Of a stretch of DNA of 64,000 nucleotides, positions 1-64,000 are shown one piece after another. The stretch is from an uncultured Gammaproteobacteria bacterium (GTDB lineage: Bacteria > Patescibacteriota > Patescibacteriia > SG8-24 > DYFX01), in contig CAYNUS010000001.1 of assembly GCA_964400625.1 (NCBI GenBank), positions 116,606 through 180,605 on the forward strand. The letters are read 5' to 3'. Numbering within the stretch: position 1 is the first letter of the stretch; the number at the start of each line of letters is the position of its first letter. Under the pieces are notes generated by a model that saw only the letters and a list, made by a program, of their open reading frames with translations, did not search any database and was not told where the DNA came from. The position numbers and the translations under genes are program-made.

Positions 1-1598
1 CATGGTCGCGAGAGGACGCACGCCGCTCCGGCTGATCCAGCCGCAGTGGTTGCCCGGCACGTACCGGAACTTCGGCAGGGTGCTCCGCACGAGCGCCGCG
101 ACCTCCTCGGGCCCCTTCGGGGCGGACGCCTTCTGCGCCGCGTCGAAGCGGACCTTGAAGACCTCGAACAGCACGGTGGAGATCATGTCGGCCGCGAGCT
201 CTTCCTGCTCGGTGTTGTCGGCGCCCGCGACGATCTCGCCCTTCATGAGCAGGTCGTGCGAGGTGCCTTCCACGTGATCGCCGGCGCTGACCAGCATCGT
301 CGCGCCCTGCTCGAGCATGACCTTCGGCACGTCCTCGAGGAAGTGCGTGTAGTCGGTGTCGAGCGAGCCGGCGTGCATGCAGCAGATGGCGACGAACACG
401 TCGGTCTTCCGCTCGCCTTCCGGCAGGCGGTAGCGCAGGAAGCGCTGGACCCACGTGAGCTCGAAGTCCCAGCGGTCGGCAAGCGCGTCGTAGACCAGGC
501 CGGGCCAGGTCTTGTAGCGCTTGTTGTCCTTGGTCGCGAGCAGGTCGCGCAGCGTCTTGTGGACCGTGTCCTTCGACAGGCCCGTACGCTCCGCGATGCG
601 GCCCGTCGAGCAGCGGCCGTGCTTCTTCAGCACGTCGATGCACTTGAGCCGCGCCGGCGACAGGTCGCTCGGCGCGCCGATGAAGCCGCGCTCGCGGCTG
701 ATCAGGTCCTTGAAGGAGTGGCTGCGCAGCGTCGCGTTGCGGCGATCGCACTCCACCTCCAGCACCTGGACGCCGACCTGGCTCTCGGCCACGCCCGTCT
801 CCTCGAGACGATGCAGGGCCGGGACCGCCACGAAGCCGATGGGCCAGTTGCCCTCGGGCTTCAGGATCGAGACGCCGACGCCGCCGACGACCTGCAGGTC
901 GACCTGCTCGCTCGACGAGGTCTGGCGGCGCTTGTCCTTGATGCGCCGCTGGACCGGAGTCGAGTGGTAATCGCCGCGGAGCCACGTCTGCTTGTCGAGG
1001 GTCAGGACCTCGAGGTTGCGCATCTTGGGCGTGTCCTCCCAGAGCGGGAGGCGGTCGCCGCCGGACTTCAGCAGGCGGAGCTCTTCGCGGTCTTCGAGAT
1101 CGGCGAGCAGGGTCGCCGTCTTCTCGCCGACCGCCTTGTCGTAGGCGGGGCTCGGGATGATGTACAGCTTGACCGGCTTGCCGCGCGCGTCGGTGAAACG
1201 CGGGAGGCTCTTGGCCAGCGTGGCCGCCATCTTCTCGGGCGTCAGCTCTTCGAGGGCATCCTCGACCTTGGACCGCTCGCGGGCGAGCTTGGAGATCGCG
1301 GTCTGGAGGAGCTTCGCCTTCTTGGCGTCCTCCTCGTACTGCAGCTCCTTGTCCTTGGCCTTGATCTGCCGCTGAAGCTCCTTGAGGCGCTTCTTCAGCG
1401 CCGAGGTCTTCTCGGCCACGACCCGTCCGGAGACGAGGCCGCCGGCCAGGACCACGAACGCGACGTCCTCGGTCTTGAAGGTTTCGGCGGCGAGCTCGAG
1501 GAGCCCCTGCCGAAACCCGTCAGAACCGAAGTCGATGCGCGACATGAGACCGATACGGACGGTCTTGTCGTTGAGACGCGGGTTCTCGTTCGGCATGA
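1..1598 (-). CDS. Partial multidomain protein: winged-helix HTH plus calcineurin-like phosphoesterase-type motifs (C-terminus lies beyond the window start)
   Basis: Manual reverse translation from ATG (rc) at 1596-1598 gives MPNENPRLNDKTVRIGLMSRIDFGSDG... Central HTH-like segment GRCSTGRIAERTGLSKDTVHKTLRDL. Downstream motifs VSAGDHVEG and VPGNHCGW resemble metallophosphoesterase GD / GNH(D/E) blocks. GAGGAG RBS 7 nt upstream. The six-frame track lists only the antisense frame 46..1743. Confidence 0.6.
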
Positions 1599-1741
1599 CA
1601 TACTCCTCTGTTGTCCAAAGAACGGTTTAACGAAAAGAACCCTTCACGATGAAGAGCTCCTCTCGAGCACAAGAAAATCGCCTCCTCCGAATGCAGCCAT
1701 CGCGGTCACTTCAGCCATAGGCGCTTTCTTAATGCGCCTCT

Positions 1742-1769
1742 AGTATAGGCGCTCAGCTTCATGGCACAA
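1742..1769 (-). promoter_or_regulatory. Sigma70-like promoter (TTGTGC-16-TATACT) for the HTH/phosphoesterase gene; about 135-nt leader
   Basis: rc of 1764-1769 = TTGTGC and rc of 1742-1747 = TATACT. The leader carries repeated GGCGC/GCGCC half-sites at 1719-1749. Confidence 0.35.
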
Positions 1770-1793
1770 CCCTGACTTATCCACAGGATTTAA

Positions 1794-1820
1794 GGTCAAA
1801 AAAATGGGCTAGAGGCCCAT
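1794..1820 (-). terminator. Rho-independent terminator of the CYTH gene
   Basis: Hairpin ATGGGC-ctcta-GCCCAT (containing the stop codon) followed by T7 on the minus strand. Confidence 0.6.
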
Positions 1821-2357
1821 GAGTTTGAGAGTCTTCTTCTGTTCCGATTTCGGCCAGCGCGAGAACGGCTTCACCGCCAGGTTCTTGTTCTTGAAGCGGG
1901 GGTCGGCCGTGACCTCCGGTCCGATCCAATCCGGGAACGCGTCGGGGTCGAGCGAGTAGCCTTTCGTCGGCGTCTCGATCTCGGCGACGACGAGCCGGGC
2001 GTTGTCGCCGCGGAAGACGTCGACTTCCCATGCCAGGCCGTCGAACCCGGCGGCGATCTCGTAGCGCGTCTTCTCGACGATCGCGGCGACGCGCGTCGCG
2101 TAGGTCTCGAGCAGCAGGCGGCCGTGCGCGGCGTCGAGCGCCCCGCATTCGATCTCGAGGTCGTCCTCGCCCTTGATCTCGAGGACGTACGACGCGCGGC
2201 CGATCTCGCGCACGCGCACCTGGGCGGGAGCGAGCGCGAGGTAGCCTTGCCGGATCTCCTTCCGCAGCGCCGCGCGCTTCTCCCGCGAAGCGTCGAAGCG
2301 GCGCTCCAGGACGAGGAACTTCCGCTCGTATTCCTTGCCGGGCGTGAGCTTGGGCAT
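1809..2357 (-). CDS. CYTH-domain protein (triphosphate tunnel metalloenzyme; class IV adenylate cyclase / triphosphatase family)
   Basis: N-terminal EYERKFLV matches the CYTH ExExK signature; 182 aa. Confidence 0.75.
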   Translation of the reverse strand: MPKLTPGKEYERKFLVLERRFDASREKRAALRKEIRQGYLALAPAQVRVREIGRASYVLEIKGEDDLEIECGALDAAHGRLLLETYATRVAAIVEKTRYEIAAGFDGLAWEVDVFRGDNARLVVAEIETPTKGYSLDPDAFPDWIGPEVTADPRFKNKNLAVKPFSRWPKSEQKKTLKLMGL

Positions 2358-2447
2358 GCCGGGAAGATACCATATTGACGGCGCCCGTAAAGGGAGTACA
2401 TTGGCTCCTTGCCCTTTCCAACCCCGTCACGCGCCGAAGGAGGCGTC

Positions 2448-3533
2448 ATGCCGCAGAATCACAAGCCCATCCGCCCCTGCGCGGCCGACATCGAATCGTT
2501 CAAGCGCATCGTCGAGAAGCGCGACAAGGAGTGGTCGGTCAAGATCGCCCAGGTCGATCCCGACGGCATCGCCAACGGCTTCCAGATCGCCCTCGCGCTG
2601 GAAGCCGCCGGCGCCGAGCCGAAGATCTTCTACGACGGCGGCTTCGGCCATCCGCAGAACAAGATCCTGTACAACCGCTTCGAGCTCATGAAGCACATGA
2701 AGCCGGGCGCGGAGATGCCGGGGACGGGCAACGTGGCCCTCGCCGACTCGTCGCGCATCGACGACTCGCGCTTCGAGAAGCAGATCGAGAAGGGGCGGTT
2801 CGGCGTCATCGTCGACCACCACCTCGAGCACCCCGGCGTGAACGGCGACTGCTTCTCCTACATCCGCACCTGCGGCGCGGCCGCCACCCTCGGCTGGCTG
2901 CTCCTCCGCGAGATGAAGCTCGAGATCCCTCCGCACGTGGCGGAGCTCACCGCCGTCGGCATCTTCTCGGACACCGAGCGCCTGACCAGTCCCGCCACCA
3001 CGTGCGAGGACCGCCAGGCCTTCGTCGAGGCGATGGAGTCGGCGAGCCAGGAGCTGATCGACGAGTGCTTCAACTACGCGCTCCCGGAGCGCTACCTGGA
3101 GATCGAGCGCGACATGCTCGAGACCATCGACGTGGTGAACCACGTGCGCGTCGTGCACGCGCCGGAGCTCCTCCGCGAGGACGAGGGCGACTATCTCTCG
3201 ATCGTCGCCGACCGGCTCCGCCGCGTCGACGGCGCCCACACGATCGTCGTGTGGGGCGTCTGCGGCGACTGGGTCCGCGCCTCGGTGCGTTCGCGCAGCA
3301 AGGAGCTGGACCTGACCGCCTTCATCGAGTCGATCTTCGGCAAGAAGAACGGCGGCGCCAAGCACGGCTCCGGCGGCGCCCGCTACCGCCTGCCGCCGCA
3401 GATGGCCCCGACCGCGACCTCGGCACCCAAGCTCATCCAGTCGCTCCAGGAGATCACGAAGGAGCATCTCCAGGCCGCGCTCGGCGCGCCGGAGCGCAAG
3501 CGCCCGCCCAAGACCGACAAGACCGCCCCGTGA
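2448..3533 (+). CDS. DHH/DHHA1 phosphoesterase (NrnA-like nanoRNase / pAp phosphatase family)
   Basis: VIVDHHLEH (DHH motif) and C-terminal GGAKHGSGGA (GGGH-like DHHA1 motif). GAAGGAGG RBS ends 5 nt upstream of ATG 2448. The track ORF 2409 carries an unsupported 13-aa extension. Confidence 0.75.
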   Translation: MPQNHKPIRPCAADIESFKRIVEKRDKEWSVKIAQVDPDGIANGFQIALALEAAGAEPKIFYDGGFGHPQNKILYNRFELMKHMKPGAEMPGTGNVALADSSRIDDSRFEKQIEKGRFGVIVDHHLEHPGVNGDCFSYIRTCGAAATLGWLLLREMKLEIPPHVAELTAVGIFSDTERLTSPATTCEDRQAFVEAMESASQELIDECFNYALPERYLEIERDMLETIDVVNHVRVVHAPELLREDEGDYLSIVADRLRRVDGAHTIVVWGVCGDWVRASVRSRSKELDLTAFIESIFGKKNGGAKHGSGGARYRLPPQMAPTATSAPKLIQSLQEITKEHLQAALGAPERKRPPKTDKTAP

Positions 3534-3550
3534 GGCGGTCTTTTTTCGAC

Positions 3551-5617
3551 CTAGTATTCGCTGATGTCGCGGAGCAGGCCCGAGCGCTTCTTCGGCTCGC
3601 CGTGCTCGTCGTAGGTGATGGTCGGGAGGTCGTCGTAGGATTCCTCGATGCGGACGTCCTCGACGAGGCCGCCGGAGATCTCCTCGAGGAACTCGGACTT
3701 CGGTTCGAACGAGAAGGCGTCGTAGCCGACCGAGAGCGGATACGAGAGGCACAGGTCGCGGCGGGCGCGCGTGCAGGCCACGTAGAAGAGGCGGCGCTCC
3801 TCCTCGATGCCGCCCTCGTCGAGCAGGGCGCGCTTGTTCGGGAAGGCGCCTTGCGTCATGTGGATGACGAAGACGGCGTCCCATTCGAGGCCTTTGGCCT
3901 GGTGGATGGTGGAGAGCACGACCTTCCCTTCGGAATCGTCTTCCGCGGTCAGGATGCGCGCGTTCTTGCCGGCGGAGGCGATGTCGTCGCGGAGCGCGGC
4001 GTCGGCGAGGAAGGCGGCGGCGTCGGGATACGATTCGGCGAAACCGGCGAGCTGTTCGAGGTCTTCCAGGCGGTCGCGGTAGTCCGGATACTCGTTCTCC
4101 AGATACGCCTTGTAGTCCGAATCGGCGACGGCACGGAGCATGGACGACGGCGAAGGCCGCGCGTCGAGCAGCGCGTCGTAGACTTCGAGGAAGCGCTTCC
4201 AGCCGCCGGAGATGCGGGCGGGCAATCCTGCCACGAGTTCCGGGCCGATGTCGTCCTCATGCGAGGCCGCGCGGACGCGCTCGAAGAGCTTCATGGCGGC
4301 GACCGGGCCGATGCCGACCTGGAGCGAGAGCACGCGCATCCAGGCGACCTCGTCGTCCTTGTTGACCATGATCTTGAGGAACGAGATGGCGTCCTTGATG
4401 TGGGCGCGGTCGAAGAACTTCGCGCCGCCGCGGTAGTCGTACGGGATGCCGCGCTTCATCAGCTCGAACTCCAGCGCCTGCGAATGGAAGGTGGCGCGGA
4501 AGAGCGCGGCCATGCCGCTGAACGGCACGCCCTCGTCGCGCAGTTCGAGCATGCGCTGGGCGATGAATTCGGCCTCCTGCGCGCCGGAGGCGGCGTTCAC
4601 GAGCGACGGCTTGGCGAACGGCGGGCGCATGCTCTTCAGCTCCTTGGGGAACTGGTTGGCGTTGCGGCCGATGATGTCGTTTGCGAGGTCCAGGATCTCC
4701 GGCGTCGAGCGGTAGTTGGTCTCGAGGCGGAAGGTCTTGGCGCCGGGGAAGATGCGGGGGAAGTCGAGGATATTGCGGATGTCGGCGCCGCGGAAGGAGT
4801 AGATCGACTGCGCGTCGTCCCCCACCACGAGCACGTTGCCGTGGACGGAGGCGAGCAGGCGCACGATCTCGGCCTGCAGGCGGTTGGTGTCCTGATACTC
4901 GTCGACGAGGATGTAGCGGAACTGCTTCGCGTACCGTTCGCGCGATTCCTCGTCCTCGCGGAGCAGGCGCGCGGCGAGCGCGAGGAGGTCGTCGAAATCG
5001 ACGGCGTTCGAGGCGCGCTTCTTGCGGAGATAGGCGGAGGTGACTTCCTCGATGGACGGCAGGATGTCGCGGAAGCTCGGGTGCTTGGCCTCGACGACGT
5101 CGGCGACGGGCATCCCGGCGTTCACGGCGTACGACGCGAGCGACAGGAGCACGGCCGGGCTCGGGAAGCGCTTGGCCTTGGTGTCGACGCCCGCCTCGCG
5201 CACGCAGGATTTCATCAGGTCGCGCGCGTCCTCGGCGTCGAGGATCGTGAAGCCTTCGCGCAGGCCGACGCGGACGCCGCGCTCGCGCAGGATGCGGTGG
5301 CAGACATGGTGGAAGGTGCCGCCCCACATGCGGCCCGGCTCGGCGCCGATGAGCGAGGAGACGCGTTCGAGCATCTCCTTGGCGGCCTTGTTGGTGAACG
5401 TCAAAAGCAGGATCTCGCCGGGCGCGACGCCTTTCCCGATGAGATACGCCACGCGGTAGACGATGGTGCGCGTCTTGCCGGAGCCCGCACCGGCGAGCAC
5501 CAGGCACGGTCCGTCGCCGTTCTTCACGACGTCGAGCTGTTCGCCGTTGAGTTCCGCGTCGTAGTCGATGGAGAACTCGGGGATGCCTCCGTGCTTCTTG
5601 AGGACGTACGTTTTCAT
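3551..5617 (-). CDS. UvrD/PcrA/Rep-family ATP-dependent DNA helicase
   Basis: MKTYVLKK...LVLAGAGSGKTRTIVYRVAYLI (Walker A), ILLLTFTNKAAKEM, VDEYQDTN and C-terminal VACTRAR motifs. Start trimmed from the track ORF 5788 to the ATG at 5617. Confidence 0.9.
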   Translation of the reverse strand: MKTYVLKKHGGIPEFSIDYDAELNGEQLDVVKNGDGPCLVLAGAGSGKTRTIVYRVAYLIGKGVAPGEILLLTFTNKAAKEMLERVSSLIGAEPGRMWGGTFHHVCHRILRERGVRVGLREGFTILDAEDARDLMKSCVREAGVDTKAKRFPSPAVLLSLASYAVNAGMPVADVVEAKHPSFRDILPSIEEVTSAYLRKKRASNAVDFDDLLALAARLLREDEESRERYAKQFRYILVDEYQDTNRLQAEIVRLLASVHGNVLVVGDDAQSIYSFRGADIRNILDFPRIFPGAKTFRLETNYRSTPEILDLANDIIGRNANQFPKELKSMRPPFAKPSLVNAASGAQEAEFIAQRMLELRDEGVPFSGMAALFRATFHSQALEFELMKRGIPYDYRGGAKFFDRAHIKDAISFLKIMVNKDDEVAWMRVLSLQVGIGPVAAMKLFERVRAASHEDDIGPELVAGLPARISGGWKRFLEVYDALLDARPSPSSMLRAVADSDYKAYLENEYPDYRDRLEDLEQLAGFAESYPDAAAFLADAALRDDIASAGKNARILTAEDDSEGKVVLSTIHQAKGLEWDAVFVIHMTQGAFPNKRALLDEGGIEEERRLFYVACTRARRDLCLSYPLSVGYDAFSFEPKSEFLEEISGGLVEDVRIEESYDDLPTITYDEHGEPKKRSGLLRDISEY

Positions 5618-5667
5618 GCCGGGAGCGTACCGGAAAAACGGCGAACAGGGCAAATGAAAAACCGCTC

Positions 5668-5934
5668 TCAGGAGCGGTTCGCGAGGATCTCGCGGATGCG
5701 GTCGAGGACGAAGCGACGGACGTTCTCGCCGGGAACTCCCGAGCCGTCCGCCCAGCGGTCGACGGTCGAGGGCGGGACCTTCCCGCAACGGACGCCGATC
5801 TCGCGGCGGAGCGCGTCGCGTTCGGGGCCTTCCGGCGCGAGGGCCAGGGCGTCGGCCACGATCTTGGCGAAGCCTTCCTCCGTGCCGTAGGCGTCGATGC
5901 GTTTCAGGATCTCTTCGATGGCGCGTTCCTGCAT
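5668..5934 (-). CDS. Hypothetical protein (88 aa)
   Basis: Protein-like composition (E/K/I-rich), co-directional and close to the downstream helicase gene; no recognised family. Confidence 0.5.
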   Translation of the reverse strand: MQERAIEEILKRIDAYGTEEGFAKIVADALALAPEGPERDALRREIGVRCGKVPPSTVDRWADGSGVPGENVRRFVLDRIREILANRS

Positions 5935-5942
5935 CGTTCCTC

Positions 5943-6734
5943 CTAGATGAGCTTCAGCGCGGCGCGCACGGCGAGCTTCTTCATCCGGCCGATGCCGAAG
6001 ACCGAAGCGTAGCGGTCAAGCTGGGGTTCGAGGTAGGTCCAGGCGTCGTGCGTGATGCCCGGAGCTTCGCGGAGCGCGGCGAGGGCGGTCTTCGCCAGGT
6101 CCTTGCGGGACCGGACGCGGCCTTCGAGCGCCGCGAACGCTTCCGCGACGAACGGCGTGCCCCAGGCGGCGCTCGCCGGGAGCTCGAAGGCGGCGATGGC
6201 GCCGAGCGCGTCGGCGTCGTCCTTCGACACGGCGAGGCGTCCCGCTTCCGCCAGGGCGAAGCGGCGTTCGCGGCCGAAGCCGGCGCCCATCGACTGGAGC
6301 GGCCAGTGGAACTGCGCGAACTGCGTCTCGCCGATCTTGCCGGCCTTCCCGAACGCGAGCTCGAGCGCGAGCGCCGAGAGCCCGAGACGGATCCAGGGAC
6401 CCGGCCGCGAAGGCTCGAGACGTCCGAAGTCCAGGTGCCCGGGCGCGTCGAGGAACGGGTCCGGCTCCTTGAGCTGATATGCGAGGACGCGGATGCAGCT
6501 TTCGGCATGCTCGGTCGCGAGGACCGTCACGTTCCGGCGCGGTTCGGCGCCGGAGAGCGATCGGCCGAGCGCGGCCTGGAGCCAGGTGTGGGCGCAGGCG
6601 GCCTTGCGGAGCATGGCGAAGAACGGCTGGTCGGCCTTGTCCACGTAGAGTCCGTGGAAGCCGGCCGAACGCAGCGGATGGTACGGGTCTTCGAGCGCTT
6701 CCGCGTTGGCGTGCAGGTACTCCGAGACGTTCAT
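5943..6734 (-). CDS. Hypothetical protein (263 aa)
   Basis: Coding-like ORF with GGAGG RBS 4 nt upstream; own TTGACG-17-TAGACA promoter in 6735-6800; no recognised family. Confidence 0.55.
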   Translation of the reverse strand: MNVSEYLHANAEALEDPYHPLRSAGFHGLYVDKADQPFFAMLRKAACAHTWLQAALGRSLSGAEPRRNVTVLATEHAESCIRVLAYQLKEPDPFLDAPGHLDFGRLEPSRPGPWIRLGLSALALELAFGKAGKIGETQFAQFHWPLQSMGAGFGRERRFALAEAGRLAVSKDDADALGAIAAFELPASAAWGTPFVAEAFAALEGRVRSRKDLAKTALAALREAPGITHDAWTYLEPQLDRYASVFGIGRMKKLAVRAALKLI

Positions 6735-6797
6735 GGGACCTCCAAAGGACTGACGCCTGTCTACCCGAAAAACGGCCTCGCGTCAAGCCGACGGGAA

Positions 6798-6828
6798 CGA
6801 AAAAGACAGGGGTTCGAGTCCCCTGTCA
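6798..6828 (-). terminator. Rho-independent terminator ending the 7384..6826 transcription unit
   Basis: Hairpin GACAGGGG-actcgaa-CCCCTGTC followed by TTTTTCGTT on the minus strand. Confidence 0.65.
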
Positions 6829-7092
6829 CGCCGCGGGATCCGCGATGAGCAGCTCGTGGATCTTGGCGACGATGGCCTGGCGGTTGAAGTGGTCCGGCGT
6901 CTCGGAGCCCGCGCCCCACGCGCGGACTTCCTTGAAGTCGGCGGAGAACGCGCGCATGAGATCGCGGAGGATCTTCTTGTCGATGTCGATGACGTTCCGG
7001 ACGATGTCCTGGAAGCCGCGCTCGGACTGGTCCCAGGACAGGACGTCCTGAAGGAGCTTCGCCTTCAGCTGCCGCATGACGGCGTCGTCCAT
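6826..7092 (-). CDS. Hypothetical small protein (88 aa)
   Basis: Coding-like composition; 1-bp gap to the upstream 96-aa gene. Confidence 0.55.
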   Translation of the reverse strand: MDDAVMRQLKAKLLQDVLSWDQSERGFQDIVRNVIDIDKKILRDLMRAFSADFKEVRAWGAGSETPDHFNRQAIVAKIHELLIADPAA

Positions 7093-7093
7093 C

Positions 7094-7384
7094 TCACGCC
7101 TCCTTCACGCCGAGCTCGGCGGCGAGGCCGCGGAGCTTCTTCACGGCCTCCCGGCGGAAACGCGGGGTCGGCGCGATGAGGCCGTTGGCCACGTGGTGGA
7201 CGAAGGCGGCGTCGCAGTTGAAGTACGAGGCGATCTTGCGGTCGATATCGCCGCCGACGGTGCGGAAGGCCAGGACGGCGGCCACGAGCTCGGCGAACGC
7301 GTCGGGATCCGATTCAGGCTCGCCGCGGAGCGCGATGCGCAGGCGCAGTTCGTGGCGGTCAGGTTTCGTATCGTGCTCGGCCAT
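7094..7384 (-). CDS. Hypothetical small protein (96 aa)
   Basis: Coding-like composition; follows the CNNM gene in the same orientation. Confidence 0.55.
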   Translation of the reverse strand: MAEHDTKPDRHELRLRIALRGEPESDPDAFAELVAAVLAFRTVGGDIDRKIASYFNCDAAFVHHVANGLIAPTPRFRREAVKKLRGLAAELGVKEA

Positions 7385-7394
7385 CAGGCCCTCC

Positions 7395-8615
7395 TTATCC
7401 GCGCTTGCGGACGATGATGTGTTTCGGCCGGGTGCGGGACATCGACGAGATTACGTACGTCAGGCCGTCTTCGTCAAGGGACTCCCCGACTTTCGGCCGG
7501 CGTCCGAAGCGCTCGAGGACGTATTCGCCGATCTGGCCCTCGAACGGGATGGCGACGTTGAAGAAATGGTTGATCTTCGCGGCGGGCGTGCCTTCGTCGA
7601 CCAGGATCTCGTTCTTCGAGATGCGCTTGATGGTCTCGGGCCGCACGTCCTTCTCGTCGGTGATCTCGCCGACGAGCTCCTCGAGCACGTCCTCGAGCGT
7701 GACGACGCCGACCATGCGGCCGTCGGCGTCCTCGACGATGGCGAGGTGCTGTTCCTTCTGCTGGAAGAGCGGGAGCAGGTCGTCGGCGGCGAAATCGCTC
7801 CGGACGCGCAAGGCTTCCTGCAGGAAGTCGGTCGGCGTCGCCTGGAACTCGTCGCGCGCGGCGGCGGCGATGAGGTCGCGGGTGAGCGCGATGCCGAGGA
7901 TCTGCTCGGGGGCGTCGCCCGTGACAGGCACGCGCGAATGCCGGAGGTCGAGCACGCGGCGGCGCTGCTCGCCGATCGCGACGTCGCCCGGGATGGTCTC
8001 CACGCGGTCGGCCGGCGTCATCATGTCGTCGGCGGTGATGTCGTTCAGGCGGAACACGCGGCGAATCATGGCCGACTCGTCATGCTCGATGGATCCGGCC
8101 TCGCGGCCGAGGAGCGCCATCATCTTGATCTCGTCCTCGGAGACCTTCGTCTTCATCGCGTGCGGCACGTGGAACGGCTTGACCATCGTGTTGATGACCC
8201 AGAGCACGGGACGGAAGACGCCGATCAGCACGAGGACGACGGGCGCGAGCAGCGGGGCGACGCGGTCGGCGTGGTGCTCGCCGAGGGTCTTGGGGACCAG
8301 TTCGGAGAAGATGATGATGGCCAGCGTGAAGGCGGCGAAGAAGACGCCCATGACGGCGGAGGAGAAGACGTCGGCGGCGAGCGCGCCGACCAGGGCGGAA
8401 CCGACGATGTTCGCGATGTTGTTGATGATGACGATCGTGCCGATGGCGCGCGTCATGTCCTCCTTGATCTTCACGAGCGCCTTGGCGCCCGGCTTCCCGG
8501 CCTGCAGCATCGTCCGCGCCCGCGAATACGGGACGCTGAAAAGAGCCGCTTCGGTGCCGGAAGCGACGGCGGACAGCGACATGACGAGGAGCGCGACGAG
8601 GATGAGGACGGTCAT
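7395..8615 (-). CDS. CNNM/CorC-HlyC family transporter (DUF21 + CBS pair + CorC_HlyC)
   Basis: N-terminal transmembrane DUF21 region, central CBS pair, C-terminal ...DEDGLTYVISSM transporter-associated domain. Confidence 0.85.
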   Translation of the reverse strand: MTVLILVALLVMSLSAVASGTEAALFSVPYSRARTMLQAGKPGAKALVKIKEDMTRAIGTIVIINNIANIVGSALVGALAADVFSSAVMGVFFAAFTLAIIIFSELVPKTLGEHHADRVAPLLAPVVLVLIGVFRPVLWVINTMVKPFHVPHAMKTKVSEDEIKMMALLGREAGSIEHDESAMIRRVFRLNDITADDMMTPADRVETIPGDVAIGEQRRRVLDLRHSRVPVTGDAPEQILGIALTRDLIAAAARDEFQATPTDFLQEALRVRSDFAADDLLPLFQQKEQHLAIVEDADGRMVGVVTLEDVLEELVGEITDEKDVRPETIKRISKNEILVDEGTPAAKINHFFNVAIPFEGQIGEYVLERFGRRPKVGESLDEDGLTYVISSMSRTRPKHIIVRKRG

Positions 8616-8625
8616 GGGCGGTATC

Positions 8626-10308
8626 TTACCACGAGCCTCCGCCGCCTCCGCCGCCTCCGCCTCCGGAGAAGCCTCCGCCGCCCGAACCCGATCCGCTCGA
8701 ACGCGGCGGCGTCGAGGCGGCGATCATCGACGAGGACCAGCCGCTCAGGCTCTTCTCGAAGGAGACCGGCGACCAGGCGGAACCGATGACGGCGCCCTGG
8801 TACCACGTCGGCGGGGGCAGGTTGAGCGGCGCGAAGGCCTTGGCCCAGCGCGCGCCGAGGCCGAACGCCATCGCGAACGGCAAGGTCTTCTCGAACATGT
8901 CCTGCGTCTCCATCCACGGGGCGCGGTGCTTCTCGACCGTGGCGATGAACTGCTTGTGCCCTTGCGCGTGCCAGGCGGCGGCATGGCCCTTCACGGTCCA
9001 CTTGGCCATCGCCGCACCGAAGAGCGCGATGATGAGGCCGCTCGCGGCGATGGCGAGGCCCCAGGCGTTCAGGAGGCCCATGAACAGCGGAACGATCAAG
9101 GCGCCGCCGACGGCGACATAGGCGCCGCGGGCCTTCTGCGGATGCTTTTCGAAATATCCCTCCTTCGTGAGGTGCTCGAGGAGCGCCTCTTGGAACTCCT
9201 TGGCCTTCATGTGGAACGTGCCCTTGAGCTTCGAGACGGTGACCTGCGCCGGAGGCGGGTTCTCGATGCCGAAGAGGTCGCCGAGCAGCTTCGCCTCGTA
9301 CGGCTTCACCTCGGCGTCGTTCCGGTAGTCGCGGACGAGATGCAGGACGTGATCGGTGCCCGAGCCGATCTTCGAACCGAGCAGGCCCGGCGTCTTCGTC
9401 TCCTCGATGCGCACGTAGCCGCGCACCGCGAGATCGACGATCGTGACGGCCAGGTCGTCCGTGCCCGTCGCCTGCCGCATGACGGCGTGCGCTTCGGCGG
9501 GGCGCATGTTCCAGGCGCTCTCGTACTGCGTGACCGTCGCCGGGAACTCCGGATCGTCGCCATGCTTCTTCCAGCGGCGGTACATGAAGGCCAGCGCCGC
9601 GAGCGGCAGGAGGATCGGCAGGAACTTCGCCGCGCGCGCGGCGAACGGCACGGGCGGAGGTTCCGCCACGAGGCCCTTCGGGAAGCCGACCGCGACGGTC
9701 ATGGGCGCGCCCTCGGTCTTGGCGACGAAGCCGACCGCCTCGGCGGATTCGACGATCGTGCAGTCCTCCGCCGTCGAGCCGTAGGCGCCCGTGTAGCAGC
9801 GCGCGCCCGTGACCTCGGCGCCTTCCGGCAGGGACACCGTCGCCGAGACCGTCGGCAGCGGCACGTCCCAGCCTTCGCCGGAGACGTTCCAGTAGATCTC
9901 GTCGAACTCCGCGAAGCGGCCGATCGCTCCGCGGACCTCGTATTCGATGACGTACTCGTGCGCGCCGCGCAGGGCCGTCTCCTCCTTGCCGATCTTCCAG
10001 ACGAGCTGATCGCCCTTGCGCGACGCGTCGACGCGCTCCGCCCGGCCGTCGAGCCAGACGCCGTACAGCGAGACCTCGAGGCGGTACGGATTCCCCTGGT
10101 CGTCGCGGCCTTCGATCGGGATGTAGCGGAAGATGCCGTGGCGGTCCGCGAGGAACTCCGCGGCGATCGTCTCGCGCACCTCGACGACGCCGTCGGCGCG
10201 CACGGCGATGTCCGCGCGGAAACGCTCCATGCGCCAGAGGGCCTGCGCGGAGGCGTCCGCGGGCGCGAGACAGAGCAGGACGGCGATGGCGGCGAGGAAG
10301 CGCTTCAT
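8626..10308 (-). CDS. DUF2207-family membrane protein with C-terminal Gly-rich tail
   Basis: Signal peptide, large extracytoplasmic domain, two TM segments and a GSGSGGGGFSGGGGGGGGGGSW tail, typical of DUF2207. Confidence 0.75.
   Translation of the reverse strand: MKRFLAAIAVLLCLAPADASAQALWRMERFRADIAVRADGVVEVRETIAAEFLADRHGIFRYIPIEGRDDQGNPYRLEVSLYGVWLDGRAERVDASRKGDQLVWKIGKEETALRGAHEYVIEYEVRGAIGRFAEFDEIYWNVSGEGWDVPLPTVSATVSLPEGAEVTGARCYTGAYGSTAEDCTIVESAEAVGFVAKTEGAPMTVAVGFPKGLVAEPPPVPFAARAAKFLPILLPLAALAFMYRRWKKHGDDPEFPATVTQYESAWNMRPAEAHAVMRQATGTDDLAVTIVDLAVRGYVRIEETKTPGLLGSKIGSGTDHVLHLVRDYRNDAEVKPYEAKLLGDLFGIENPPPAQVTVSKLKGTFHMKAKEFQEALLEHLTKEGYFEKHPQKARGAYVAVGGALIVPLFMGLLNAWGLAIAASGLIIALFGAAMAKWTVKGHAAAWHAQGHKQFIATVEKHRAPWMETQDMFEKTLPFAMAFGLGARWAKAFAPLNLPPPTWYQGAVIGSAWSPVSFEKSLSGWSSSMIAASTPPRSSGSGSGGGGFSGGGGGGGGGGSW
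8632..8672 (-). repeat. (GGC/GGA)n simple-sequence tract encoding the poly-Gly tail of the DUF2207 protein
   Basis: gccgcctccgccgcctccgcctccgg visible in the sequence. Confidence 0.8.
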
Positions 10309-10309
10309 A

Positions 10310-11329
10310 TCAGCGGAGGTATTTGCGGTTGGCGTTATGTTCTTCGAGCGTCTTGCCGTAGTAGACCTTGCCCTCGGGATCCGTCAGGAAGTACCAGTAC
10401 GGGTTCGCTTTCGGGCGGACGGCGGCGACGATGGACGAGAGGCTCGGGTTGCCGATGGGCCCCGGCGGCAGGCCGCGGTACTTATAGGTGTTCCACGGGT
10501 GGTCGATGCGCGTCTCCTCGTAGCTCACCGACGGCTTGGAATGCCCGGTGACGTAATTCACGGTCGAATCCGCCTCGAGGCCGCGTCCGGCGTCGACGCG
10601 CTTCCAGAAGACGTCGGAAACGAGCGCGCGATCCTCTTCGGTGCGCACCTCGCGCTCGATGACGGAGGCCATCGTGACGATCTCGTGGATCGTGCGGCCG
10701 CTCGCCGCGATCTCGGCGCGGAGTTCCGGCGTGAGCTTCGCCTCGAAGTTGGCGAGCATCTTGCGGACGAGCGCCTTCGCGCCGCCGTCGGCGTAGATGC
10801 GGTAGGTGTCGGGGAACAGGTAGCCCTCGAGCGAGGACCCGGCCGGCCTGCCCGCGAGCGCGGGATACGAAGCCGTCCAGTCCGGCAGATCCGCCTGGAC
10901 CATCTCCGCGCTCTTGCCCGCCTCCGCGTAGAACTCCTCGCGCGAGACGATGCCCTCCGCCTGGAGATGATCGGCCATGTCGTCGAGCGTCCAGCCTTCG
11001 AGCAGGGTCACGGAAATCTCGTTCGAGACCGGCTTGCCCTTGGCGAGGAGCGCCTCGATCTCCGCGGTCGTCATCGAGGGCGTCAGCTCGTAGGCGCCGG
11101 CCTTGAAGGCGTCCTGGTGTCCGCGCCGCCAGACGACGTACATGAAGTAGCGCGGACTGCGGATGAGTCCGGCTTCCTCGAGGCCTTCGGCGATGGCGCG
11201 CACGCCGGAACCCTGCGGGACGACGTACAGGACGTCCGAGGGCTCCTTCGCGACGGGCTTGCCCGCCTGCGAGAACACGAAGCCGCCGAAGCCGAGCGCG
11301 AGGATGAGGGTGATGAGGATGCCTTTCAT
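10310..11329 (-). CDS. mltG: Endolytic murein transglycosylase MltG (YceG-like)
   Basis: N-terminal TM, YceG-like fold motifs (LLEGWTLDDMADHL, YNTYKYRGLPPGPIGNPS). Confidence 0.85.
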   Translation of the reverse strand: MKGILITLILALGFGGFVFSQAGKPVAKEPSDVLYVVPQGSGVRAIAEGLEEAGLIRSPRYFMYVVWRRGHQDAFKAGAYELTPSMTTAEIEALLAKGKPVSNEISVTLLEGWTLDDMADHLQAEGIVSREEFYAEAGKSAEMVQADLPDWTASYPALAGRPAGSSLEGYLFPDTYRIYADGGAKALVRKMLANFEAKLTPELRAEIAASGRTIHEIVTMASVIEREVRTEEDRALVSDVFWKRVDAGRGLEADSTVNYVTGHSKPSVSYEETRIDHPWNTYKYRGLPPGPIGNPSLSSIVAAVRPKANPYWYFLTDPEGKVYYGKTLEEHNANRKYLR

Positions 11330-11330
11330 G

Positions 11331-12416
11331 TCAGAGATACTTCTTCATCTTCTTCCGTTCGATCTCCTCGACGAGCTTTTTCACGTCCTGCGCGCGCGAC
11401 TTCGGGCACGCCAGGATGACGTCCTCCGTCTCGATCAGGATCATGTCCTTGAGCCCCGCGACGGCGATGAGCTTGCCGGTGAAGCTGTAGAGCAGGTTGC
11501 CTTCGGAACCGACGGCGAGCGCGCGCCCGCGCGTGACGTTCGCTCCCGGCTTCTTCGCCAGGACGTCGTGGACCGCGCGCCAGTGGCCGACGTCGGCCCA
11601 GCCGAAATCCGCGGGCACGACGAGCATCTTCTTCTCTTTCTCGAGCACGCCGTAGTCGATGGAGATCGGGACGATGCGCGCGAAGGCGCGTTCGAGCGTC
11701 TTCGCCCTTTTCGGCGTCGTCCAGGACGCGCGGATCGCCTCGAGTTCCTTCCAGGTCTTCGGCAGATGCGTCCTGAAGGCGTGCATGAGCGTCTTGGCCT
11801 CCGCGACGATGAGCGTCGGGTTCCAGAGGTACTCCCACTGCGCGACGTACGACTTGGCCGTCTCGAGGTCCGGCTTCTCGCGGAAGCCCTCGACGTCGAA
11901 GATCTCGTCATGGCCTTTCGCGCGCCTGAAGCGCATGGCCTGCGAGCCCATCTTGATGTAGCCGTAGCCCGTCTCGGGATACGAAGGACGCACGCCGACG
12001 AGCGCGATCCGTCCGGCCTTCTTCGCGGCCTTTTCCGCCGTCCGGAGCACGCGCCAGAATTCCTTCTCGTCCTTCACGTAGGCGTCGGAGTTGATGGTGG
12101 CGACCGTCGCCTTCGGATCGCGCGCGAGCGCCACGGCGGCGCCGAAACCGATCGCGGCGGCGGTGTCGCGCTTCATCGGTTCCACGAGCAGGTTGCCGGC
12201 AGGGAGCTCGGGCAGGTCCTCGCGGATGAGGTGCGCCTGCGCGGCGCCGGTGACGACGAGGATGCGCGACGCGGGCAGTCCCGCGCGCAGGCGCTTCCAG
12301 GTCGAACGCAGGAGCGTGTCCGCGCCGAGGATGGGCTGGAGCTGTTTCGGGATCGATTTCCGGGAGACGGGCCAGAGGCGCGTGCCGCTGCCGCCGGCGA
12401 GGAGGATGGCGTACAT
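11331..12416 (-). CDS. Mannose-1-phosphate guanylyltransferase (GDP-mannose pyrophosphorylase)
   Basis: MYAILLAGGSGTRLWP nucleotidyltransferase motif; length and C-terminal region match GMPP. Confidence 0.8.
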   Translation of the reverse strand: MYAILLAGGSGTRLWPVSRKSIPKQLQPILGADTLLRSTWKRLRAGLPASRILVVTGAAQAHLIREDLPELPAGNLLVEPMKRDTAAAIGFGAAVALARDPKATVATINSDAYVKDEKEFWRVLRTAEKAAKKAGRIALVGVRPSYPETGYGYIKMGSQAMRFRRAKGHDEIFDVEGFREKPDLETAKSYVAQWEYLWNPTLIVAEAKTLMHAFRTHLPKTWKELEAIRASWTTPKRAKTLERAFARIVPISIDYGVLEKEKKMLVVPADFGWADVGHWRAVHDVLAKKPGANVTRGRALAVGSEGNLLYSFTGKLIAVAGLKDMILIETEDVILACPKSRAQDVKKLVEEIERKKMKKYL

Positions 12417-12417
12417 G

Positions 12418-13191
12418 TCAGCGGAGGATGAGGAACCAGAACGCGAGGCCGGCGAAGATGCGATAGACGCCGAACGCCGTGAAGTCGTGCGTCCGCACGT
12501 AGCCCAGGAACCACTTCACGCTGGCGTACGCGACGACGAACGCCGTCGCCATGCCGAGCGCGAGCAGACCGAACTCGGACGCGCTGAAGGCGAATCCGGA
12601 TTTCAGGAGGTCGAGCCCGGTCGCGGCGGCCATGGTCGGGATCGCCAGCATGAAGGAGAACTCCACGATCGCCGCGCGCGACCAGCCGAGCCCCATGCCG
12701 CCCAGGATCGTGGCGGCCGAACGCGAGACGCCGGGGATCATCGCCACGGACTGCGCGAGGCCGACCAGCACCGCGTCCTTGTAGGACATCGCGGCGAGAT
12801 CGGCTTTGGGCGCGGCGGAAGGCTTGAAGAGCTTCTCGAAGGCGATGAGCGCGGCGCCGCCCAGCACGAGCGCGGCGACGACGACCGCGGCGTTGCCGAG
12901 CAGGTAGGTCTTCACGACGCCGTACAGCGCGAGCCCGATGACCGCGGTCGGCACGAAGGCGGCGGCCACGCGCAGGAAGATCCGCCGGTCGAGCAGGAGG
13001 CGCCGCCACGAGACGGCGAGCACCGCCAGGATGGCGCCGAGCTGGACGGCGATGCCGAACGATTTCAGGAACTCCGAATCCGGCACGCGGAGCAGCTCCG
13101 AGGCGAGGATGAGGTGCCCCGTCGAGGAGACGGGCAGGAATTCCGTCAGCCCCTCGACGACGCCGAGGGCGATGGCATGGAACCAGGTCAT
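12418..13191 (-). CDS. uppP: Undecaprenyl-diphosphatase UppP/BacA
   Basis: FLPVSSTGHL and polytopic membrane profile. Confidence 0.9.
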   Translation of the reverse strand: MTWFHAIALGVVEGLTEFLPVSSTGHLILASELLRVPDSEFLKSFGIAVQLGAILAVLAVSWRRLLLDRRIFLRVAAAFVPTAVIGLALYGVVKTYLLGNAAVVVAALVLGGAALIAFEKLFKPSAAPKADLAAMSYKDAVLVGLAQSVAMIPGVSRSAATILGGMGLGWSRAAIVEFSFMLAIPTMAAATGLDLLKSGFAFSASEFGLLALGMATAFVVAYASVKWFLGYVRTHDFTAFGVYRIFAGLAFWFLILR

Positions 13192-13303
13192 GCCACGTCA
13201 GAAGCCTCGCGTGGGGCTTCGATAAACCGCAGCGTCAGCCGAACGGCGGCTTCGCCTTCCCGCGTGCCAAAATCGACAGGCTGGTGATGGGCTTCTGACA
13301 GGG

Positions 13304-13885
13304 TCATGCGTCTTTCCTCTTATACGTGCGGAAGATCGGCAGGAATTCGAGATACGGCTCGATCCCCTTCTTGATCGGCGCGGCGGCGAGGGCGGCGAGC
13401 AGGCCGACGATCGCGCCGGCCACGACGTCGGTCGGATAATGGACGCCGGCGGCCACGCGCCCGAACGCCACGAGCGCGGCCATGCAGAGGAGCGCGTTCC
13501 CCCACTTCCGGTTGCGGAGCGCGATCGCGCCCGCCAGCGCGAACGCGAGCGTGGCGTGCGCGGACGGGAAGGATTTCTCCGTCGCCATGCGGTCGGCGAG
13601 CTTGACCACGTCCTCCAGGACGGCGAACGGCCGCGGGCGGAACCAGAGGTACGCGAACGGGATCTGGACGAGCATGGCGAGGACGGCGGCCCAGAGCGCG
13701 TGCGCGAGGTTCTCGACGCGTCCCTCGAAATGCGACGTCTTCCAGGCGACGGCGACATAGCCGGCGATGAGCGCCGCCATGACGAAGATGAGGTAGGTGG
13801 CGAGGAAGACGAAGACGGCATCCAGCGCGTCCGACCGTCCGGCCAGGCCGTTGATCGCCCGGAAGCTGGCGAGGTCGATCGACAT
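13304..13885 (-). CDS. PAP2-family membrane phosphatase
   Basis: KSFPSAHA and GVHYPTDV acid-phosphatase motifs. Confidence 0.85.
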   Translation of the reverse strand: MSIDLASFRAINGLAGRSDALDAVFVFLATYLIFVMAALIAGYVAVAWKTSHFEGRVENLAHALWAAVLAMLVQIPFAYLWFRPRPFAVLEDVVKLADRMATEKSFPSAHATLAFALAGAIALRNRKWGNALLCMAALVAFGRVAAGVHYPTDVVAGAIVGLLAALAAAPIKKGIEPYLEFLPIFRTYKRKDA

Positions 13886-14646
13886 CAGTGGGCCATCAGG
13901 CGGGTGAACAGGTAGACGATCGCGAAGCCGAGCGTGAAGAAGCCGAACTGGCGGATCATCTTCATGCGGTTCCGCTCCTTATGGATCTCCGGGATGAGGT
14001 CGGCCGCGGCGATGTAGATGAAGCCGCCGGCCGTCACGGCCAGGAGCGCCGGCAGGGCGCCTTGGACCTGCGTCGAGAAGAAATACGCGAGCAGGGCGCC
14101 GGCGAGGCTCGCCATGGCGGAGAGGACGTTGAAGAGGATGGCGCGCTTCGGCGCGACGCCCTTCGAGAGCAGGACGCTGAAGTCCGCGACCTCCTGCGGG
14201 ATCTCGTGGATGAAGACGGCGATCGTGGTGGCGACGCCGACGGCCGGGCTCACGAGGAACGAGACCGCGATGGCGGCGCCGTCGAGGAAGTTATGGAGCG
14301 TGTCGCCGAGCAGGACCATCGTCGGCGAGGTGTGCACGTCGCACTTCTCCTCGTGGCAGTGGTACCAGAGCAGGATCTTCTCGATGGAGAAGAACGCGAG
14401 GAACCCGACGAGGACCATGAGGGCCGCCTCGTCGATGGCGTGCTCGCCCCGCAGCTCCTCGTACGCCTCCGCCGCGTGCGGCAGGAGGTCGAGGAACGCC
14501 ACGGTGAGCAGGGTGCCCGCGGCGAAACTCAGGAAATCGTGGGAACGGTCGTGCGACCAGAGCTTCCCCTTATAGAGCGCGAGCGCCAGGAGCAGGGCGA
14601 CGAGGCCGGAAAGGGCGCTGGCGGCGATGATCCAGATGAGCGTCAT
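13885..14646 (-). CDS. ZIP-family zinc/metal transporter (ZupT-like)
   Basis: HxxxD/HE motifs (HNFLDG, HEIPQEVADF), 8-TM profile; its stop overlaps the PAP2 start. Confidence 0.85.
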   Translation of the reverse strand: MTLIWIIAASALSGLVALLLALALYKGKLWSHDRSHDFLSFAAGTLLTVAFLDLLPHAAEAYEELRGEHAIDEAALMVLVGFLAFFSIEKILLWYHCHEEKCDVHTSPTMVLLGDTLHNFLDGAAIAVSFLVSPAVGVATTIAVFIHEIPQEVADFSVLLSKGVAPKRAILFNVLSAMASLAGALLAYFFSTQVQGALPALLAVTAGGFIYIAAADLIPEIHKERNRMKMIRQFGFFTLGFAIVYLFTRLMAH

Positions 14647-14670
14647 ATGGAGGCATCGTACCCGAAACGC

Positions 14671-16260
14671 CTATTCCTTTCCAGATTCGGCGCTTTTGCG
14701 CATCGGCAGGTCGGAGGCGACCCAGGCCGGCTTGTCGATCCTGGTGAAATCGATGGGATCGGTCTCGGTCTTGCCGTAGCCGGGCTTGAGCGAGATCAGG
14801 TAGTACTCCCCCGGCCCGACGTGGAAGCTGTAGCGCCCCTCCGCGTCGGTGAGCTTGGATTCGAGGACCTTGTGGTACGGGAGCGAAAGGATGCGGACGA
14901 CGGCGCCCTTGAGCGGCTTGCGGGTGTCGATGTCGTAGACGGTCCCCTGCGACTTCGGCGTCGCCGGTTCCGCCAGGCGCTTGAAGAGCTGGTAGAGGAA
15001 GAGCTGGACGAGGAAGACGATCAGCATCGGCACGCCCGGCGTGACGGCCAGCGCGACGAGGCCGAGCGCGGGACCCGCCGCGGCCAGGGCCTTGCGGAGC
15101 GCCTTCTTGTTGCGGTCGGAGAGCAGCACCTTGGCTTCGGCCGCCGTCTCGAACGCGGGGTCCATCGGCACGTTGACCGTCAGCGTCTTGCCGCCTTCCG
15201 TCACCTGGATGAGGTTGCCGTGGTAGACGTCCGTATACGGCCCGTCATCGGCGACGTCCGCGACCGAAGCGGCCGGGAACGTGAAGCCCGGCTTCACGGC
15301 TTCGAGGCGGTAGCTGCCCGCCGGCGGCGTGAAGGCGAAGCGCCCGTCCTTGTCGGTGACCTTCGTGGCGATCGGACGGTTGGTGCCGGCTTCGACGAGG
15401 CGGATGGTGGCGAGGTCGATCGGGACCTTCGTGCCGGCGTGATAGACGACGCCCCAGCCCTGGCGCGTGCGGCGCGTGAGGAAGAGGTACGGCTGGGCGA
15501 GGACGAGGAGCAGGAACTGCCCGGCGTTGGCGAGCGGAAGCGCGGTCGCGAACGCGGCCAGGAATCCGGCGATGGAACCGGCGACGGCGACCGGCGCGAC
15601 CACCGCCTTGTTGGCGGCCTGCACGTCGTCGCGTTCGGCGACCTGGCGCGCGAGCGCGGCCGTCTCCTGGGCGGTGCCGAGCGCGGCGGCGACCTCTTCG
15701 GCGGACGGCACGTACGCGCGGAGCTGGGCGAACGCGGAGACGCCGCTCGCGCCCGCCTCCTCGCCGAGCACGCCGGCGTCCGTCAGGAGGTGCGGGCCTT
15801 CGGCGAGCGAGCCCGTCGGATATTCGAGCGCGAAGGTCACCTCGTAGCTCGGGCAATCCTCCGAGCACAGGCTGCCGTCGCGCTCTTTCGAGCGGTACAG
15901 GTACGGCAGGCCGTTCGGCAGGGCGTTGAACGGGACGTTCAGGAGGTAGATGGCGCCGCGCTCGCCGCCGATCGGCGTGATGCCGGCGTCCGAGATGACC
16001 TTCGCCTCGTCGGAACCGAGGACGAGTCCCGCGCTCGGCGCGTCCGGATAGCTGCCGTGCTGCTCGAAATACAGCTCGATGGCGTTGTAGAGCGTGCGGA
16101 TGTCGGAGACGCGCTTGGCGTCGCGCGCCTTGCCGCGCACGAGCGAATACGACGTCATGCCCGCCACGGAGAGCAGGCCGATGATGGTCGTCGTGATGAG
16201 GAGCTCGATCAGCGTGAAGCCCCTTTTCCCGGACGCGGCGTTTTTTTCGGATACGCGCAT
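14671..16260 (-). CDS. Large type IV pilin-like protein with CarboxypepD_reg-like repeats
   Basis: Class III signal MRVSEKNAASGKRG|FTLIELLITTTIIGLLS; repeated Ig-like segments (TKVTDKDGRFAFT..GSYRLEAVKPGF; GAVVRILS..DAEGRYSFHVGPGEYYL). Start trimmed from track ORF 16992 to ATG 16260. Confidence 0.8.
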   Translation of the reverse strand: MRVSEKNAASGKRGFTLIELLITTTIIGLLSVAGMTSYSLVRGKARDAKRVSDIRTLYNAIELYFEQHGSYPDAPSAGLVLGSDEAKVISDAGITPIGGERGAIYLLNVPFNALPNGLPYLYRSKERDGSLCSEDCPSYEVTFALEYPTGSLAEGPHLLTDAGVLGEEAGASGVSAFAQLRAYVPSAEEVAAALGTAQETAALARQVAERDDVQAANKAVVAPVAVAGSIAGFLAAFATALPLANAGQFLLLVLAQPYLFLTRRTRQGWGVVYHAGTKVPIDLATIRLVEAGTNRPIATKVTDKDGRFAFTPPAGSYRLEAVKPGFTFPAASVADVADDGPYTDVYHGNLIQVTEGGKTLTVNVPMDPAFETAAEAKVLLSDRNKKALRKALAAAGPALGLVALAVTPGVPMLIVFLVQLFLYQLFKRLAEPATPKSQGTVYDIDTRKPLKGAVVRILSLPYHKVLESKLTDAEGRYSFHVGPGEYYLISLKPGYGKTETDPIDFTRIDKPAWVASDLPMRKSAESGKE

Positions 16261-16865
16261 AGGCGTGCGATGGGACAGGCGTAGCAGCGGGGTCGCCCGG
16301 GGATGCAGACGTTGCGGCCGAACTGCACGAAGACGCGGTTCACGTGCAGCCAGAGGTCCTCCGGGATGAGGCGCATGAGCGCCGTCTCCGTCTTCCCGAC
16401 GTCCGTCGTGCGGACCCAGCCCAGACGGTTGGCGATGCGGTGCACGTGCGTGTCGACGGCGATGGCGGGAACCTTGAAAGCATAGCACAGGACGCAGTTG
16501 GCCGTTTTCCGCCCGACGCCCGGCAGCGCCACGAGCTCCTCGCGCGTCCGCGGCACCTTCCCTCCGTAGTCGCGCATGAGGATCGCCGCGATCCCTTTCA
16601 TCGCGCGCGCCTTGGCGCGGAAGAGGCCGATCTCGGAGAGCGGCTTCTCGATGTCGGACGCCTTGGCGGCGGCGAGGTCGGCGAGCGTCGGGAACTTCGC
16701 GCGGAGCTTCGGGTAGACCTTCATCACCTGCTCGTCGCGCGTGCGCGCCGAAAGGACCGTCGCGAGGAGCACGTCCTCGGGACGGTCGAGCTCGACGGCC
16801 CCCTTGCCGGGAAACCCGCGCTTCAGCGTGTCGATCACTTTCCGGACCGCGGAGGCTTTTGGCAT
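16209..16865 (-). CDS. nth: Endonuclease III (Nth) DNA glycosylase/AP lyase
   Basis: HhH-GPD motif LPGVGRKTANCVL and C-x6-C-x2-C-x5-C [4Fe-4S] cluster. Start trimmed to ATG 16865. Overlaps the pilin gene by 52 bp. Confidence 0.9.
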   Translation of the reverse strand: MPKASAVRKVIDTLKRGFPGKGAVELDRPEDVLLATVLSARTRDEQVMKVYPKLRAKFPTLADLAAAKASDIEKPLSEIGLFRAKARAMKGIAAILMRDYGGKVPRTREELVALPGVGRKTANCVLCYAFKVPAIAVDTHVHRIANRLGWVRTTDVGKTETALMRLIPEDLWLHVNRVFVQFGRNVCIPGRPRCYACPIARLCAYPKKTPRPGKGASR

Positions 16866-17675
16866 GTCGGGCAATAGACGGCGCCGCGCTGGGCGACCCA
16901 GATCTTCTTGAGCTTCGCGCCGCAGCGGCGGCAGGACTTCCCATCGCGGCCGTAGACCCAAAGGTGCGGCACGTTGCCGCCCTTCTCGCCATAGAGGTCG
17001 CGATAGTTGTCGGACGATGAGCCCAGCCGCTTCACGGAAGCCTTGAGCGATTTCAGCGCGCCTTCATAGACGCCCTTCAGTTCCTTTTCCGAAAGCGAGC
17101 CCACCGTCCGCTCCGGGTGGACCTTGCCGTACCAGCACGCCTCGTCGGCGTAGATGTTGCCGATGCCCGCGATGCACGACTGTTCCATGAGGAGCGGCTT
17201 GATCTTCTTCGAAGGGCGGCTCGTCACGCACATCGTGAAGCGCTTGAACGTGAAGGACGGATCGAGCGGTTCGGGGCCATAGCCTTCCGTATCGAAAATC
17301 TCCTTCTCGACGTCCGCCGTCTTCAGGACCTTCAGGAACCCGAACTTACGGACATCCTCGAACCAGAGGTCCTGCTTCTTGTCGAGATGGAACACGACGT
17401 GCGCGTGCTTGCCGGGCGCCTCCCCCGCTTTCTTGAGCAGGTACGAACCCGTCATCTTGAGATGCGTGACGAGCGTGAGGCCGTTCGAGAGGTCCGCGAG
17501 CAGGAGCTTGGCGCGGCGGCGGAACGCCTTGAACGTCGCCCCGGCGAGCGCGTCGAGGGCTTTCGGCGACGGCTTGATGCGCCCGCCGAAACGGACGTCG
17601 ACGCCGAGGATCTTCCGCCCGGCGAGCGCCTTTTCCATCTGCCGCCGCAAGGTTTCCACTTCGGGTAGCTCGGGC
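16835..17675 (-). CDS. mutM: Formamidopyrimidine-DNA glycosylase (MutM/Fpg)
   Basis: N-terminal MPELPEVE and C-terminal zinc finger CRRCG...CPTCQ. Start trimmed from track ORF 19231. Confidence 0.9.
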
Positions 17676-17707
17676 ATATCGTGGCCAGTGTAGTACAATG
17701 TCGCCGT

Positions 17708-18736
<1,029 letters not shown>

Positions 18737-18793
18737 CTTGCCTCCGCGGACGTCCGGTGCTGGAATGGGGCCAGCACCTTGAAGGAGGCGCCC

Positions 18794-19294
18794 ATGACCG
18801 AAGCCAAGACCCGCGACCTCATGGAGGTCGTCGAGGATCTCGAACGCCGCTTGCCGCCCGACGACGCCCTGCGCGCCGTGACGAACGCGCTGCGCGAATG
18901 CGACGCGGAGCTCGAGGAGCACGTCATCCTCGGCGCCGCGCGGAAGCCGCCCCTCACCTGGACGCGCTTCATCGCGCTCGGGAACGTCGCGGGCCGCCCG
19001 CATCCCAGCTATGGCATCTACCCCGGCGTCGTCGATGACGACGACCGCGCCGAGCTCCGCCGCGTCGAGGAGATCCTGAAGCGCCGCAAGGTCGCGATGT
19101 TCCTCGTCGAGGATATCCTGAAGCTGCGCCCGAGCGGCATCGCCACCGCCGCGCTCGCCCTCTACGGCGAGGACGCCGACGGCGCCGCCGTACTGGTCAT
19201 CTGCCGGCACCCGGACGTCACGCTCCCCCAAGCCGTCTGCCTCATCCTCGCCGCCGTGATGAGCGCGGCCGAAGACCAGGTCCGCAGGAACTGA
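18794..19294 (+). CDS. Hypothetical acidic protein, member 1 of a tandem three-gene paralog family
   Basis: GAAGGAGG RBS before ATG 18794. C-terminal ...LVICRHPDV is shared with the two downstream paralogs (FAVYRHPDV, ALFRHPSLD). Confidence 0.6.
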   Translation: MTEAKTRDLMEVVEDLERRLPPDDALRAVTNALRECDAELEEHVILGAARKPPLTWTRFIALGNVAGRPHPSYGIYPGVVDDDDRAELRRVEEILKRRKVAMFLVEDILKLRPSGIATAALALYGEDADGAAVLVICRHPDVTLPQAVCLILAAVMSAAEDQVRRN

Positions 19295-19295
19295 A

Positions 19296-19350
19296 CCCGA
19301 AGCGCCGCTTCGGGTTTTTCATTGACACGGACGCCGCGAAGTGCTACCAA
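19296..19350 (+). promoter_or_regulatory. Terminator (CCCGAAG-cgccg-CTTCGGG + T5) fused to TTGACA-17-TACCAA promoter cassette
   Basis: Hairpin plus T-tract at 19296-19320; -35 at 19322-19327; -10 at 19345-19350. Confidence 0.5.
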
Positions 19351-19379
19351 GCCCGTACGCACCTTCAAGGAGGGATGTC

Positions 19380-19892
19380 TTGAAACATCCGCTGGACGCA
19401 GAGGAGACCTACCTGCTGGCGAACCGCCGGTTCCCCGACGACGGCGACCTCGCCGCCTTCAACCTCATCTACGAGATCCGGAACGGCCTGCTCGTGCCGA
19501 CCGACCCCGATGCGGTGCCGGACGGCGAGGCGAAGCTGGTCGGCATCGTCGGGTACCTCGATCTCGGCGATGAGTACTGGATCATGCAGACGCTCGGCAC
19601 GCCCGACGACGCCGACGCCCTGATGCGCGCGATGGAGGAGCGCATCCTCATGCTTCCCGACGCGACGGACGAGGAGCGCGAGGCCGTGCCGACGATCACG
19701 CAGGAGTTCCCCACCGCCATCGGCGCCATGGGCGCCTGGCGCACGCCCGACGGCGCCACCCGCTTCGCCGTCTACCGCCACCCCGACGTCGAGCCGCACC
19801 ACGCCCACGACGTCCTGAAGGGCGTCATCGCGGAGGCCGAAGCCAAGCGCGCGGGCGCCTCGGCGCCTTCGAAGACCATGGTCGAGAACTGA
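19380..19892 (+). CDS. Hypothetical acidic protein, paralog 2
   Basis: TTG start 7 nt after AGGAGG. LANRRFPDDGDLAAFNLIYEIRNG aligns with paralog 3 LANMFFPDDGDLALFNLVIEVMNG. Confidence 0.6.
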   Translation: MKHPLDAEETYLLANRRFPDDGDLAAFNLIYEIRNGLLVPTDPDAVPDGEAKLVGIVGYLDLGDEYWIMQTLGTPDDADALMRAMEERILMLPDATDEEREAVPTITQEFPTAIGAMGAWRTPDGATRFAVYRHPDVEPHHAHDVLKGVIAEAEAKRAGASAPSKTMVEN

Positions 19893-19949
19893 CCCCCGGA
19901 CCTCGTTCCGGGGTTTTTCGTTGACGCGGCGCGCCGAGCGTGGTCAACT
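19893..19949 (+). promoter_or_regulatory. Second terminator (CCCCGGA-cctcgt-TCCGGGG + T5) fused to TTGACG-17-TCAACT promoter cassette
   Basis: Same architecture as 19296-19350 with a different sequence. Confidence 0.5.
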
Positions 19950-19974
19950 GCAGGCTGACCTTTCGGAGGTGCCC

Positions 19975-20469
19975 GTGAAGCGTTTCGAAGCCGACGACGC
20001 GTACCGTCTCGCCAACATGTTCTTTCCCGACGACGGCGACCTCGCCCTCTTCAACCTCGTCATCGAGGTGATGAACGGCAAGCTCCCCTACGAGGTCATC
20101 GACGGCCCCGCCGAGGTGGTGGAAGCCGCCGGCACGGACCTCGCCGCCGCGGTCGGGATGGCCACGATCGGCCAATCCCCCTGCCGCATCAGCTGGGTCT
20201 TCGACCAGGACCACGCCGACAAGAAGGAGGTCCTCATGGACCTCGTCCGCGGCCTCGCGCTGACGCCGCAAGCGAAGGAGCTCCTGGACCTCGAGCGTCC
20301 GCCCTTCACGCTCGCGGCGCTCGCCGCCTGCGAAGGCGAGGACGGGCGCTTCGCCTACGCGCTCTTCCGCCACCCGTCGCTCGACGCGGAGCAGGCGCGC
20401 GTGATCGTCCGCGCCGCGTTCCCGGACGAGGAGCCCGAAGCGGACGAGGATCCGCCCGCCAAGAACTGA
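19975..20469 (+). CDS. Hypothetical acidic protein, paralog 3
   Basis: GTG start 5 nt after GGAGG; homologous to paralog 2. Confidence 0.55.
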   Translation: MKRFEADDAYRLANMFFPDDGDLALFNLVIEVMNGKLPYEVIDGPAEVVEAAGTDLAAAVGMATIGQSPCRISWVFDQDHADKKEVLMDLVRGLALTPQAKELLDLERPPFTLAALAACEGEDGRFAYALFRHPSLDAEQARVIVRAAFPDEEPEADEDPPAKN

Positions 20470-20500
20470 AAACCGCCCCCGTTCCGGGAGCGGTCTTTTA
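20470..20500. terminator. Bidirectional terminator between paralog 3 and tgt
   Basis: Hairpin ACCGCCCCG-ttc-CGGGAGCGGT flanked by A-run and T-run. Confidence 0.5.
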
Positions 20501-21658
20501 TTCGACGATCCAGCTCCGCTTGAACTCCAGGAACCGGTCCTCGAGGATGGCGGCGCGCATGCGGCGCATGAGATCGAGCAGGAAGTGCAGGTTATGGATG
20601 GTGGCGAGGCGGAAGTACGCGAGCTCTTCGGTCTTGAAGAGATGCCGCAGGTACGCGCGCGTATGGCGCGTGCAGGTGGAACAGGCGCATTCCTCGTCGA
20701 TGGGGCGCGTGTCGCGCTCGAAGACGGCGTTGCCGATCTCGATGCGGTACTTCTTCGCGCGGCCGGCCGCGCGGTCGAAGAGCGCGCCATTCCGGGCGGT
20801 GCGCGTCGGCGAGACGCAGTCGAACATGTCGACGCCCGCCTCGACGACGTCGAAGAGGTCTTCCGGCGAGAGGCCGACGCCCATCGTGTAGCGCGCCTTG
20901 TCCTCCGGCATCGCGCCCCGGATCCAACCCAGGATCTCGCGCGTCTTGGCCATGTCGTAGCCGACCGATTCGCCGCCGATGGCGAAGCCGTCGAACGGAC
21001 GGGAGGCGATGAAGTCCGCCGACGCCCGGCGGAGTTCCTCATGCACGCCGCCCTGGACGATGCCGAAGAGCTGCTGCTTGAAGACCGGAGCGTCCGTCTT
21101 GTCCTTAAAGGCTTCGAGGCAGCGGTCGGCCCAGCGGTGCGTGCGCTCCATCGCGGCGCGCGCCTCGTCGAGCGAGGCGGCGTCAGAGGTGCACTGGTCG
21201 AAGGCCATGATGATGTCGGGGGCCAGCTTCTGCTGGACGCGGATGGCTTCCTCCGGCGTGAAACGGTGCTTCGAACCGTCGAGATGCGAGGTGAAGGTGA
21301 CGCCGTCCTCGTCGATCTTCACGAGCGAGCCGGTCGACGCCTTCTTGGCACCGAGCGAGAAGACCTGATAGCCGCCGGAGTCGGTCAGGATGGCGCGGTC
21401 CCACTTCTGGAACTTGTGGACGCCGCCGAGCGCCTTCACCGCGTCCTCGCCCGGGCGCAGGTGCAGGTGGTAGGTGTTGTTCAGGATGATCTCCGCGCCC
21501 AGCGCTTCCATGTCGGCGGCGTCGAGCGACTTCACCGTGGCTTGCGTGCCGACCGGCATGAAGACGGGCGTCAGCACGTCGCCGTGGTCGGTATGCAAAA
21601 CCCCCGCGCGGGCGCGCGAGTCCTTGCTCGTATGGACGTGGGTGAAGTTCTTGGACAT
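20498..21658 (-). CDS. tgt: Queuine tRNA-ribosyltransferase Tgt
   Basis: Zinc site CACSTCTRH, catalytic region DSGGYQ; full length 386 aa. Confidence 0.92.
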   Translation of the reverse strand: MSKNFTHVHTSKDSRARAGVLHTDHGDVLTPVFMPVGTQATVKSLDAADMEALGAEIILNNTYHLHLRPGEDAVKALGGVHKFQKWDRAILTDSGGYQVFSLGAKKASTGSLVKIDEDGVTFTSHLDGSKHRFTPEEAIRVQQKLAPDIIMAFDQCTSDAASLDEARAAMERTHRWADRCLEAFKDKTDAPVFKQQLFGIVQGGVHEELRRASADFIASRPFDGFAIGGESVGYDMAKTREILGWIRGAMPEDKARYTMGVGLSPEDLFDVVEAGVDMFDCVSPTRTARNGALFDRAAGRAKKYRIEIGNAVFERDTRPIDEECACSTCTRHTRAYLRHLFKTEELAYFRLATIHNLHFLLDLMRRMRAAILEDRFLEFKRSWIVE

Positions 21659-21691
21659 GACACGCCATCATGGACGAAAAAACGCCCGCGG

Positions 21692-22111
21692 TCAAGCGGA
21701 CGTCGCGAGATGCGCCTTGATGGCCGCGAGCGCTGCAGGATTGATGAAGTCGCTGTCGAGCTCGTCGGGGCGCTTCCATTCCCACGCCCCGAACTTCTCC
21801 GGCTCCATGTTCACGGGCTCCTGCGAGCTTTCGGCGACGAAGACGTGGAGGACGTCGCCTTCGAAGGCGCCTGGGACGGTCCCGAGGCCCGCGATCACCC
21901 GCAGGTCCGTGAGACCGACCTCTTCGCGCGCCTCGCGGCGCATGGCGTCTTCAGGCGTCTCGCCGGGTTCGCAGCGGCCGCCCGGCAAGGTCCAGACGGA
22001 GATCTCCTTCCATTTTTCCGCGGTGTAGTGCCGCAGACCGACGAGGATGCGGCCTTCGCGCAGGACGGCCGCGACGGCGCAATCTTTTTCCTTCGGTTCC
22101 GGAATCGCCAT
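21692..22111 (-). CDS. NUDIX hydrolase
   Basis: Nudix box GGRCEPGETPEDAMRREAREEVGL. Start trimmed from track ORF 22513 to ATG 22111. Confidence 0.85.
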   Translation of the reverse strand: MAIPEPKEKDCAVAAVLREGRILVGLRHYTAEKWKEISVWTLPGGRCEPGETPEDAMRREAREEVGLTDLRVIAGLGTVPGAFEGDVLHVFVAESSQEPVNMEPEKFGAWEWKRPDELDSDFINPAALAAIKAHLATSA

Positions 22112-22143
22112 GCGGTCGAGGATAGAGGACGCGACCCTCCGCG

Positions 22144-22554
22144 TCAAACGCAGAGCTCGGTCGAGAAGTCCTCGTGTCCGCGTCCGGGCCAGCACTGGTG
22201 GGTGGAGGCCGACGACGCCACGGCCCAGGCGCCGTCGCGCCATTCGAGGACGGCTTCGACGCGCGAGGCCTTCACCGAATCGTCGAAGAAACCGTCGTGC
22301 GTGATCGCGACCGTCGCGCGCAGGCCTTCGACCGCGACGGCGATCTCGCAGGAGCGGTACCGTTCCGGTTCGCCCTCGGAGAGGCAGTCCTCCGGCTTCA
22401 CGCCCAGGAGCTCCATCGCGCGTTCGCGCGTGAGTTCCGCCGGGCCTTCCGGCGCCTGCGCGGGACGCTTGAGGACGAGGAACGCCGCGCCCAGGAGGAC
22501 GACGGCCACGCACGCGGCGATGAGGGATTTCTTCGGCATGCTTCCATGATTCAC
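22144..22554 (-). CDS. Hypothetical secreted/membrane-anchored small protein
   Basis: N-terminal signal/TM (KKSLIAACVAVVLLGAAFLVL); alternative start at 22539. Confidence 0.5.
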   Translation of the reverse strand: MNHGSMPKKSLIAACVAVVLLGAAFLVLKRPAQAPEGPAELTRERAMELLGVKPEDCLSEGEPERYRSCEIAVAVEGLRATVAITHDGFFDDSVKASRVEAVLEWRDGAWAVASSASTHQCWPGRGHEDFSTELCV

Positions 22555-22579
22555 CGTTCCGGAACCCGGGTCAAGGCAT

Positions 22580-22993
22580 TCACCACTCGCCTCTCGGCGC
22601 CTTCCGCGACTTCTTCTTCTCGCCCACGATCCGCTTCTGCTCGACGCGCTTCCGCTTCTGCGCGCGGCTGACCTTCGTCGGCGTCCGCTTCTTCCGCGGC
22701 GCGAGCGCCCGCGCGACGAGCGCGTTCAGCCGCCGGATGGCTTCCTCCCTGTTCCGCGGCTGCGACCGCTCCGATTCCGCCGCCAGCACGATCTCGTCTT
22801 CCTTGTTCAACAGCTTCCCAGCGAACACGCGGATCAAGGCCTTCTGTTCATCCGTAAACGCCGCCGAAGCGCCGACGTTCCACCGCACCTGGGCCTTGCT
22901 CGACACCTTGTTCACATTCTGCCCGCCGGGCCCGGAGGAACGGGCGAAGTCGAGGTGGAGTTCGGAGGTGGGGATGTTGGGATTAGAAATCAT
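22580..22993 (-). CDS. arfB: Alternative ribosome-rescue factor ArfB (peptidyl-tRNA hydrolase, RF-like GGQ protein)
   Basis: SGPGGQNVNKV GGQ motif and basic C-terminal tail; 137 aa. Confidence 0.85.
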   Translation of the reverse strand: MISNPNIPTSELHLDFARSSGPGGQNVNKVSSKAQVRWNVGASAAFTDEQKALIRVFAGKLLNKEDEIVLAAESERSQPRNREEAIRRLNALVARALAPRKKRTPTKVSRAQKRKRVEQKRIVGEKKKSRKAPRGEW

Positions 22994-23004
22994 TCAAATC
23001 CCAA

Positions 23005-23526
23005 CTAGAGGGTCGGAGCGAGATACTTCTCAACCAGGGTCTCGTACTCCTCATAAATCTTGGGGTCGATTTTCCAACCGCCTTCGTTCATCATCGGGTG
23101 ACAGGCCAAGGTCCCGTTCTCAGCAAGATATGGAGCATCAGCAACTTGGAAAAATGGTTTCTGCGTGGAATTTACGAAGACGACCTTCGCATTCCAAAAA
23201 CTACCGATCTTTTCGAGTCGCGCTCGATCTTTTTTATGAGGAAGGCCATGCATTCGGAACTTCACCTCAACGAAAATCGATTCTCCAGAATCTGTAATCA
23301 CGATAAAGTCTGGAATAGATCGGATGCGCTCGCCAGCATCACTGTATCTATCAAAAATATTCTTGATCTGCGTCAGGTTTTGAAGAATCGCCTCATAACC
23401 AAAGCGGTATACGGTGTTGCCTGATTTTTTCAGCAACTCTTCAACCAACGTTTCAGCCATACGACCCTTGAGCACTGATTCGGGGTCGAAGTTGCTTTCA
23501 CTCTTGCTGACGTAATCCTTCGTCAT
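23005..23526 (-). CDS. PD-(D/E)xK nuclease-fold protein (Hjc/YraN-like core with ~80-aa C-terminal extension), horizontally acquired
   Basis: Real start MTKDYVSK at ATG (rc) 23524-23526. Core AETLVEELLKKSGNTVYR...IPDFIVITDSGESIFVEVKFR matches the E...PD...(D/E)xK arrangement. Local GC about 46% versus about 68-70% in flanks. The track ORF 24948 extension is an antisense-of-gpmI artefact. Confidence 0.75.
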   Translation of the reverse strand: MTKDYVSKSESNFDPESVLKGRMAETLVEELLKKSGNTVYRFGYEAILQNLTQIKNIFDRYSDAGERIRSIPDFIVITDSGESIFVEVKFRMHGLPHKKDRARLEKIGSFWNAKVVFVNSTQKPFFQVADAPYLAENGTLACHPMMNEGGWKIDPKIYEEYETLVEKYLAPTL

Positions 23527-23537
23527 ATACCTACGAC

Positions 23538-25109
23538 TCAAATCAACGGCCTCCCCGTCATATCCTGCGGCTGAGGAATCCCCATGATGCGGAGCACCGT
23601 CGGCGTGACGTCGGAAAGCATCCCGACCGGGGGCGAGAGGCTCAAGTCCCCTCCCACCATTTCCTGCGCTTCGCCGGCCATGCCTTCGAACTGGCGGCCG
23701 ATGACGATGAGCGGGACGGGGTACGTCGAATGTTCCTTGTCGATGGAACCGGTCTGGAGGTTCACGACTTCCTCGGCGTTGCCGTGGTCGGCGGTGACGA
23801 CCATGGCGCCGTCCTTGGCGAGCACGGCGTCCGCGATCTTGCCCACGCATTCGTCGACGACCTCGGCGGCTTTCTTGGTGGCCTCGAGGTTTCCGGTATG
23901 CCCCACCATGTCGCCGTTGGCGAAGTTCACGGCGATGAGGTCGTAGGTACCCGCGTCGATCTCCTTCAGGATGCGGTCGGTGAGCTCGCGCGCGGACATC
24001 TCCGGCTGCTGGTCGTACGACGGCACCTTCGGCGACGGCACGATGGCGCGGTCCTCGCCCGGATACGGATCTTCCTTCATGCCGTTCAGGAAGAACGTCA
24101 CGTGCGCGTACTTCTCCGTCTCGGCGATGTGCAGCTGCTTCATCCCCGCGTCGGAGACGACCTTGGCGAGGCAGGTGGAGATGGGCTGGGGCGGGAAGGC
24201 GACCTCGGCGGGGAGATCCTTCTCGAACTCCGACATCGTCACGAACTTCAGCTCGCGCATGTACGGCCGCTCGAACTTGTCGAAGCTCGGCAGGACGAAG
24301 GCCTTCGTGAGCTCGCGGGCGCGGTCCGGGCGGAAGTTGAAGAAGATGACGGAGTCGCCGTCCTTGATGCTGCCGACGGGCTGGCCGCCTTCGGTGATGA
24401 CGGTCGGCACGAACTCCTCGTCGTAGACCTTGGCTTCGTAGGAGGCCTTGATGGCGGCGATCGGGTCGGTCGCGGTCGCGTCGGCCTTGCCGTCGACCAT
24501 CGCGCGGTACGCCTTCTCGACGCGGTCCCAGCGGTTGTCGCGGTCCATCGCGTAGAAGCGTCCGGAGAGCGAGGCGACCTTGCCGACGCCGTTCTGCCTC
24601 ATGCGCTCCATCGCGCGGCCGACGAAGTCGACGCCCGCGTTGAAGGTCGTGTCGCGTCCGTCGAGGATGGCGTGCAGGAAGAGTTCCTTCACGCCGCCGG
24701 CCTTGGCCATGTCGAGGAGCGCGAGGAGATGCTCGAGCGAGGCGTGGACGTTGCCGATCGAGGTGAGGCCGACGAGATGCACCTTGCCGCCGTTCAGCTG
24801 GGCGTGCTCGAAGGCGCCGAGGATGACACGGTTCCTCGCGAACTCGCCGCTCTGGATGGAGCGGTTGATGCGCGGGAGGCTCTGGTAATACACCTTGCCG
24901 GCGCCGATCGTGAGATGGCCCACTTCGGAATTGCCCATCTCGCCCCACATGAGGCCGACCTCTTCGCCCGAGGCGAGGACGGTCATGGCGGGATATTTGG
25001 CGGCGAATTCGCGGAGGCGCGGCGTCTCGGCCAGCGCGAGCGCGTTTCCGGAATCCGGCGGAGCGACGCCCCAGCCGTCGAGGATGGCGAGCACGATGGG
25101 TTTGGCCAT
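23538..25109 (-). CDS. gpmI: 2,3-bisphosphoglycerate-independent phosphoglycerate mutase, copy 1
   Basis: MAKPIVLAILDGWG..., full-length iPGM; GGAGG RBS. Confidence 0.92.
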   Translation of the reverse strand: MAKPIVLAILDGWGVAPPDSGNALALAETPRLREFAAKYPAMTVLASGEEVGLMWGEMGNSEVGHLTIGAGKVYYQSLPRINRSIQSGEFARNRVILGAFEHAQLNGGKVHLVGLTSIGNVHASLEHLLALLDMAKAGGVKELFLHAILDGRDTTFNAGVDFVGRAMERMRQNGVGKVASLSGRFYAMDRDNRWDRVEKAYRAMVDGKADATATDPIAAIKASYEAKVYDEEFVPTVITEGGQPVGSIKDGDSVIFFNFRPDRARELTKAFVLPSFDKFERPYMRELKFVTMSEFEKDLPAEVAFPPQPISTCLAKVVSDAGMKQLHIAETEKYAHVTFFLNGMKEDPYPGEDRAIVPSPKVPSYDQQPEMSARELTDRILKEIDAGTYDLIAVNFANGDMVGHTGNLEATKKAAEVVDECVGKIADAVLAKDGAMVVTADHGNAEEVVNLQTGSIDKEHSTYPVPLIVIGRQFEGMAGEAQEMVGGDLSLSPPVGMLSDVTPTVLRIMGIPQPQDMTGRPLI

Positions 25110-25116
25110 AGTCCTC

Positions 25117-25150
25117 CTATCGTATGCCTGTTCCGCCTCATTTTCAAGGT
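25117..25150 (-). terminator. Terminator of the 25182..25691 gene
   Basis: AACCGCTT-cacc-AAGCGGTT followed by T6 on the minus strand. Confidence 0.55.
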
Positions 25151-25181
25151 CGAAAAAACCGCTTGGTGAAGCGGTTCGCGG

Positions 25182-25691
25182 TCAGCCGTCGCCGTTCAGG
25201 AGCAGGGCGGAGGGCTGGGTCTCGAGCAGGGAGCGGATCGTGAGCGTGCCGGCGTCATAGGCCGCGAGGGTCGCGGCGCTGAAGCGTCCGCCCTGGGCGC
25301 TGGCCAGGAGCTGGCGCTCGGTCGCGCCGCAGCGCGCGAGGAACGCCGGCGCGTCGCGGATCATCTCCATGAGCGGCGTGCGGAACATCTTCAGCGCGTC
25401 CGTCATCATGGCGGCCATCTCGCCGACCGGCATGGGCAGAAGGTCCGCGGGGATCGCGCCGAACAGCTTCTCGACGAACCCGGAGTCCAGGCAGTGCTCG
25501 GTCACGGCCAGCTTGGCCTCCATCATGGCCGGCAGGTCGATCGCGCGATCGAGCTGACCGACGAGCACGGCGGGCAGGTCGTCGACCAGCTCGCGGAAGA
25601 CGGGCTGGGCCTGCTCGGGCATGCCGGCGGTGAACGCGGGATCGGCCATGAGGCTGTCCCAGATCTTCTTCGTATCCAAAGGTGCGGACAT
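25182..25691 (-). CDS. Hypothetical protein (169 aa)
   Basis: Coding-like composition, own terminator; GGAGG-like RBS (rc of cctccagg). Confidence 0.5.
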   Translation of the reverse strand: MSAPLDTKKIWDSLMADPAFTAGMPEQAQPVFRELVDDLPAVLVGQLDRAIDLPAMMEAKLAVTEHCLDSGFVEKLFGAIPADLLPMPVGEMAAMMTDALKMFRTPLMEMIRDAPAFLARCGATERQLLASAQGGRFSAATLAAYDAGTLTIRSLLETQPSALLLNGDG

Positions 25692-25744
25692 GTTTCCTCC
25701 AGGCGCTTTCTACACGAAAAAAGCCGTCCCGTCAAGGGCCGGCT

Positions 25745-27319
25745 TCAGTCGGACAGCAGCGAACGTCCCGTCATCTCCTCGGGCGGACGGATGCCCATGA
25801 CGTCGAGGATCGTCGGGGCGACGTCGCCGAGCACGCCGCGCGGCAGTTCGCGGTAGCCCTTGAGCGCCTTGCTCGCGATCACGAACGGCACCGGGTTCAC
25901 GCTGTGCTCCGTCTCGATGGCGCCCGTCGTGACGTCGATCATCTCCTCGACGTTGCCGTGGTCGGCGGTGACGACGAGCGTGCCGTCCAGCTCCTGGACC
26001 GCTTCCCACAGGCGGCCGATGCAGGCGTCGATGACCTCGAGGGCGCGCACGGAGGCGTCGAGATTGCCCGTGTGCGAGACCATGTCCGCGTTCGCGTAGT
26101 TCAAGGCGATGAAGTGGTACGCGCCGGTCTTGAGCTTCTTGAGCACCTGCGTCGTGAGCTCCTCGGCCATCATCTCGGGCGCCATGTCGTAGCGCGGGAT
26201 CTTGAGCGACTCCACCTTGAGGCGCTCCTCGCCGAACTGCGTGTCGGCGTAGCCGCCGTTGAAGAAGAACGTGATGTGCGAGAACTTCTCGGATTCGGCG
26301 GCGTAGAGCTGCTTCTTCCCCTGGAGCACGGCGGGCAGGGCGTTCTTGATGTCGCGGCCCGGGTAGGCGGTGAGGACGAAGGGCAGGTCGGGGCCGAAGT
26401 CCGTCATGGCGGCGAAGCGCGTGTTGTCCGGCCAACGGCGGCGCGTGAAGGCGCCCGGCACGGCCGTCTCGAAATCCGGCATCACGAGCGCCTTGGTGAG
26501 CTGGCGCGCGCGGTCGGAGCGCAGGTTGAAGAAGACGAAGACGTCGTCGTCCTGCGCGACGGCGACAGGTTTCATCTCGCGGTCGACGATGACCGTCGGC
26601 AGGATGAACTCGTCCGTCTCGCCGCGGTTGTAGGCCTGGAGGAGCGCCGTCTCGGCCGAGGGCGCCGCGAGGCCTTCGCCGTTCACGATGGCGTGGTACG
26701 CGAGCTCGACGCGCTCCCAGTTGCGGTTGCGGTCCATCGGGAAGAAGCGCCCCATCACCGTGGCGATGCGCTCGCCGGGCCGCAGGCGCGACTCGATCTC
26801 GTGGATCTGCGCGGGCGCGGCGAAGCGCGGCCCGTCGCGGCCGTCGGTGAAGAGGTGCAGGGCGATGTCGCGGAGCTCCATGCGCCGGCAGGTCTCGAGC
26901 AGGCCGTAGAGATGCTCCATCGAGGCGTGCGCGGAGCGGCCGTTCGAGACCATGCCCATGAGATGCACGCGCGTGCCGTACTTCTGCGCGTGCTTGAGCG
27001 CCTCGATGATGGCCGTGTTCTTGAAGAACGTGCCGTCCTCGATGGCCTCGTTGATGTAGACCGCGTCCTGCTTCACGATGCGGCCCGCGCCGAGGTTCAT
27101 GTGGCCCGCTTCGGAATTGCCCGGCTGGCCCTTGGGAAGCCCGACGTGGCGTCCGTGCGCGAAAAGCTCCGTGTGGGGATAGTGCTCCCACAGGTCCATC
27201 ATGGTCGGCATCGCGGCCATGAGCACCGCGTTGCCTTGGAGCCCGGCCGGCGCCGAACCGAAGCCGTCGCAGATGGCCAGCACCACGGGCTTCACCTTGT
27301 CTCCCCCTTTGTCGGGCAT
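25745..27319 (-). CDS. gpmI: 2,3-bisphosphoglycerate-independent phosphoglycerate mutase, copy 2 (divergent paralog)
   Basis: [21 protein letters not shown]... Start ATG overlaps the eno stop (TGATG). Start trimmed from track ORF 28072. Confidence 0.9.
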   Translation of the reverse strand: MPDKGGDKVKPVVLAICDGFGSAPAGLQGNAVLMAAMPTMMDLWEHYPHTELFAHGRHVGLPKGQPGNSEAGHMNLGAGRIVKQDAVYINEAIEDGTFFKNTAIIEALKHAQKYGTRVHLMGMVSNGRSAHASMEHLYGLLETCRRMELRDIALHLFTDGRDGPRFAAPAQIHEIESRLRPGERIATVMGRFFPMDRNRNWERVELAYHAIVNGEGLAAPSAETALLQAYNRGETDEFILPTVIVDREMKPVAVAQDDDVFVFFNLRSDRARQLTKALVMPDFETAVPGAFTRRRWPDNTRFAAMTDFGPDLPFVLTAYPGRDIKNALPAVLQGKKQLYAAESEKFSHITFFFNGGYADTQFGEERLKVESLKIPRYDMAPEMMAEELTTQVLKKLKTGAYHFIALNYANADMVSHTGNLDASVRALEVIDACIGRLWEAVQELDGTLVVTADHGNVEEMIDVTTGAIETEHSVNPVPFVIASKALKGYRELPRGVLGDVAPTILDVMGIRPPEEMTGRSLLSD

Positions 27320-28578
27320 CAGGCTTCGGTTTCGTCTTCGATCTCCGTCAGGCGGTTGTACTTCTCGAGGCGCTCGCTGCGCGAGAGCGATCCGGTCTTG
27401 ATGAACTCCGCGCCGGTCGCGACCGCGAGGTCGGCGATGAAGGTGTCGGCGGTCTCTCCGGAGCGGTGCGAGACGGCGACCTTGTAGCCGTGCTGCTGCG
27501 CCATGCGGATGGCGTCGATGGTCTCGGAGAGCGAGCCGATCTGGTTCACCTTGATCAGGATGGCGTTGGCCACGCCCTCGCGGATGCCCTTGCGCAGGCG
27601 CTCGACGTTCGTGACGAAGAGGTCGTCGCCGACGAGCGCGAGCTTCTTGCCGAGCGCGTCCGTCAGGAGCTTCCAGCCGTCCCAGTCGTCTTCGGCGCAG
27701 CCGTCCTCGAGCGAGATGAGCGGATACTTGGCGGCGAGCGCCTTCCACATCGCGACCATGCCCTTGGCGTCGAGCTTCTTGCCGTCGGTCTTGAGGATAT
27801 ACTTCTTCTTTTTCGCGTCGTAGAACTCGGAGGCGGCCGGGTCGGTGCCGAAGGCCACGTCCTTGCCGAGCTTGTACTTGGCCTTGCGCACGGCCGCGGC
27901 CATGAGCTCGAAGGCCTGCGCGTTCTTCTTCAGTTTCGGCGCGAAGCCGCCTTCGTCGCCGACGCCGACGGAGAAGCCCTTGTCCTTCAGGATGCCGCGC
28001 AGCGCATGGAAGACTTCCGAGCCGCAGCGGAGGCGGTCGCGGAACTTCCGCTGCTTCGGGATGATCATGCATTCCTGAAAGTCGATGCTCCAGCCGGCGT
28101 GCGCGCCGCCGTTCATGACGTTCATCATCGGGAGCGGCAGGCGGTACGCGTCGCGCGGAAGGTCGTAGACGTCGCGAAGGTAGCGGTAGAGCGGGAGGCC
28201 GAGCGAGGTGGCGCCGGCGCGGGCGGCGGCCAAGGAGACGCCGAGGATGGCGTTGGCGCCGAGCTTCTCCTTGTTGTGCGTGCCGTCGAGGTCGCGCATC
28301 TTGCCGTCGATCTTGCGCTGTTCCTGCACCTCCATGCCGCGGAGCGCGTCGGCGATGGGGCCGTCGACGTTCCTGATGGCCTTCAGCACCCCGAGCCCGC
28401 GGTAGCGGCGCTTGTCGCCGTCGCGCATCTCGAGCGCCTCATGGACGCCGGTGGAAGCGCCCGAAGGCACCGAGGCCTTGGCCACGGTGCCGTCGGAGAG
28501 CGTCATCTTCACCTCGACGGTCGGGTTGCCGCGCGAATCGAGGATCTCGCGGCCTTTGATTTCCCTGATGGTGGGCAT
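27319..28578 (-). CDS. eno: Enolase
   Basis: [23 protein letters not shown]... Confidence 0.95.
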
Positions 28579-28587
28579 CGTCGGTCG

Positions 28588-29403
28588 TTACGGGAGGATT
28601 TCGTAGAGGACGGTGACGTTCACGACGACGTCCTGCGATCCGGATTCGACGGTCGGGTTGGAGGCGCCGCCGCCGAGGCCCATGGCCGCGTCGCGGTAGT
28701 AGACCGGCGCGGAGTAGCCTTCGCTCTCGCTGAAGCCGACGACCTTGCCGAGCTTCACGCCTGCCGCGTCGGCCAAGGCCTGCGCCTTGGACTTCGCCGC
28801 TTCGAGGCCCTTGAGGCGCGCCTGCTGGCGGAGTTCCTCCGGCTCGTCGATGTCGAAGGTCACGCCGCCGACCTGGTTGGCGCCGAGTTCGCCGACCGCG
28901 GCGAGCACGTCGCCGATCTTGGAGAGGTCGCGCACCTTCACGCCGACGTTCTGCGTCACCTGGAAGCCGCGCTCCACCTGGCGGTTGTCGATCCAGTCGT
29001 ACTGCGGGTAGATGGAATAGTTCGTGGTCTTGATGTCCTCGTCCGCGACGCCGAACTCCTTGACCTTGGCGATGATGGCGTTCATCTTCGCCGTGTTCTC
29101 CTTCTGCGCCTCGGCGACGGACTTCTTCTCGGTCATCACGCCGACGGAGATCGAGGCGATGTCCGGCAGCGCCGTCACCTTGCCTTCGGCGGAGATGGCG
29201 ATCGTGTCGCGCTGGGATTCGGGCCGTCCGATGTAGTCGTGCTCCTTGGCGGCGTTGCGCGCGAGGAGCGCGAGGTAGACGGCGCCGACGGCGAGGACGA
29301 CGCCCCAGATCGGCTTCATGAAGCGCCGGCCGAAACCGTGATGGCCGCGGCCGCAGCCGCCCTTACCGCACGCGCATCCTTCGTTCATGGGCATGTTCTC
29401 CAT
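28588..29403 (-). CDS. SIMPL/DUF541-domain protein with Cys/Gly/His-rich N-terminus
   Basis: Typical SIMPL core (TIAISAEGKV...VTFDIDEPEEL...). N-terminal MNEGCACGKGGCGRGHHG, then a TM segment. Confidence 0.7.
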   Translation of the reverse strand: MENMPMNEGCACGKGGCGRGHHGFGRRFMKPIWGVVLAVGAVYLALLARNAAKEHDYIGRPESQRDTIAISAEGKVTALPDIASISVGVMTEKKSVAEAQKENTAKMNAIIAKVKEFGVADEDIKTTNYSIYPQYDWIDNRQVERGFQVTQNVGVKVRDLSKIGDVLAAVGELGANQVGGVTFDIDEPEELRQQARLKGLEAAKSKAQALADAAGVKLGKVVGFSESEGYSAPVYYRDAAMGLGGGASNPTVESGSQDVVVNVTVLYEILP

Positions 29404-29412
29404 AGGGAAAGG

Positions 29413-30630
29413 TTAGGTTCGTTCTTCGATGATGAGAGGGGCGATGCCGGGCAGGACCTTGCCTTCGAGGAACTCGAGCATGGCGCCGCCGCCGGTCGAG
29501 ACGTGGTCGACGCAGTCCGCGAGGCCGGTCCGCGCGAGCGCCTGGACCGTTTCGCCGCCGCCGACCACGCCGAAGGTCTTGCCTTTCGAACGTGCCGCGA
29601 CCAGCCGCCCGAGCGCGAGCGTGCCGTGGCTGAAGCGCGGCTGTTCGAACCAGCCGAGCGGCCCGTTCCAGACGATCATCTTCGCCGAGCGGATATATGA
29701 GGAGTACGCGGAGATCGTCTTGGGGCCGATGTCGAGGATCGCCTCATGGTCTTGGCAGAGGTCGAACGGCTCGTTCTGGAGATCGACGACCTGCAGCTTG
29801 CCCTTGGGATCCTTCGGGTCGGCGATGATGACGTCGTGCGGGAGGATCAGCTTCTTGTAATACGGATGCTTCATGAGCGCGACGGCGGCTTCGAGATCCT
29901 CGTCGCTGCAGCTGGTCGCGCCGATGCAGTGGCTCATGGCCTTGTAGAAGGGGGCGATGAGCGCGCCGCCGAGGAGCACGCGGTCCGCGACGGAGAGCAT
30001 CTGCGAGATGACGCCGATCTTCGACGAGACTTTCGCGCCGCCCATGATCACGAGGTACGGGCGCTCGGGCGTCTCGAGCGCGCGGGTGAGCGCCTCGGTC
30101 TCGGCGGCCAGGAGCGGTCCGGCGTAGGACGGCAGGTAGCGGGTGATGCCGACGTTCGAGGCGGCCGCGCGGTGGGCCACGCCGAAGGCCTCGTTCACGT
30201 AGACCTCCGCCAGCCGCGAAAGGGATTCGGCGAAGGCGAGGTCGTTGGCTTCCTCCCCCTTCTTGAAACGCAGGTTCTCGAGCATCACGACGTCGCCGTC
30301 CTTCATCGCCGCGACGGCCTCCTCCGCCTCGGCGCCGACGCAGTCCGCGATCTTCAGGACGGGCGCGTGCGCGAGCTGGGAGAGCCGCTTGGCCACGGCG
30401 TCGGTCTTGAGCGCGGCGACCTTCTTCCCGTCCGGGCGCCCCAGGTGCGTGGCGAGGATGACGCGCGCGCCGGCCTTGCGGAGCTTCTCGACGGTCGGGA
30501 CGACGCGGCGGATGCGCCAATCCTCTTCCGCGCCGACCTTGCCGCGCGCGACGGGCACGTTGAAATCGACGCGCACGAGCACGCGCTTGCCTTTCAGCGA
30601 TCGGTAGTCTTCGAGGACGCGGAGCGGCAT
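29413..30630 (-). CDS. pgk: Phosphoglycerate kinase
   Basis: Full-length PGK motifs (RVDFNVP, ATHLGRP, GGGA). Confidence 0.95.
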   Translation of the reverse strand: MPLRVLEDYRSLKGKRVLVRVDFNVPVARGKVGAEEDWRIRRVVPTVEKLRKAGARVILATHLGRPDGKKVAALKTDAVAKRLSQLAHAPVLKIADCVGAEAEEAVAAMKDGDVVMLENLRFKKGEEANDLAFAESLSRLAEVYVNEAFGVAHRAAASNVGITRYLPSYAGPLLAAETEALTRALETPERPYLVIMGGAKVSSKIGVISQMLSVADRVLLGGALIAPFYKAMSHCIGATSCSDEDLEAAVALMKHPYYKKLILPHDVIIADPKDPKGKLQVVDLQNEPFDLCQDHEAILDIGPKTISAYSSYIRSAKMIVWNGPLGWFEQPRFSHGTLALGRLVAARSKGKTFGVVGGGETVQALARTGLADCVDHVSTGGGAMLEFLEGKVLPGIAPLIIEERT

Positions 30631-30631
30631 A

Positions 30632-31948
30632 TCAGAGGTTGTTGCGGCGGAAGGACGTGAGCGGCGCGCTGATGAGCTTCCAGGCGCTCTTCCACGGCAG
30701 GGTCTTGATGAAATAGCGGATGTCGGCGGCGAGGCGGATGGGCCAGACGACGTAGCCCCGGAAACGGAAGCCGAAGACCTCGGCGATGCCCCAGGCGCCG
30801 CCCATCGGGACGAGCGCGTGCATGTGCGGGAAGGCGTATTTCGCCGGCGGCCGTCCGGACATCGCGTTCGCGACGTTCTCCGCGACGACCTTGGCCTGGT
30901 GGATGGCGGCCTGCGCGAGCTGCGGCACGGGACGCTTGCTCGCGGGATCCATGAGCGCGGCGCAGTCGCCGACGGCCCAGACGGATTTCTGTCCGCGGAC
31001 GAGCATCGTCTCGTCGACCTCGATCTTGCCGCGCGCGTCGACGGAGAGGCCGAGCGCCTTCACGACCGGATTCGCGCGGAAGCCGCCGCACCAGACGAGC
31101 AGGTCGGTCGTGATCTCCTTCTCGCGTTCCTTCTTGAAGTCGCAGACGAGCATGTCTTCCGTCTCGCCCGGCTTGAGCGGGCGCGGCGCGAGCACGACAT
31201 GATCCTTGTGCGCGCCCTTGATGCAGGTATCGAGGAGCAGTTTCACGCCGAGCTTCTCGAGCCGCGCGCGCGCCCAGCCGGACATGTCCTTGTGGAAGGT
31301 CTGGAGCGGGCGTGGCGAGGCCTCGACGAGTTCGATGGAGTATTCGGCCGCGCCGAGCATCCCCTTCTTCACCTGCGTGCGCATGAACGCGGCGGCTTCG
31401 CAGGCGAACTCGACGCCGGTGGGGCCGGCGCCGCCGACCAGCACGCGGATGAACGGGATCTCGTTGCGCCGCTTCTGCGCGACCAGCTCGCGCAGCTTGC
31501 GGTTCACGATCATCGCGTCGCGCAGGGTGTACATCGGGTGGCCGTGCTGTTCGAGCCCTTCGATGCCGTAGAAATCCGGCACGGCGCCGACCGCGACGAC
31601 GAGGTGGTCGAACGGCAGCGCGCGCTCGTCGGCGAGCTTCACGGCCTTCATCGCCCAATCGACGCCGAGGACTTCCTGGTATTCGACGCGCACGCCGCGC
31701 GCCGCGAGGTGCGTCCTCAGGTCCTCGTACGGCGTCGCGATGCCGGCCTTGAGCCGGTCTTCCTCCGCCTCGCCGGTCGCCACCTCGTAGAGCCACGGGC
31801 GGTAGAGGTGGTGCGTGCACTTGTCGACGACGACGATCTCGCAGCCGGACCGCTTACCGAGCCGTTTCGAAAGCTCGACGGCGGCCGAAAGGCCTCCGAA
31901 TCCCGCGCCGAGGATGACGATGCGTTCACAGCTCTTGGGATCCTCCAT
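30632..31948 (-). CDS. ndh: Type II NADH dehydrogenase (NDH-2), FAD-dependent pyridine nucleotide-disulfide oxidoreductase
   Basis: RIVILGAGFGG and VGGAGPTGVEFA dinucleotide-binding motifs. Start trimmed from track ORF 32611 to ATG 31948. Confidence 0.85.
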   Translation of the reverse strand: MEDPKSCERIVILGAGFGGLSAAVELSKRLGKRSGCEIVVVDKCTHHLYRPWLYEVATGEAEEDRLKAGIATPYEDLRTHLAARGVRVEYQEVLGVDWAMKAVKLADERALPFDHLVVAVGAVPDFYGIEGLEQHGHPMYTLRDAMIVNRKLRELVAQKRRNEIPFIRVLVGGAGPTGVEFACEAAAFMRTQVKKGMLGAAEYSIELVEASPRPLQTFHKDMSGWARARLEKLGVKLLLDTCIKGAHKDHVVLAPRPLKPGETEDMLVCDFKKEREKEITTDLLVWCGGFRANPVVKALGLSVDARGKIEVDETMLVRGQKSVWAVGDCAALMDPASKRPVPQLAQAAIHQAKVVAENVANAMSGRPPAKYAFPHMHALVPMGGAWGIAEVFGFRFRGYVVWPIRLAADIRYFIKTLPWKSAWKLISAPLTSFRRNNL

Positions 31949-31974
31949 ATCGGCTCCACTATACCATTTACGGC

Positions 31975-32880
31975 CTAATACCGCACCGTAAGATGCACGA
32001 TTTCCGGCGGGCAGAAAAGGCGGGCGCGGGGGCCGGATTCGCCGGCGCCGGCGCCGATCACGAGCGTCGCCTCCCCCACGCGGAAGACGCCGCGGTCGTA
32101 GCGGCGGCCGAGGTGGTGCGGCAGCGGCATGACCGATCCGATGAACGGCAGGCGGATCTGCCCGGCGTGCGTGTGGCCCGAAAGGAAGACCGTCGGCGCG
32201 GTCCGGCCCTTGAGGAGCTCGGCGGCGGGCGGCGCGAGGTCGGGATTGTGGAGCATGGCGACGAGCGGGACGTCCGCCGGGATGCCGCGGAAGGCGGCGT
32301 CGAGGTCCGTCTCGCCGTACCAGTCGTCGTCGGCGCCCGCGACGGCGACTTCGCCGCCGGCGTGCGGCAGGCGCTTCGAAAGGTTGAGGAGGAGCGGCAC
32401 GCCCTCGCGGCCGAACCAGGCGCGCGCTTCGGCGTCCGCCTTGTATTCGTCGTGGTTGCCGAGGATGGCGTAGACGCCGAGCTTCGCGGAGAACTCCTTG
32501 AGCGGCAGGAGCTTCGGGAGGTCCTTCGCGCTCTCGTGCAGGAAATCGCCGCCGAGCAGGACGACGTCGGGCTTCAGCCGCGCCGTCGCTTGCGCCAGCC
32601 GGCGCACCCATGCGCTTGCTTTATAGGGACCGACGTGGATGTCGGAGACGAAGGCGACGCGCAGCGCCCGCTCCCCCGTCCCGATCTCGTAGCGCGTCGT
32701 CTTCAAGAGGTGCGGCTCGACGAACGATCCGTAGAGCAGGACGAGGAGCGGCAGGACCGCCCATTCCGTCACGACGTTCGCGGCCCAGGCGAAAAACAAA
32801 CATCCCGCGGCGATGATGAGGTCGTAGACCCACCACGGGATGCCGTGGCCGTAGACCGGTTTCGAATACCGGGCCGGCAT
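31975..32880 (-). CDS. Membrane-anchored calcineurin-like metallophosphoesterase
   Basis: VSDIHVG, LLGGDFL, LGNHDEY and SGHTHAGQ motif series; N-terminal TMs. Start trimmed to ATG 32880. Confidence 0.85.
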   Translation of the reverse strand: MPARYSKPVYGHGIPWWVYDLIIAAGCLFFAWAANVVTEWAVLPLLVLLYGSFVEPHLLKTTRYEIGTGERALRVAFVSDIHVGPYKASAWVRRLAQATARLKPDVVLLGGDFLHESAKDLPKLLPLKEFSAKLGVYAILGNHDEYKADAEARAWFGREGVPLLLNLSKRLPHAGGEVAVAGADDDWYGETDLDAAFRGIPADVPLVAMLHNPDLAPPAAELLKGRTAPTVFLSGHTHAGQIRLPFIGSVMPLPHHLGRRYDRGVFRVGEATLVIGAGAGESGPRARLFCPPEIVHLTVRY

Positions 32881-32882
32881 CG

Positions 32883-33893
32883 CTATTTGATGGACGCGCC
32901 GACGCGCTCGACCATCTCGCCGAGGCGGCAGGAGTAGCCCCACTCGTTGTCGTACCAGGCGATGACCTTCACGAGGTCGCCGTCGACCACCTGCGTCAGG
33001 TTGACGTCGACGATGGACGAGTACGGGTTCTTGATGAAGTCCGACGAGACGAGCTCTTCCTCGGTCCACGTCATCACGCCCTCGTAGCGCTTGGTGGCGC
33101 AGGCCGCCTTGATGGCCTTGTTCACTTCCTCGACCGTCGTCTTCCTGCCGACGACGAAGGTGAAGTCGGAGAGCGAGACGACGGAGGTCGGCACGCGGAG
33201 CGAGAGGCCGTCGAAGAGGCCCTTGAGTTCGGGGATCGTCTCGGTGACGGCGATGGCGGCGCCGGTGGAGGTCGGGATGATGTTGGCGGCGGCGGCGCGG
33301 GCGCGGCGGAGGTCCTTGTGCGGGCCGTCCTGGAGCACCTGGTCGGCGGTGTAGCTGTGGATCGTGGACATCATCGCCTTCTTGATGCCGAACTTGGAAT
33401 GGATGACGGCGGCCACCGGCGCGATGCAGTTGGTGGTGCAGGAGGCGTTGTTGATGATGTTCGACTTGCCCTTATAGTCGTGTCCGTTCACGCCCAGGAC
33501 GTAGGTCGGGATCTCGCCGCCCTTGGCGGGGGCCGAAAGCACGACGCGCTTGGCGCCGGCGGTGAGGTGCTGGGAGGCGCCCTTCTCGTCGGTGAAGCGG
33601 CCCGTCGATTCGATGACGACGTCGATCTTGAGGTCCTTCCAAGGAAGCTTCGTCGGATCCTTCTCCGCGCAGACGATGATCTTCTTGCCGCCGACGTAGA
33701 GGTTCTTCTCGTCGTACGTCACTTCCTTCTCGTACGCGCCGTAGTTGGTGTCGTGCTTCAGGAGGTGCGCGAGCGTCTTGGTGTCGGTCAGGTCGTTCAC
33801 GGCGACGAACTCGAGGTTCTTCAGGCGGCCGAAGGAGGCCTTGAAGGTGTTGCGGCCGATGCGGCCGAAGCCGTTGATGGCGACGCGGATCAT
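32883..33893 (-). CDS. gap: Glyceraldehyde-3-phosphate dehydrogenase
   Basis: MIRVAINGFGRIGRN... and catalytic ASCTTNC. Confidence 0.95.
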   Translation of the reverse strand: MIRVAINGFGRIGRNTFKASFGRLKNLEFVAVNDLTDTKTLAHLLKHDTNYGAYEKEVTYDEKNLYVGGKKIIVCAEKDPTKLPWKDLKIDVVIESTGRFTDEKGASQHLTAGAKRVVLSAPAKGGEIPTYVLGVNGHDYKGKSNIINNASCTTNCIAPVAAVIHSKFGIKKAMMSTIHSYTADQVLQDGPHKDLRRARAAAANIIPTSTGAAIAVTETIPELKGLFDGLSLRVPTSVVSLSDFTFVVGRKTTVEEVNKAIKAACATKRYEGVMTWTEEELVSSDFIKNPYSSIVDVNLTQVVDGDLVKVIAWYDNEWGYSCRLGEMVERVGASIK

Positions 33894-34498
33894 GGCGTGG
33901 GGGTTAGCGCTGCTTCAGAGGAATAGAATCGGACGTCGGTGAGGAAGGCGGCGAAGGCGGCGGGATCGAGATCGGTCGCGCGGATGACGAGGGCTCGCTC
34001 CCCCATCGGCACGTAGGCGGTCTGGCGGCGGACGCGGCCGCGTTCGAATCCGGCGGCGAAGAGCGCGGGGCGTCCGTCGACGGCGATGTCGTAGAGCGCG
34101 GGTCGGCTCCCGGCATGATCGGCCGCCGCGGCGTCGGCGATGCCCTTCCCTTCATAGAGCGGGATCGCCTCGACGAGCACTCCGCCGCCTTCGCGCCCGG
34201 CCAGGTCCAGCTCCTTCAAGGAGCGGCCGAGGCGCACGCGCAGGGGGTCGGCGTCGTCCACGAGCCAGCCCGGCGGCGCGGCGTACGCGTAGCCGAGCGT
34301 CCGGTTGTCGTGGCGCGTCCAGAGCGCGGGGTCGAGCGCGACAGGTTCGTCGATGGACGTCACGTCCGCGGCGGAGGCGACGACGAACGGGCGGAGCGAG
34401 GAAAGCCAGATGCCGAAAAGCCCGTATGCGGCGACCAGGGCGACGAGCGCATATTCAACGACCGGCGATAACGTATGCTTCACCCTCCACAGAGACAT
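33890..34498 (-). CDS. Hypothetical membrane-anchored protein; stop overlaps the gap start (ATGA)
   Basis: N-terminal TM; TTCACG-17-TATACT promoter whose -10 ends 8 nt before the ATG (leaderless). Confidence 0.5.
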   Translation of the reverse strand: MSLWRVKHTLSPVVEYALVALVAAYGLFGIWLSSLRPFVVASAADVTSIDEPVALDPALWTRHDNRTLGYAYAAPPGWLVDDADPLRVRLGRSLKELDLAGREGGGVLVEAIPLYEGKGIADAAAADHAGSRPALYDIAVDGRPALFAAGFERGRVRRQTAYVPMGERALVIRATDLDPAAFAAFLTDVRFYSSEAALTPTP

Positions 34499-34570
34499 AC
34501 GCAGACAGTATAGGCGCGGCCGAGGCGAGCGTGAAGTGAATGAAAAACCCCGCCGCTCGCGCTTCGGGGT

Positions 34571-35194
34571 TCAGTCGGAGGCCGTGAAGGTGCAGCCTTC
34601 GTGCGGCGAGAGGCGCAGGACCGCGAGGTCCTCGTCGCGCAGCGCGTAGGCGTGATGGTCGTGGAGCGTGATGCCGTAGAGCCCGCGGTTGATCATCGGG
34701 TTCATGAGCGCCGTGCCGCAGACCGGTCCGGCCTCGGGATGCGCGGGGACGTCGGGGCCATCGCAGTCCGTCGGCACGTGGTGCCAGATGCCGAGCTGGT
34801 GCCCGACCTCGTGGGCGATCGTCGGCCAAAGGATGTCTTCGGAGATCGGCGTGCCGCCGAACTTCCGGAGGCAACCGATCATGAGGACGATCTCGCCGCC
34901 GACCCAGGCGCGTCCGAGCGCGTAGTTCCCGTCGGCGTCTTCCTCGCAGGCGTCCGTGCCGGCGCGGATGCGGATGAGCGCCTCGAGCGGATCGTCGACC
35001 TGCGCGCAGAGCACGCCTTCCGGGCGCCAAGCCTCGCAGGCCTCGCGCGCGAGCGTGGCCGGGAGCTCCGGGTGCGGCTCGATCCAGAAGGTCGCGGTGC
35101 GGAACTCCGACGGTTCGGCCTCGTAGAGGTCGTACGACGGGATATCGTCGCCGCAAGCGGCGAGCGCCGAAAGGAACAGGAGCGTCCGGTGCAT
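34571..35194 (-). CDS. Secreted lipoprotein, mini-metzincin zinc metalloprotease (snapalysin-like)
   Basis: Lipobox LSALAACG; HEVGHQLGIWHH (HExxHxxGxxH) and Met-turn ALMNP. Confidence 0.75.
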   Translation of the reverse strand: MHRTLLFLSALAACGDDIPSYDLYEAEPSEFRTATFWIEPHPELPATLAREACEAWRPEGVLCAQVDDPLEALIRIRAGTDACEEDADGNYALGRAWVGGEIVLMIGCLRKFGGTPISEDILWPTIAHEVGHQLGIWHHVPTDCDGPDVPAHPEAGPVCGTALMNPMINRGLYGITLHDHHAYALRDEDLAVLRLSPHEGCTFTASD

Positions 35195-35256
35195 GCGTCA
35201 CCTCCGCCTCGACGCTAGCGCGCCATGAGGCCCGCGTCAACGAAAAGACCGCCCGT

Positions 35257-35943
35257 TCAGGGGCGGTCGGCGGGCGTGCGGTACACGCAGTCCGGATGAT
35301 CCTTGTGCTCCACGTCGTCGACGAGGACCGAGTACTTCTTGTTGCGCACGTCGAAGGCGAGCGCGTCGACGGGCGTCACGACGGTGACGTCCTTGTCGTA
35401 GTACGGGTTCATGACCGCGACGCCGCAGACCTTCTTGCCGGACGGATGCGCCTTGGCGCCTTCGCACTTCGGCAGGTACGGCACGTGGTCCCAGATGCCG
35501 AGCTGGTGCCCGATCTCGTGGGTCATGACCGCCGTGAACTGGTGCGCGTCGTAGACGCCCTTCTCCTGGGTCAGGCAGCGCATCATCATCTTGATGTCGC
35601 CGCCGGAGTAGGCCCAGGCGAGCGTGGTGCGCTTCTTGTCGTCCTTGGGATCGTCGGGCGTGTCCATGTCGTCCATGAGCACGCACTCGCCGTCGTCGGC
35701 GTAGACGCGGATGTCGGCGAACGCCTTCGAAGGCGCCTCGACGCACGTCACGTTCTTCGCCTTCCAGGGCGCGCAGCCCTTGAAGACGAGCGCCTTGGGC
35801 ATCCGCGGGTCGTCCTCGACCCAGACGTCGATGACGTACGGGACGTCGGACGGGTCGGGCACGTAGCCCTTGGGCTTCTGGCTTCCGCCGCACGAGGTCG
35901 CGGTCCATGCCGCGAAGGCCAGGATCAGGGTGTTCGCGCGCAT
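35257..35943 (-). CDS. Secreted lipoprotein, mini-metzincin zinc metalloprotease (paralog)
   Basis: Lipobox WTATSCGG; HEIGHQLGIWDH and Met-turn AVMNP. AGGAGG RBS; start trimmed from track ORF 36570. Confidence 0.75.
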   Translation of the reverse strand: MRANTLILAFAAWTATSCGGSQKPKGYVPDPSDVPYVIDVWVEDDPRMPKALVFKGCAPWKAKNVTCVEAPSKAFADIRVYADDGECVLMDDMDTPDDPKDDKKRTTLAWAYSGGDIKMMMRCLTQEKGVYDAHQFTAVMTHEIGHQLGIWDHVPYLPKCEGAKAHPSGKKVCGVAVMNPYYDKDVTVVTPVDALAFDVRNKKYSVLVDDVEHKDHPDCVYRTPADRP

Positions 35944-35989
35944 GGCTTCCTCCTGTGAAAGGTCCTTCCCCACGATACCAGCGGAAACG

Positions 35990-36016
35990 AAAAACCGCCT
36001 GTGGGCGGTTTTCGCG
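35990..36016. terminator. Bidirectional terminator between tsf and the metzincin gene
   Basis: AACCGCC-tgtg-GGCGGTT flanked by A5 and T4. Confidence 0.55.
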
Positions 36017-36020
36017 GCGA

Positions 36021-36629
36021 TCAGCCGGGGACCTGGTTGTGGGATTCCATGGCGAAGCGCGTGAAGCGCTTGACCTGGATGTTCTCGCCCATCTTGGCGA
36101 TGGACTCCTTGACCACGTCCTCGACGGTCTTGTCCTCGTCCTTGATGTAGGCCTGGTTCAGGAGGCAGACCTCCCCGTACCACTTGCCGAGCTTGCCCTC
36201 GACGATCTTGGCGACCATCTCGGCGGGCTTGTTCGAGCCGATGAACTCTTCGGCGTAGATCTCCTTCTCCTTCTCGATGACCTCCGCGGGGATCGCGTCG
36301 GGCGAGACGTAGAGCGGGTTCATCGCGGCGATCTGGAGCGCGAGCGCGTGGCAGAGCTCCTTGAAGCCGTCGGTGCGGGCGACGAAGTCGGTCTCGCAGA
36401 GGACCTCGACCATCGCGCCCATCTTGCCGTTGCCGTGGACGTAGGCGTAGACGAGGCCTTCGGACGTCTGGCGGTCGGACTTGGATCCGGCCTTGGCGAT
36501 GCCCTTCTTGCGGAGGAGCTCGGCCGCGGCGGCCATGTCGCCGTTCGCCTCTTCGAGCGCTTTCTTGCACTCGACGATGCCCGCGCCGGTCATGGCGCGG
36601 AGTTCGGAAACCATCTTGGCGTCGATCAT
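36021..36629 (-). CDS. tsf: Elongation factor Ts
   Basis: MIDAKMVSELRAMTGAGIVECKKAL... Confidence 0.92.
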   Translation of the reverse strand: MIDAKMVSELRAMTGAGIVECKKALEEANGDMAAAAELLRKKGIAKAGSKSDRQTSEGLVYAYVHGNGKMGAMVEVLCETDFVARTDGFKELCHALALQIAAMNPLYVSPDAIPAEVIEKEKEIYAEEFIGSNKPAEMVAKIVEGKLGKWYGEVCLLNQAYIKDEDKTVEDVVKESIAKMGENIQVKRFTRFAMESHNQVPG

Positions 36630-36663
36630 AGGAGGAACGAAAGGTTAATGGAGGTCCGCTCGC

Positions 36664-37431
36664 TTACGCGGTGATGACGCGCGAGGCGCCTTCCGACGGC
36701 GCGGCCTTGGCGGCTTCGGCCTTCTGGGCGACGGCGTTCTTCTCGCGGAGCTTCTTGCCCTCGTTGACGGCCTCGGCCATGAGGCGGGTGATGAGCTCGA
36801 TGGACTTCACGGCGTCGTCGTTGGCCGGGATGCCGTAGGCGATGTCCTCGGGGTTGACGTTGGAGTCGAGCATGGCGAAGATCGGGACCTTCTTGTCGCC
36901 CGCTTCCTCGACCGCGGTCTTCTCGTGCTTGGCGTCGACGACGTAGAGGGCGTCCGGGAGCTTCGTGAGGGACGCGATGCCTCCCACCTTGCGCTCCATG
37001 TCCGCGATCTCGCGGTCGATGACGACGCGCTCCTTCTTGGTGTACTTGTCGAATCCGCCGGAAGCGGCCTTCGCGCGGTACTCGTTGAGCTTCTTGATGA
37101 GCTTCGAGATCTCCGGGAAGTTGGTGAACGTGCCGCCGAGCCAGCGCGTCGTGATGTACGGCATGCCGCACTCGTTCGCGTACTTCTCGACGATGCCGGA
37201 GGCCTGGCGCTTGGTGCCGAGGAAGACGATGACGCCGCCCTTCGCGACCATGTCGCGGGCCGCATCGAGCGCTTCCTTGAGCTTCGTGACGGTGGCTTCG
37301 AGGTTGATGATGTGGATGCCGTTCCTGGAGCCGAAGAGGAAGGGCTTCATCTTGGGATGCCACTTGGAGACCTGGTGGCCGAAATGGGCGCCGGTCTTCA
37401 AGAGCTCCACGAGTTCGGGGATCTCGTACAT
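36664..37431 (-). CDS. rpsB: 30S ribosomal protein S2
   Basis: ...ELLKTGAHFGHQVSKWHPKMKPF.... ATG 37431 preferred (AAGGAG 14 nt upstream); the track GTG 37458 lacks an RBS. Confidence 0.9.
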   Translation of the reverse strand: MYEIPELVELLKTGAHFGHQVSKWHPKMKPFLFGSRNGIHIINLEATVTKLKEALDAARDMVAKGGVIVFLGTKRQASGIVEKYANECGMPYITTRWLGGTFTNFPEISKLIKKLNEYRAKAASGGFDKYTKKERVVIDREIADMERKVGGIASLTKLPDALYVVDAKHEKTAVEEAGDKKVPIFAMLDSNVNPEDIAYGIPANDDAVKSIELITRLMAEAVNEGKKLREKNAVAQKAEAAKAAPSEGASRVITA

Positions 37432-37550
37432 AAAAGAGAGTGTTACTCCTTTTATCACCTTCCCGGCAGGGGCGGCCGTATCCTTGCGCCACGTGGCAGG
37501 ATGGCCGTTCCCAGGAGTCGCGCCGGAAATGTGAGGTTAATAATGCTCGG

Positions 37551-37579
37551 AGTATAGGGAAAGCCTCGCGGACTGTCAA
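37551..37579 (-). promoter_or_regulatory. Sigma70-type promoter TTGACA-17-TATACT of the rpsB-tsf operon; about 113-nt leader
   Basis: rc of 37574-37579 = TTGACA and rc of 37551-37556 = TATACT, spacer 17. Confidence 0.6.
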
Positions 37580-37583
37580 GGCT

Positions 37584-37610
37584 AAAGAAAAGCCCCCTAG
37601 CGGAGGGGGC
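37584..37610 (-). terminator. Terminator of the thioredoxin-like gene
   Basis: GCCCCCT-ccgct-AGGGGGC followed by TTTTCTTT on the minus strand. Confidence 0.6.
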
Positions 37611-37974
37611 AGGAGCTCGATTCGGCGAGCCATTTGAGGGAGCGGACCCCGAGGGCCTTGTAGCCGTCGGGGAAGCGCCAGGTCGGGTAGTTCTGGATGT
37701 CGAGCGCGTCGCACTCCGGGATGTTGCCGAAGGTGCCTTCCGGCTGGCAGTCGGTATAGGGCACGTCGGGCGCGTCCTTGCCGAAGAGCTCGAGCTGGTC
37801 GTGGCAGGGCTTGCACCAGTGGGCGCCGAAGAGGCGCATCCCCTTGCGTTTGAGGCACTTGGCGAGGGATTCCGGAGCGGCCGGGATCGGCTTGGCGTCG
37901 CCGGTCGTGGCCGGGGCGGCGCAGGAAAGGGCGGCCGTGAAGGCGAGGGTCAGGCAGGCGACGAGGCGGGGCAT
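37597..37974 (-). CDS. Secreted thioredoxin-fold protein (CxxC thiol-disulfide oxidoreductase-like)
   Basis: Signal peptide plus HWCKPCH active-site motif. Confidence 0.65.
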
Positions 37975-38008
37975 GGGGCCTCCTTCCGTCCCTTACCCTA
38001 GCCCACTC

Positions 38009-38037
38009 TTGCCAACTCCGCCAAGCCCTGCTATGCT
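38009..38037 (+). promoter_or_regulatory. Promoter TTGCCA-17-TATGCT of rpmE
   Basis: -35 at 38009-38014 and -10 at 38032-38037 visible. Confidence 0.45.
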
Positions 38038-38063
38038 CCCCGTCGTATTCAATCGTCTTCCCT

Positions 38064-38348
38064 ATGAAAGCGGAAACCCACCCGACGTATTACCCGGAAG
38101 CCAAGGTCGCCTGCGCCTGCGGCAACACCTTCACGACCGGCGCGACCGTCAAGGAGATCCATGTCGAACTTTGCTCCGCCTGCCACCCGTTCTACACCGG
38201 CAAGCAGAAGCTGATCGACACCTCCCGCCGCGTCGAGAAGTTCCAGGAGCGCACCACGAAGAAGGCCGCCGAAGGCACGAAGGCCACCGGCAAGAAGGCC
38301 CGCACCGTGAAGCGCACCGCGCTGAAGGCCGCCAAGGCCGCGAAGTAG
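38064..38348 (+). CDS. rpmE: 50S ribosomal protein L31 with Lys/Ala-rich C-terminal extension
   Basis: CACGNTF...[12 protein letters not shown] zinc-ribbon L31 signature. Confidence 0.9.
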
Positions 38349-38364
38349 CTTCGTCGCAGAACCC

Positions 38365-38392
38365 CGCTGAAGCGGGGTTTTGCTTATCTTGA
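38365..38392 (+). terminator. Terminator after rpmE
   Basis: AACCCCGC-tgaa-GCGGGGTTTT. Confidence 0.65.
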
Positions 38393-38409
38393 GCTATACT
38401 GAAACCCGC

Positions 38410-39498
<1,089 letters not shown>

Positions 39499-39500
39499 CG

Positions 39501-39596
39501 GGTACGGGAGCGCGTCCGCTCGCTGGCGCCGGGAAGAGGAATTTCGCTGTCGGAACGGACGCTGCGCTCGCGGACGCGCTCCCGTACCCTTTTGAG
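39501..39596 (+). promoter_or_regulatory. Perfect 19-bp inverted repeat with 50-nt loop and trailing CTTTT; terminator/attenuator-like element
   Basis: GGTACGGGAGCGCGTCCGC at 39501-39519 pairs with GCGGACGCGCTCCCGTACC at 39570-39588. A second CGGACGC copy at 39555-39561 offers alternative pairing. Confidence 0.5.
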
Positions 39597-39613
39597 AAAT
39601 AAGAAAGAAGACG

Positions 39614-40288
39614 ATGAAGGCTGTCATCTTCGCGGCGGGCCTCGGCACCAGGCTCCGGCCGCTGACCGACAACCTGCCGAAGCCGATGATCGAGGTGGGC
39701 GGCAAGCCGATCCTCCAGCGCACGCTGGAGGCGCTTCCGGCGTCCGTCGCCGAGACGATCGTCGTGGTCGGTTATAAAGGAGACGCCATCCGCGCCCATC
39801 TCGCGGGCGTCCCCGCCGTCCGCTTCGTCGAGCAATCCGAACTCCTGGGCACGTACGACGCGCTGATGCGCGCGCATCCGCACCTCGACGACGCGCCTTT
39901 CCTCGCCCTGAACGGCGACGACCTGTACGCGAAGGAGGATCTCGAACGCCTCGCCGCCTCGGACCCCTTCACCATGCTCGCGCATCGCGTGCCGAACCCG
40001 AGCCCGTACAGCCATCTCGCGTCCCGGAACGGGCTTCTCGACCGCATCGTCTTCCAGAAGGACGCCGAAGCGCTCCCGGCCAAGGACGTCTACGTCGGCG
40101 CCTGCCTGCTCGACCAGAGATTCTTCGCGCTCGAACCCGGGATGACGCCCGGCGGCGAGTTCGGACTGCCGCACACGCTCGAGAAGCACCTGAACAAGAT
40201 TCCTGTGCGCATCCTCGCCTCCACGTCCTGGATGCCGATCGGCACGCCGGAGGAGTTGGAGGCGGCCCGCGCGCGCTTCGTCTCCTGA
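39614..40288 (+). CDS. Sugar-phosphate nucleotidyltransferase (NTP_transferase family)
   Basis: MKAVIFAAGLGTRLRPLTDNLPKPM... Confidence 0.75.
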   Translation: MKAVIFAAGLGTRLRPLTDNLPKPMIEVGGKPILQRTLEALPASVAETIVVVGYKGDAIRAHLAGVPAVRFVEQSELLGTYDALMRAHPHLDDAPFLALNGDDLYAKEDLERLAASDPFTMLAHRVPNPSPYSHLASRNGLLDRIVFQKDAEALPAKDVYVGACLLDQRFFALEPGMTPGGEFGLPHTLEKHLNKIPVRILASTSWMPIGTPEELEAARARFVS

Positions 40289-40297
40289 GGCCCGCCC

Positions 40298-40326
40298 TTG
40301 ACGGAGGGCCGGACCTCGTGTATGGT
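40298..40326 (+). promoter_or_regulatory. Promoter TTGACG-17-TATGGT driving a ~225-nt non-coding unit upstream of prmC
   Basis: -35 at 40298-40303 and -10 at 40321-40326. Confidence 0.45.
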
Positions 40327-40528
40327 CCTGCCTACGAACCTTCGTTTCGGTCCGGGACCGGCGGCGCCGGACCTGCGCGTGATGGATGCCAACCCCTCCC
40401 CCCATCGGCATCTTCCGCGCGGAGTTCGCCCGCCGGCTCCTGGACCCCTTTCATGGAGGCGAGGGTCCTTTACCCGCCACGTCGGCTCCTGCGACGTCGT
40501 TGGGCTCCGCCTCCAACCTTTCCCCCAA

Positions 40529-40556
40529 GCTCCGCCCTCGCGGAGCTTCTTTTTTT
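40529..40556 (+). terminator. Intrinsic terminator/attenuator ending 18 nt before the prmC ATG
   Basis: GCTCCGC-cctc-GCGGAGC followed by TTCTTTTTTT. Confidence 0.6.
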
Positions 40557-40574
40557 CCCGTAGGCTGTCCGCAT

Positions 40575-41438
40575 ATGACCGTCCGCGAACTGGCCGCCTC
40601 GGCGGCCGACCGCCTGAAGCGCGCACGCATCCCCGAACCCCGCCGCGAAGCGGAGTCGCTCTTGGCGCACGCGCTCGGCAGGGACGGCGCCTGGATCGTC
40701 GGCCATGCCGATGACGCCGTGCCGTCCGCCGAGGCCAAGGCCTATGCCGCGATGATCGCCCGCCGCGCGACGCACGAGCCGTTCGCCTACGTCGTCGGCG
40801 AGCGCTGGTTCTACGGACGGAAGTTCCGCGTGACGAAGGATGTCCTCATCCCGCGGCCCGAGACGGAACTGCTCATCGAAGCCGTCCTCGCCGCCGCGCC
40901 GAACGGCTCGTCGGAGATCCTCGACATCGGCACGGGCTCCGGCGCGATCGGCCTCACCCTCGCCGCGGAGCTCCCCAAGGCGAAGGCCGTCCTCTATGAC
41001 ATCTCGAAGCGGGCGCTCGACGTCGCCCGCCTGAACGCCCGCGCGCTGAAGCTCGGGCGGCGCGTCCGCCTCGGCCGGCACGACATCCTGAAGATGACGC
41101 TCCCCGAACCGAAGGGCGGCTTCCGCATCCTCGCCGCCAACCTGCCCTACCTGCCGCTCGCGTCGTGGGCCAAGGCCGCCCCCGAGGTGCGCCTGCGCGA
41201 ACCGAAGCTCGCGCTGGTCTCCGGCAAGGACGGGCTCGACCACTACCGCGCGCTGTACAAGAGCCTTGCGCGGTGGAAGCGCGGACCCGAGCTCCTCGCC
41301 CTCGAAGCCGATCCCGGACAGTTCGCGGAGCTCCGGCGCATGACGGCCGCGCTCCTGCCGGGCGCCGGGATCGAAGTCCGCAAGGACCTCCACGGCGACG
41401 AGCGCATCCTCGTCGCGTCCAAACGAAAACGCCCCTGA
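40575..41438 (+). CDS. prmC: Release factor glutamine N5-methyltransferase PrmC/HemK
   Basis: N-terminal HemK domain (EAESLLAHALGRD), SAM motif LDIGTGSGAIG and NLPY (NPPY variant). Track ORF 40386 has a P/S/G-rich non-protein-like extension. Confidence 0.85.
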   Translation: MTVRELAASAADRLKRARIPEPRREAESLLAHALGRDGAWIVGHADDAVPSAEAKAYAAMIARRATHEPFAYVVGERWFYGRKFRVTKDVLIPRPETELLIEAVLAAAPNGSSEILDIGTGSGAIGLTLAAELPKAKAVLYDISKRALDVARLNARALKLGRRVRLGRHDILKMTLPEPKGGFRILAANLPYLPLASWAKAAPEVRLREPKLALVSGKDGLDHYRALYKSLARWKRGPELLALEADPGQFAELRRMTAALLPGAGIEVRKDLHGDERILVASKRKRP

Positions 41439-41464
41439 CAGGGGCGTTCGTCGTTCCGGGAATC
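41439..41464. terminator. Bidirectional terminator between prmC and rplY
   Basis: ACGCCCCT-gac-AGGGGCGT. Confidence 0.55.
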
Positions 41465-42151
41465 TTATTCCTTGGCGGCGGCTTCGGCGGCGGCCTTCTC
41501 GGCTTCCGCGGCGGCCTTCACTTCGGCTTCGGTCTTCACGGCCGTGACGTCGATCGGCGCGGCGTTCTCCATCGCCTTCAGCTGGTCTTCGGTCATCGGG
41601 GCTTCGATCTTCACGATCACCTCGTCGGCGTTCTCGAGGATCTCGATGCCGGCGGGGACCGCGAGGTCCTTGACCGTGATCATGTCGTCGAACGACTTCA
41701 GGACGGAGACGTCCACGTCGATCGAGTGGACCAGGTCGGTCGGGAGACATTCGACCAGGACGCTGTCGAGGGTCTTCACGATGGAACCGCCCTGCTCCTT
41801 CACCGCCGGCGATTCGCCGATGAAGTTGAGCGCGATCTCCGTCTTGAGCTTCTCCTTCAGGTTGACCTGGTAGAAGTCGACGTGGGTGTAGCGGTTCGAC
41901 AGCGGGTCGACCTGCCAGTCCTTCACGAGCGCCTTCACCGTGCCGTCGCCCTCGATCTCGAGGTCGAGGAGGGTCGACTCGCCCGCGGCCCTGAAGGCCT
42001 TGTGGAACGAGTTGTAGTCGGCCATCACGTTCTTGTTCTCCGTGCCGTGTCCGTAGATCACGCCGGGGACCAGGCTCTGCAGCCTGAGCTTCTTGGCCTT
42101 CACCGAAGCGTCGCGCTTCTTCAGGGCCAGTTTGATCGCTTCCATCGCCAT
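41465..42151 (-). CDS. rplY: 50S ribosomal protein L25/general stress protein Ctc
   Basis: L25 N-domain plus C-terminal extension with Ala/Glu/Lys tail. Confidence 0.85.
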   Translation of the reverse strand: MAMEAIKLALKKRDASVKAKKLRLQSLVPGVIYGHGTENKNVMADYNSFHKAFRAAGESTLLDLEIEGDGTVKALVKDWQVDPLSNRYTHVDFYQVNLKEKLKTEIALNFIGESPAVKEQGGSIVKTLDSVLVECLPTDLVHSIDVDVSVLKSFDDMITVKDLAVPAGIEILENADEVIVKIEAPMTEDQLKAMENAAPIDVTAVKTEAEVKAAAEAEKAAAEAAAKE

Positions 42152-42239
42152 AGGGCTACTCTGCGATTAATCGTTATGGGCGGATGATACGAAAGAAGGC
42201 CTCCCCTGTCAAGGGGAAGCCTTCCTGGCCGGACGGACG

Positions 42240-42602
42240 TTAGATGTACTCGAGCACCGCGTCGATGAAGTCCTTCTCGCCGTCGTCGGTCAGCAGCTGG
42301 TGGACGCTGATGACGTCGTCGGTGGTGACGGGGGCTTCGTGCTTGCTGAACTTGCGTACGTCGTCGTACGTCAGGTCGGTGATGAGGCCGACCGAGGAGA
42401 CGCCGGCGTTGGAGACCAACACGAGCGCGAGGATGGAGTTCCAGCACTTCTTGCACCGGATGTGCAGGAGGTGGCCGTCCTCTTTCTCTCCCAAGACCCG
42501 GGCTTCCATCGGATTGTAGTTCGTTTCGCACATGGGGCAAAACGAGATCATCCGGAGGCCGTCCTGATAATAGCTCGGCGTAGATTGTGAAAGCGGAGCC
42601 AT
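42240..42602 (-). CDS. Hypothetical zinc-ribbon protein (CxxC...CxxC)
   Basis: CPMCETN...CKKCWN. TCGACA-17-TATAGT promoter (rc of 42643-42671). The track GTG 42638 would lie upstream of the predicted TSS. Confidence 0.5.
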   Translation of the reverse strand: MAPLSQSTPSYYQDGLRMISFCPMCETNYNPMEARVLGEKEDGHLLHIRCKKCWNSILALVLVSNAGVSSVGLITDLTYDDVRKFSKHEAPVTTDDVISVHQLLTDDGEKDFIDAVLEYI

Positions 42603-42744
42603 ACGCAGTCTTGTGACGAACGTTTGTTTTACGACCACACTATACCATTTTTGTCGACCCTTGTCGAGGGGATAAGTGGCGAGCCAGCCTTAAAACGACG
42701 CGACCATGCTGGCGCAGCCATCCCGGCGAACGCCGGGATCCATG

Positions 42745-42786
42745 CCCGGAAAAACAAAAAAGACGTCCGTGATGGACGTCGTGGGG
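42745..42786 (-). terminator. Terminator of the P-loop kinase gene
   Basis: GACGTCC-atcac-GGACGTC followed by TTTTTTGTTTTT on the minus strand. Confidence 0.65.
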
Positions 42787-43376
42787 TCAGCCGTGCGCGA
42801 CGGGACCGAAGTCGATGAGCGTGGCGACGAGCGCCTCGACCTGCGCGATGAGCCGCTCGTAGCTGCCGTCGTTGTCGATGACGATCCGGCAGCGCGCGCG
42901 GACGAGGTCGAGCTGGCGCTCGCTCTCGGCCATCTCCTGGGCGTCGAAGTCCTCGCGAGACATCATCTGCTCGCCGGCCTTCTCCTTGCGCTCCTTGAGG
43001 CGCGCGTAGCGGACGTCGGCCGAAGCCTCGATCCAGACCATGATGAAGCGGTCGCCGTAGGCGGACTCGAGCAGGTCGCTGTCGTCGAGCCGGCGGACGC
43101 CGTCGATGGTGACGTGCGCCGAAGCGGCGAGCTCGCACTTCCGGGCCATGACGCGAGCCAGGCAATCCTGGCCGAAGCGCTCCCGAAGGACGGTCGAAAG
43201 CTCCTGGAGCGTGGGGCGCGCGACGTTCTCGCGCGGGACGCCGCACGCCTGGTGGATCTCGTACAGCACGTCGGAATACGTGTGCTTCGGGGCGGTGAGC
43301 AGCCCTGCCGCATGCGTGGTCGCGGTCCCCTTCCCGGAGCCGTTCCGGCCTGCGAAGGCGATGATGCTCTTGCTCA
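42787..43376 (-). CDS. P-loop NTPase, nucleoside-monophosphate-kinase-like (paralog of 53648..54256)
   Basis: Walker A GRNGSGKGT; GAGGAGGAC RBS; start trimmed to MSKSIIAF at ATG 43376. Confidence 0.65.
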
Positions 43377-43558
43377 TGGGTGTCCTCCTCGTCGGTGGAT
43401 CGTCTCGGAATCCGTAGGGCCAGTCGGCGCCGTCCGCCATCGATCGCTCCTGGTGTTCAAGGTGCTGCCCGGAACCTATCAGAAGAAGCGGCGCCCGTCA
43501 ACCTTCGCGACGCGCGCCGTTCATCGATGACGATGCTGAACATCTTTCTTGTTCACCC

Positions 43559-44656
43559 TCACGAACGCCGTACGGCGATGTTCTGCATGAGCGCGATGAG
43601 CGAGAAATGCATGATGAGCGAGCTGCCGCCGTAGCTCACGAACGGCAGCGCGAGGCCCGTGACCGGCAGGATGCCGGAGGCGACGCCGATGTTCACGAAG
43701 ATCTCGGCGGCGAAGAGCACCGACGTGCCGATCACGAGGAAGAGCGTGAAGTCGTCGCGGCAGGAGCGCGCCAGGACGTAGAGCCGCTGGAAGACCATGG
43801 CGAAGAGTCCGAGCAGGATGGCGACGCCGACGAAGCCGAGCTCCTCGGCGATGACCGAGAAGATGAAGTCCGTACGCGCTTCCGGCAGGAAGCGGAGCTG
43901 GCTCTGGGAACCGGAGGCGATGCCGCGGCCGGTCCACTGCCCCGCGCCGATGGCGATGACCGACTGCGTGACGTTGTAGCCCTGGCCGAACGGGTCGCTC
44001 GTCGGATCCATGAACGTCATGATGCGCTCCTTCTGGTACGGGCGCAGGAGGAACGACCACGCGCCGATGAAGAAGACGGCCGCGACGAGGAACATGGTGA
44101 GGAGGTGCCGCGCGCGGAGTCCGGAGATGAGCACCGTGCCGAACCAGATCGACGCGAGGATGACCGAGCCGCCGAGGTCCGGCTGAAGCACGACGAGCAG
44201 CAGCATGACCGCCACCGTCACGGCGCTCTGGATGACGACGCGGATGTCCTTCGTGTAGCGGCCGTGCGTGGCGAGGAACTTGGCCATGAGGACGATGAGC
44301 ACGACCTTCGCGACTTCGACCGGCTGGAAGCCGACGGGCCCGAGGTAGAGCCAGCCGCGCGTGCCGCGGATCGTCTGGCCGAAGAAGAGCGTCGCGGCCA
44401 GGAGCGTCGTGATGCCCGCGTACATCGGCACCGTGATGAAGGCCAGCCAGCGGTAATGGAAGCTCACGCCGCCGACGAAGACGACGAGGAGCCCCAGCGC
44501 GAAGAAGAAGAGCTGCTTGCGGAAGCTCGCGAAGTCGGTCTCGACGCCGAGGCCGATCGAGTAGAGCGCCAAGAGCCCGAGACCCGTGAGCAGGACGGCG
44601 GCGCCGAGCAGCAGCCAGTCGAATTTGCGGTAGGCGTTCAGCGTGCGTTGCAGCAT
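43559..44656 (-). CDS. SEDS-family peptidoglycan glycosyltransferase (RodA/FtsW)
   Basis: 10-TM profile and conserved C-terminal PFVSYGGSSL block. Confidence 0.9.
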   Translation of the reverse strand: MLQRTLNAYRKFDWLLLGAAVLLTGLGLLALYSIGLGVETDFASFRKQLFFFALGLLVVFVGGVSFHYRWLAFITVPMYAGITTLLAATLFFGQTIRGTRGWLYLGPVGFQPVEVAKVVLIVLMAKFLATHGRYTKDIRVVIQSAVTVAVMLLLVVLQPDLGGSVILASIWFGTVLISGLRARHLLTMFLVAAVFFIGAWSFLLRPYQKERIMTFMDPTSDPFGQGYNVTQSVIAIGAGQWTGRGIASGSQSQLRFLPEARTDFIFSVIAEELGFVGVAILLGLFAMVFQRLYVLARSCRDDFTLFLVIGTSVLFAAEIFVNIGVASGILPVTGLALPFVSYGGSSLIMHFSLIALMQNIAVRRS

Positions 44657-44705
44657 GCGCGAAAGTTCCCTACGATACTAGTCGAACGAACCCCTAAAGA
44701 CAACC

Positions 44706-45305
44706 ATGCGCACCACGATCATCATCGCCCTCATCGCCCTGCTCCTCGGAGCGGGCTCGGCCTCCTGGCTCATGACCCGCGGCAAGGGCGGCGGCACGGT
44801 CATCGACGCCGGCCGCGACGCCGTCGTCCAGGAGATGCGGAGCCTCGGCCGGCTCGAGACGTCGTCCTTCAGCATCGAGAAGATCATCGAGGCGCGGAAG
44901 GACGAGGGCGGACCCTGGCGCGACATCCTCTTCGGGGACAAGCTGCTCCTCATCGCGAACGGCGAGGTGGTCGCCGGCTACGACCTGAGCGGCCTCACGG
45001 AGGACGACATCGAGAAGGCCGGCGACGGGCTCCGCGTGAAGCTCCCCGCCCCTGAGATCTTCTCGGTCCGCCTCGACAACGAGAAGACGCGCGTCTACGA
45101 CCGCGACCAGGGCCTGCTCGCGCGCGGCGACAAGGACCTGGAATCGGAGGCGCGCCTCGCGGCCGAACAGTCCATCCGCGACGCCGCCTGCGCCGCCGGC
45201 ATCCTGCGCGAGGCGGAGGAGAACGCGGTGAAGCAGCTCGGCGCCGTGCTCGGCGCGCTCGGCTTCCCGGACAGCGTCATCCAAAGCCCGCCCGGATCGT
45301 GCTGA
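44706..45305 (+). CDS. Hypothetical membrane-anchored protein (possibly DUF4230-like)
   Basis: N-terminal TM then soluble domain; family assignment from memory only. Confidence 0.45.
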   Translation: MRTTIIIALIALLLGAGSASWLMTRGKGGGTVIDAGRDAVVQEMRSLGRLETSSFSIEKIIEARKDEGGPWRDILFGDKLLLIANGEVVAGYDLSGLTEDDIEKAGDGLRVKLPAPEIFSVRLDNEKTRVYDRDQGLLARGDKDLESEARLAAEQSIRDAACAAGILREAEENAVKQLGAVLGALGFPDSVIQSPPGSC

Positions 45306-45309
45306 ACGA

Positions 45310-45340
45310 AAAAAGAGGTCCCGATCAGGTCGGGACCTTT
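45310..45340. terminator. Bidirectional terminator
   Basis: AGGTCCCGA-tcagg-TCGGGACCT flanked by A6 and T5. Confidence 0.65.
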
Positions 45341-46107
45341 TTATGTTGCGGCTTGCGGAGCATCGCCATCCTGCGATGCTCGCTCATGTCCACCCAGTCC
45401 TTCTCGAGAAGCCCGGCGTCGACCATGAGGCGCATGATCTTGAGATACGCGTCCCAGTCGAGACGCGTCTCGAGATAGAGGTGGTGATGACCGGGCGTGC
45501 CGGACGGCACGAGGTTGGCCGGTACGGACAGGCAGACGGACGCGTCCGTCAGCAGGCCGCTGTCGGACGAGGCGCGATAGCCCTCGATGCCCTCGACGTC
45601 CGGACGCCGTTCATGCCGCCGCGCTTCCCGTCCGGCGAACCCGTGCGGGATGAGCTTCTCCTCCTCCATGCCATGCAGCAGCCGAAGCCACGCCGCGCGC
45701 GGCACGGTCTTCCTGAAACCTAGCCGCCGGGTGACCGGCCGCCAGGCGACCTCGAAGTCGAGATCGAAGAGCGGCGCATGCCATCGTCCGGCCGGACGGT
45801 TGGAAGGGTCGTCGGACGGCGTCCACTCCCCTTCGCACAGCGAGGCGACGAACGGGCCGTCCCGATCCAGGCCGAAACCCGTGCCCCCGCCTTCCGCCTG
45901 GTACTTCGAGAGCGGCATCATCCGCGCCGAGCGGCATTCGTCGCAGCTGGGTTCGAGACGGCGGCGGGCGCGCGCGCAGACGTAGCAGATGACCTTCCAT
46001 GACGTGCGCAGGCCGCCGTCCGTTCCGCTCCGTCGGACCGAACGCCGGGCGAGCGCCGCGGCGCCTGCGATGGCCGCGAGCATGACGAGGGGGAACAAGG
46101 GATCCAT
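45325..46107 (-). CDS. Hypothetical protein with N-terminal TM and CxxC...CxxC segment
   Basis: Start trimmed to MDPLFPLV (AAGGAG RBS). The track ORF 46293 extension overlaps the upstream gene. Confidence 0.5.
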   Translation of the reverse strand: MDPLFPLVMLAAIAGAAALARRSVRRSGTDGGLRTSWKVICYVCARARRRLEPSCDECRSARMMPLSKYQAEGGGTGFGLDRDGPFVASLCEGEWTPSDDPSNRPAGRWHAPLFDLDFEVAWRPVTRRLGFRKTVPRAAWLRLLHGMEEEKLIPHGFAGREARRHERRPDVEGIEGYRASSDSGLLTDASVCLSVPANLVPSGTPGHHHLYLETRLDWDAYLKIMRLMVDAGLLEKDWVDMSEHRRMAMLRKPQHKKVPT

Positions 46108-46130
46108 CGCGTCTCCTTGGAAAAAGAAAG

Positions 46131-46153
46131 GGCCGTACGCGGAACGTACGGCC
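46131..46153 (-). terminator. Internal terminator between two co-directional hypothetical genes
   Basis: GGCCGTACG-ttccg-CGTACGGCC followed by CTTTCTTTTTCC on the minus strand. Confidence 0.5.
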
Positions 46154-46168
46154 TTCTTCGCGTCCCTG

Positions 46169-49160
<2,992 letters not shown>

Positions 49161-49168
49161 GCGCGAAA

Positions 49169-49219
49169 GCCCCTCCCCGACGAGGGGCTTTTGACATCCT
49201 GCCGCAGGCGTGCTATAAA
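49169..49219 (+). promoter_or_regulatory. gyrB terminator (AGCCCCT-ccccgacg-AGGGGCT-TTTT) overlapping the secE promoter TTGACA-17-TATAAA
   Basis: -35 at 49191-49196 and -10 at 49214-49219. Confidence 0.6.
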
Positions 49220-49267
49220 GGGAGCGAACAGGACCCCACCCGGGTCCTTTTAAAAAACTTCGCGCGT

Positions 49268-49465
49268 ATGAACCTCAAGGAAAACAAGCTCGTCAAGTAC
49301 TTTTATGAGGCTAAGGAGGAGCTCGAGAAGGTGACCTGGCCGACCCGCAAGGAGACGATCATGTCGACCCTCATCGTCATCGCCGTGTCCGTGGGCACCG
49401 CGGTCTTCCTCGGCGCGCTCGACTTCGGCCTGAACAAGGGCCTCTCGGCGCTGATCGCCGGCTAA
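49268..49465 (+). CDS. secE: Preprotein translocase subunit SecE
   Basis: Short single-TM SecE (ELEKVTWPTRKETI). Confidence 0.85.
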   Translation: MNLKENKLVKYFYEAKEELEKVTWPTRKETIMSTLIVIAVSVGTAVFLGALDFGLNKGLSALIAG

Positions 49466-49469
49466 GGCT

Positions 49470-50015
49470 ATGCCGAAGCAGACACTCCAACAGGGGCGCC
49501 GCTGGTACGCCATCCATACCTACTCCGGCTACGAGGAGAACGTCTCCGACAACCTGAAGCAGCGCATCGAGTCGCTCGACATGCAGGACAAGATCTTCGG
49601 GGTGATGATCCCGAAGGAGAAGAAGATCAAGATCAAGAACGGCAAGCGCCGCACCGTCGAGGAGAAGATCTTCCCGGGCTACGTGCTGGTCGAGATGATC
49701 GTGACCGACGACTCCTGGTACGTCGTGCGCAACACGCCGAACGTCACGGGCTTCATCGGCACCGGCACCACGCCGACCCCGCTTTCCGAAGAGGAAGTGA
49801 AGTCGCTCCAGAAGCGCATGGGCGTGGACGAGCCGGAGTACAAGATCGACGTCGAGGTCGGGGCGCCCGTCTCGATCGCCGACGGCCCGTTCAAGGGCTT
49901 CGAAGGCAAGGTCGCCGACATCGACGAGGCCCGCGGCAAGATCAAGGTCCTCATCAACATGTTCGGCCGCGAGACCTCCATCGAGCTCGACTTCCTCCAG
50001 GTGAAAAAGATCTGA
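49470..50015 (+). CDS. nusG: Transcription termination/antitermination factor NusG
   Basis: NGN domain (WYAIHTYSGYEENV) and KOW (GPFKGFEGKV). Confidence 0.92.
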   Translation: MPKQTLQQGRRWYAIHTYSGYEENVSDNLKQRIESLDMQDKIFGVMIPKEKKIKIKNGKRRTVEEKIFPGYVLVEMIVTDDSWYVVRNTPNVTGFIGTGTTPTPLSEEEVKSLQKRMGVDEPEYKIDVEVGAPVSIADGPFKGFEGKVADIDEARGKIKVLINMFGRETSIELDFLQVKKI

Positions 50016-50078
50016 ACGCGGGAACAACGCCGTTGTTCATCGAAAAAACGCCTCGGCAGATGCCGGGGCGTTCGCGTT

Positions 50079-50285
50079 TCAGGCGAGCGGGAGGTCGGGC
50101 GCGATCTCCGCGCGCTGCCATTCGATCATGGCCCAGATGCCGAAGGGCCAGAGCGGCAGGAAGGCGAGCATGAGGAGGCCGGCGACGGCGAAGGCCGCCA
50201 GGGCTTGGAGCGTTTCGAGCACGTGCGACTCCTTTCGGGAGCAAGGTCCCGCCTCGACGGTAGGCCGGGCCTCCCCTCTTGTCAA
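50079..50285 (-). CDS. Possible small membrane protein (low confidence)
   Basis: Hydrophobic segment LQALAAFAVAGLLMLAFLPLWPFGIWAMI; convergent with nusG and shares its terminator. Confidence 0.25.
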   Translation of the reverse strand: MTRGEARPTVEAGPCSRKESHVLETLQALAAFAVAGLLMLAFLPLWPFGIWAMIEWQRAEIAPDLPLA

Positions 50286-50306
50286 TCCGCGGAAGTCCTG
50301 CTATAT
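50278..50306 (+). promoter_or_regulatory. Promoter TTGTCA-17-TATATT for rplK
   Basis: Visible upstream of the ~75-nt rplK leader. Confidence 0.45.
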
Positions 50307-50381
50307 TCCCGTCGTTGCGCGGTGCGGCGTTAAGCCGGCTTCTCTCCAAAGCAACACGACAGATTCACCGCAAAAAATCCT

Positions 50382-50807
50382 ATGGCCAAGAAAGTCAAAG
50401 CGATCGTGAAGGTCCAGGCCCCCGCCGGCAAGGCGACTCCCGCCCCGCCGATCGGTCCGACCCTCGGTCAGCACGGCGTGAACATCGCGGACTTCGTCCA
50501 GAAGTTCAACGCCGCCACCGCCAAGATGGCCGGCGACATCATCCCCGCCGTCCTGACGATCTACGAGGACCGCACGTTCGACTTCGTCCTCAAGACGCCG
50601 CCGGCGTCCACCCTCCTCATGAAGGCCGCCGGCCTCGAGAAGGGCTCCGGCAAGCCGCTCCAGGAGAAGGTCGGCAAGGTCACGAAGGCCCAGATCCGCG
50701 AGATCGCGGAGAAGAAGCTCCCGGACCTGAACACCACCTCCATCGAGAGCGCCATGCGCACCATCGAGGGCACCGCCCGCCAGATGGGACTCGAGGTGAA
50801 GCCGTAA
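50382..50807 (+). CDS. rplK: 50S ribosomal protein L11
   Basis: [35 protein letters not shown]... Confidence 0.95.
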
Positions 50808-50811
50808 CGGA

Positions 50812-50840
50812 GAAAAAGACCCGCGAGGGTCTTTTTTCGT
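50812..50840 (+). terminator. Terminator directly after rplK
   Basis: GACCC-gcga-GGGTC followed by T6. Confidence 0.6.
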
Positions 50841-50852
50841 CGTGGACGAAAA

Positions 50853-50868
50853 TGCGTCAGCTGACGCA
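50853..50868. promoter_or_regulatory. Perfect 16-bp palindrome TGCGTCAGCTGACGCA (candidate dimeric regulator site)
   Basis: Its own reverse complement; located 58 nt upstream of the 50926 gene. Confidence 0.4.
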
Positions 50869-50925
50869 AATCGGTCCATGGCATTTTTTTGACTTTCAGC
50901 CCCGCATTTGGCACGCTTGCGGTAT

Positions 50926-51354
50926 ATGAAGAACACCATCCGTCAGATCTACTTCTACGCGGCGACGCTGATCTTCCTGATCATGACCGTCATCGCGGCC
51001 GTCTCGCTGGTCAACCTGACCATGAAGACGTACGTCCTCACCAAGGCCGACGGCGCCTACGGCCCGAAGTGCGACGAGTCCGGCCTCACCTATTACGAGC
51101 CCCGGCCGATGCCGGTCGAGCCCGTGAAGGACGGCGAACCGGCCAAGGAACTGACGGCGGAGGAGAAGGCCCAGCGCAAGGCCGACTGCGAGAAGGCCAT
51201 CGCCGACCAGAAGGCCGCCGACCGCCAGCGCGAACTGGCCCAGAGCCTCTCGATGCTGATCGTGGCCGCTCCCCTGTTCTGGCTCCACTTCAAGTGGGTG
51301 CAGAAGGAGCGCGAGACCGAGCTCAAGATGGGGGAAAACGGCAAGCAGGCCTAG
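50926..51354 (+). CDS. Hypothetical two-TM membrane protein inserted between rplK and rplA
   Basis: MKNTIRQIYFYAATLIFLIMTVIAAVSLV... and C-terminal TM. ATG 50926 preferred over the track TTG 50908. Confidence 0.55.
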   Translation: MKNTIRQIYFYAATLIFLIMTVIAAVSLVNLTMKTYVLTKADGAYGPKCDESGLTYYEPRPMPVEPVKDGEPAKELTAEEKAQRKADCEKAIADQKAADRQRELAQSLSMLIVAAPLFWLHFKWVQKERETELKMGENGKQA

Positions 51355-51458
51355 CCCTTGCCAAGAATGCCCGCTTCCGCTAGGATGCGGGCATTAACGT
51401 TTAAGCACGTGGGAGTACCCCTGCGCCAAGGCTCGGGGTACGACTGACCACGCTTCAT

Positions 51459-52136
51459 ATGAAGAAAGGCAAGAAGTACGTCGAAGCGGCCAAGCTGATC
51501 GAACCCGGCAAGATCTACGGCACGGAGGAAGCCATGGCGCTCGCCAAGCAGACCTCCAAGACGAAGTTCGACGGATCGGTGGAAGTCCACCTCCGCCTGG
51601 GCATCGACCCGAAGAAGTCCGACCAGCAGGTCCGCGGCACCATCGTCCTTCCGCACGGCACCGGCAAGACCCGCAAGGTCATCGCCTTCGTCGCCGCCGA
51701 CAAGGAGAAGGAGGCCAAGGAAGCCGGCGCCGACGCCATCGGCACGCAGGAGACGATCGAAGAGATCGCCAAGACCGGCAAGTTCGAGTGGGACCTCGCG
51801 GTCGCCACGCCGGACATGATGCCGAAGCTCGCCAAGGTCGCGAAGGTCCTCGGTCCCAAGGGCCTCATGCCGAACCCGAAGTCCGACACCGTCGGCACCA
51901 ACGTCACGAAGATGGTCTCGGAACTCAAGAAGGGCAAGCTCGCCTTCAAGACCGACGACTACGGCATCGTGCACACGGTCATCGGCAAGGTCTCGTTCGA
52001 CGCCAAGGCGCTCGCCGAGAACTACGAAGTCCTCCTCGAGACGATCCGCAAGGCCAAGCCTTCCTCGTCCAAGGGCGTCTTCCTCAAGAACGTGACGGTC
52101 GCGACCACCATGGGTCCGGCCATCCGCACGGTCTAA
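51459..52136 (+). CDS. rplA: 50S ribosomal protein L1
   Basis: [20 protein letters not shown]... Confidence 0.95.
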
Positions 52137-52138
52137 GC

Positions 52139-52170
52139 GAAAGAAAAAAGACCGGCCCCGTCAGGGGTCG
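52139..52170 (+). terminator. Terminator after rplA
   Basis: GACCGGCCCC-gtca-GGGGTCGG followed by TTTTCG. Confidence 0.5.
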
Positions 52171-53051
52171 GTTTTCGTTTCCGCGTCGGCGTAGACCGGA
52201 ACGGCGTGGTCGTCGAACGGGACGTGGTCCCAGCCGTAGTAGAGGAACGGGGCGTTCCCGTCATGCGAGAAGCGCGGATGATGCGCCAGGCGCCGGATGC
52301 CGAGGTGGCCGAGCGCATGCGGGACGCCCGGGAGCTCGTAGCCCGGGAGCCAGACGCGCGGCACGATGCGGCCGTCCATGCGCGCGATCCAGAGCGGGAA
52401 GTGCGCGGCCGCCGCGAGGATCCCCGCATGGGGACGCTCGGTGCCGGGCGGCAGCTTGAACGGCGAGGTGCCGCAGAGCCGCACGCACTGCGGGTCCGGT
52501 TCGGGCCAGCCGTGTCCGAGGTCGATGACCCTCCAGCCGAGGCCGGGGCGATGGACGTGGCCGGGAGCCAGCGCGAGCCGCACGTCGGAGGCGAGGCCGA
52601 AGAGGTGGCACGGCCTGAAGCCCTGTTCGGCGACGAGGACGGCCATGAGCTCGTCGAAGGTCCGGCGGACGCCCGGCGTGCCGTCGCGCCCGTCCGGCAG
52701 GCCGATCTCGAGGACCAACACCTTCAGCTGGAGCTTGCCGTCGGCCGGAGCTTCCGGCGCCGGCGGGACCTCGCGGGCGAGATCGTCGATGTCGTCGTCG
52801 GTGAAGCCCCAGCCGCGCGCGGCGTTCCAGCGCATCAGGTTGAGGAGCTGGACGCGCGGGGCGACGAACATCGCGGCGCGCTCCGCATCGCGGAGCGCAT
52901 GCTCGCGGCGGACGTCGTCCGTCAGCACGGCCCACTTGCCGAAGAGGAAATCGCGGTAGCCGGCGTCGGGATCGTCCATGACGTCCCTGAGCGCCGCGGC
53001 GGCCCGGAGCATCCGGGCGATCTGGGCGTCGGAAAAGCGTCGCTGCTTCAT
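52161..53051 (-). CDS. Hypothetical protein (296 aa)
   Basis: Minus frame is more protein-like than the overlapping plus-frame ORF (R/E/D/A-rich antisense pattern); no recognised family. Confidence 0.4.
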   Translation of the reverse strand: MKQRRFSDAQIARMLRAAAALRDVMDDPDAGYRDFLFGKWAVLTDDVRREHALRDAERAAMFVAPRVQLLNLMRWNAARGWGFTDDDIDDLAREVPPAPEAPADGKLQLKVLVLEIGLPDGRDGTPGVRRTFDELMAVLVAEQGFRPCHLFGLASDVRLALAPGHVHRPGLGWRVIDLGHGWPEPDPQCVRLCGTSPFKLPPGTERPHAGILAAAAHFPLWIARMDGRIVPRVWLPGYELPGVPHALGHLGIRRLAHHPRFSHDGNAPFLYYGWDHVPFDDHAVPVYADAETKTDP

Positions 53052-53144
53052 GGAAGTCTCTCGAACCTCCTTCGGTTCCGAAAGGACCGAGGCAACCTCA
53101 TCATACTTGCCGAGCCGGCGTCAAAACGCTAAGGTTGGAACGAT

Positions 53145-53651
53145 ATGCCCACCACCCAACGGCCTTCCTGGGACGACTACTTCATGAGCATCGCCAAGAT
53201 CGTGGCGACGCGCGGCACCTGCGACCGCCTCCAGGTCGGCGCGCTCCTGGTGAAAGGCAACCGCATCATCGCGACCGGCTACAACGGCGCGCCCCCGGGC
53301 ATGCCGCACTGCGACGGAGCGGACGGCCACCAGATGGAGAACGGCCACTGCATCCGCACGGTCCATGCCGAGGAGAACTGCCTCCTGCAGGCGGCGGTCC
53401 TGGGCGGCCAGGGCACGACCGGTTCCACGCTCTACACCACGCACTCCCCCTGCCACCACTGCTTCAAGGCCGCCGCCGTCGCCGGCGTGAAGCGCATCGT
53501 GGCCGGCGCGGAATACCGGTCCGCCGCGGTGGTCGAAGCCCTCAAGCACGCGAGCGTCGCCTTCGACTTCTACCAGCCGTCGCCCGAATGGACCGAACGG
53601 CTCGCCAAGGCCTTCACGGCCCCTCTCGAGAATTACGTCTCCAAGGCATGA
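53145..53651 (+). CDS. dCMP deaminase (CMP/dCMP-type zinc deaminase)
   Basis: HAEENC ... SPCHHC zinc-binding motifs. Confidence 0.9.
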   Translation: MPTTQRPSWDDYFMSIAKIVATRGTCDRLQVGALLVKGNRIIATGYNGAPPGMPHCDGADGHQMENGHCIRTVHAEENCLLQAAVLGGQGTTGSTLYTTHSPCHHCFKAAAVAGVKRIVAGAEYRSAAVVEALKHASVAFDFYQPSPEWTERLAKAFTAPLENYVSKA

Positions 53652-54256
53652 ACGACAAGATCATCATCGGACTGGTCGGCGAAGCCGCGGCGGGCAAAGG
53701 CACCGTCGCCGCGTTCCTGACCGAGAAATACGGCGCCTCCACCCACACCTTCTCGAAGGCGATGAAGGAATGCGTCGCGCGCCTGTACCTGCCGCTCTCG
53801 CGCGAGAACCTCACCAAGTTCTCGACGCTCACCCGCGAGGCCTTCGGCCAGGATCTCTATGCCCGCGTCGTCGCCAAGGACTGCGAGGCCGACGCGCATG
53901 ACATCATCGTCGTCGACGGCATCCGCCTCGACGCCGACATGGTGGCGCTCAAGGGCTTCCCCGGCTTCCATCTCATCTACGTCACCGCTCCCGTCGAGAT
54001 CCGCTGGCAGCGCGCGCGGAAGCGCGGCGAGAAGGCCGGCGAATCCGACATGTCGCTGGAAGACTTCAAGAAGGAGGAGCTCCTGCCGACGGAACTCGCC
54101 ATCAAGGAGATCGGCGCGCGCGCCGAGTTCACGGTCCCGAACGACGGCGACTTCGCCGAGCTCTACACCTCGATGGAATCCATCCTGAACTACATCAAGG
54201 CCGGCGATTTCGACCACCCGCACCCGCATCGCAACAAGCTGCACCCTTCCTCCTAA
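53648..54256 (+). CDS. P-loop NTPase, nucleoside-monophosphate-kinase-like (paralog of 42787..43376)
   Basis: Walker A GEAAAGKGT; ATGA overlap with the dCMP deaminase stop. Start trimmed from track ORF 53135. Confidence 0.65.
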   Translation: MNDKIIIGLVGEAAAGKGTVAAFLTEKYGASTHTFSKAMKECVARLYLPLSRENLTKFSTLTREAFGQDLYARVVAKDCEADAHDIIVVDGIRLDADMVALKGFPGFHLIYVTAPVEIRWQRARKRGEKAGESDMSLEDFKKEELLPTELAIKEIGARAEFTVPNDGDFAELYTSMESILNYIKAGDFDHPHPHRNKLHPSS

Positions 54257-54354
54257 CCGTCATTCCGACCGACGAGCGCAGCGAGGAGCGGAGGAACCGC
54301 TTGCCTCGTATGAACCGAAAGGGGTTCCTCGGCTTCGCTCGGAACGACACGCCC

Positions 54355-54786
54355 ATGAAAGCCCGCATCACCCGCCTCCGCGACGACGTGCCGCTCCCGA
54401 AGTACGAGACTCCGGGGGCGTGCTGTTTCGATCTCGTCTGCGTCGAGGACGCCACGATCGCGCCGAAGGCCATCGCCGACCTGCCGACCGGCCTCGTCTT
54501 CTGCGTCCCCGACGGCTACATGCTCCTCGTCGCTCCCCGCTCGTCGACGCCCGTGAAGAAGGGCCTCACCATGCCGCACGGCATCGGCATCATCGATCAG
54601 GACTTCTGCGGCCCCGGCGACGAGCTGAAGCTCCGCGTCATGAACTTCACCGACGCGCCGGTGGAGCTCAAGAAGGGCGATCGCGTATGCCAGGCCGGCT
54701 TCGTCCGCGTCGACCGCGCCGAATGGGAAGAGGGCGAAGCGGCCTCGGAAACGACCCGTGGAGGCCTCGGTTCGACCGGCAAATGA
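54355..54786 (+). CDS. dut: dUTP diphosphatase (dUTPase)
   Basis: Motifs PGACCFDL, PRSS, GIGIIDQDFCG. Start trimmed to MKARITRL at 54355. Confidence 0.85.
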   Translation: MKARITRLRDDVPLPKYETPGACCFDLVCVEDATIAPKAIADLPTGLVFCVPDGYMLLVAPRSSTPVKKGLTMPHGIGIIDQDFCGPGDELKLRVMNFTDAPVELKKGDRVCQAGFVRVDRAEWEEGEAASETTRGGLGSTGK

Positions 54787-54872
54787 CTGTTGATAACTCA
54801 GGTTTGTAGGGCGGTGCGGCTTCTGCGAAGATAGGCGCACCGTTCTTTCGTTCAAGGGTAAAGGAGCCACCT

Positions 54873-56558
54873 ATGAAGTTCTCGGACGAGGAAAAAGCGC
54901 AGCTTTCGAAGTACGTCACCGACACCGAGGGCGACATCTTCGCCGTGACGAACCTCCCCGGCATCGTCGGCGCCGTCTACGCCCGGTACAGCCGGGCGCA
55001 GGGCGGCTTCCGCGAGACGCTCCTCAAGGAGTTCATCAAGGACGGCAACATCGACGTCGTGAAGGCGGGCGACCTGATCGAGCGCGTGCTGATCGCGTTC
55101 GGCGACGACTCCGTCGGCGAGCTCGAAGGCACGCACATGTCGTTCGAGAACATGTCCATCCTCGCCACCAAGGAGATCGAGGACCGGCGCATCGGCGGCT
55201 CGCCCATCGAGCAGTCCACGCGCTACGTCTTCTACGACCGCAAGGGCGACGACGGGAACTTCCGCTACTGCCGCGACGCCAAGGTCATGGCCTCGAAGCA
55301 CGCGCAGGCGTACGTCGAGACGATGGACTTCATCTTCGCGACGTACTGCGAGCTGGTCGAGCCGATGAAGGCCTACTACATGGGCCTGAAGTCCATCGAC
55401 GAGGCCTCGTACGACGTCGTCGGCGACGGCGTGAAGCGGCATCTGGCCGAGCTGACGGACGAGAAGCACAGGAAGGCCTTCTCGATCACGTACAACTCCG
55501 ACATCCGCACCAAGGCCTGCGACACGCTCCGCGCCCTCCTGCCGATCGCGACCCTCACCAACGTGGGCGTCTTCGGCAACGGCCGCTTCTTCCAGAACGT
55601 GCTCACGCACTGCCACTCGTCCCCCATCGACGAGGTCCGCGCCCTCGCCGCGAAGGCGCAGTCCGAACTCGCCAAGATCATCCCCCGCTACGTCCAGCGC
55701 GCCAAGCCGAACGCCTACGCCATGGCGACGCGCGCGAACATGGACACGCTCGCGAAGGTCCTCTTCGCCGGGCTCGCGCCGGAGGACGGCAAGGAAGTCG
55801 ACCTGCTCGATCGCGGCGGCGACTTCATCACGAAGGCCATCCATGCCGGCCGGGTGATCCACGCGCAGTCGGTCGAGGACGCCATCCTCGCGGAGGAAGA
55901 CAACCTCGCCATGGCGCTCATGCTCTACCCGCACCTGCCGCACCCCCTGCGCCAGATCCGCGACGTCGTGCGCGGCCTGTCGGAGGAAAAGAAGGTCCTC
56001 ATCCGCGAGACGTACATCGGCGACCGCAAGACGCGCCGCGACCGCCCCGGCCGCGCGCTCGAAGCGGGCTACCGCTACACCTTCGACCTGGTGACCGACT
56101 TCGGGACCTATAAGGACCTGGAGCGCCACCGCATGATGACGCAGTCGCGCCAGCGCTTCACGCCGACGCTCGGCTTCAACATGCCGGAGGACCTCGTCCG
56201 CGCCGGATACGCCGCCAAGGCCGAGGCCTGCGTCGAGAAGGCGATCGCGCTCCACGAGGCGCTCCGCGAGGAGTTCCCCGAAGCCGCGTCCTATGCGACG
56301 CTCCACGGCTCCCGCGTCCGCTGGACCATGGGCATCAACGACCGCGCGCTCATGCACATGATCGAACTGCGCACGACCCCGCAGGGACACCCGTCCTACC
56401 GCCGGATCTGCGCGATGATGCATGACGCCGTCGCGGCCCGCTCCGCCTGGCGCGGCGCGGCCATGAAGTTCGCCGATCACGGCGAGTATTTCTGGAGCCG
56501 CGCGGATTCCGAGGCCAAGCAGAGGGTCAAGGAAGCCGCGCTCGAAACCAAGGAGTGA
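54873..56558 (+). CDS. thyX: Flavin-dependent thymidylate synthase ThyX, long (~560 aa) form
   Basis: RHRMMTQSRQR ThyX signature in the C-terminal half; AAGGAG RBS. Confidence 0.85.
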   Translation: MKFSDEEKAQLSKYVTDTEGDIFAVTNLPGIVGAVYARYSRAQGGFRETLLKEFIKDGNIDVVKAGDLIERVLIAFGDDSVGELEGTHMSFENMSILATKEIEDRRIGGSPIEQSTRYVFYDRKGDDGNFRYCRDAKVMASKHAQAYVETMDFIFATYCELVEPMKAYYMGLKSIDEASYDVVGDGVKRHLAELTDEKHRKAFSITYNSDIRTKACDTLRALLPIATLTNVGVFGNGRFFQNVLTHCHSSPIDEVRALAAKAQSELAKIIPRYVQRAKPNAYAMATRANMDTLAKVLFAGLAPEDGKEVDLLDRGGDFITKAIHAGRVIHAQSVEDAILAEEDNLAMALMLYPHLPHPLRQIRDVVRGLSEEKKVLIRETYIGDRKTRRDRPGRALEAGYRYTFDLVTDFGTYKDLERHRMMTQSRQRFTPTLGFNMPEDLVRAGYAAKAEACVEKAIALHEALREEFPEAASYATLHGSRVRWTMGINDRALMHMIELRTTPQGHPSYRRICAMMHDAVAARSAWRGAAMKFADHGEYFWSRADSEAKQRVKEAALETKE

Positions 56559-56561
56559 ACC

Positions 56562-57224
56562 ATGCCGCGAGGCAAACTCATCGTCATCGACGGCGGAGAC
56601 GGCTCCGGCAAGACCAAGCAGACCGAGCTTCTCGTCGCGCGCGGCACGAAGGAAGGCAAGCCGTTCGGCACGCTCTCCTACCCCCGTTACGAGAAGAAGA
56701 CCGGCATCGTCGTGAAGGCGTACCTGAACGGCGAATTCGGCCCTCCGCTGGACGTCCCGGCCGAACAGGCCTCGATGCTCTATGCCGTCGACCGGTGGGC
56801 TTCCTATAAGGAGGGGGACTTCGCCGAGCTCGAGCAGGGGCGCCACATGATCGCCAACCGGTATTCCGGCTCGAACATGGGGCACCAAGGCTCGAAGATC
56901 GACGACCCGGCCAAGCGCACCGCGTTCTTCAAGTGGAACGACGCGCTCGAGCACGAGTTCTTCGGCATCCCCCGCCCCGACCTCAACATCATCCTGCACG
57001 TCCCGGCCGACATCTCGATCTCGCTGATCGACGGCCGCGGCAACGCCAAGGACGGCCACGAGAACGTCGAGCACCTGCGACGCGCCGAGGCCACCTACCT
57101 CGAGCTCGCCCGCACGTTCCCCGGCTTCGTCCTGATCGAATGCGTGAAGGACGGCAAGCTCCTCCCCCCGGAGGACATCCACGAGCTCGTCTGGGCCGAA
57201 GTCAGCAAGGCGCTGGCGGCCTGA
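56562..57224 (+). CDS. tmk: Thymidylate kinase
   Basis: P-loop VIDGGDGSGKT, DRW(Y) motif, lid region. Confidence 0.88.
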   Translation: MPRGKLIVIDGGDGSGKTKQTELLVARGTKEGKPFGTLSYPRYEKKTGIVVKAYLNGEFGPPLDVPAEQASMLYAVDRWASYKEGDFAELEQGRHMIANRYSGSNMGHQGSKIDDPAKRTAFFKWNDALEHEFFGIPRPDLNIILHVPADISISLIDGRGNAKDGHENVEHLRRAEATYLELARTFPGFVLIECVKDGKLLPPEDIHELVWAEVSKALAA

Positions 57225-57237
57225 CGCACCGTCCGAA

Positions 57238-57262
57238 CGGCCCCTCACGGGGTCTTTTTTTA
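57238..57262 (+). terminator. Terminator after tmk
   Basis: GGCCCC-tcac-GGGGTC followed by T7. Confidence 0.55.
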
Positions 57263-57292
57263 TGCGGAAACACCTGCTAGAGTGGCCATACT

Positions 57293-58828
57293 ATGACTTT
57301 GGAGCCCGTAATCGGGCTGGAAATCCACGTCCAGCTCAAGACCAAATCCAAGATGTTCTGCGGGTGCGACAACCGCGCCGAGGACGCGCCGCCGAACACC
57401 GCCGTCTGCCCCGTCTGCATGGGCCACCCCGGCACCCTCCCCGTCGCCAACCGCCAGGCGATCGAGTTCGGCACGCTCGCCTCGCTCGCCCTCGGCTGCC
57501 GCATCACCAAGGAGTCGAAGTTCGACCGCAAGAACTACTTCTACCCCGACCTGCCGAAGGGCTATCAGATCTCCCAGTTCGACAAGCCTGTCGGCGTCGA
57601 GGGCAAGATGACCCTCGAGAACCCGCTCGCCAAGGAAGGAGAACGGAAGGTCTTCACGATCGGCATCACGCGCCTTCACCTCGAAGAGGACGCCGCCAAG
57701 CTCCAGCACGCTTCCGACGGCGCCTCGTCGCTCGTCGACTTCAACCGCGCCGGCACGCCGCTGGCCGAGATCGTCACGGAACCGGATTTCGCCTCCCCCG
57801 CCGAGGCCAAGGTCTTCCTCCATGAGCTCCGCCTCATCATGCGCACGCTCGGCGTCTCGGACGCCGACATGGAGAAGGGACACCTGCGCTGCGACGCGAA
57901 CGTCAGCCTCCGCGAGGTCATCGACGACCCCGCCGTCGAGCGCGAGACGGTCCTGCGCTTCAACCCCAAGACGGAAGTGAAGAACCTGAACTCCTTCAAG
58001 TCCGTCGAGCGCGCGCTCGAATACGAGATCGTCCGGCAGACCGCCCTCTGGAACGCCGGCACGCCGCCGATGCAGACCACGACGCGCGGCTGGGACGACG
58101 ACAAGCAGATCACCGTCCTCCAGCGCGTGAAGGAAGGCATGGCCGACTACCGCTACTTCCCGGAACCGGACCTTCCCCCGCTCGCGCTCGCCTCGATCGA
58201 GATGGACGTGCGCGCCAGGATGCCGGAGCTCCCCGAGGCCAAGCGCCAGCGCTTCCGCGACGAATACGCCTTCACCCCGGCCGACGCCAAGCAGATCGTC
58301 GACAACCCCTACCTCGCGGACTTCACCGAGAAGGTCATGTCCGAACTCCAGGCATGGCTCGACGCCTCGGACGAGAAGGAGCCCTGGGAGGCGCAGAAGG
58401 CGAAGTTCGCCAAGCTCGTCTCCGGCTGGATGCTCTCGAAGCTCCTCGGCATGCTCTCCGAAATCGGCTCCGACATCCGCATCATGAAGATCACGCCCGA
58501 AGACTTCGCCGAGTTCGTCGCGATGGTCCATCAGGGCAAGATCAACAGCACCGCGGCCCAGGAAGTCCTCCGCACGATGCTCGAGGCCGGACAGGACCCC
58601 TCGCAGATCGTCGCCGAAAAGGGGCTCGAGCAGGTCTCCGACGTCGGCGACCTGGAGCTCGCCTGCGACAACGTCATCCTCGCGAACGCCAAGGTGGTCG
58701 ATGACTACAAGGGCGGCACGAAGAACGCCATCATGTTCCTGGTCGGCCAGGTCATGAAGGAGACGCGAGGCAAGGCCAAGCCCGACCTCGTCCGCGAGAT
58801 CCTCGAAGCGAAACTCGGTAACGTCTAA
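57293..58828 (+). CDS. gatB: Asp-tRNA(Asn)/Glu-tRNA(Gln) amidotransferase subunit B
   Basis: MTLEPVIGLEIHVQLKTKSKMFCGC...; full-length GatB with C-terminal YqeY-like domain. Confidence 0.92.
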   Translation: MTLEPVIGLEIHVQLKTKSKMFCGCDNRAEDAPPNTAVCPVCMGHPGTLPVANRQAIEFGTLASLALGCRITKESKFDRKNYFYPDLPKGYQISQFDKPVGVEGKMTLENPLAKEGERKVFTIGITRLHLEEDAAKLQHASDGASSLVDFNRAGTPLAEIVTEPDFASPAEAKVFLHELRLIMRTLGVSDADMEKGHLRCDANVSLREVIDDPAVERETVLRFNPKTEVKNLNSFKSVERALEYEIVRQTALWNAGTPPMQTTTRGWDDDKQITVLQRVKEGMADYRYFPEPDLPPLALASIEMDVRARMPELPEAKRQRFRDEYAFTPADAKQIVDNPYLADFTEKVMSELQAWLDASDEKEPWEAQKAKFAKLVSGWMLSKLLGMLSEIGSDIRIMKITPEDFAEFVAMVHQGKINSTAAQEVLRTMLEAGQDPSQIVAEKGLEQVSDVGDLELACDNVILANAKVVDDYKGGTKNAIMFLVGQVMKETRGKAKPDLVREILEAKLGNV

Positions 58829-58839
58829 CCACCACGCAT

Positions 58840-59310
58840 ATGGCCCGCAGCAACGCCGCCGAAGCCTGGCAGCCGCAGGAAGATCCGAAGGACGGCATCG
58901 AGGAGCTCCCGCAGGATCTCCTGAAGGAAGTCCCGCCGCCGACGCCGGAGAACAAGGACATGAAGGAGGCCCTCGAGAGCCTCCAGGAACTCTCCGAAAC
59001 GCGCGAAGACGACGCGATGCGGCGCGAGCGCGAGGAAGCCTCCGCGGCCGCGACGGCGGAGATCCGGAAGACCATCGCCGAGCGCGACAAGGCGGCGCTG
59101 GAACGCGCGCGCCGCGCCCTGGGCGCGAGCGTCCTCCGCGAGCTTCCGCCCGAGGACGTGAAGATCGACGCCGAGAGCAGCTGGGCCAACCAGGCCGAAC
59201 GCGATCTCGGCCCTCGCAAGAAGGCGGAACCGCCGCCGATCCCGGCCGCCGCCAAGAAGCCGGAGGCGAAGAAGCCCTGGTACAAGCGCCTGTTCGGATC
59301 CAAAGGCTGA
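58840..59310 (+). CDS. Hypothetical charged low-complexity protein
   Basis: E/K/A/P-rich; terminator AAAAGGACCCCGCGAGGGGTCCTTTCGTTT at 59318-59347. Confidence 0.45.
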   Translation: MARSNAAEAWQPQEDPKDGIEELPQDLLKEVPPPTPENKDMKEALESLQELSETREDDAMRREREEASAAATAEIRKTIAERDKAALERARRALGASVLRELPPEDVKIDAESSWANQAERDLGPRKKAEPPPIPAAAKKPEAKKPWYKRLFGSKG

Positions 59311-59560
59311 AGACGGAAAAGGACCCCGCGAGGGGTCCTTTCGTTTCCGGCAAGGGGCCGCAGGATTGCGGACGACCGCGACGAGGCGCGCCCGTCCCCT
59401 GAGAATCAGTGCGGCGGCGTGAGAAGTAGCCGACGCTCCGAAAAAACCTGCGGCCCTCTGCCGGACTGGAGGATTCTAGCACCGCGCCATGGGCGGTTCA
59501 AGATTCCCATGTGGACGAAAACGAAATCCCCTTCGCGCGTGGCGAAGGGGATGCGGAAGG

Positions 59561-59732
59561 GTTAGGCGGCCTTGGAAGGCAGGATCTTGAAGATGCCGGT
59601 GCCGCACACGGGGCAGACGCCCTTGAGCGCAGGGCGCGTCTTGCCGCCCTTGGCGGGCATCTGGACCTCTTGCGCGTCTTTGATCTCGCGCTTTTCCTTG
59701 CACTTCACGCAGTAACCCATGGTGGGTTCCAT
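59561..59732 (-). CDS. Small zinc-ribbon protein (DUF5679-like), 57 aa, absent from the ORF track
   Basis: Manual translation MEPTMGYCVKCKEKREIKDAQEVQMPAKGGKTRPALKGVCPVCGTGIFKILPSKAA. Followed on the minus strand by hairpin CCCCTTCGC/GCGAAGGGG plus ATTTCGTTTTCG. Alternative start at 59720. Confidence 0.7.
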
Positions 59733-59808
59733 ACGGGATCGTTATGAATTCTGCGCTTACTATAGCATAAAATAAGGCTTCCCGCAAGGGCCATGACGCT
59801 TATTTCGC

Positions 59809-60705
59809 TTATTTGAGCCAAATTAAGGCTCGGCGCAGGACAGCTTCCGGACGCCCGTACCACTCGACCTTATTTATGCGGCGCCACCAGGTCATCTGGC
59901 GCTTGGCGTACCGCCGCGTGTCCGCCTTGATGGCGTCGACAGCTTCCGCGAGCCCCCGTTTTCCCTCAAGGTGCTCTTTCAGCTCGTGATATCCGATGCC
60001 GCTCATGGACGGAAGTTCCCATGCGTGGCGCTTCGCGAGCCGCCGCGCCTCCTCGACGAGACCCGCCCTCAGCATCGCGTCGACGCGGCGAGCGATGCGG
60101 CGATCGAGTTCCTCCTTGCCGGGGTCGATGCCGACGACGAGCGCGTCGAAGAGCGGCTTCCCTTTCCCTTGCTGGGCGCCGAAGGGCTTGCCGGTCGCAC
60201 GGATGACTTCCAGCGCGCGCGTCGCGTAGCGCGGGTTCGGGCCGATGCGCGCGGCGTAATCGGGATCGAGCTTCTTCAGCCTCTTCAGGATCCACTCCGC
60301 GCCCTTCCCTTCCAAATGCGCGCGGTAGGCCGGGTCCGGCGGCACCTCCGGGATCTCAAGGTTCTCGACGATGGCGCGTACGTACAGTCCCGTGCCGCCG
60401 ACGACGATCGGAAGTCGGCCGCGCTTCAGGATGGAGCGGATGGCCCGGATGGCGCGGCGCTTGTAGTCCGCCAAGGTCAGCGTCTTCGAGGGCGGCACGA
60501 CGTCGATGAGATGGTGCGGGACGCCCGCCGTCTCTTTCGGGGTCGGCTTCGCCGTCCCGATGTCCATGCCCTTGTACAGCAAGCGCGAGTCCGCGGAGAC
60601 GATCTCTCCGCCGACCTTCTTGGCCAGCTTCACGGCCAGGGCGGATTTTCCGGACGCGGTCGGACCGACGATGACGACGATCCGCGGCAGGCTCTTCGGC
60701 GGCAT
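59809..60705 (-). CDS. miaA: tRNA dimethylallyltransferase
   Basis: P-loop VIVGPTASGKSALA and IVVGGTGLY. Confidence 0.92.
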   Translation of the reverse strand: MPPKSLPRIVVIVGPTASGKSALAVKLAKKVGGEIVSADSRLLYKGMDIGTAKPTPKETAGVPHHLIDVVPPSKTLTLADYKRRAIRAIRSILKRGRLPIVVGGTGLYVRAIVENLEIPEVPPDPAYRAHLEGKGAEWILKRLKKLDPDYAARIGPNPRYATRALEVIRATGKPFGAQQGKGKPLFDALVVGIDPGKEELDRRIARRVDAMLRAGLVEEARRLAKRHAWELPSMSGIGYHELKEHLEGKRGLAEAVDAIKADTRRYAKRQMTWWRRINKVEWYGRPEAVLRRALIWLK

Positions 60706-60778
60706 AGGCTTGCACCTTAGCGAAGAACGGCCTTCTTTGCTATACTAGGCCTGAAATCATCCATTCATCCACACGCCT

Positions 60779-61867
60779 ATGGCCCGCGCACGACACCACG
60801 AAGCGCCGATGGCTGAAGCGCCGAACGAAAGCCGCAAATTCGACGTTTCCGACCTTGAAACCACCGCCGCCGAGACCCCGAAAGCCAGGAAGAAGCGCGC
60901 CGAGGCGAAACATGAACCCTTGAAGATCGCCAAGCCCGTCTCGACGGAAGATTCGCTCCCTGGCGTCCACGAGAAGAAGACGCGCAAGCGCACCGGCAAG
61001 AGATCCGCCGATCTCGAGGCGCCGTCCGGAAAGTCGGAGGTCCAGGAAGCGCTCGACATGGTCCGCGAGACGGCCGAGGAGAGCGAGTGGGACGCGAAGA
61101 TCGCCAAGGCCAAGGCCGCCCTCGAGGCGCCCGTGGAAGTCGCGGACGAGGACGTGATCTCCGCCGAGGAGGAACCGTACGCCGAGATCAGCATCGAGCA
61201 CGCGAAAGACGACGACAAGGAGCTGAGCGAGGACGAGCGCGCGCTCGCCGCCTACCGCGAGGCGCATCCGGTCCTGACCGATGCCGAAGGCTACCGCAAG
61301 CTCGGGCTGAAACAGCAGGCCGACGAGGCGCTCTCGAAGGGCTACGAGGCGCGGAAGAAGCGCGAGGCCAAGGAGGCCGCCGCGAAGGAGCCCCTCGCGC
61401 CGTCCGGATTCACCGAGAAGGAAGAGGCCTGGTTCAAGCAGGGCGAAGAGGACGACGCCAAGCGGATGGCCGAGGCCCGCGCCACGATCGAACGCGGCGG
61501 CAAGGCCGAATCCCTGGTGGAGACGCCCGACGAGGTCGACGCCAACGTGCGCCAGGCCGAAGCGATGATCGCCAAGGGCGAGCTGAACCCGAAGATGTTC
61601 GACGTCAACGACTTCCGCTACCTGCTGATCGAGAAGACGCGCCTCGACCGCGAACTCGAGCACGCCGGCTGGTGGGCCGCCCGCAAGCTCCGCGCCGAAC
61701 TGCGCGAGACGCAGAAGAGCCTTTCCGACTACGAGAAGCAGATCGGCAACGTCCACCGCGAACGCCACGACGAGCGCCAGGACGCCGCCTACGCCGCGCT
61801 CAAGCCCGGACAGAAGAAGGCCGCCGACCGGAAGAGCTCCCTCTGGAGCCGCATCCTCGGCCGCTGA
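60779..61867 (+). CDS. Hypothetical highly charged (E/K/A-rich) protein
   Basis: Extended -10 TGcTATACT at 60743-60751; coding-like but low complexity. Confidence 0.5.
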   Translation: MARARHHEAPMAEAPNESRKFDVSDLETTAAETPKARKKRAEAKHEPLKIAKPVSTEDSLPGVHEKKTRKRTGKRSADLEAPSGKSEVQEALDMVRETAEESEWDAKIAKAKAALEAPVEVADEDVISAEEEPYAEISIEHAKDDDKELSEDERALAAYREAHPVLTDAEGYRKLGLKQQADEALSKGYEARKKREAKEAAAKEPLAPSGFTEKEEAWFKQGEEDDAKRMAEARATIERGGKAESLVETPDEVDANVRQAEAMIAKGELNPKMFDVNDFRYLLIEKTRLDRELEHAGWWAARKLRAELRETQKSLSDYEKQIGNVHRERHDERQDAAYAALKPGQKKAADRKSSLWSRILGR

Positions 61868-61874
61868 TCCGGAA

Positions 61875-61905
61875 CGAAAAACCCCGCCGATGAGGCGGGG
61901 TTTCG
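61875..61905. terminator. Bidirectional terminator between the 60779 gene and thrS
   Basis: AACCCCGCC-gatg-AGGCGGGGTTT. Confidence 0.6.
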
Positions 61906-61908
61906 GTT

Positions 61909-63744
61909 TCAGGGCTTGAGCGCGCGCGTCACGGTCTCCTCCGCGATCCGCGCCAGGAGGTCGCCGAGCGTCATCTCGACGGCGTCCTTCGTGCCGCGGA
62001 CGCGCACGGCGAGCTTCACGCCGTCGTGCCACTCCCCGCTCTCAGGGATCTCCTTGTCGCCGAGCACGAGGCCGTAGGGCACGCGCATCTTCTCGGCGCC
62101 GCGGACCTTCTTGCCGACGGATTCGTCGGAGGCGTCGAGCCAGGCGCGCAGGCCGCGCGCGGCGAAGAGGTCGCGGAGCTTGGCCGCGGGCTCGAGGTGG
62201 CGTTCGGCCACCGGCAGGAGCGCCAGCTGTTCGGGCGCGAGCCAGGTCGGGAAGAAGCCGGCGGTATGCTCGATCATCACGCTCATGAAGCGTTCGATGG
62301 CGCCCATGATGGCGCAGTGGATCATGAGGACCTGCTCCTTCTCGCCCTTCTCGTTGGTGAAGGCCAGGCCGAAGCTGCGCGGCTGGTTGAAGTCGAGCTG
62401 GATCGTGGCCACCTGCCAGGTGCGGCCGATGGAGTCCTTGGCCATGAAGTCGATCTTCGGGCCGTAGAAGGCCGCTTCGCCGGGGCCGTCCGTCCAGGCG
62501 GAACCGACGCGCGCCTCGACGATCTCGCGGAGCGAGGCTTCCGCCTTCTCCCAATCCTCCGGCGCGCCGAGGTACTTCTCCGGCTGGGCGGGATCGCGGC
62601 GCGAAAGGCGCACCGAGAGCTCGAAGCCGAAGGTGCCGTAGAACTTCGAGATGATGTCCCAGATCTTCTCCGCCTCCTCGCGGACCTGGTCGATGCGGCA
62701 GAAGACGTGCGCGTCGTCCTGGGTGATGGAGAGGACGCGCGAGAGACCGGAAAGCTCGCCGGTCTGCTCGTCGCGATAGACCATCGTGGTCTCGCAGTAC
62801 CGCACCGGCATCTGGCGGTAGCTCTTCGGCTCGGACGCGAAGATCTGCGTGTGGTGCGGGCAGTTCATCGGCTTCATCGCGAAGAGGTGCTTGTCGCGCG
62901 TCTCGATCTTGAAGAGGTCCTCGGCGTATTTCGCCCAGTGGCCGGAGGTCTCGTAGAGGTCCTTCTTCGTGATGTGCGGGATGGCGACCTTCTGGTAGCC
63001 GTGGACCTTGCGGAGCTCCCAGACGTAGTCGTTCAGCAGTTCCCGGAGCATCGTGCCGCGCGGGGTCCAGAGCGGCAGGCCGGGACCGACGAGGTCGGAG
63101 AACGTGAAGAGGCCCTGCTCCTTGCCGATCTTGCGGTGGTCGCGCTTCTCGGCCTCCTCGAGCATCTTGAGATGCGCGTCGAGCTCCTCCTGCGTGGCGA
63201 ATGCCCAGCCGTAGACGCGCTGGAGCTGGGCGTTCTCCGCCTTGCCGCGCCAGAACGCGCCGGAGACGCTCTTCAGCTTGATGGCGCCGACCTGTCCGGA
63301 GCGCTCGACGTGCGGGCCGCGGCAGAGGTCGACGAAGTCCCCCGTCCAGTAGAGCGACGCCGTCGCGGCGTCGCCGAGATCCTGCGCCTCCTCGTCCTTC
63401 AGGTTGGTGGTGCCGTGCTTCTTGAGGTCGGTCAGCAGGTCCACCTTGAAGTCCTGCCCGCGCTCCTTGAAGAACGCGATGGCGTCGTCGAGCGGCATCT
63501 CCTCGCGGCGGAAGTCGAGGTTCTCGGCCTTGAGGGCCGCGATGGTCTTCTCGAGCGCCTTGAAATCGTCCGTGGTGAGCGGGCGCGGGAGCTGCATGTC
63601 GTAATAGAAGCCGTTCTCGATGACGGGACCGACGCCGAGCTTGGCGTCCGGGAACATCCTCATGATCGCGGCAGCCAGGAGGTGCGCGGACGAGTGCCGC
63701 ATCCGGTCCAATTCGTCGTAGTCGGCCGGTTTTTTCGCTGCCAT
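61909..63744 (-). CDS. thrS: Threonyl-tRNA synthetase (lacks an N-terminal TGS domain)
   Basis: Editing-domain HSSAHLL, class II motifs, C-terminal anticodon-binding domain. Confidence 0.92.
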   Translation of the reverse strand: MAAKKPADYDELDRMRHSSAHLLAAAIMRMFPDAKLGVGPVIENGFYYDMQLPRPLTTDDFKALEKTIAALKAENLDFRREEMPLDDAIAFFKERGQDFKVDLLTDLKKHGTTNLKDEEAQDLGDAATASLYWTGDFVDLCRGPHVERSGQVGAIKLKSVSGAFWRGKAENAQLQRVYGWAFATQEELDAHLKMLEEAEKRDHRKIGKEQGLFTFSDLVGPGLPLWTPRGTMLRELLNDYVWELRKVHGYQKVAIPHITKKDLYETSGHWAKYAEDLFKIETRDKHLFAMKPMNCPHHTQIFASEPKSYRQMPVRYCETTMVYRDEQTGELSGLSRVLSITQDDAHVFCRIDQVREEAEKIWDIISKFYGTFGFELSVRLSRRDPAQPEKYLGAPEDWEKAEASLREIVEARVGSAWTDGPGEAAFYGPKIDFMAKDSIGRTWQVATIQLDFNQPRSFGLAFTNEKGEKEQVLMIHCAIMGAIERFMSVMIEHTAGFFPTWLAPEQLALLPVAERHLEPAAKLRDLFAARGLRAWLDASDESVGKKVRGAEKMRVPYGLVLGDKEIPESGEWHDGVKLAVRVRGTKDAVEMTLGDLLARIAEETVTRALKP

Positions 63745-63794
63745 AGCAGGCGTTTCAGGATACGATTACCGGTTTACCTTAGCATAAGGGGCCG

Positions 63795-63835
63795 AAAACC
63801 GAAAAGCCCCGCTTTCGCGGGGCTTCTGCCTACTT
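63795..63835 (-). terminator. Terminator after the partial 3-prime gene
   Basis: AGCCCCGC-gaaa-GCGGGGCT followed by TTTCGGTTTTCGG on the minus strand. Confidence 0.6.
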
Positions 63836-63837
63836 TT

Positions 63838-64000
63838 CGATCTTGAACTCGATATGGTCGGCCAGGTCCGGCATGCGCTTGATCCAGAAGGGCCGGAACT
63901 TCACGTCGACCTTCTCGACCCCCTCGATGCCGGCGAAGTATTCGCCGACCGCGTCGAGGTCCAAGCCGCGGAGCTTGGTGGCGTCGAAGAGCGGGCTCTC
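63838..64000 (-). CDS. Partial CDS (C-terminal 53 aa only), unknown product
   Basis: Manual translation ...ESPLFDATKLRGLDLDAVGEYFAGIEGVEKVDVKFRPFWIKRMPDLADHIEFKIEK*. Confidence 0.4.

What the first reader, a model, noticed from the sequence alone, without database searches (positions are those of the whole stretch)
18737..20500. Three tandem paralogous small acidic proteins, each in its own terminator-promoter cassette, between queA and tgt
Proteins at 18,794-19,294, 19,380-19,892 and 19,975-20,469 (about 165 aa, D/E-rich) are mutually homologous. Examples are LANRRFPDDGDLAAFNLIYEIRNG versus LANMFFPDDGDLALFNLVIEVMNG, and the shared C-terminal ...RHPDV block. Each intergenic spacer has the same architecture but a diverged sequence: GC hairpin, T5, then (A/G)TTGAC(A/G)CGG as -35, a 17-nt spacer, a weak -10, and SD plus ATG/TTG/GTG. 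This implies independent transcription of an old duplicated family. Tandem diverging paralog arrays are typical of immunity/antitoxin-like or regulatory protein families. The family is flanked by convergent queA and tgt, which is itself an unusual arrangement.
Basis: seen in the sequence. Interest (0 to 1): 0.55.

Follow-up and report, generated by a model that had tools for sequence, protein, structure and literature searches.

The report
Orphan paralog array between queA and tgt
Three real, anciently duplicated genes for small acidic proteins of an undescribed family with no known fold sit between the two queuosine tRNA-modification genes of a groundwater Patescibacteria (CPR) bacterium; their function is unknown, and the toxin-immunity reading finds no support.

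Summary
Three + strand genes (18794-19294, 19380-19892, 19975-20469) lie between convergent queA and tgt. They encode 164-170 aa acidic proteins that are homologous over their full length. P2 and P3 match at BLASTP E=5e-16. P1 is found by a profile built from P2/P3-type sequences only, at E=4e-5.

Each gene is followed by an intrinsic terminator and preceded by a TTGAC -35, a 17-nt spacer, a TGn-extended -10-like hexamer and a Shine-Dalgarno site. There is no terminator between queA and P1.

The family is tiny: about 60 clusters among 1.84 billion representative proteins. All hits traced to an organism are Patescibacteria (Paceibacter-like). In every locus with enough flank it fills the queA-to-tgt gap with 2-5 copies.

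dN/dS is 0.26-0.46, which indicates purifying selection. There is no adjacent toxin, secretion or mobile-element gene, so the immunity/antitoxin reading is unsupported.

Seventy of 101 members end in Asn on a disordered tail. This is unexplained.

My best reading is a set of non-enzymatic binding proteins that act together. A link to queuosine is possible but unproven.

The parts
17681..18736 (+). queA (S-adenosylmethionine:tRNA ribosyltransferase-isomerase). The likely true start is the ATG at 17708, because the orthologs are 342 aa.
   Evidence: Pfam PF02547, E=9.8e-122; ortholog lengths.
18738..18788 (+). queA-P1 spacer. Promoter-like TTGCCT (18738-18743), 17-nt spacer, TGGAAT (18761-18766) preceded by TGc, and SD GAAGGAGG (18781-18788). 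There is no T-run terminator. The predicted hairpin pairs CCUCC with the SD.
   Evidence: Sequence; fold -26.7 kcal/mol, z=-2.4. A TTGAC(C/T)-about 17 nt-T..AAT element lies at the same place in L005, L018 and L011.
18794..19294 (+). P1, type-A paralog: 166 aa, pI 5.15.
   Evidence: It is found by a type-B-only profile at E=4.4e-5. Orthologs are 60-89% identical.
19293..19320 (+). Intrinsic terminator after P1 (11-bp GC-rich stem followed by T5).
   Evidence: Fold -16.8 kcal/mol, z=-4.6.
19322..19374 (+). Promoter-like element and SD of P2: TTGACA (19322-19327), 17-nt spacer, TGc + TACCAA (19345-19350), SD AAGGAGGG (19367-19374).
   Evidence: The layout is conserved in L001, L004 and L005.
19380..19892 (+). 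P2, type-B paralog: 170 aa, pI 4.47, TTG start.
   Evidence: AlphaFold2 model has pLDDT 86 and pTM 0.82.
19894..19918 (+). Intrinsic terminator after P2 (7-bp stem followed by T5).
19921..19969 (+). Promoter-like element and SD of P3: TTGACG (19921-19926), 17-nt spacer, TGg + TCAACT (19944-19949), SD GGAGG (19965-19969).
19975..20469 (+). P3, second type-B paralog: 164 aa, pI 4.30, GTG start.
20470..20500 (.). Shared, probably bidirectional, terminator between convergent P3 and tgt: an A-run, a hairpin and a T-run that overlaps the tgt stop codon.
   Evidence: -16.1 kcal/mol, z=-3.1. The same arrangement occurs in L001 and L004.
20498..21658 (-). tgt (queuine/preQ1 tRNA-ribosyltransferase), inverted relative to the usual queA-tgt operon.
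   Evidence: Pfam PF01702, E=5.6e-143; orientation compared across 52 loci.

Best explanation
Shown. P1, P2 and P3 are expressed-gene-like members of one undescribed, clade-restricted protein family of about 165 aa. The proteins are soluble and acidic, with the topology alpha-alpha-beta-beta-alpha-(alpha)-beta-beta-alpha and a disordered C-terminal tail. The family arose by ancient tandem duplication inside the gap between queA and an inverted tgt. It is kept by purifying selection as 2-5 differentiated paralogs. The P2/P3-like type B is present in every array classified (10 of 10), and the P1-like type A in 8 of 10.

Inferred. In this genome each copy is transcribed on its own, because the duplicated unit carried its own -35/extended -10 promoter, SD and intrinsic terminator. 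I think the proteins are not enzymes and not toxin-immunity proteins. More likely they are binding modules that work as a set, possibly as homo- or hetero-oligomers. They would use the conserved N-x3-E (helix 2) and R-H/N-P (end of strand 4) positions and a flexible tail ending in Asn or Ser to engage a partner.

The partner is unknown. Because of the fixed position, the queuosine machinery (Tgt, QueA, or their tRNA or 7-deazaguanine substrates) is the first candidate. The position may equally be an inherited accident of where the first copy landed.
For: - Real genes: GC3 is 0.91-0.93, dN/dS is 0.26-0.46 against 0.13-0.23 for queA and tgt, the AlphaFold2 model is confident, and the exact products are in public gene calls.
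- One family.
- Restricted and rare: 28 clusters at 90% identity among 5.8 billion proteins; 61 hits (one a spurious repeat protein) at 50% identity among 1.84 billion; one species-representative genome, Candidatus Paceibacter sp..
- Always queA -> array -> <- tgt: window, L001, L004, L005, L011, L014, L017, L018, L098 and L099.
- Native composition.
- Conserved cassette layout.
- Hints that the copies act together: a single 328-aa ORF fuses two family domains between queA and tgt in L098. In L011, L013, L014 and L099 some adjacent members overlap or abut, which suggests translational coupling.
- No enzyme-like or known-family signal.
Against: - No direct evidence exists for any binding partner, oligomer or transcript.
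- The fusion protein rests on one short contig from one sample.
- L018 has two type-B copies and no type A, so a fixed A+B complex is not universal.
- Four invariant polar or charged positions could also be a catalytic or ligand site.
- afdb50 could not be searched.
Confidence: 0.45

Rival explanations
1. Queuosine-pathway accessory proteins. The paralogs would serve Tgt or QueA in a host-dependent bacterium that must scavenge 7-deazaguanine precursors, for example by binding or handing over preQ1 or queuine, or by regulating Tgt on its tRNA substrates.
For: The family lies strictly between queA and tgt in every locus with enough flank, across QueA identities of 58-89% and GC of 47-67%, while the outer neighbours change. 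No family copy lies elsewhere in the 64-kb window. The first array gene follows queA by 53-70 nt without a terminator.
Against: The queA-tgt linkage is ancestral and widespread, so one insertion between them would be inherited without any functional tie. The paralogs have their own promoters and terminators. There is no similarity to any known Que, YhhQ, QueT or Qng1 family and no preQ1 riboswitch. Bacterial Tgt and QueA need no accessory subunits (established knowledge). Multiple diverged paralogs are odd for a single-ligand carrier.
Confidence: 0.2
2. One reading: an array of immunity or antitoxin-like proteins that neutralise toxins, possibly delivered by competitors or by the host.
For: Tandem diverged small acidic paralogs with copy number 2-5. 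They evolve about twice as fast as their neighbours. The fold is novel, which is common among immunity proteins.
Against: No toxin, Rhs, CDI, T6SS or T7SS, or mobile-element gene is adjacent in any locus. There is no hit in Pfam immunity families or PADLOC. The chromosomal position is fixed and the type order is conserved (C-A-D-B or A-B-B). Composition is native. dN/dS is well below 1.
Confidence: 0.1
3. Nucleic-acid mimics. The strongly acidic P2 and P3 (net charge about -17) would imitate DNA or tRNA and inhibit or buffer a nucleic-acid enzyme such as a restriction enzyme, a glycosylase or Tgt.
For: pI is 4.3-4.5. The proteins are small. DNA glycosylase genes (nth, fpg) and tgt are neighbours.
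Against: No structural similarity to Ocr, ArdA, Ugi or other solved mimics. P1 is only mildly acidic. The conserved positions are not acidic patches.
Confidence: 0.07
4. C-terminal-Asn carrier or precursor. The conserved terminal Asn on a flexible tail would be the site of a chemical modification, by analogy with MccA adenylation or LysW-type carrier proteins.
For: Seventy of 101 members end in Asn and 17 in Ser, against an overall Asn frequency of 2.7%. None of 54 other window genes end in Asn. The codon is AAC or AAT and the stop is TGA, TAG or TAA. The tail is disordered.
Against: No MccB/E1-like, ATP-grasp or other modifying enzyme gene lies near any array. Types C and D and the low-GC lineage L099 lack the Asn. 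A 165-aa folded domain is unlike known precursors.
Confidence: 0.05
5. Not genes: chance ORFs in a high-GC spacer.
For: High-GC DNA makes long spurious ORFs.
Against: GC3 is 0.91-0.93, dN/dS is below 0.5, orthologs exist in at least 10 loci, the fold prediction is confident, and SD sites are present.
Confidence: 0.01

Closest known systems
Poly-immunity loci of polymorphic toxin systems (SUKH/SMI1-KNR4 and Imm families)
   Same: Tandem arrays of diverged small, often acidic, alpha/beta proteins with variable copy number.
   Different: No sequence or structural match. No toxin or secretion genes nearby. Fixed housekeeping location. Conserved orthologs under purifying selection.
The queA-tgt operon of typical bacteria (queA-tgt-yajC-secDF in E. 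coli)
   Same: The same two flanking genes remain neighbours.
   Different: Here tgt is inverted, and 1.2-2.8 kb of family genes is inserted. In 39 of 41 comparison loci the two genes are co-directional with a gap of 120 bp or less.
Small acidic secretion chaperones (type III class I, CesT/SycE-like)
   Same: Size, acidity and a mixed alpha/beta sandwich.
[not shown]
   Different: Half the length of an ATP-grasp enzyme. All scores are below significance. No profile hit to solved ATP-grasp sequences.
MccA-type peptides with an obligatory C-terminal Asn
   Same: Selected C-terminal Asn.
   Different: MccA peptides are 7-56 aa and sit next to an MccB adenylyltransferase gene. Here the proteins are folded, about 165 aa, and have no such neighbour.

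Membership tests
Polymorphic-toxin immunity proteins (SUKH/Imm) | Profile match to a described immunity family | tested here: not met
   No Pfam or NCBIfam hit for P1-P3, and no recurrent hit among 67 members.
Polymorphic-toxin immunity proteins (SUKH/Imm) | Adjacent or nearby toxin or secretion-system gene | tested here: not met
   Neighbours are nth, fpg, queA, tgt, NUDIX, an RF-1 domain gene and iPGM in all loci examined.
Polymorphic-toxin immunity proteins (SUKH/Imm) | Structural similarity to solved immunity proteins | tested here: not met
   [not shown]
Polymorphic-toxin immunity proteins (SUKH/Imm) | Strain-variable, rapidly diversifying content | tested here: inconclusive
   Copy number is 2-5, but the types are orthologous and ordered, and dN/dS is 0.26-0.46.
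Type II antitoxins | Paired toxin gene and a DNA-binding domain (RHH, HTH or AbrB) | tested here: not met
   No partner gene and no such domain.
Anti-phage defence systems (PADLOC) | Match to a defence-protein model | tested here: not met
   No hit for P1-P3. Only single-member noise-level hits among 67 members.
Queuosine pathway or salvage proteins | Conserved neighbourhood with tgt and queA | tested here: met
   All loci with enough flank have the layout queA -> array -> <- tgt.
Queuosine pathway or salvage proteins | Homology to a known Que, YhhQ, QueT or Qng1 family, or control by a preQ1 riboswitch | tested here: not met
   No Pfam or NCBIfam hit. No Rfam match in 17500-21900 at E of 5 or less apart from noise.
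Queuosine pathway or salvage proteins | Binding of 7-deazaguanine bases, or an effect on Tgt or QueA activity | not testable with these tools
   Needs biochemistry.
ATP-grasp (R2K_3) | Pfam score above the gathering threshold and a full ATP-grasp module of roughly 280 aa or more (length from my own knowledge) with its ATP/Mg-binding residues | tested here: not met
   [not shown]
MccA-like C-terminal-Asn precursors | C-terminal Asn | tested here: met
   Seventy of 101 members end in Asn.
MccA-like C-terminal-Asn precursors | Short peptide with an adjacent MccB (E1-like) gene | tested here: not met
   The domain is folded and about 165 aa. No E1-like gene is present in any locus.

The most novel reading that the evidence does not exclude
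The family is a new class of accessory factors for queuosine tRNA modification in host-dependent Patescibacteria. It would capture or deliver scavenged 7-deazaguanine bases to Tgt, or tune Tgt or QueA on tRNA. The selected C-terminal Asn/Ser tail would act as a docking or modification site.
Probability: 0.15. Interest if true: 0.7.

Novelty: categorically new. Interest (0 to 1): 0.45.

Why it matters
The family has a confidently predicted fold, no sequence relative in the libraries searched and no structural relative among solved or viral structures. It is preserved under selection in very small genomes, always between the two enzymes that install queuosine in tRNA.

If the position reflects function, it would point to an unknown step or control in queuosine salvage in ultra-small symbiotic bacteria. 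If not, it is still a clean example of how a self-contained promoter-gene-terminator cassette duplicates and diverges in a convergent-gene gap.

Two caveats apply. CPR genomes hold many orphan families, and nothing here yet shows what this one does. "Categorically new" therefore refers to the protein family and fold, not to a demonstrated new mechanism.

Tried and rejected
- Family libraries: Pfam, NCBIfam, PHROGs and PADLOC scans of P1-P3; Pfam, NCBIfam and PADLOC scans of 67 family members. No usable hit. Single-member hits to R2K_3, DpdH and others are at noise level once 67 queries are taken into account.
- PDB by sequence profile: nothing below E=0.27.
- P0030, a 5578-aa adhesin with 23 "stretches" in the representative search, is a spurious repeat hit.
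- Narrow hhalign of type A against type B gave only a C-terminal 43-column match. It was superseded by the wider type-B-only profile.
- AlphaFold2 of P1 with a type-A-only alignment gave pLDDT 44. That is too poor to serve as an independent fold test, although the order of secondary-structure elements resembles P2.
- The search for related loci with the broad alignments failed for lack of a conserved stretch. The GTDB scan gave one locus. The metagenome scan with QueA gave one further array locus, L018, plus 79 unrelated queA loci that served as the orientation control.
- Rfam scan for a preQ1 riboswitch: negative.
- Stop-codon read-through between copies: rejected, because P1 and P2 are in different frames.
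- A fixed A+B heterodimer core: weakened by L018, which has two type-B copies and no type A.
- Literature searches for queA/tgt or queuosine in Patescibacteria/CPR found nothing on this family.

Full report
**What is there.** Window 17681-18736 (+) is queA (Pfam PF02547, E=1e-121). Window 20498-21658 (-) is tgt (PF01702, E=6e-143). The two genes are convergent.

Three + strand ORFs lie between them:
- P1, 18794-19294, ATG start, 166 aa
- P2, 19380-19892, TTG start, 170 aa
- P3, 19975-20469, GTG start, 164 aa

Exactly these products are on record in public gene calls from a 259-kb NCBI contig. Their GC3 is 0.91-0.93, matching the other genes of this 66% GC genome. Local GC is native at 0.66-0.71. 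They are acidic, with pI 5.15, 4.47 and 4.30.

**Spacers.** Stable hairpins followed by T-runs come after P1 (-16.8 kcal/mol, z=-4.6), P2 and P3. The hairpin after P3 is flanked by an A-run and a T-run and abuts the tgt stop codon, so it is probably bidirectional.

Directly after the first two terminators comes TTTTTC(A/G)TTGAC(A/G)CGG. The pattern has two exact matches, both in the array, and a third match with one mismatch elsewhere in the window; 0.1 are expected by chance. A 17-nt spacer, a TGn-extended -10-like hexamer (TACCAA, TCAACT) and an SD follow.

There is no terminator between queA and P1. There is a TTGCCT-17-TGGAAT element there, and relatives have TTGAC(C/T)-about 17 nt-T..AAT at the same place.

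The layout is conserved in L001, L004 and L005 although the proteins have diverged. Independent transcription is therefore a reasonable inference, but it has not been measured.

**Distribution.** The family is very small:
- 9 clusters for P2
- 28 clusters for a family profile among 5.8 billion proteins
- 61 hits among 1.84 billion representative proteins, read exhaustively, of which one is a spurious repeat-protein hit

The only named sources are a "Patescibacteria group bacterium" and "Candidatus Paceibacter sp.".

Every locus with enough flank has queA -> array -> <- tgt. Every ORF in that gap belongs to the family:

| Locus | Copies |
|---|---|
| L001, L018 | 2 |
| window, L004 | 3 |
| L005, L011, L014, L017, L099 | 4 |
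| L013 (short contig) | at least 5 |
| L098 | one 328-aa ORF with two fused domains |

These loci span QueA identities of 58-89% and GC of 47-67%. By contrast, of 41 fetched loci from other bacteria with both genes, 39 have tgt co-directional just downstream of queA with a gap of 120 bp or less, mostly about 45 bp. None of the 79 loci with a more distant QueA (51% identity or less) carries a family member. No further copy exists in the 64-kb window.

**Paralog types.** Clustering gives the following:
- Type A (P1-like)
- Type B (P2/P3-like), present in all 10 arrays classified
- Types C and D, the C-A-D-B operon-like clade with 1-nt gaps or overlaps
- Several singletons

L018 has two type-B copies and no type A. 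dN/dS between orthologs is 0.26-0.46, against 0.13-0.23 for queA and tgt. This indicates purifying selection at roughly twice the amino-acid rate of the neighbours.

**Structure and family searches.** AlphaFold2 on P2 with 26 family sequences gives pLDDT 86 and pTM 0.82. The topology is alpha-alpha-beta-beta-alpha-(alpha)-beta-beta-alpha, and the tail (163-170) is disordered.

No significant structural neighbour was found:
- Foldseek against PDB: best E 0.098, TM about 0.2
- Foldseek against BFVD: best E 0.02

afdb50 was unavailable. There is no meaningful hit in Pfam, NCBIfam, PHROGs, PADLOC or PDB sequence, and no riboswitch.

**An unexplained feature.** Seventy of 101 non-redundant members end in Asn and 17 in Ser. 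The overall Asn frequency is 2.7%. None of 54 other window genes end in Asn. The codon is AAC or AAT and the stop is TGA, TAG or TAA. Selection therefore acts on the residue, which sits at the tip of a disordered tail. Types C and D and the low-GC lineage lack it. No modifying-enzyme gene is nearby.

**Interpretation.** The immunity/antitoxin part is not. There is no toxin, secretion or mobile context. There is no profile or fold match. The location is a fixed housekeeping one, the type order is conserved, the composition is native and selection is purifying.

My best reading, with confidence about 0.45, is a set of non-enzymatic binding modules that act together. The hints are the fused two-domain member and the translational coupling in sister lineages. 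The partner is unknown.

The queuosine machinery is the obvious candidate because of position (rival at 0.2). However, queA-tgt adjacency is ancestral, so one insertion into the gap left by the tgt inversion could explain the linkage without any functional tie.

As a protein family and fold this is new. As biology it remains an orphan, and CPR genomes have many such families, so interest is moderate.

Noticed in passing
window 23005-23538 (-): A 177-aa ORF sits in a 0.48-GC patch inside the 0.66-GC genome, between the RF-1-domain (ArfB-like) gene and iPGM. It has no Pfam hit. By eye the sequence has a PD-(D/E)xK-like 'IPDFIVI...VEVKF' motif. No gene of this size lies between the RF-1-domain gene and iPGM in L001 or L005. 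It is probably a foreign insertion.
   Followed up: partly
family-wide; window 19289-19291, 19887-19889, 20464-20466: The last codon of all three genes is Asn. Seventy of 101 family members end in Asn and 17 in Ser, on a disordered tail, with varying codon and stop codon. There is no explanation and no neighbouring modifying enzyme.
   Followed up: partly
window 18740-18789: The queA-P1 spacer folds at -26.7 kcal/mol (z=-2.4) so that CCUCC pairs with the P1 Shine-Dalgarno GGAGG. The inner hairpin GGUGCUGG/CCAGCACC is shared with L004. This may be a translational control or RNA-stability element. Covariation was not tested.
   Followed up: no
window 35232-35247 (-): A third copy of the T-run + TTGACGCGG junction (one mismatch) lies upstream of the gene at 34571-35194. 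This terminator/-35 junction therefore seems to be a general style of this genome and not specific to the array.
   Followed up: no
L098 573-1559: A single 328-aa ORF (P0055) holds two family domains joined by an acidic, Pro-rich linker, between queA and tgt. It is either a natural fusion of adjacent paralogs or an assembly error. It comes from one contig in one sample.
   Followed up: partly
L017 12090-13124: Reverse-transcriptase (RVT_1, weak hit) and bAvd genes, resembling a diversity-generating retroelement, lie about 3 kb downstream of tgt in this distant array-bearing locus.
   Followed up: no
window 14671-16290 (-): A type IV pilin-like protein (N_methyl motif) carries CarboxypepD_reg/SpaA-like domains. 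It is conserved upstream (pilin-like, nth, fpg, queA) in most related loci.
   Followed up: no

Follow-up and report, generated by a model that had tools for sequence, protein, structure and literature searches.

A low-GC gene encoding a predicted Hjc-like PD-(D/E)xK nuclease between gpmI and arfB in a Patescibacteria genome

The 64-kb stretch of DNA analyzed here (the window) carries, between the host genes gpmI and arfB, a foreign gene encoding a 173-aa nuclease which is missing at the same site in related genomes. The product shows an Hjc-like fold with the E-D-ExK residues, the gene has no conserved partner, and its family is under strong purifying selection. On balance, we think it probable that this gene is a recently acquired single-gene cassette encoding a stand-alone, Mg2+-dependent, Hjc-like DNA endonuclease, and that it belongs to a patchy CPR/DPANN family which is spreading horizontally. 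This family is a new and still unnamed one within a well-known superfamily, and nothing relevant was found in the literature on Hjc and Patescibacteria.

The low-GC insert and the equivalent site in related genomes

The nuclease ORF is located on the minus strand at positions 23005..23526 (ATG at 23526, TAG at 23005-23007) and is intact, with 173 codons and a stop codon. Its GC content amounts to 46.4% and its GC3 to 54%, versus 66.4% GC in the whole window, 65.2% (GC3 88%) in arfB and 65.9% (GC3 92%) in gpmI. The arfB, gpmI, and tgt genes all have GC contents of 65-66% and GC3 values of 88-92%, so that the GC3 of the nuclease gene lies 34-38 points under that of its neighbors. When the composition was calculated in 400-nt windows, this island turned out to be the deepest trough of the 64 kb (minimum 44%, z = -7.1 vs. 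the rest). The second-lowest dip (1400-2000, about 53%) spans the 3' end of a 182-aa ORF (1809-2357, minus strand), which is presumably CYTH-like, judging by eye, and the adjacent intergenic region. No tRNA or tmRNA genes were detected by ARAGORN and no Rfam families at the gathering score anywhere in the window.

The upstream host gene gpmI (23538..25109, minus strand) encodes a 2,3-bisphosphoglycerate-independent phosphoglycerate mutase (Pfam iPGM_N and Metalloenzyme), and the downstream gene arfB (22580..22993, minus strand) encodes a 137-aa RF-1-domain peptidyl-tRNA hydrolase (Pfam RF-1), the homologs of which are named ArfB by NCBI. Beyond arfB, a 136-aa ORF without any Pfam match is followed by the NUDIX hydrolase and TGT genes. 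Upstream, a second gpmI paralog (25745-27322, minus strand) is arranged in tandem with the first one, and a 169-aa ORF without any Pfam match (25182-25691) lies between the two. The order PGK, SIMPL, enolase, gpmI-2, (ORF), gpmI is kept in the relatives L055-L064.

The spacers between the gpmI stop and the nuclease ATG (GTCGTAGGTAT; 23527..23537, minus strand) and between the nuclease stop and the arfB ATG (TTGGGATTTGA; 22994..23004, minus strand) are both 11 nt long. The ribosome-binding site of the nuclease gene is weak, since the SD-like AGG sits only 3 nt ahead of the ATG. The first-pass annotation, which had described a low-GC island (about 46%) with 11-nt gaps to gpmI and arfB and a weak ribosome-binding site, thus proved accurate, and Pfam confirmed the identity of the two neighbors. 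The upstream spacer is too short to hold a promoter, no promoter-like or terminator-like sites were found on the minus strand between gpmI and arfB, and a promoter-like site is present upstream of gpmI (25147-25119, minus strand). Since the gaps hold neither a promoter nor a terminator, gpmI is the likely source of the nuclease transcript, which would be produced by read-through and translated from the weak ribosome-binding site. An RNA hairpin (GUUGGGAUUUGAAUGAUUUCUAAUCCCAAC; 22976..23005, minus strand) has the G of the nuclease stop codon as its first base and hides the SD-like GGGA and the AUG of arfB (-15.4 kcal/mol, z -3.9; none of 200 shuffles was equally stable). No equivalent hairpin was observed at the arfB starts of L063 and L065. 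Via this hairpin, the translation of arfB may now be coupled to the termination of the nuclease ORF.

The host belongs to the Patescibacteria and has a high GC content; among the named homologs of its gpmI and ArfB, the closest are assigned to the Patescibacteria group or to Ca. Uhrbacteria. In four related lineages (L057/58, L061/62, L063/64, and L065), gpmI is followed directly by arfB, without the nuclease gene. The spacer between the two genes measures 21 nt in L057/L058 (where gpmI is 78% identical and the order is enolase, gpmI-2, gpmI, arfB, ..., TGT), 8 nt in L065, 256 nt in L063/L064, and 368 nt in L061/L062, and no remnant of the nuclease was detected by tblastn in the longer spacers. 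The wider gene order up to TGT is common to the window and L063/64, which also have a 169-aa ORF between the gpmI copies and an ORF of about 131 aa after arfB. In the closest gpmI relative, L053 (92%), gpmI is followed not by arfB but by a 126-aa membrane protein gene (L053:1893-2273), and the gap after gpmI is 11 nt, as in the window; a CYTH gene occupies this position in L055 (6586-7101) and a 108-aa lysine-rich ORF in L059 (6700-7026). Since a different gene is present there in each close relative, the position downstream of gpmI is a hot spot of gene turnover, and the gpmI-arfB adjacency is the recurrent state.

The fact that four related lineages have gpmI and arfB without the nuclease indicates that the latter was inserted and is not ancestral, and these empty sites, together with the non-ameliorated GC3, show a recent insertion in the lineage of the window. 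The recent foreign acquisition suggested by the first-pass annotation therefore holds, the comparison of synteny which it had recommended having yielded contiguous gpmI and arfB genes in these lineages and no low-GC orthologs at the same place across the lineage. The relatives with the gpmI-arfB adjacency are too diverged in the spacer for the exact insertion junction to be reconstructed; the end of gpmI fused to the start of arfB gives the synthetic "empty" junction ...CCGTTGATTTGAATGATTTCT....

A conserved non-coding element was observed in or just past the gpmI-arfB spacer of relatives (L063:3745-4000, L061:3790-4000, L055:7102-7312), with partial copies in L053 and L059. It includes an invariant block, CGTCCATGCCCGCGTTGACAAGCATGCGGAA, resembling a -35 TTGACA plus a -10, which is preceded by a tRNA T-arm-like sequence (GGTTCGATTCC) and followed by about 70 nt ending in a hairpin terminator, CTCCCCGAAAGGGGAG(T)n. 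The element looks like a small RNA gene, and it matched neither Rfam at the gathering score nor ARAGORN. It is missing from the window, where the nuclease gene occupies its place.

Motifs, predicted fold and closest known relatives

The nuclease core proposed in the first-pass annotation, composed of E (AETLVEELL), PD (IPDFIV), and ExK (FVEVKFR), is borne out by both the homologs and the predicted structure. These motifs are present in the 173-aa product, and residues E25, P72-D73, and E87-V88-K89 were found to be invariant in 23 aligned homologs, in the order typical of the superfamily: E in helix 1, (P)D in strand 2, and (D/E)xK in strand 3. The AlphaFold2 model based on the family alignment is a confident one (pLDDT 85.5, pTM 0.81) and shows the alpha-beta-beta-beta-alpha-beta core of the PD-(D/E)xK superfamily. 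E25, D73, E87, and K89 are candidate catalytic residues, which would bind the metal and hydrolyze phosphodiester bonds, and the predicted nuclease is probably a homodimer, as in the case of Hjc. When the model was submitted to Foldseek, the first 11 matches were all Hjc. In the best PDB match of the family profile, iPDfiv...fvEvKfr aligns to vPDIIA...LIEVKSR of Hjc ST1444, with a non-significant E-value of 0.2. In view of the model, the Foldseek matches, the profile alignment, and the invariant residues, the assignment to the PD-(D/E)xK superfamily is sound and the nearest known fold is that of Hjc.

The likeness to Hjc and YraN which had been claimed on the basis of the motif order is therefore confirmed as far as the Hjc-like fold is concerned, but not at the level of the Pfam profiles. 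With Hjc (PF01870), the window protein gave no match at E <= 10 and 3 of the 23 members matched (best E 0.024); with YraN/UPF0102 (PF02021), the window protein gave no match and a single member matched at E 0.11. The Pfam matches of the window protein were all sub-threshold ones, with VRR_NUC (16.4 bits vs. a cut-off of 23.8, E 0.0097), DpnII, and TnsA-like N. When the 23 members were scanned one by one, sub-threshold matches were obtained with VRR_NUC in 10 of them, DpnII in 7, TnsA-like in 6, Hjc in 3, and UPF0102 in 1, and the more distant members did not match any Pfam family either. The window protein gave nothing meaningful with NCBIfam, only a weak "endonuclease" match with PHROGs, and no family at E <= 10 with the PADLOC-DB 2.0 defence models. 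Sequence searches of the PDB with either the single sequence or the profile yielded nothing significant. The pI, with values of 5.1 to 9.1 among family members, does not discriminate.

The C-terminal part of about 80 aa, which had been described as an unassigned extension, consists according to the secondary structure mostly of the remainder of the nuclease core: a helix (100-111), two strands (114-119 and 126-129), and the C-terminal helix (155-169). What is specific to the family is a conserved insert (residues ~42-70), located between strands 1 and 2, and a loop (~130-154). The region of the insert includes the invariant residues V39-Y-R-F-G-Y-E-A-I-x-Q-N-L-x-Q53, followed by a lower-confidence loop and a helix (63-69).

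The closest solved structures are those of the archaeal Holliday-junction resolvases Hjc and Hje (PF01870; PDB 1gef, 1ob8, 2wcw, 2eo0), at 12-20% identity. The window protein differs from Hjc in that it has no match at the Pfam threshold (the matches of the 3 members in 23 are weak ones, E >= 0.024) and is about 40-50 aa longer, its family having, between strands 1 and 2, an invariant insert of about 30 aa (YRFGYEAIxQNLTQ...) and, ahead of the C-terminal helix, a long loop. To our knowledge, Hjc is universal and vertically inherited in archaea, whereas the present family has a patchy, mostly bacterial (CPR) distribution and moves horizontally, and junction cleavage is only a putative activity in its case. 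The stand-alone VRR-NUC proteins (PF08774; PDB 4qbn, 4qbo), whose gathering threshold the window protein does not reach, have domains of about 90-100 aa without the insert and the C-terminal elements of this family. YraN/UPF0102 is likewise a small bacterial PD-(D/E)xK protein described as "distantly related to Hjc," and one JGI record labels the family member P0057 as being of the YraN/UPF0102 type, with the same description. Lastly, I-Ssp6803I (PDB 2ost), the PD-(D/E)xK homing endonuclease of the Synechocystis tRNA-fMet intron, shows 16% identity. The gene for I-Ssp6803I, a tetrameric enzyme which homes to a single defined site, lies in a group I intron, whereas the genes of the present family are intergenic and occur at different sites in different genomes.

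Distribution, context and mobility of the family

A word-indexed search (E <= 1e-3) yielded 520 clusters at 90% identity. The best 120 of these 520 are 56-73% identical to the query, apart from its own sequence, P0001 (100%), and the few named sources among them are Parcubacteria/Patescibacteria. Since gpmI returned more than 7,900 clusters by comparison, the nuclease gene can be regarded as an accessory, patchily distributed one. In an exhaustive profile search, 798 clusters at 50% identity were obtained with E <= 1e-3, including 216 with E <= 1e-10; nearly all of these members are single-domain proteins 150-190 aa in length. The named hosts of the family are almost all Patescibacteria or DPANN archaea (Woesearchaeota/Nanoarchaeota). 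A pattern scan of species-representative genomes gave 48 loci, the hosts of which include Paceibacterota, Kaiser-, Jorgensen-, Niyogi-, Nomura-, Taylor-, and Sungiibacteria, along with Woesearchaeota/Nanoarchaeota in the case of five loci (about 40% identity). A few family contigs are assigned to Nitrospirota, Omnitrophota, or Syntrophobacteraceae bins (L007, L014, L025, L026, L041, and L043); of these, at least L007, from an Omnitrophota bin, looks like a mis-binned CPR contig, since its compared flanks do not differ from those of L006, which comes from a Paceibacterota bin of the same study. The MAG JAUSHX01 carries two nuclease copies (L027 and L033) which are 71.5% identical and have different contexts. 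A single domain fusion was observed among the core members, that of P0005 (L005:5977-6693), a 238-aa member with a C-terminal Cys-rich DUF7695 domain (Pfam E 2.7e-10), and an AbiEi gene is located two genes upstream of the nuclease at this locus.

Purifying selection on the family is strong: the median NG86 dN/dS ratio is 0.078 in 88 pairs with at least 72% identity and unsaturated dS, one of which shows 96% amino-acid identity at a dS of 0.92. The median pairwise identity among the 97 dereplicated copies is 59%, and 3 of the 48 genome copies are truncated.

The neighboring genes were clustered twice, in the 48 genome loci and, after 80 metagenome loci had been added, in 97 dereplicated loci, and no conserved partner gene emerged in either case. 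The first-pass annotation had pointed out that no partner gene is visible at the window locus, and this is so not only there but also throughout the family. The commonest neighbor is a small ArsR-family winged-helix protein (8 of the 97 loci, mostly at +1 or -1). At many loci, type I HsdM/HsdR, type III Mod, type IIG Eco57I-like, Mrr_cat plus Zn-ribbon, AbiEi/AbiEii, or OLD/AriA-like ATPase genes occur within two genes, and in one Rifle-aquifer population, HsdR, a PDDEXK_3 protein, and a serine recombinase are encoded near the nuclease. Restriction-modification or defence neighbors are present at about 12-15 of 43 loci (about 30%) according to a rough hand count restricted to these loci. Methyltransferases of three unrelated types occur at only a minority of the family loci, and there is no cognate methyltransferase gene beside the window nuclease, whose neighbors are gpmI, arfB, NUDIX, and TGT. 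In three Woesearchaeota (L047, L048, and L049), the nuclease gene lies in one conserved context, next to a membrane protein gene, with neighbors which we take by eye to be SecY-like and ribosomal-protein-uL15-like; these copies show 94-96% amino-acid identity at dS values of 0.7-1.4, and those of L047 and L049 are still about 10 GC points under their flanks.

The GC content of the nuclease gene is correlated with that of its flanks (r = 0.68, slope 0.53) in the 83 dereplicated loci with enough flanking sequence. In all, 17 of these 83 copies lie at least 8 GC points under their flanks, versus 22 of 345 similar-sized neighbor genes (p = 2e-4), and the gap is most extreme in the case of the window nuclease. 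Gene-sized GC islands were also observed at other loci, low ones in L043, L023, and L012 and high ones in L022 and L030. Since the sequences flanking the ORF are not conserved between loci, the transferred unit consists essentially of the ORF.

Direct repeats were searched for by local alignment of the two 60-nt flanks of each copy, upstream against downstream. Flanking repeats with scores of at least 10 were found in 13.3% of 90 copies versus 3.8% of 339 control genes at the same loci (Fisher p = 0.0017; Mann-Whitney p = 0.0013). They are 10-18 nt long, lie 0-42 nt from the ORF ends, and are unique within the locus where this was checked. In the window, the left copy (GTTGATTTGA; 23538..23547, minus strand) comprises the last codons and the stop of gpmI and is ancestral, since L053 and L059 have the same gpmI end; the right copy (GTTGGGATTTGA; 22994..23005, minus strand) abuts the arfB ATG and is missing upstream of arfB in the relatives, which have an unrelated sequence there. 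The two copies match perfectly over 7 nt, or at 10 of 12 positions with a 2-nt indel, and GATTTGA occurs in the 64 kb only at these two places. Taken individually, this repeat is weak, as, with floating positions, chance alone would account for about 1-3% of such placements, and there are 22 repeat families of at least 7 nt in the 951 nt around it; it is nonetheless consistent with the family-wide pattern of short target duplications. ATATGACG, which is repeated 35 nt apart at the left junction, is a second flanking coincidence, and was treated as probably due to chance. The L015 member is bracketed by a perfect 16-nt palindrome, CTTACTTCGAAGTAAG (24 nt with its flanks; 5964-5979 and 6525-6540), the core of which recurs at 5462, and this palindrome, instead of being a target duplication, may represent a hairpin element repeated in intergenic regions.

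Several known vehicles were considered and set aside. An insertion sequence or transposon does not fit, as only 11 nt flank the ORF on each side and there are no terminal inverted repeats and no transposase domain. The attC site of an integron cassette measures at least 57 nt, reads RYYYAAC ... GTTRRRY, and is located at the 3' end of the cassette; the only 3' palindrome present here is 30 nt long, overlaps the arfB start, and, when compared with this consensus by eye, has the opposite polarity (GTTGGG...CCCAAC). The gene does not have the features of a homing gene, being intergenic and having different neighbors in nearly every genome. Carriage by phages or plasmids was rejected because no homologs were found in 2.9 million IMG/VR viral contigs, 50,697 GenBank phage records, or 72,556 PLSDB plasmids; in BFVD, only generic resolvase- or nuclease-like viral proteins were matched, and these weakly.

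Possible roles of the nuclease and significance of the family

If the gene is a recently acquired cassette encoding a stand-alone Hjc-like endonuclease, illegitimate recombination would have placed a unit of about 545 bp (the ORF plus about 11 nt on each side) after the gpmI stop and ahead of the arfB start, with a short target duplication (GTTG[GG]ATTTGA) as the result. By analogy with Hjc, the substrate would probably be branched or four-way DNA and not a sequence that needs a protecting methyltransferase, which would explain why a lone nuclease is tolerated. A structure-selective nuclease is favored because the three nearest solved families, Hjc, Hje, and VRR-NUC, are junction resolvases, because a lone nuclease without an immunity gene is tolerated in many genomes, here inside a housekeeping operon, and because the conservation is that of an enzyme recognizing an invariant substrate. 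This substrate preference is deduced only from the nearest structural neighbors, at 12-20% identity. A site-specific homing endonuclease ranks third among the matches, so that the fold is compatible with both structure-specific and sequence-specific cutting. In view of the mobile-element and defence neighborhood, a role in DNA conflict or recombination would be more likely than one in core housekeeping.

The patchiness and the restriction-modification or defence neighbors agree no better with a role in recombination than with one in defence or a selfish one, and these roles are not mutually exclusive with Hjc-like chemistry. We regard it as unlikely that the protein is a solitary restriction-type or defence nuclease cutting invading DNA, either a modification-dependent (type IV-like) or an orphan type II enzyme whose sites are protected elsewhere, although the defence genes lying within two genes at about 12-15 of 43 loci (by the rough hand count), the frequent horizontal transfer and patchy distribution, and the weak HMM matches with DpnII and BsuBI/PstI all speak for it. 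A selfish, free-standing homing-type endonuclease gene, i.e., a single-ORF mobile element spreading by cutting genomes which lack a copy, would account for the ORF-only insert, the flanking repeats, and the resemblance to I-Ssp6803I. We take this to be quite unlikely, since the differing insertion sites fit poorly with a single target, there is no evidence of a target site, none of the viral contigs, phage records, and plasmids searched carries the gene, and the strong purifying selection and mostly intact copies contrast with the usual cycle of gain, decay, and loss. The GC content, which tracks that of most hosts (r = 0.68), and the context shared by the three Woesearchaeota also suggest long residence. 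Improbable, too, in our opinion, is a minimal mobile element without any transposase, in which the Hjc-like nuclease encoded by its single ORF would make the break for its own insertion, by cutting, for example, cruciform or branched DNA at intergenic palindromes and leaving target duplications of 7-18 nt. The gene would then move from one intergenic site to another, also across the divide separating CPR bacteria from DPANN archaea, and in the window the translation of the ribosome-rescue factor ArfB would be tied to that of the nuclease.

The ArsR-family winged-helix protein, as the most frequent neighbor (8 of 97 loci, mostly at +1 or -1), and the SocA/Panacea and AbiE genes present nearby at a few loci would suit the toxin of a toxin-antitoxin pair, or a nuclease regulated by a small adjacent repressor. 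This is very improbable, however, because about 90% of the loci, including the window, have no such neighbor, and a toxin without its antitoxin in a housekeeping operon should be lethal. That the ORF might be an ancestral host gene of odd composition, or an artefact of assembly or binning, is favored only by the fact that Patescibacteria in general carry the family, and is hardly credible: the gene is missing from the site in four to five related lineages, its GC3 differs from that of its neighbors by the 34-38 points mentioned above, and the junctions are identical, besides the source contig, in three independent short-read Logan assemblies (L001-L003), so that the insert is no chimera.

With a recently acquired cassette encoding a stand-alone Hjc-like endonuclease as the preferred reading, the window provides a clean and datable case of single-gene horizontal transfer into a CPR housekeeping operon, for which empty sites are available in relatives. 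The horizontal transfer of a solitary nuclease gene is commonplace; what goes beyond routine here is that the family occurs in both CPR bacteria and DPANN archaea, that a patchy mobile gene is constrained as strongly as a housekeeping gene, and that there is a statistical hint of target duplications without a transposase. The conservation of this unnamed family is similar to that of core enzymes (dN/dS about 0.08), yet the family is patchy and mobile, and it is common to the Patescibacteria and DPANN archaea, both of which are ultra-small, probably episymbiotic organisms sharing habitats. As a junction resolvase, the nuclease may provide reduced genomes with recombination functions; as a defence or self-mobilizing nuclease, it would be a very small new player in CPR/DPANN genome conflict. 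Whichever applies, an enzyme of such compact size (about 170 aa) should be readily characterizable.

Follow-up and report, generated by a model that had tools for sequence, protein, structure and literature searches.

We find that the gap between an NTP-transferase gene and prmC very probably contains a discrete gene for a structured non-coding RNA. Opinion is roughly evenly balanced on the fuller proposal that a structured small RNA (sRNA) of ~220 nt has a gene of its own at ~40334-40556 (+ strand), carried by a narrow clade of high-GC Patescibacteria, and that this RNA pairs with targets through C-rich single strands. The earlier note had left the choice between an attenuator leader and an sRNA: the sRNA option gains support because promoter hexamers and terminator are kept in all ten versions compared, because the long hairpin H1 is maintained by compensatory change and because the loop of that hairpin is invariant, while the attenuator option is not supported. 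On these comparisons the element is a new, clade-restricted candidate RNA family of a known functional kind.

The window, by which we mean the whole 64-kb stretch of DNA analysed, has a G+C content of 60-71%. The RNA locus occupies a 286-nt gap between the NTP-transferase gene and prmC, inside a cluster of translation genes (rpmE, prfA, prmC and rplY; Table 1), and the order rpmE, prfA, NTP-transferase, gap, prmC, rplY is also found around close relatives of this PrmC. The element is single-copy within the window: the H1 covariance model finds one copy, at 105 bits, and its next-best match scores 21 bits. No tRNA was found in the window. Downstream of the NTP-transferase stop (40288) a scan detected no terminator until the element is reached, and transcripts from upstream would therefore run into it. 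A comparable long hairpin follows prfA (39500-39594). The end of the NTP-transferase ORF (40255-40265) displays 11 nt of perfect complementarity to 40507-40517; this looks like chance, L114, the relative compared at these positions, being different there.

Table 1 Predicted features of the RNA locus and neighbouring genes (positions in the window).
Feature	Position	Strand	Basis or remark
rpmE	38064-38348
prfA	start probably 38410
NTP-transferase gene	39614-40288
-35 hexamer TTGACG	40298-40303	+	promoter scan; TTGAC(G/A) in 10/10 versions
-10 hexamer TATGGT	40321-40326	+	promoter scan; TAnnnT in 10/10 versions
5' tail ACGAACCUUCGUUUC	40334-40348	+	alignment, unpaired probabilities
H1 long hairpin	40349-40446	+	98 nt in the window; 91-116 nt in relatives
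H1 apical loop AACCCCUCCCCCCAUC	40391-40406	+	core CCCUCCCCC invariant
Linker CCUUUCA after H1	40447-40453	+	(C)CCUUU after H1 in all versions
H2b accessory hairpin	40454-40515	+	in 5/10 versions and truncated copy L083
Pyrimidine-rich linker ACCUUUCCCCC before terminator	40516-40526	+	C/U-rich in 10/10 versions
Intrinsic terminator	40527-40556	+	9-bp stem, CCUC loop, CU7 tail
TAGGCT, -10-like hexamer of separate prmC promoter	40561-40566	+	outside the RNA, marks its boundary; 8 nt before ATG
prmC	40575-41438	+	287 aa; start from homologue lengths, 100% coverage, Pfam PrmC_N
rplY	next to prmC	opposite

The promoter that the earlier note had proposed, TTGACG-17-TATGGT, was recovered by our promoter scan, and its two hexamers are kept in every version. 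The spacer between them is exactly 17 nt in all ten, while its sequence varies: fixed hexamers and fixed spacing around a divergent spacer are the footprint expected of a real promoter. The trinucleotide GTG stands just upstream of the -10 hexamer in 7/10 versions. Within the 10-kb region we count 6 promoter-like sites, compared with 0.8 ± 0.9 in shuffles. From the usual spacing to a -10 hexamer, transcription would start near 40333-40336, and the RNA would begin with a GAACCUUCGUUUC-like tail of ~15 nt, which is moderately conserved and mostly single-stranded in the relatives. A small local hairpin in the 5' tail of the window sequence is not kept in them.

The intrinsic terminator described before prmC was likewise confirmed by scan. 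Its sequence, AAGCTCCGC-cctc-GCGGAGCTT (40527-40548) followed by CTTTTTTT (40549-40556), gives a predicted hairpin of -15 kcal/mol, and 18 nt separate its end from the prmC ATG (40575). The core stem GCUCCGC/GCGGAGC is identical in 13 of 14 loci (the 3' arm of L118 reads GCGAAGC), and every locus has a C/U-rich loop of 4-7 nt; in the RNA-bearing versions U7 follows the stem. The hairpin and T-tract, whose absence from relatives the earlier note had named as an argument against its own reading, are kept in all ten versions. The RNA would have its 3' end at this terminator, which gives predicted lengths of 149 to 320 nt across the versions. The linker that precedes it is unpaired in the minimum free energy (MFE) structure of the window RNA and has an unpaired probability of 0.79-1.00 in nine relatives.

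The predicted fold of 40330-40560 has an MFE of -117 kcal/mol (z = -8.0), and none of 200 dinucleotide shuffles of the + strand reached this stability; for the reverse strand z is -2.75. Along with these z-scores, the + strand is indicated by G-U pairs, by the T-tract and by the score of the H1 covariance model (105 bits on the + strand vs 28 bits on the - strand).

The stem of H1 diverges in sequence yet stays paired across the ten versions. When seven H1 sequences are aligned by MAFFT on sequence alone, with the window's own MFE structure as reference, 89% of the cells are paired, compared with 33-54% when the 3' partner is slid, and 4 pairs are changed on both sides. For nine H1 sequences, plain MAFFT followed by RNAalifold put the variable upper stem out of register, and it was replaced by this alignment and by a structure-derived one, in which all ten hairpins were aligned by the order of their independently predicted pairs and padded with N. 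The structure-derived alignment displays double-sided changes at 28 of 40 pairs, vs 10 ± 2.3 in shuffles; it is 100% paired by construction, so that only the shuffle control is informative, and this largest covariation count comes from per-sequence folds of ten sequences of one clade. The helix that closes the loop occurs in four unrelated complementary forms (GAUGCC/GGCAUC, GACGCC/GGCG, GCCGGC/GCUGGC and UCGCCGU/ACGGCGA), and the basal helix of L129 has changed too, from GGUCC...GGACC to GGCCC...GGGCC. The covariation analysis of orthologous prmC leaders suggested in the earlier note therefore shows the predicted H1 to be maintained by compensatory substitutions.

The apical loop of H1 is 14-17 nt long and C-rich. 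Its core CCCUCCCCC, usually followed by CAUC, contains the core of an anti-Shine-Dalgarno (anti-SD) sequence, CCUCC, and has a mean unpaired probability of 0.84-1.00 over the predicted ensemble in 10/10 versions. Each RNA-bearing locus has exactly one copy of the loop motif CCCTCCCCC, on the + strand, and the other 112 loci together have 3. This count is a better test of specificity than our covariance model R1, which is too narrow, scoring L123 at 35 bits only and missing L081 and L129, so that its negatives in other lineages carry little weight.

Between H1 and the terminator the versions differ in accessory hairpins. The window has H2b only and L114 has H2a only; L115, L118, L123 and L124 have both, and L117, L128, L081 and L129 have neither, so that these minimal versions comprise H1 and the terminator. 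The consensus fold of H2b has 24 pairs, 5 of them compensatory (for example GGAGG/CCUCC replaced by GGUGG/CCACC in L123), and that of H2a, absent from the window, has 25 pairs with 4 compensatory. Neither hairpin has a C-rich loop, and a single strand of (C)CCUUUC type follows every hairpin, so that more hairpins bring more such sites. The short hairpins listed in the earlier note are real inverted repeats, but comparison with relatives assigns most of them to larger units: GGTCCGG and the 5' GGACC form opposite ends of a single long hairpin, H1, and ACGTCG/CGACGT is the tip of H2b. The GGACCC/GGGTCC hairpin is unsupported, as it is missing in relatives that do not have H2b, and the recurring CGGCTCCTG motif, a genuine two-copy repeat, is private to the window sequence.

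The ten RNA-bearing versions (the window, which is also L113, and L114, L115, L117, L118, L081, L123, L124, L128 and L129) encode PrmC proteins 67-82% identical to that of the window. Loci of relatives were mostly obtained through exact-protein look-ups, and a metagenome scan yielded three close loci. The gap before prmC ranges from 16 to 604 nt across the relatives. All ten versions have the promoter hexamers, H1, the invariant loop, the pyrimidine-rich linker and the same terminator. The upstream neighbour in L124 is a different gene on the other strand, and the RNA unit still stands directly before prmC. In L117, L081 and L129 an unannotated small ORF (119 aa in L117 and 151 aa in L129; the L081 copy ends at a contig edge) separates the NTP-transferase gene from the RNA promoter; this ORF matches no Pfam family and is not found in the window. 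Three kinds of reduced locus were also seen: in L121/L122 and L082 this small ORF is followed directly by the same terminator, without an RNA body; in L119 only 16 nt lie between the upstream gene and prmC, with no element; and L083 has the 3' half of the element only. The element is absent among the matches listed from a genome-contig scan based on PrmC alignment, which come from distant lineages (31-44% identity), and viral collections gave no exact match to two conserved stretches.

Almost all PrmC homologues are ~285-290 aa long and cover 100% of the 287-aa product, and Pfam PrmC_N positions 1-71 align to PrmC residues 5-75. The start of prmC is therefore 40575. The upstream extension to 40386, for which the 16-nt gap of L119 would leave no room, is an artefact, in agreement with the earlier note, which had called it not protein-like. 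The same note observed that prmC has no Shine-Dalgarno (SD) sequence. This is true, and is explained by a predicted leaderless promoter of a kind that is ordinary in this genome: in 14/14 loci, including those without the RNA, a TAnnnT precedes the ATG of prmC by 6-8 nt. Among 55 gene starts, chosen by third-position G+C, 15 have TAnnnT starting 12-15 nt before the ATG vs 0.44% of other ATGs (p ~ 4e-23), an arrangement typical of leaderless mRNAs, and 12 have GGAG/GAGG in SD position vs 11% of other ATGs. Gene starts in this genome fall into leaderless, leadered without SD and SD-led classes. The same layout is found at rpmE/prfA, with a terminator at 38356-38383, TATACT at 38395-38400 and a leaderless ATG at 38410. 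We conclude that prmC is probably a leaderless unit of its own, and both gene-start and operon annotation at the locus are corrected accordingly.

How would such an RNA act? Base pairing through the C-rich loop is a reading that we place at, or slightly short of, an even balance. The RNA would be released at the terminator and act in trans, its G/A-free, C-rich single strands with the anti-SD core CCUCC pairing with G-rich sites in mRNAs, such as GGAGG-type ribosome-binding sites (about a fifth of genes). Its seeds would be CCCUCCCCC in the H1 loop, CCUUUCCCCC or CUCUCC in the linkers and CCUC in the loop of the terminator, and pairing would block translation or change mRNA stability. Within the 64-kb window, loop complementarity is not enriched at 52 translation-start regions, where the predicted loop duplexes (RNAduplex) have a mean of -6.5 kcal/mol vs -8.2 kcal/mol in random windows, and complements of the 5' tail occur at chance frequency, without enrichment. 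Between the loop and an ordinary SD of this genome (GAAGGAGGC), no more than 5-6 bp would form.

The position of the RNA always directly before prmC, even in L124, is compatible with a cis role, and the earlier note's attenuator proposal takes this form: a 5' leader of prmC would start at 40334, stop conditionally at 40527-40556 and yield prmC mRNA on read-through. The short distance from the terminator to the ATG agrees with such a leader, as does a GCGGAG in the 3' strand of the window's H1, which could pair with the 5' arm of the terminator. However, the best partner of that arm lies at 31-41, 96-98 or 136-138 depending on the relative, always in stable helices of differing identity, so that there is no conserved antiterminator pairing of the kind the earlier note proposed to look for; since one or two hairpins can also be inserted between H1 and the terminator with neither being lost, no expression platform is conserved. 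The TAnnnT before the ATG belongs to the enriched leaderless class and predicts a promoter downstream of the supposed leader, L121 and L082 have the same terminator and -10 without an RNA body, and L119 does without any element. Attenuation by a leader peptide, which the earlier note had linked to a 36-codon ORF at 40453-40563, is not supported: the ORF exists, and indeed lacks a ribosome-binding site, but it lies in H2b and is missing in 5/10 versions, and the ORFs of other versions differ in frame and peptide. As no riboswitch or leader family was matched either, we judge a leader of prmC quite unlikely. The open frames of the window could also be taken for a small protein gene, be it the 36-codon ORF, an 81-codon ORF (40318-40563) or the prmC extension from 40386. 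ORF frame, length and peptide differ among relatives, five versions without H2b do not have the 36-codon ORF at all, length differences in H1 are not multiples of three, the local ORFs have neither a ribosome-binding site nor a Pfam match, and PrmC is complete from 40575; comparative data contradict this reading, to which we attach almost no probability. It is very unlikely, too, that the element is just the structured 3' part of the upstream NTP-transferase or small-ORF transcript, without a separate role. It would then stabilise or insulate that transcript and protect the promoter of prmC from read-through, the hexamers being incidental or weak. The lack of a terminator after the NTP-transferase stop, the small ORFs of L121 and L082 that simply end at the same terminator, and the comparable hairpin after prfA all fit such a region, whereas hexamers at exact spacing around a diverging spacer do not; an invariant loop in a compensatory H1 is more constraint than a stabilising hairpin needs, and L124 has kept the unit although its upstream neighbour is encoded on the opposite strand.

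The invariant 9-nt loop and near-invariant terminator stem are stricter than multi-target pairing usually needs, which could point to a protein or ribosome partner. One such reading, unlikely in our estimation, is an RNA that binds a protein or the ribosome, or serves as a decoy or sponge, with the C-rich loop and pyrimidine-rich linkers as binding sites for a KH or S1-type pyrimidine-binding protein, a translation component or a G-rich RNA. Versions with different numbers of hairpins would then differ in their capacity for such partners, in keeping with the single strand found behind every hairpin. The strict invariance of CCCUCCCCC despite near-complete turnover of the stem, the location among rpmE, prfA, prmC and rplY, and the lack of an mRNA target signal at the start regions of the window are all consistent with a decoy. 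Against it, no candidate binding protein was identified, the RNA does not have the repeated GGA-type motif of CsrB-type sponges, its C-rich loop occurs only once per RNA, and in other high-GC bacteria loops of this type are well established as seeds for base pairing (PMC6486639). We also consider it highly doubtful that the RNA is an anti-SD mimic which selectively silences or titrates the SD-led minority of genes, or binds the ribosome or a translation component via the same motif; if it were, a reduced CPR genome would have in it a global means of switching from one mode of translation initiation to another.

For the sRNA reading that we prefer, the loci without an RNA body hint at an origin. 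Terminator and prmC -10 are present in all 14 loci and, judged by this distribution, are the oldest layer of the locus. The 3' UTR of the small ORF in L082 has a C-rich stretch, CUCCGCCCCAUCCAUC, before the terminator, and in the RNA-bearing clade the promoter and H1 stand between the stop codon of the ORF and the terminator, the ORF having since been lost in most members. This suggests that the sRNA may have grown out of a 3' UTR.

The Rfam search suggested in the earlier note returned no family for the region. Against the 4227 covariance models of Rfam 15 the 64-kb window gave no match at gathering score; at E <= 10 the 451 nt of 40200-40650 returned only a spurious lncRNA fragment (10 bits), and at E <= 1 there was no match in the loci of five relatives. 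Two further RNA classes were considered and rejected. 6S RNA forms a rod of ~150-200 nt that has a large bubble in its middle and is closed by the 5' and 3' ends; the pairing of H1 is almost uninterrupted, minimal versions are H1 and terminator only, and Rfam gave no match. In bacterial SRP RNA the hairpin of domain IV is capped by a GNRA tetraloop and contains internal loops that are conserved; the apical loop here is 14-17 nt and C-rich, again without an Rfam match.

A literature search turned up no regulatory RNA described from Patescibacteria/CPR, a very large radiation of mostly uncultured bacteria with small genomes, and the element can serve as a covariance-model seed for wider searches. 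With a narrow clade and a candidate function, it overturns no current view.

Terminator-based attenuators and riboswitch leaders share with the candidate the succession of promoter, structured RNA and terminator with a gene start 18 nt on. The candidate differs from them in that prmC has its own conserved -10, no antiterminator is conserved and the terminator occurs without the structured RNA in relatives. It has more in common with sRNAs that carry C-rich loops. Mycobacteria have many leaderless mRNAs and TAnnnT promoters, as in this genome, and their 6C RNA is shorter than the candidate. 6C (B11) of Actinobacteria resembles it in its high-GC host and in hairpin loops of cytosine runs. The name derives from six conserved cytosines in its stem-loops, it folds with two C-rich loops, L2 and L3, and these loops were shown experimentally in mycobacteria to bind G-rich sites resembling ribosome-binding sites without a chaperone (PMC6486639). 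The two RNAs are not homologous, the 6C model of Rfam being unmatched even at E <= 10 in the 451-nt search. Two adjacent C-run loops, the hallmark of 6C, were not found in the candidate, where only the H1 loop has a C run: it has a single hairpin of 91-116 nt with a C-rich loop, C/U-rich sequence is otherwise found in a linker and in the CCUC loop of the terminator, and its host belongs to a different phylum, Patescibacteria.

The cuckoo RNAs of Alphaproteobacteria (alpha-r14, RSs0680/CcsR, NfeR1) are modular like the candidate, with a varying number of hairpins and a conserved loop motif. They have 2-4 adjacent hairpins of 24-50 nt, with variable stems, each presenting CCUCCUCCC, an anti-SD look-alike, in its loop (PMC4615179), whereas the candidate has one hairpin with CCCUCCCCC and no Rfam match. 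RoxS/RsaE, FsrA and CsfG of Firmicutes also combine C-rich loops and single-stranded linkers with an intrinsic terminator, and these C-rich regions are the seeds for the SD regions of their targets, as in RoxS and FsrA of Bacillus (PMC8216469). These RNAs are not homologous to the candidate either; they are shorter, have several CCCC motifs, and their regulation and targets are known. With trans-acting sRNAs in general the candidate shares a predicted promoter and terminator of its own without a conserved ORF, together with a conserved, accessible single-stranded seed, CCCUCCCCC. Its design, a C-rich loop in a high-GC genome rich in leaderless genes, would be an independently evolved parallel to those of Actinobacteria, Firmicutes and Alphaproteobacteria.

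The terminator stem that precedes prmC is nearly constant, although PrmC identity falls to 65%; by contrast, H1, the conserved long hairpin of the candidate sRNA gene upstream of prmC, has been extensively turned over. GCUCCGC/GCGGAGC is identical in 13 of the 14 loci compared, the exception being one G-to-A change in the prmC locus L118, and the loop varies from 4 to 7 nt across the same 14 loci. The stem overlaps the expected -35 position of the prmC promoter, so it may be under DNA-level or protein-binding constraint.

Taking the first ATG of each gene as its start codon, gene starts in the window fall into three classes: leaderless-like, with TAnnnT beginning 12-15 nt before the ATG (~27%, n=15); those led by a GGAGG-type SD (~22%); and the remainder, which are leadered without an SD, such as rpmE and rplY. 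At the rpmE/prfA junction, TATACT directly follows the rpmE terminator and the prfA ATG (38410) lies 9 nt further on, so the TTG start at 38380 in the ORF track is probably too far upstream. Here, as at prmC, a terminator and a leaderless promoter stand back to back. The rplY promoter region is a further closely packed terminator/promoter junction: the promoter overlaps a terminator-like hairpin, CTTCCCC TTGACA GGGGAGG, which ends the gene upstream of rplY.

Features in the window and in the prmC loci of relatives (L numbers)
Feature	Position	Strand	Basis or context
Leaderless-like starts, examples	2357-, 5617-, 17708+, 34498-, 38410+, 40575+, 57293+	as marked	TAnnnT position
Terminator before prmC	40527-40548 and equivalent site in 13 other loci		Stem comparison
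95-nt hairpin	39500-39594	+	Between prfA and NTP-transferase gene
Partial sRNA locus	L083 1400-1560		Metagenome contig, PrmC 78% identical
Uncharacterised ORF	L117 1938-2297; L121 2048-2446; L129 647-1102; L082 about 2015-2420
rpmE terminator, TATACT, prfA ATG	38356-38412	+	12-bp terminator stem
rplY promoter TTGACA-17-TATCAT	42184-42219	-	Overlaps terminator-like hairpin
Orientation switch region	about 36000-45000		Gene strands and GC skew

L083 retains only the 3' half of the accessory hairpin H2a, the other accessory hairpin H2b, the terminator and prmC, with unrelated sequence upstream. Either the contig is an assembly chimera, or the locus has truly undergone a deletion or rearrangement by which the sRNA is inactivated. 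In several relatives an ORF of 119-151 aa sits between the NTP-transferase gene and the sRNA or terminator; its products in L121 and L117 are 29% identical, it has no Pfam match and no copy of it was found within the window.

The 95-nt hairpin has a perfect basal stem of 20 bp (GGGUACGGGAGCGCGUCCGC / GCGGACGCGCUCCCGUACCC) followed by UUUU, and folds at -64.6 kcal/mol (z = -5.7). An equivalent with a compensatory change is kept in L115, and is missing from L114 and L119. The hairpin ranked second, as a non-significant match, when a covariance model of H1 was searched against the window. This feature could be a terminator of unusual length, or else a structured element of another kind.

Most genes to the left of about 38 kb are on the minus strand, and most of those to the right of about 44.7 kb are on the plus strand; cumulative GC skew in the window peaks near 36-37 kb. 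The skew tracks the coding strand, in which C exceeds G.
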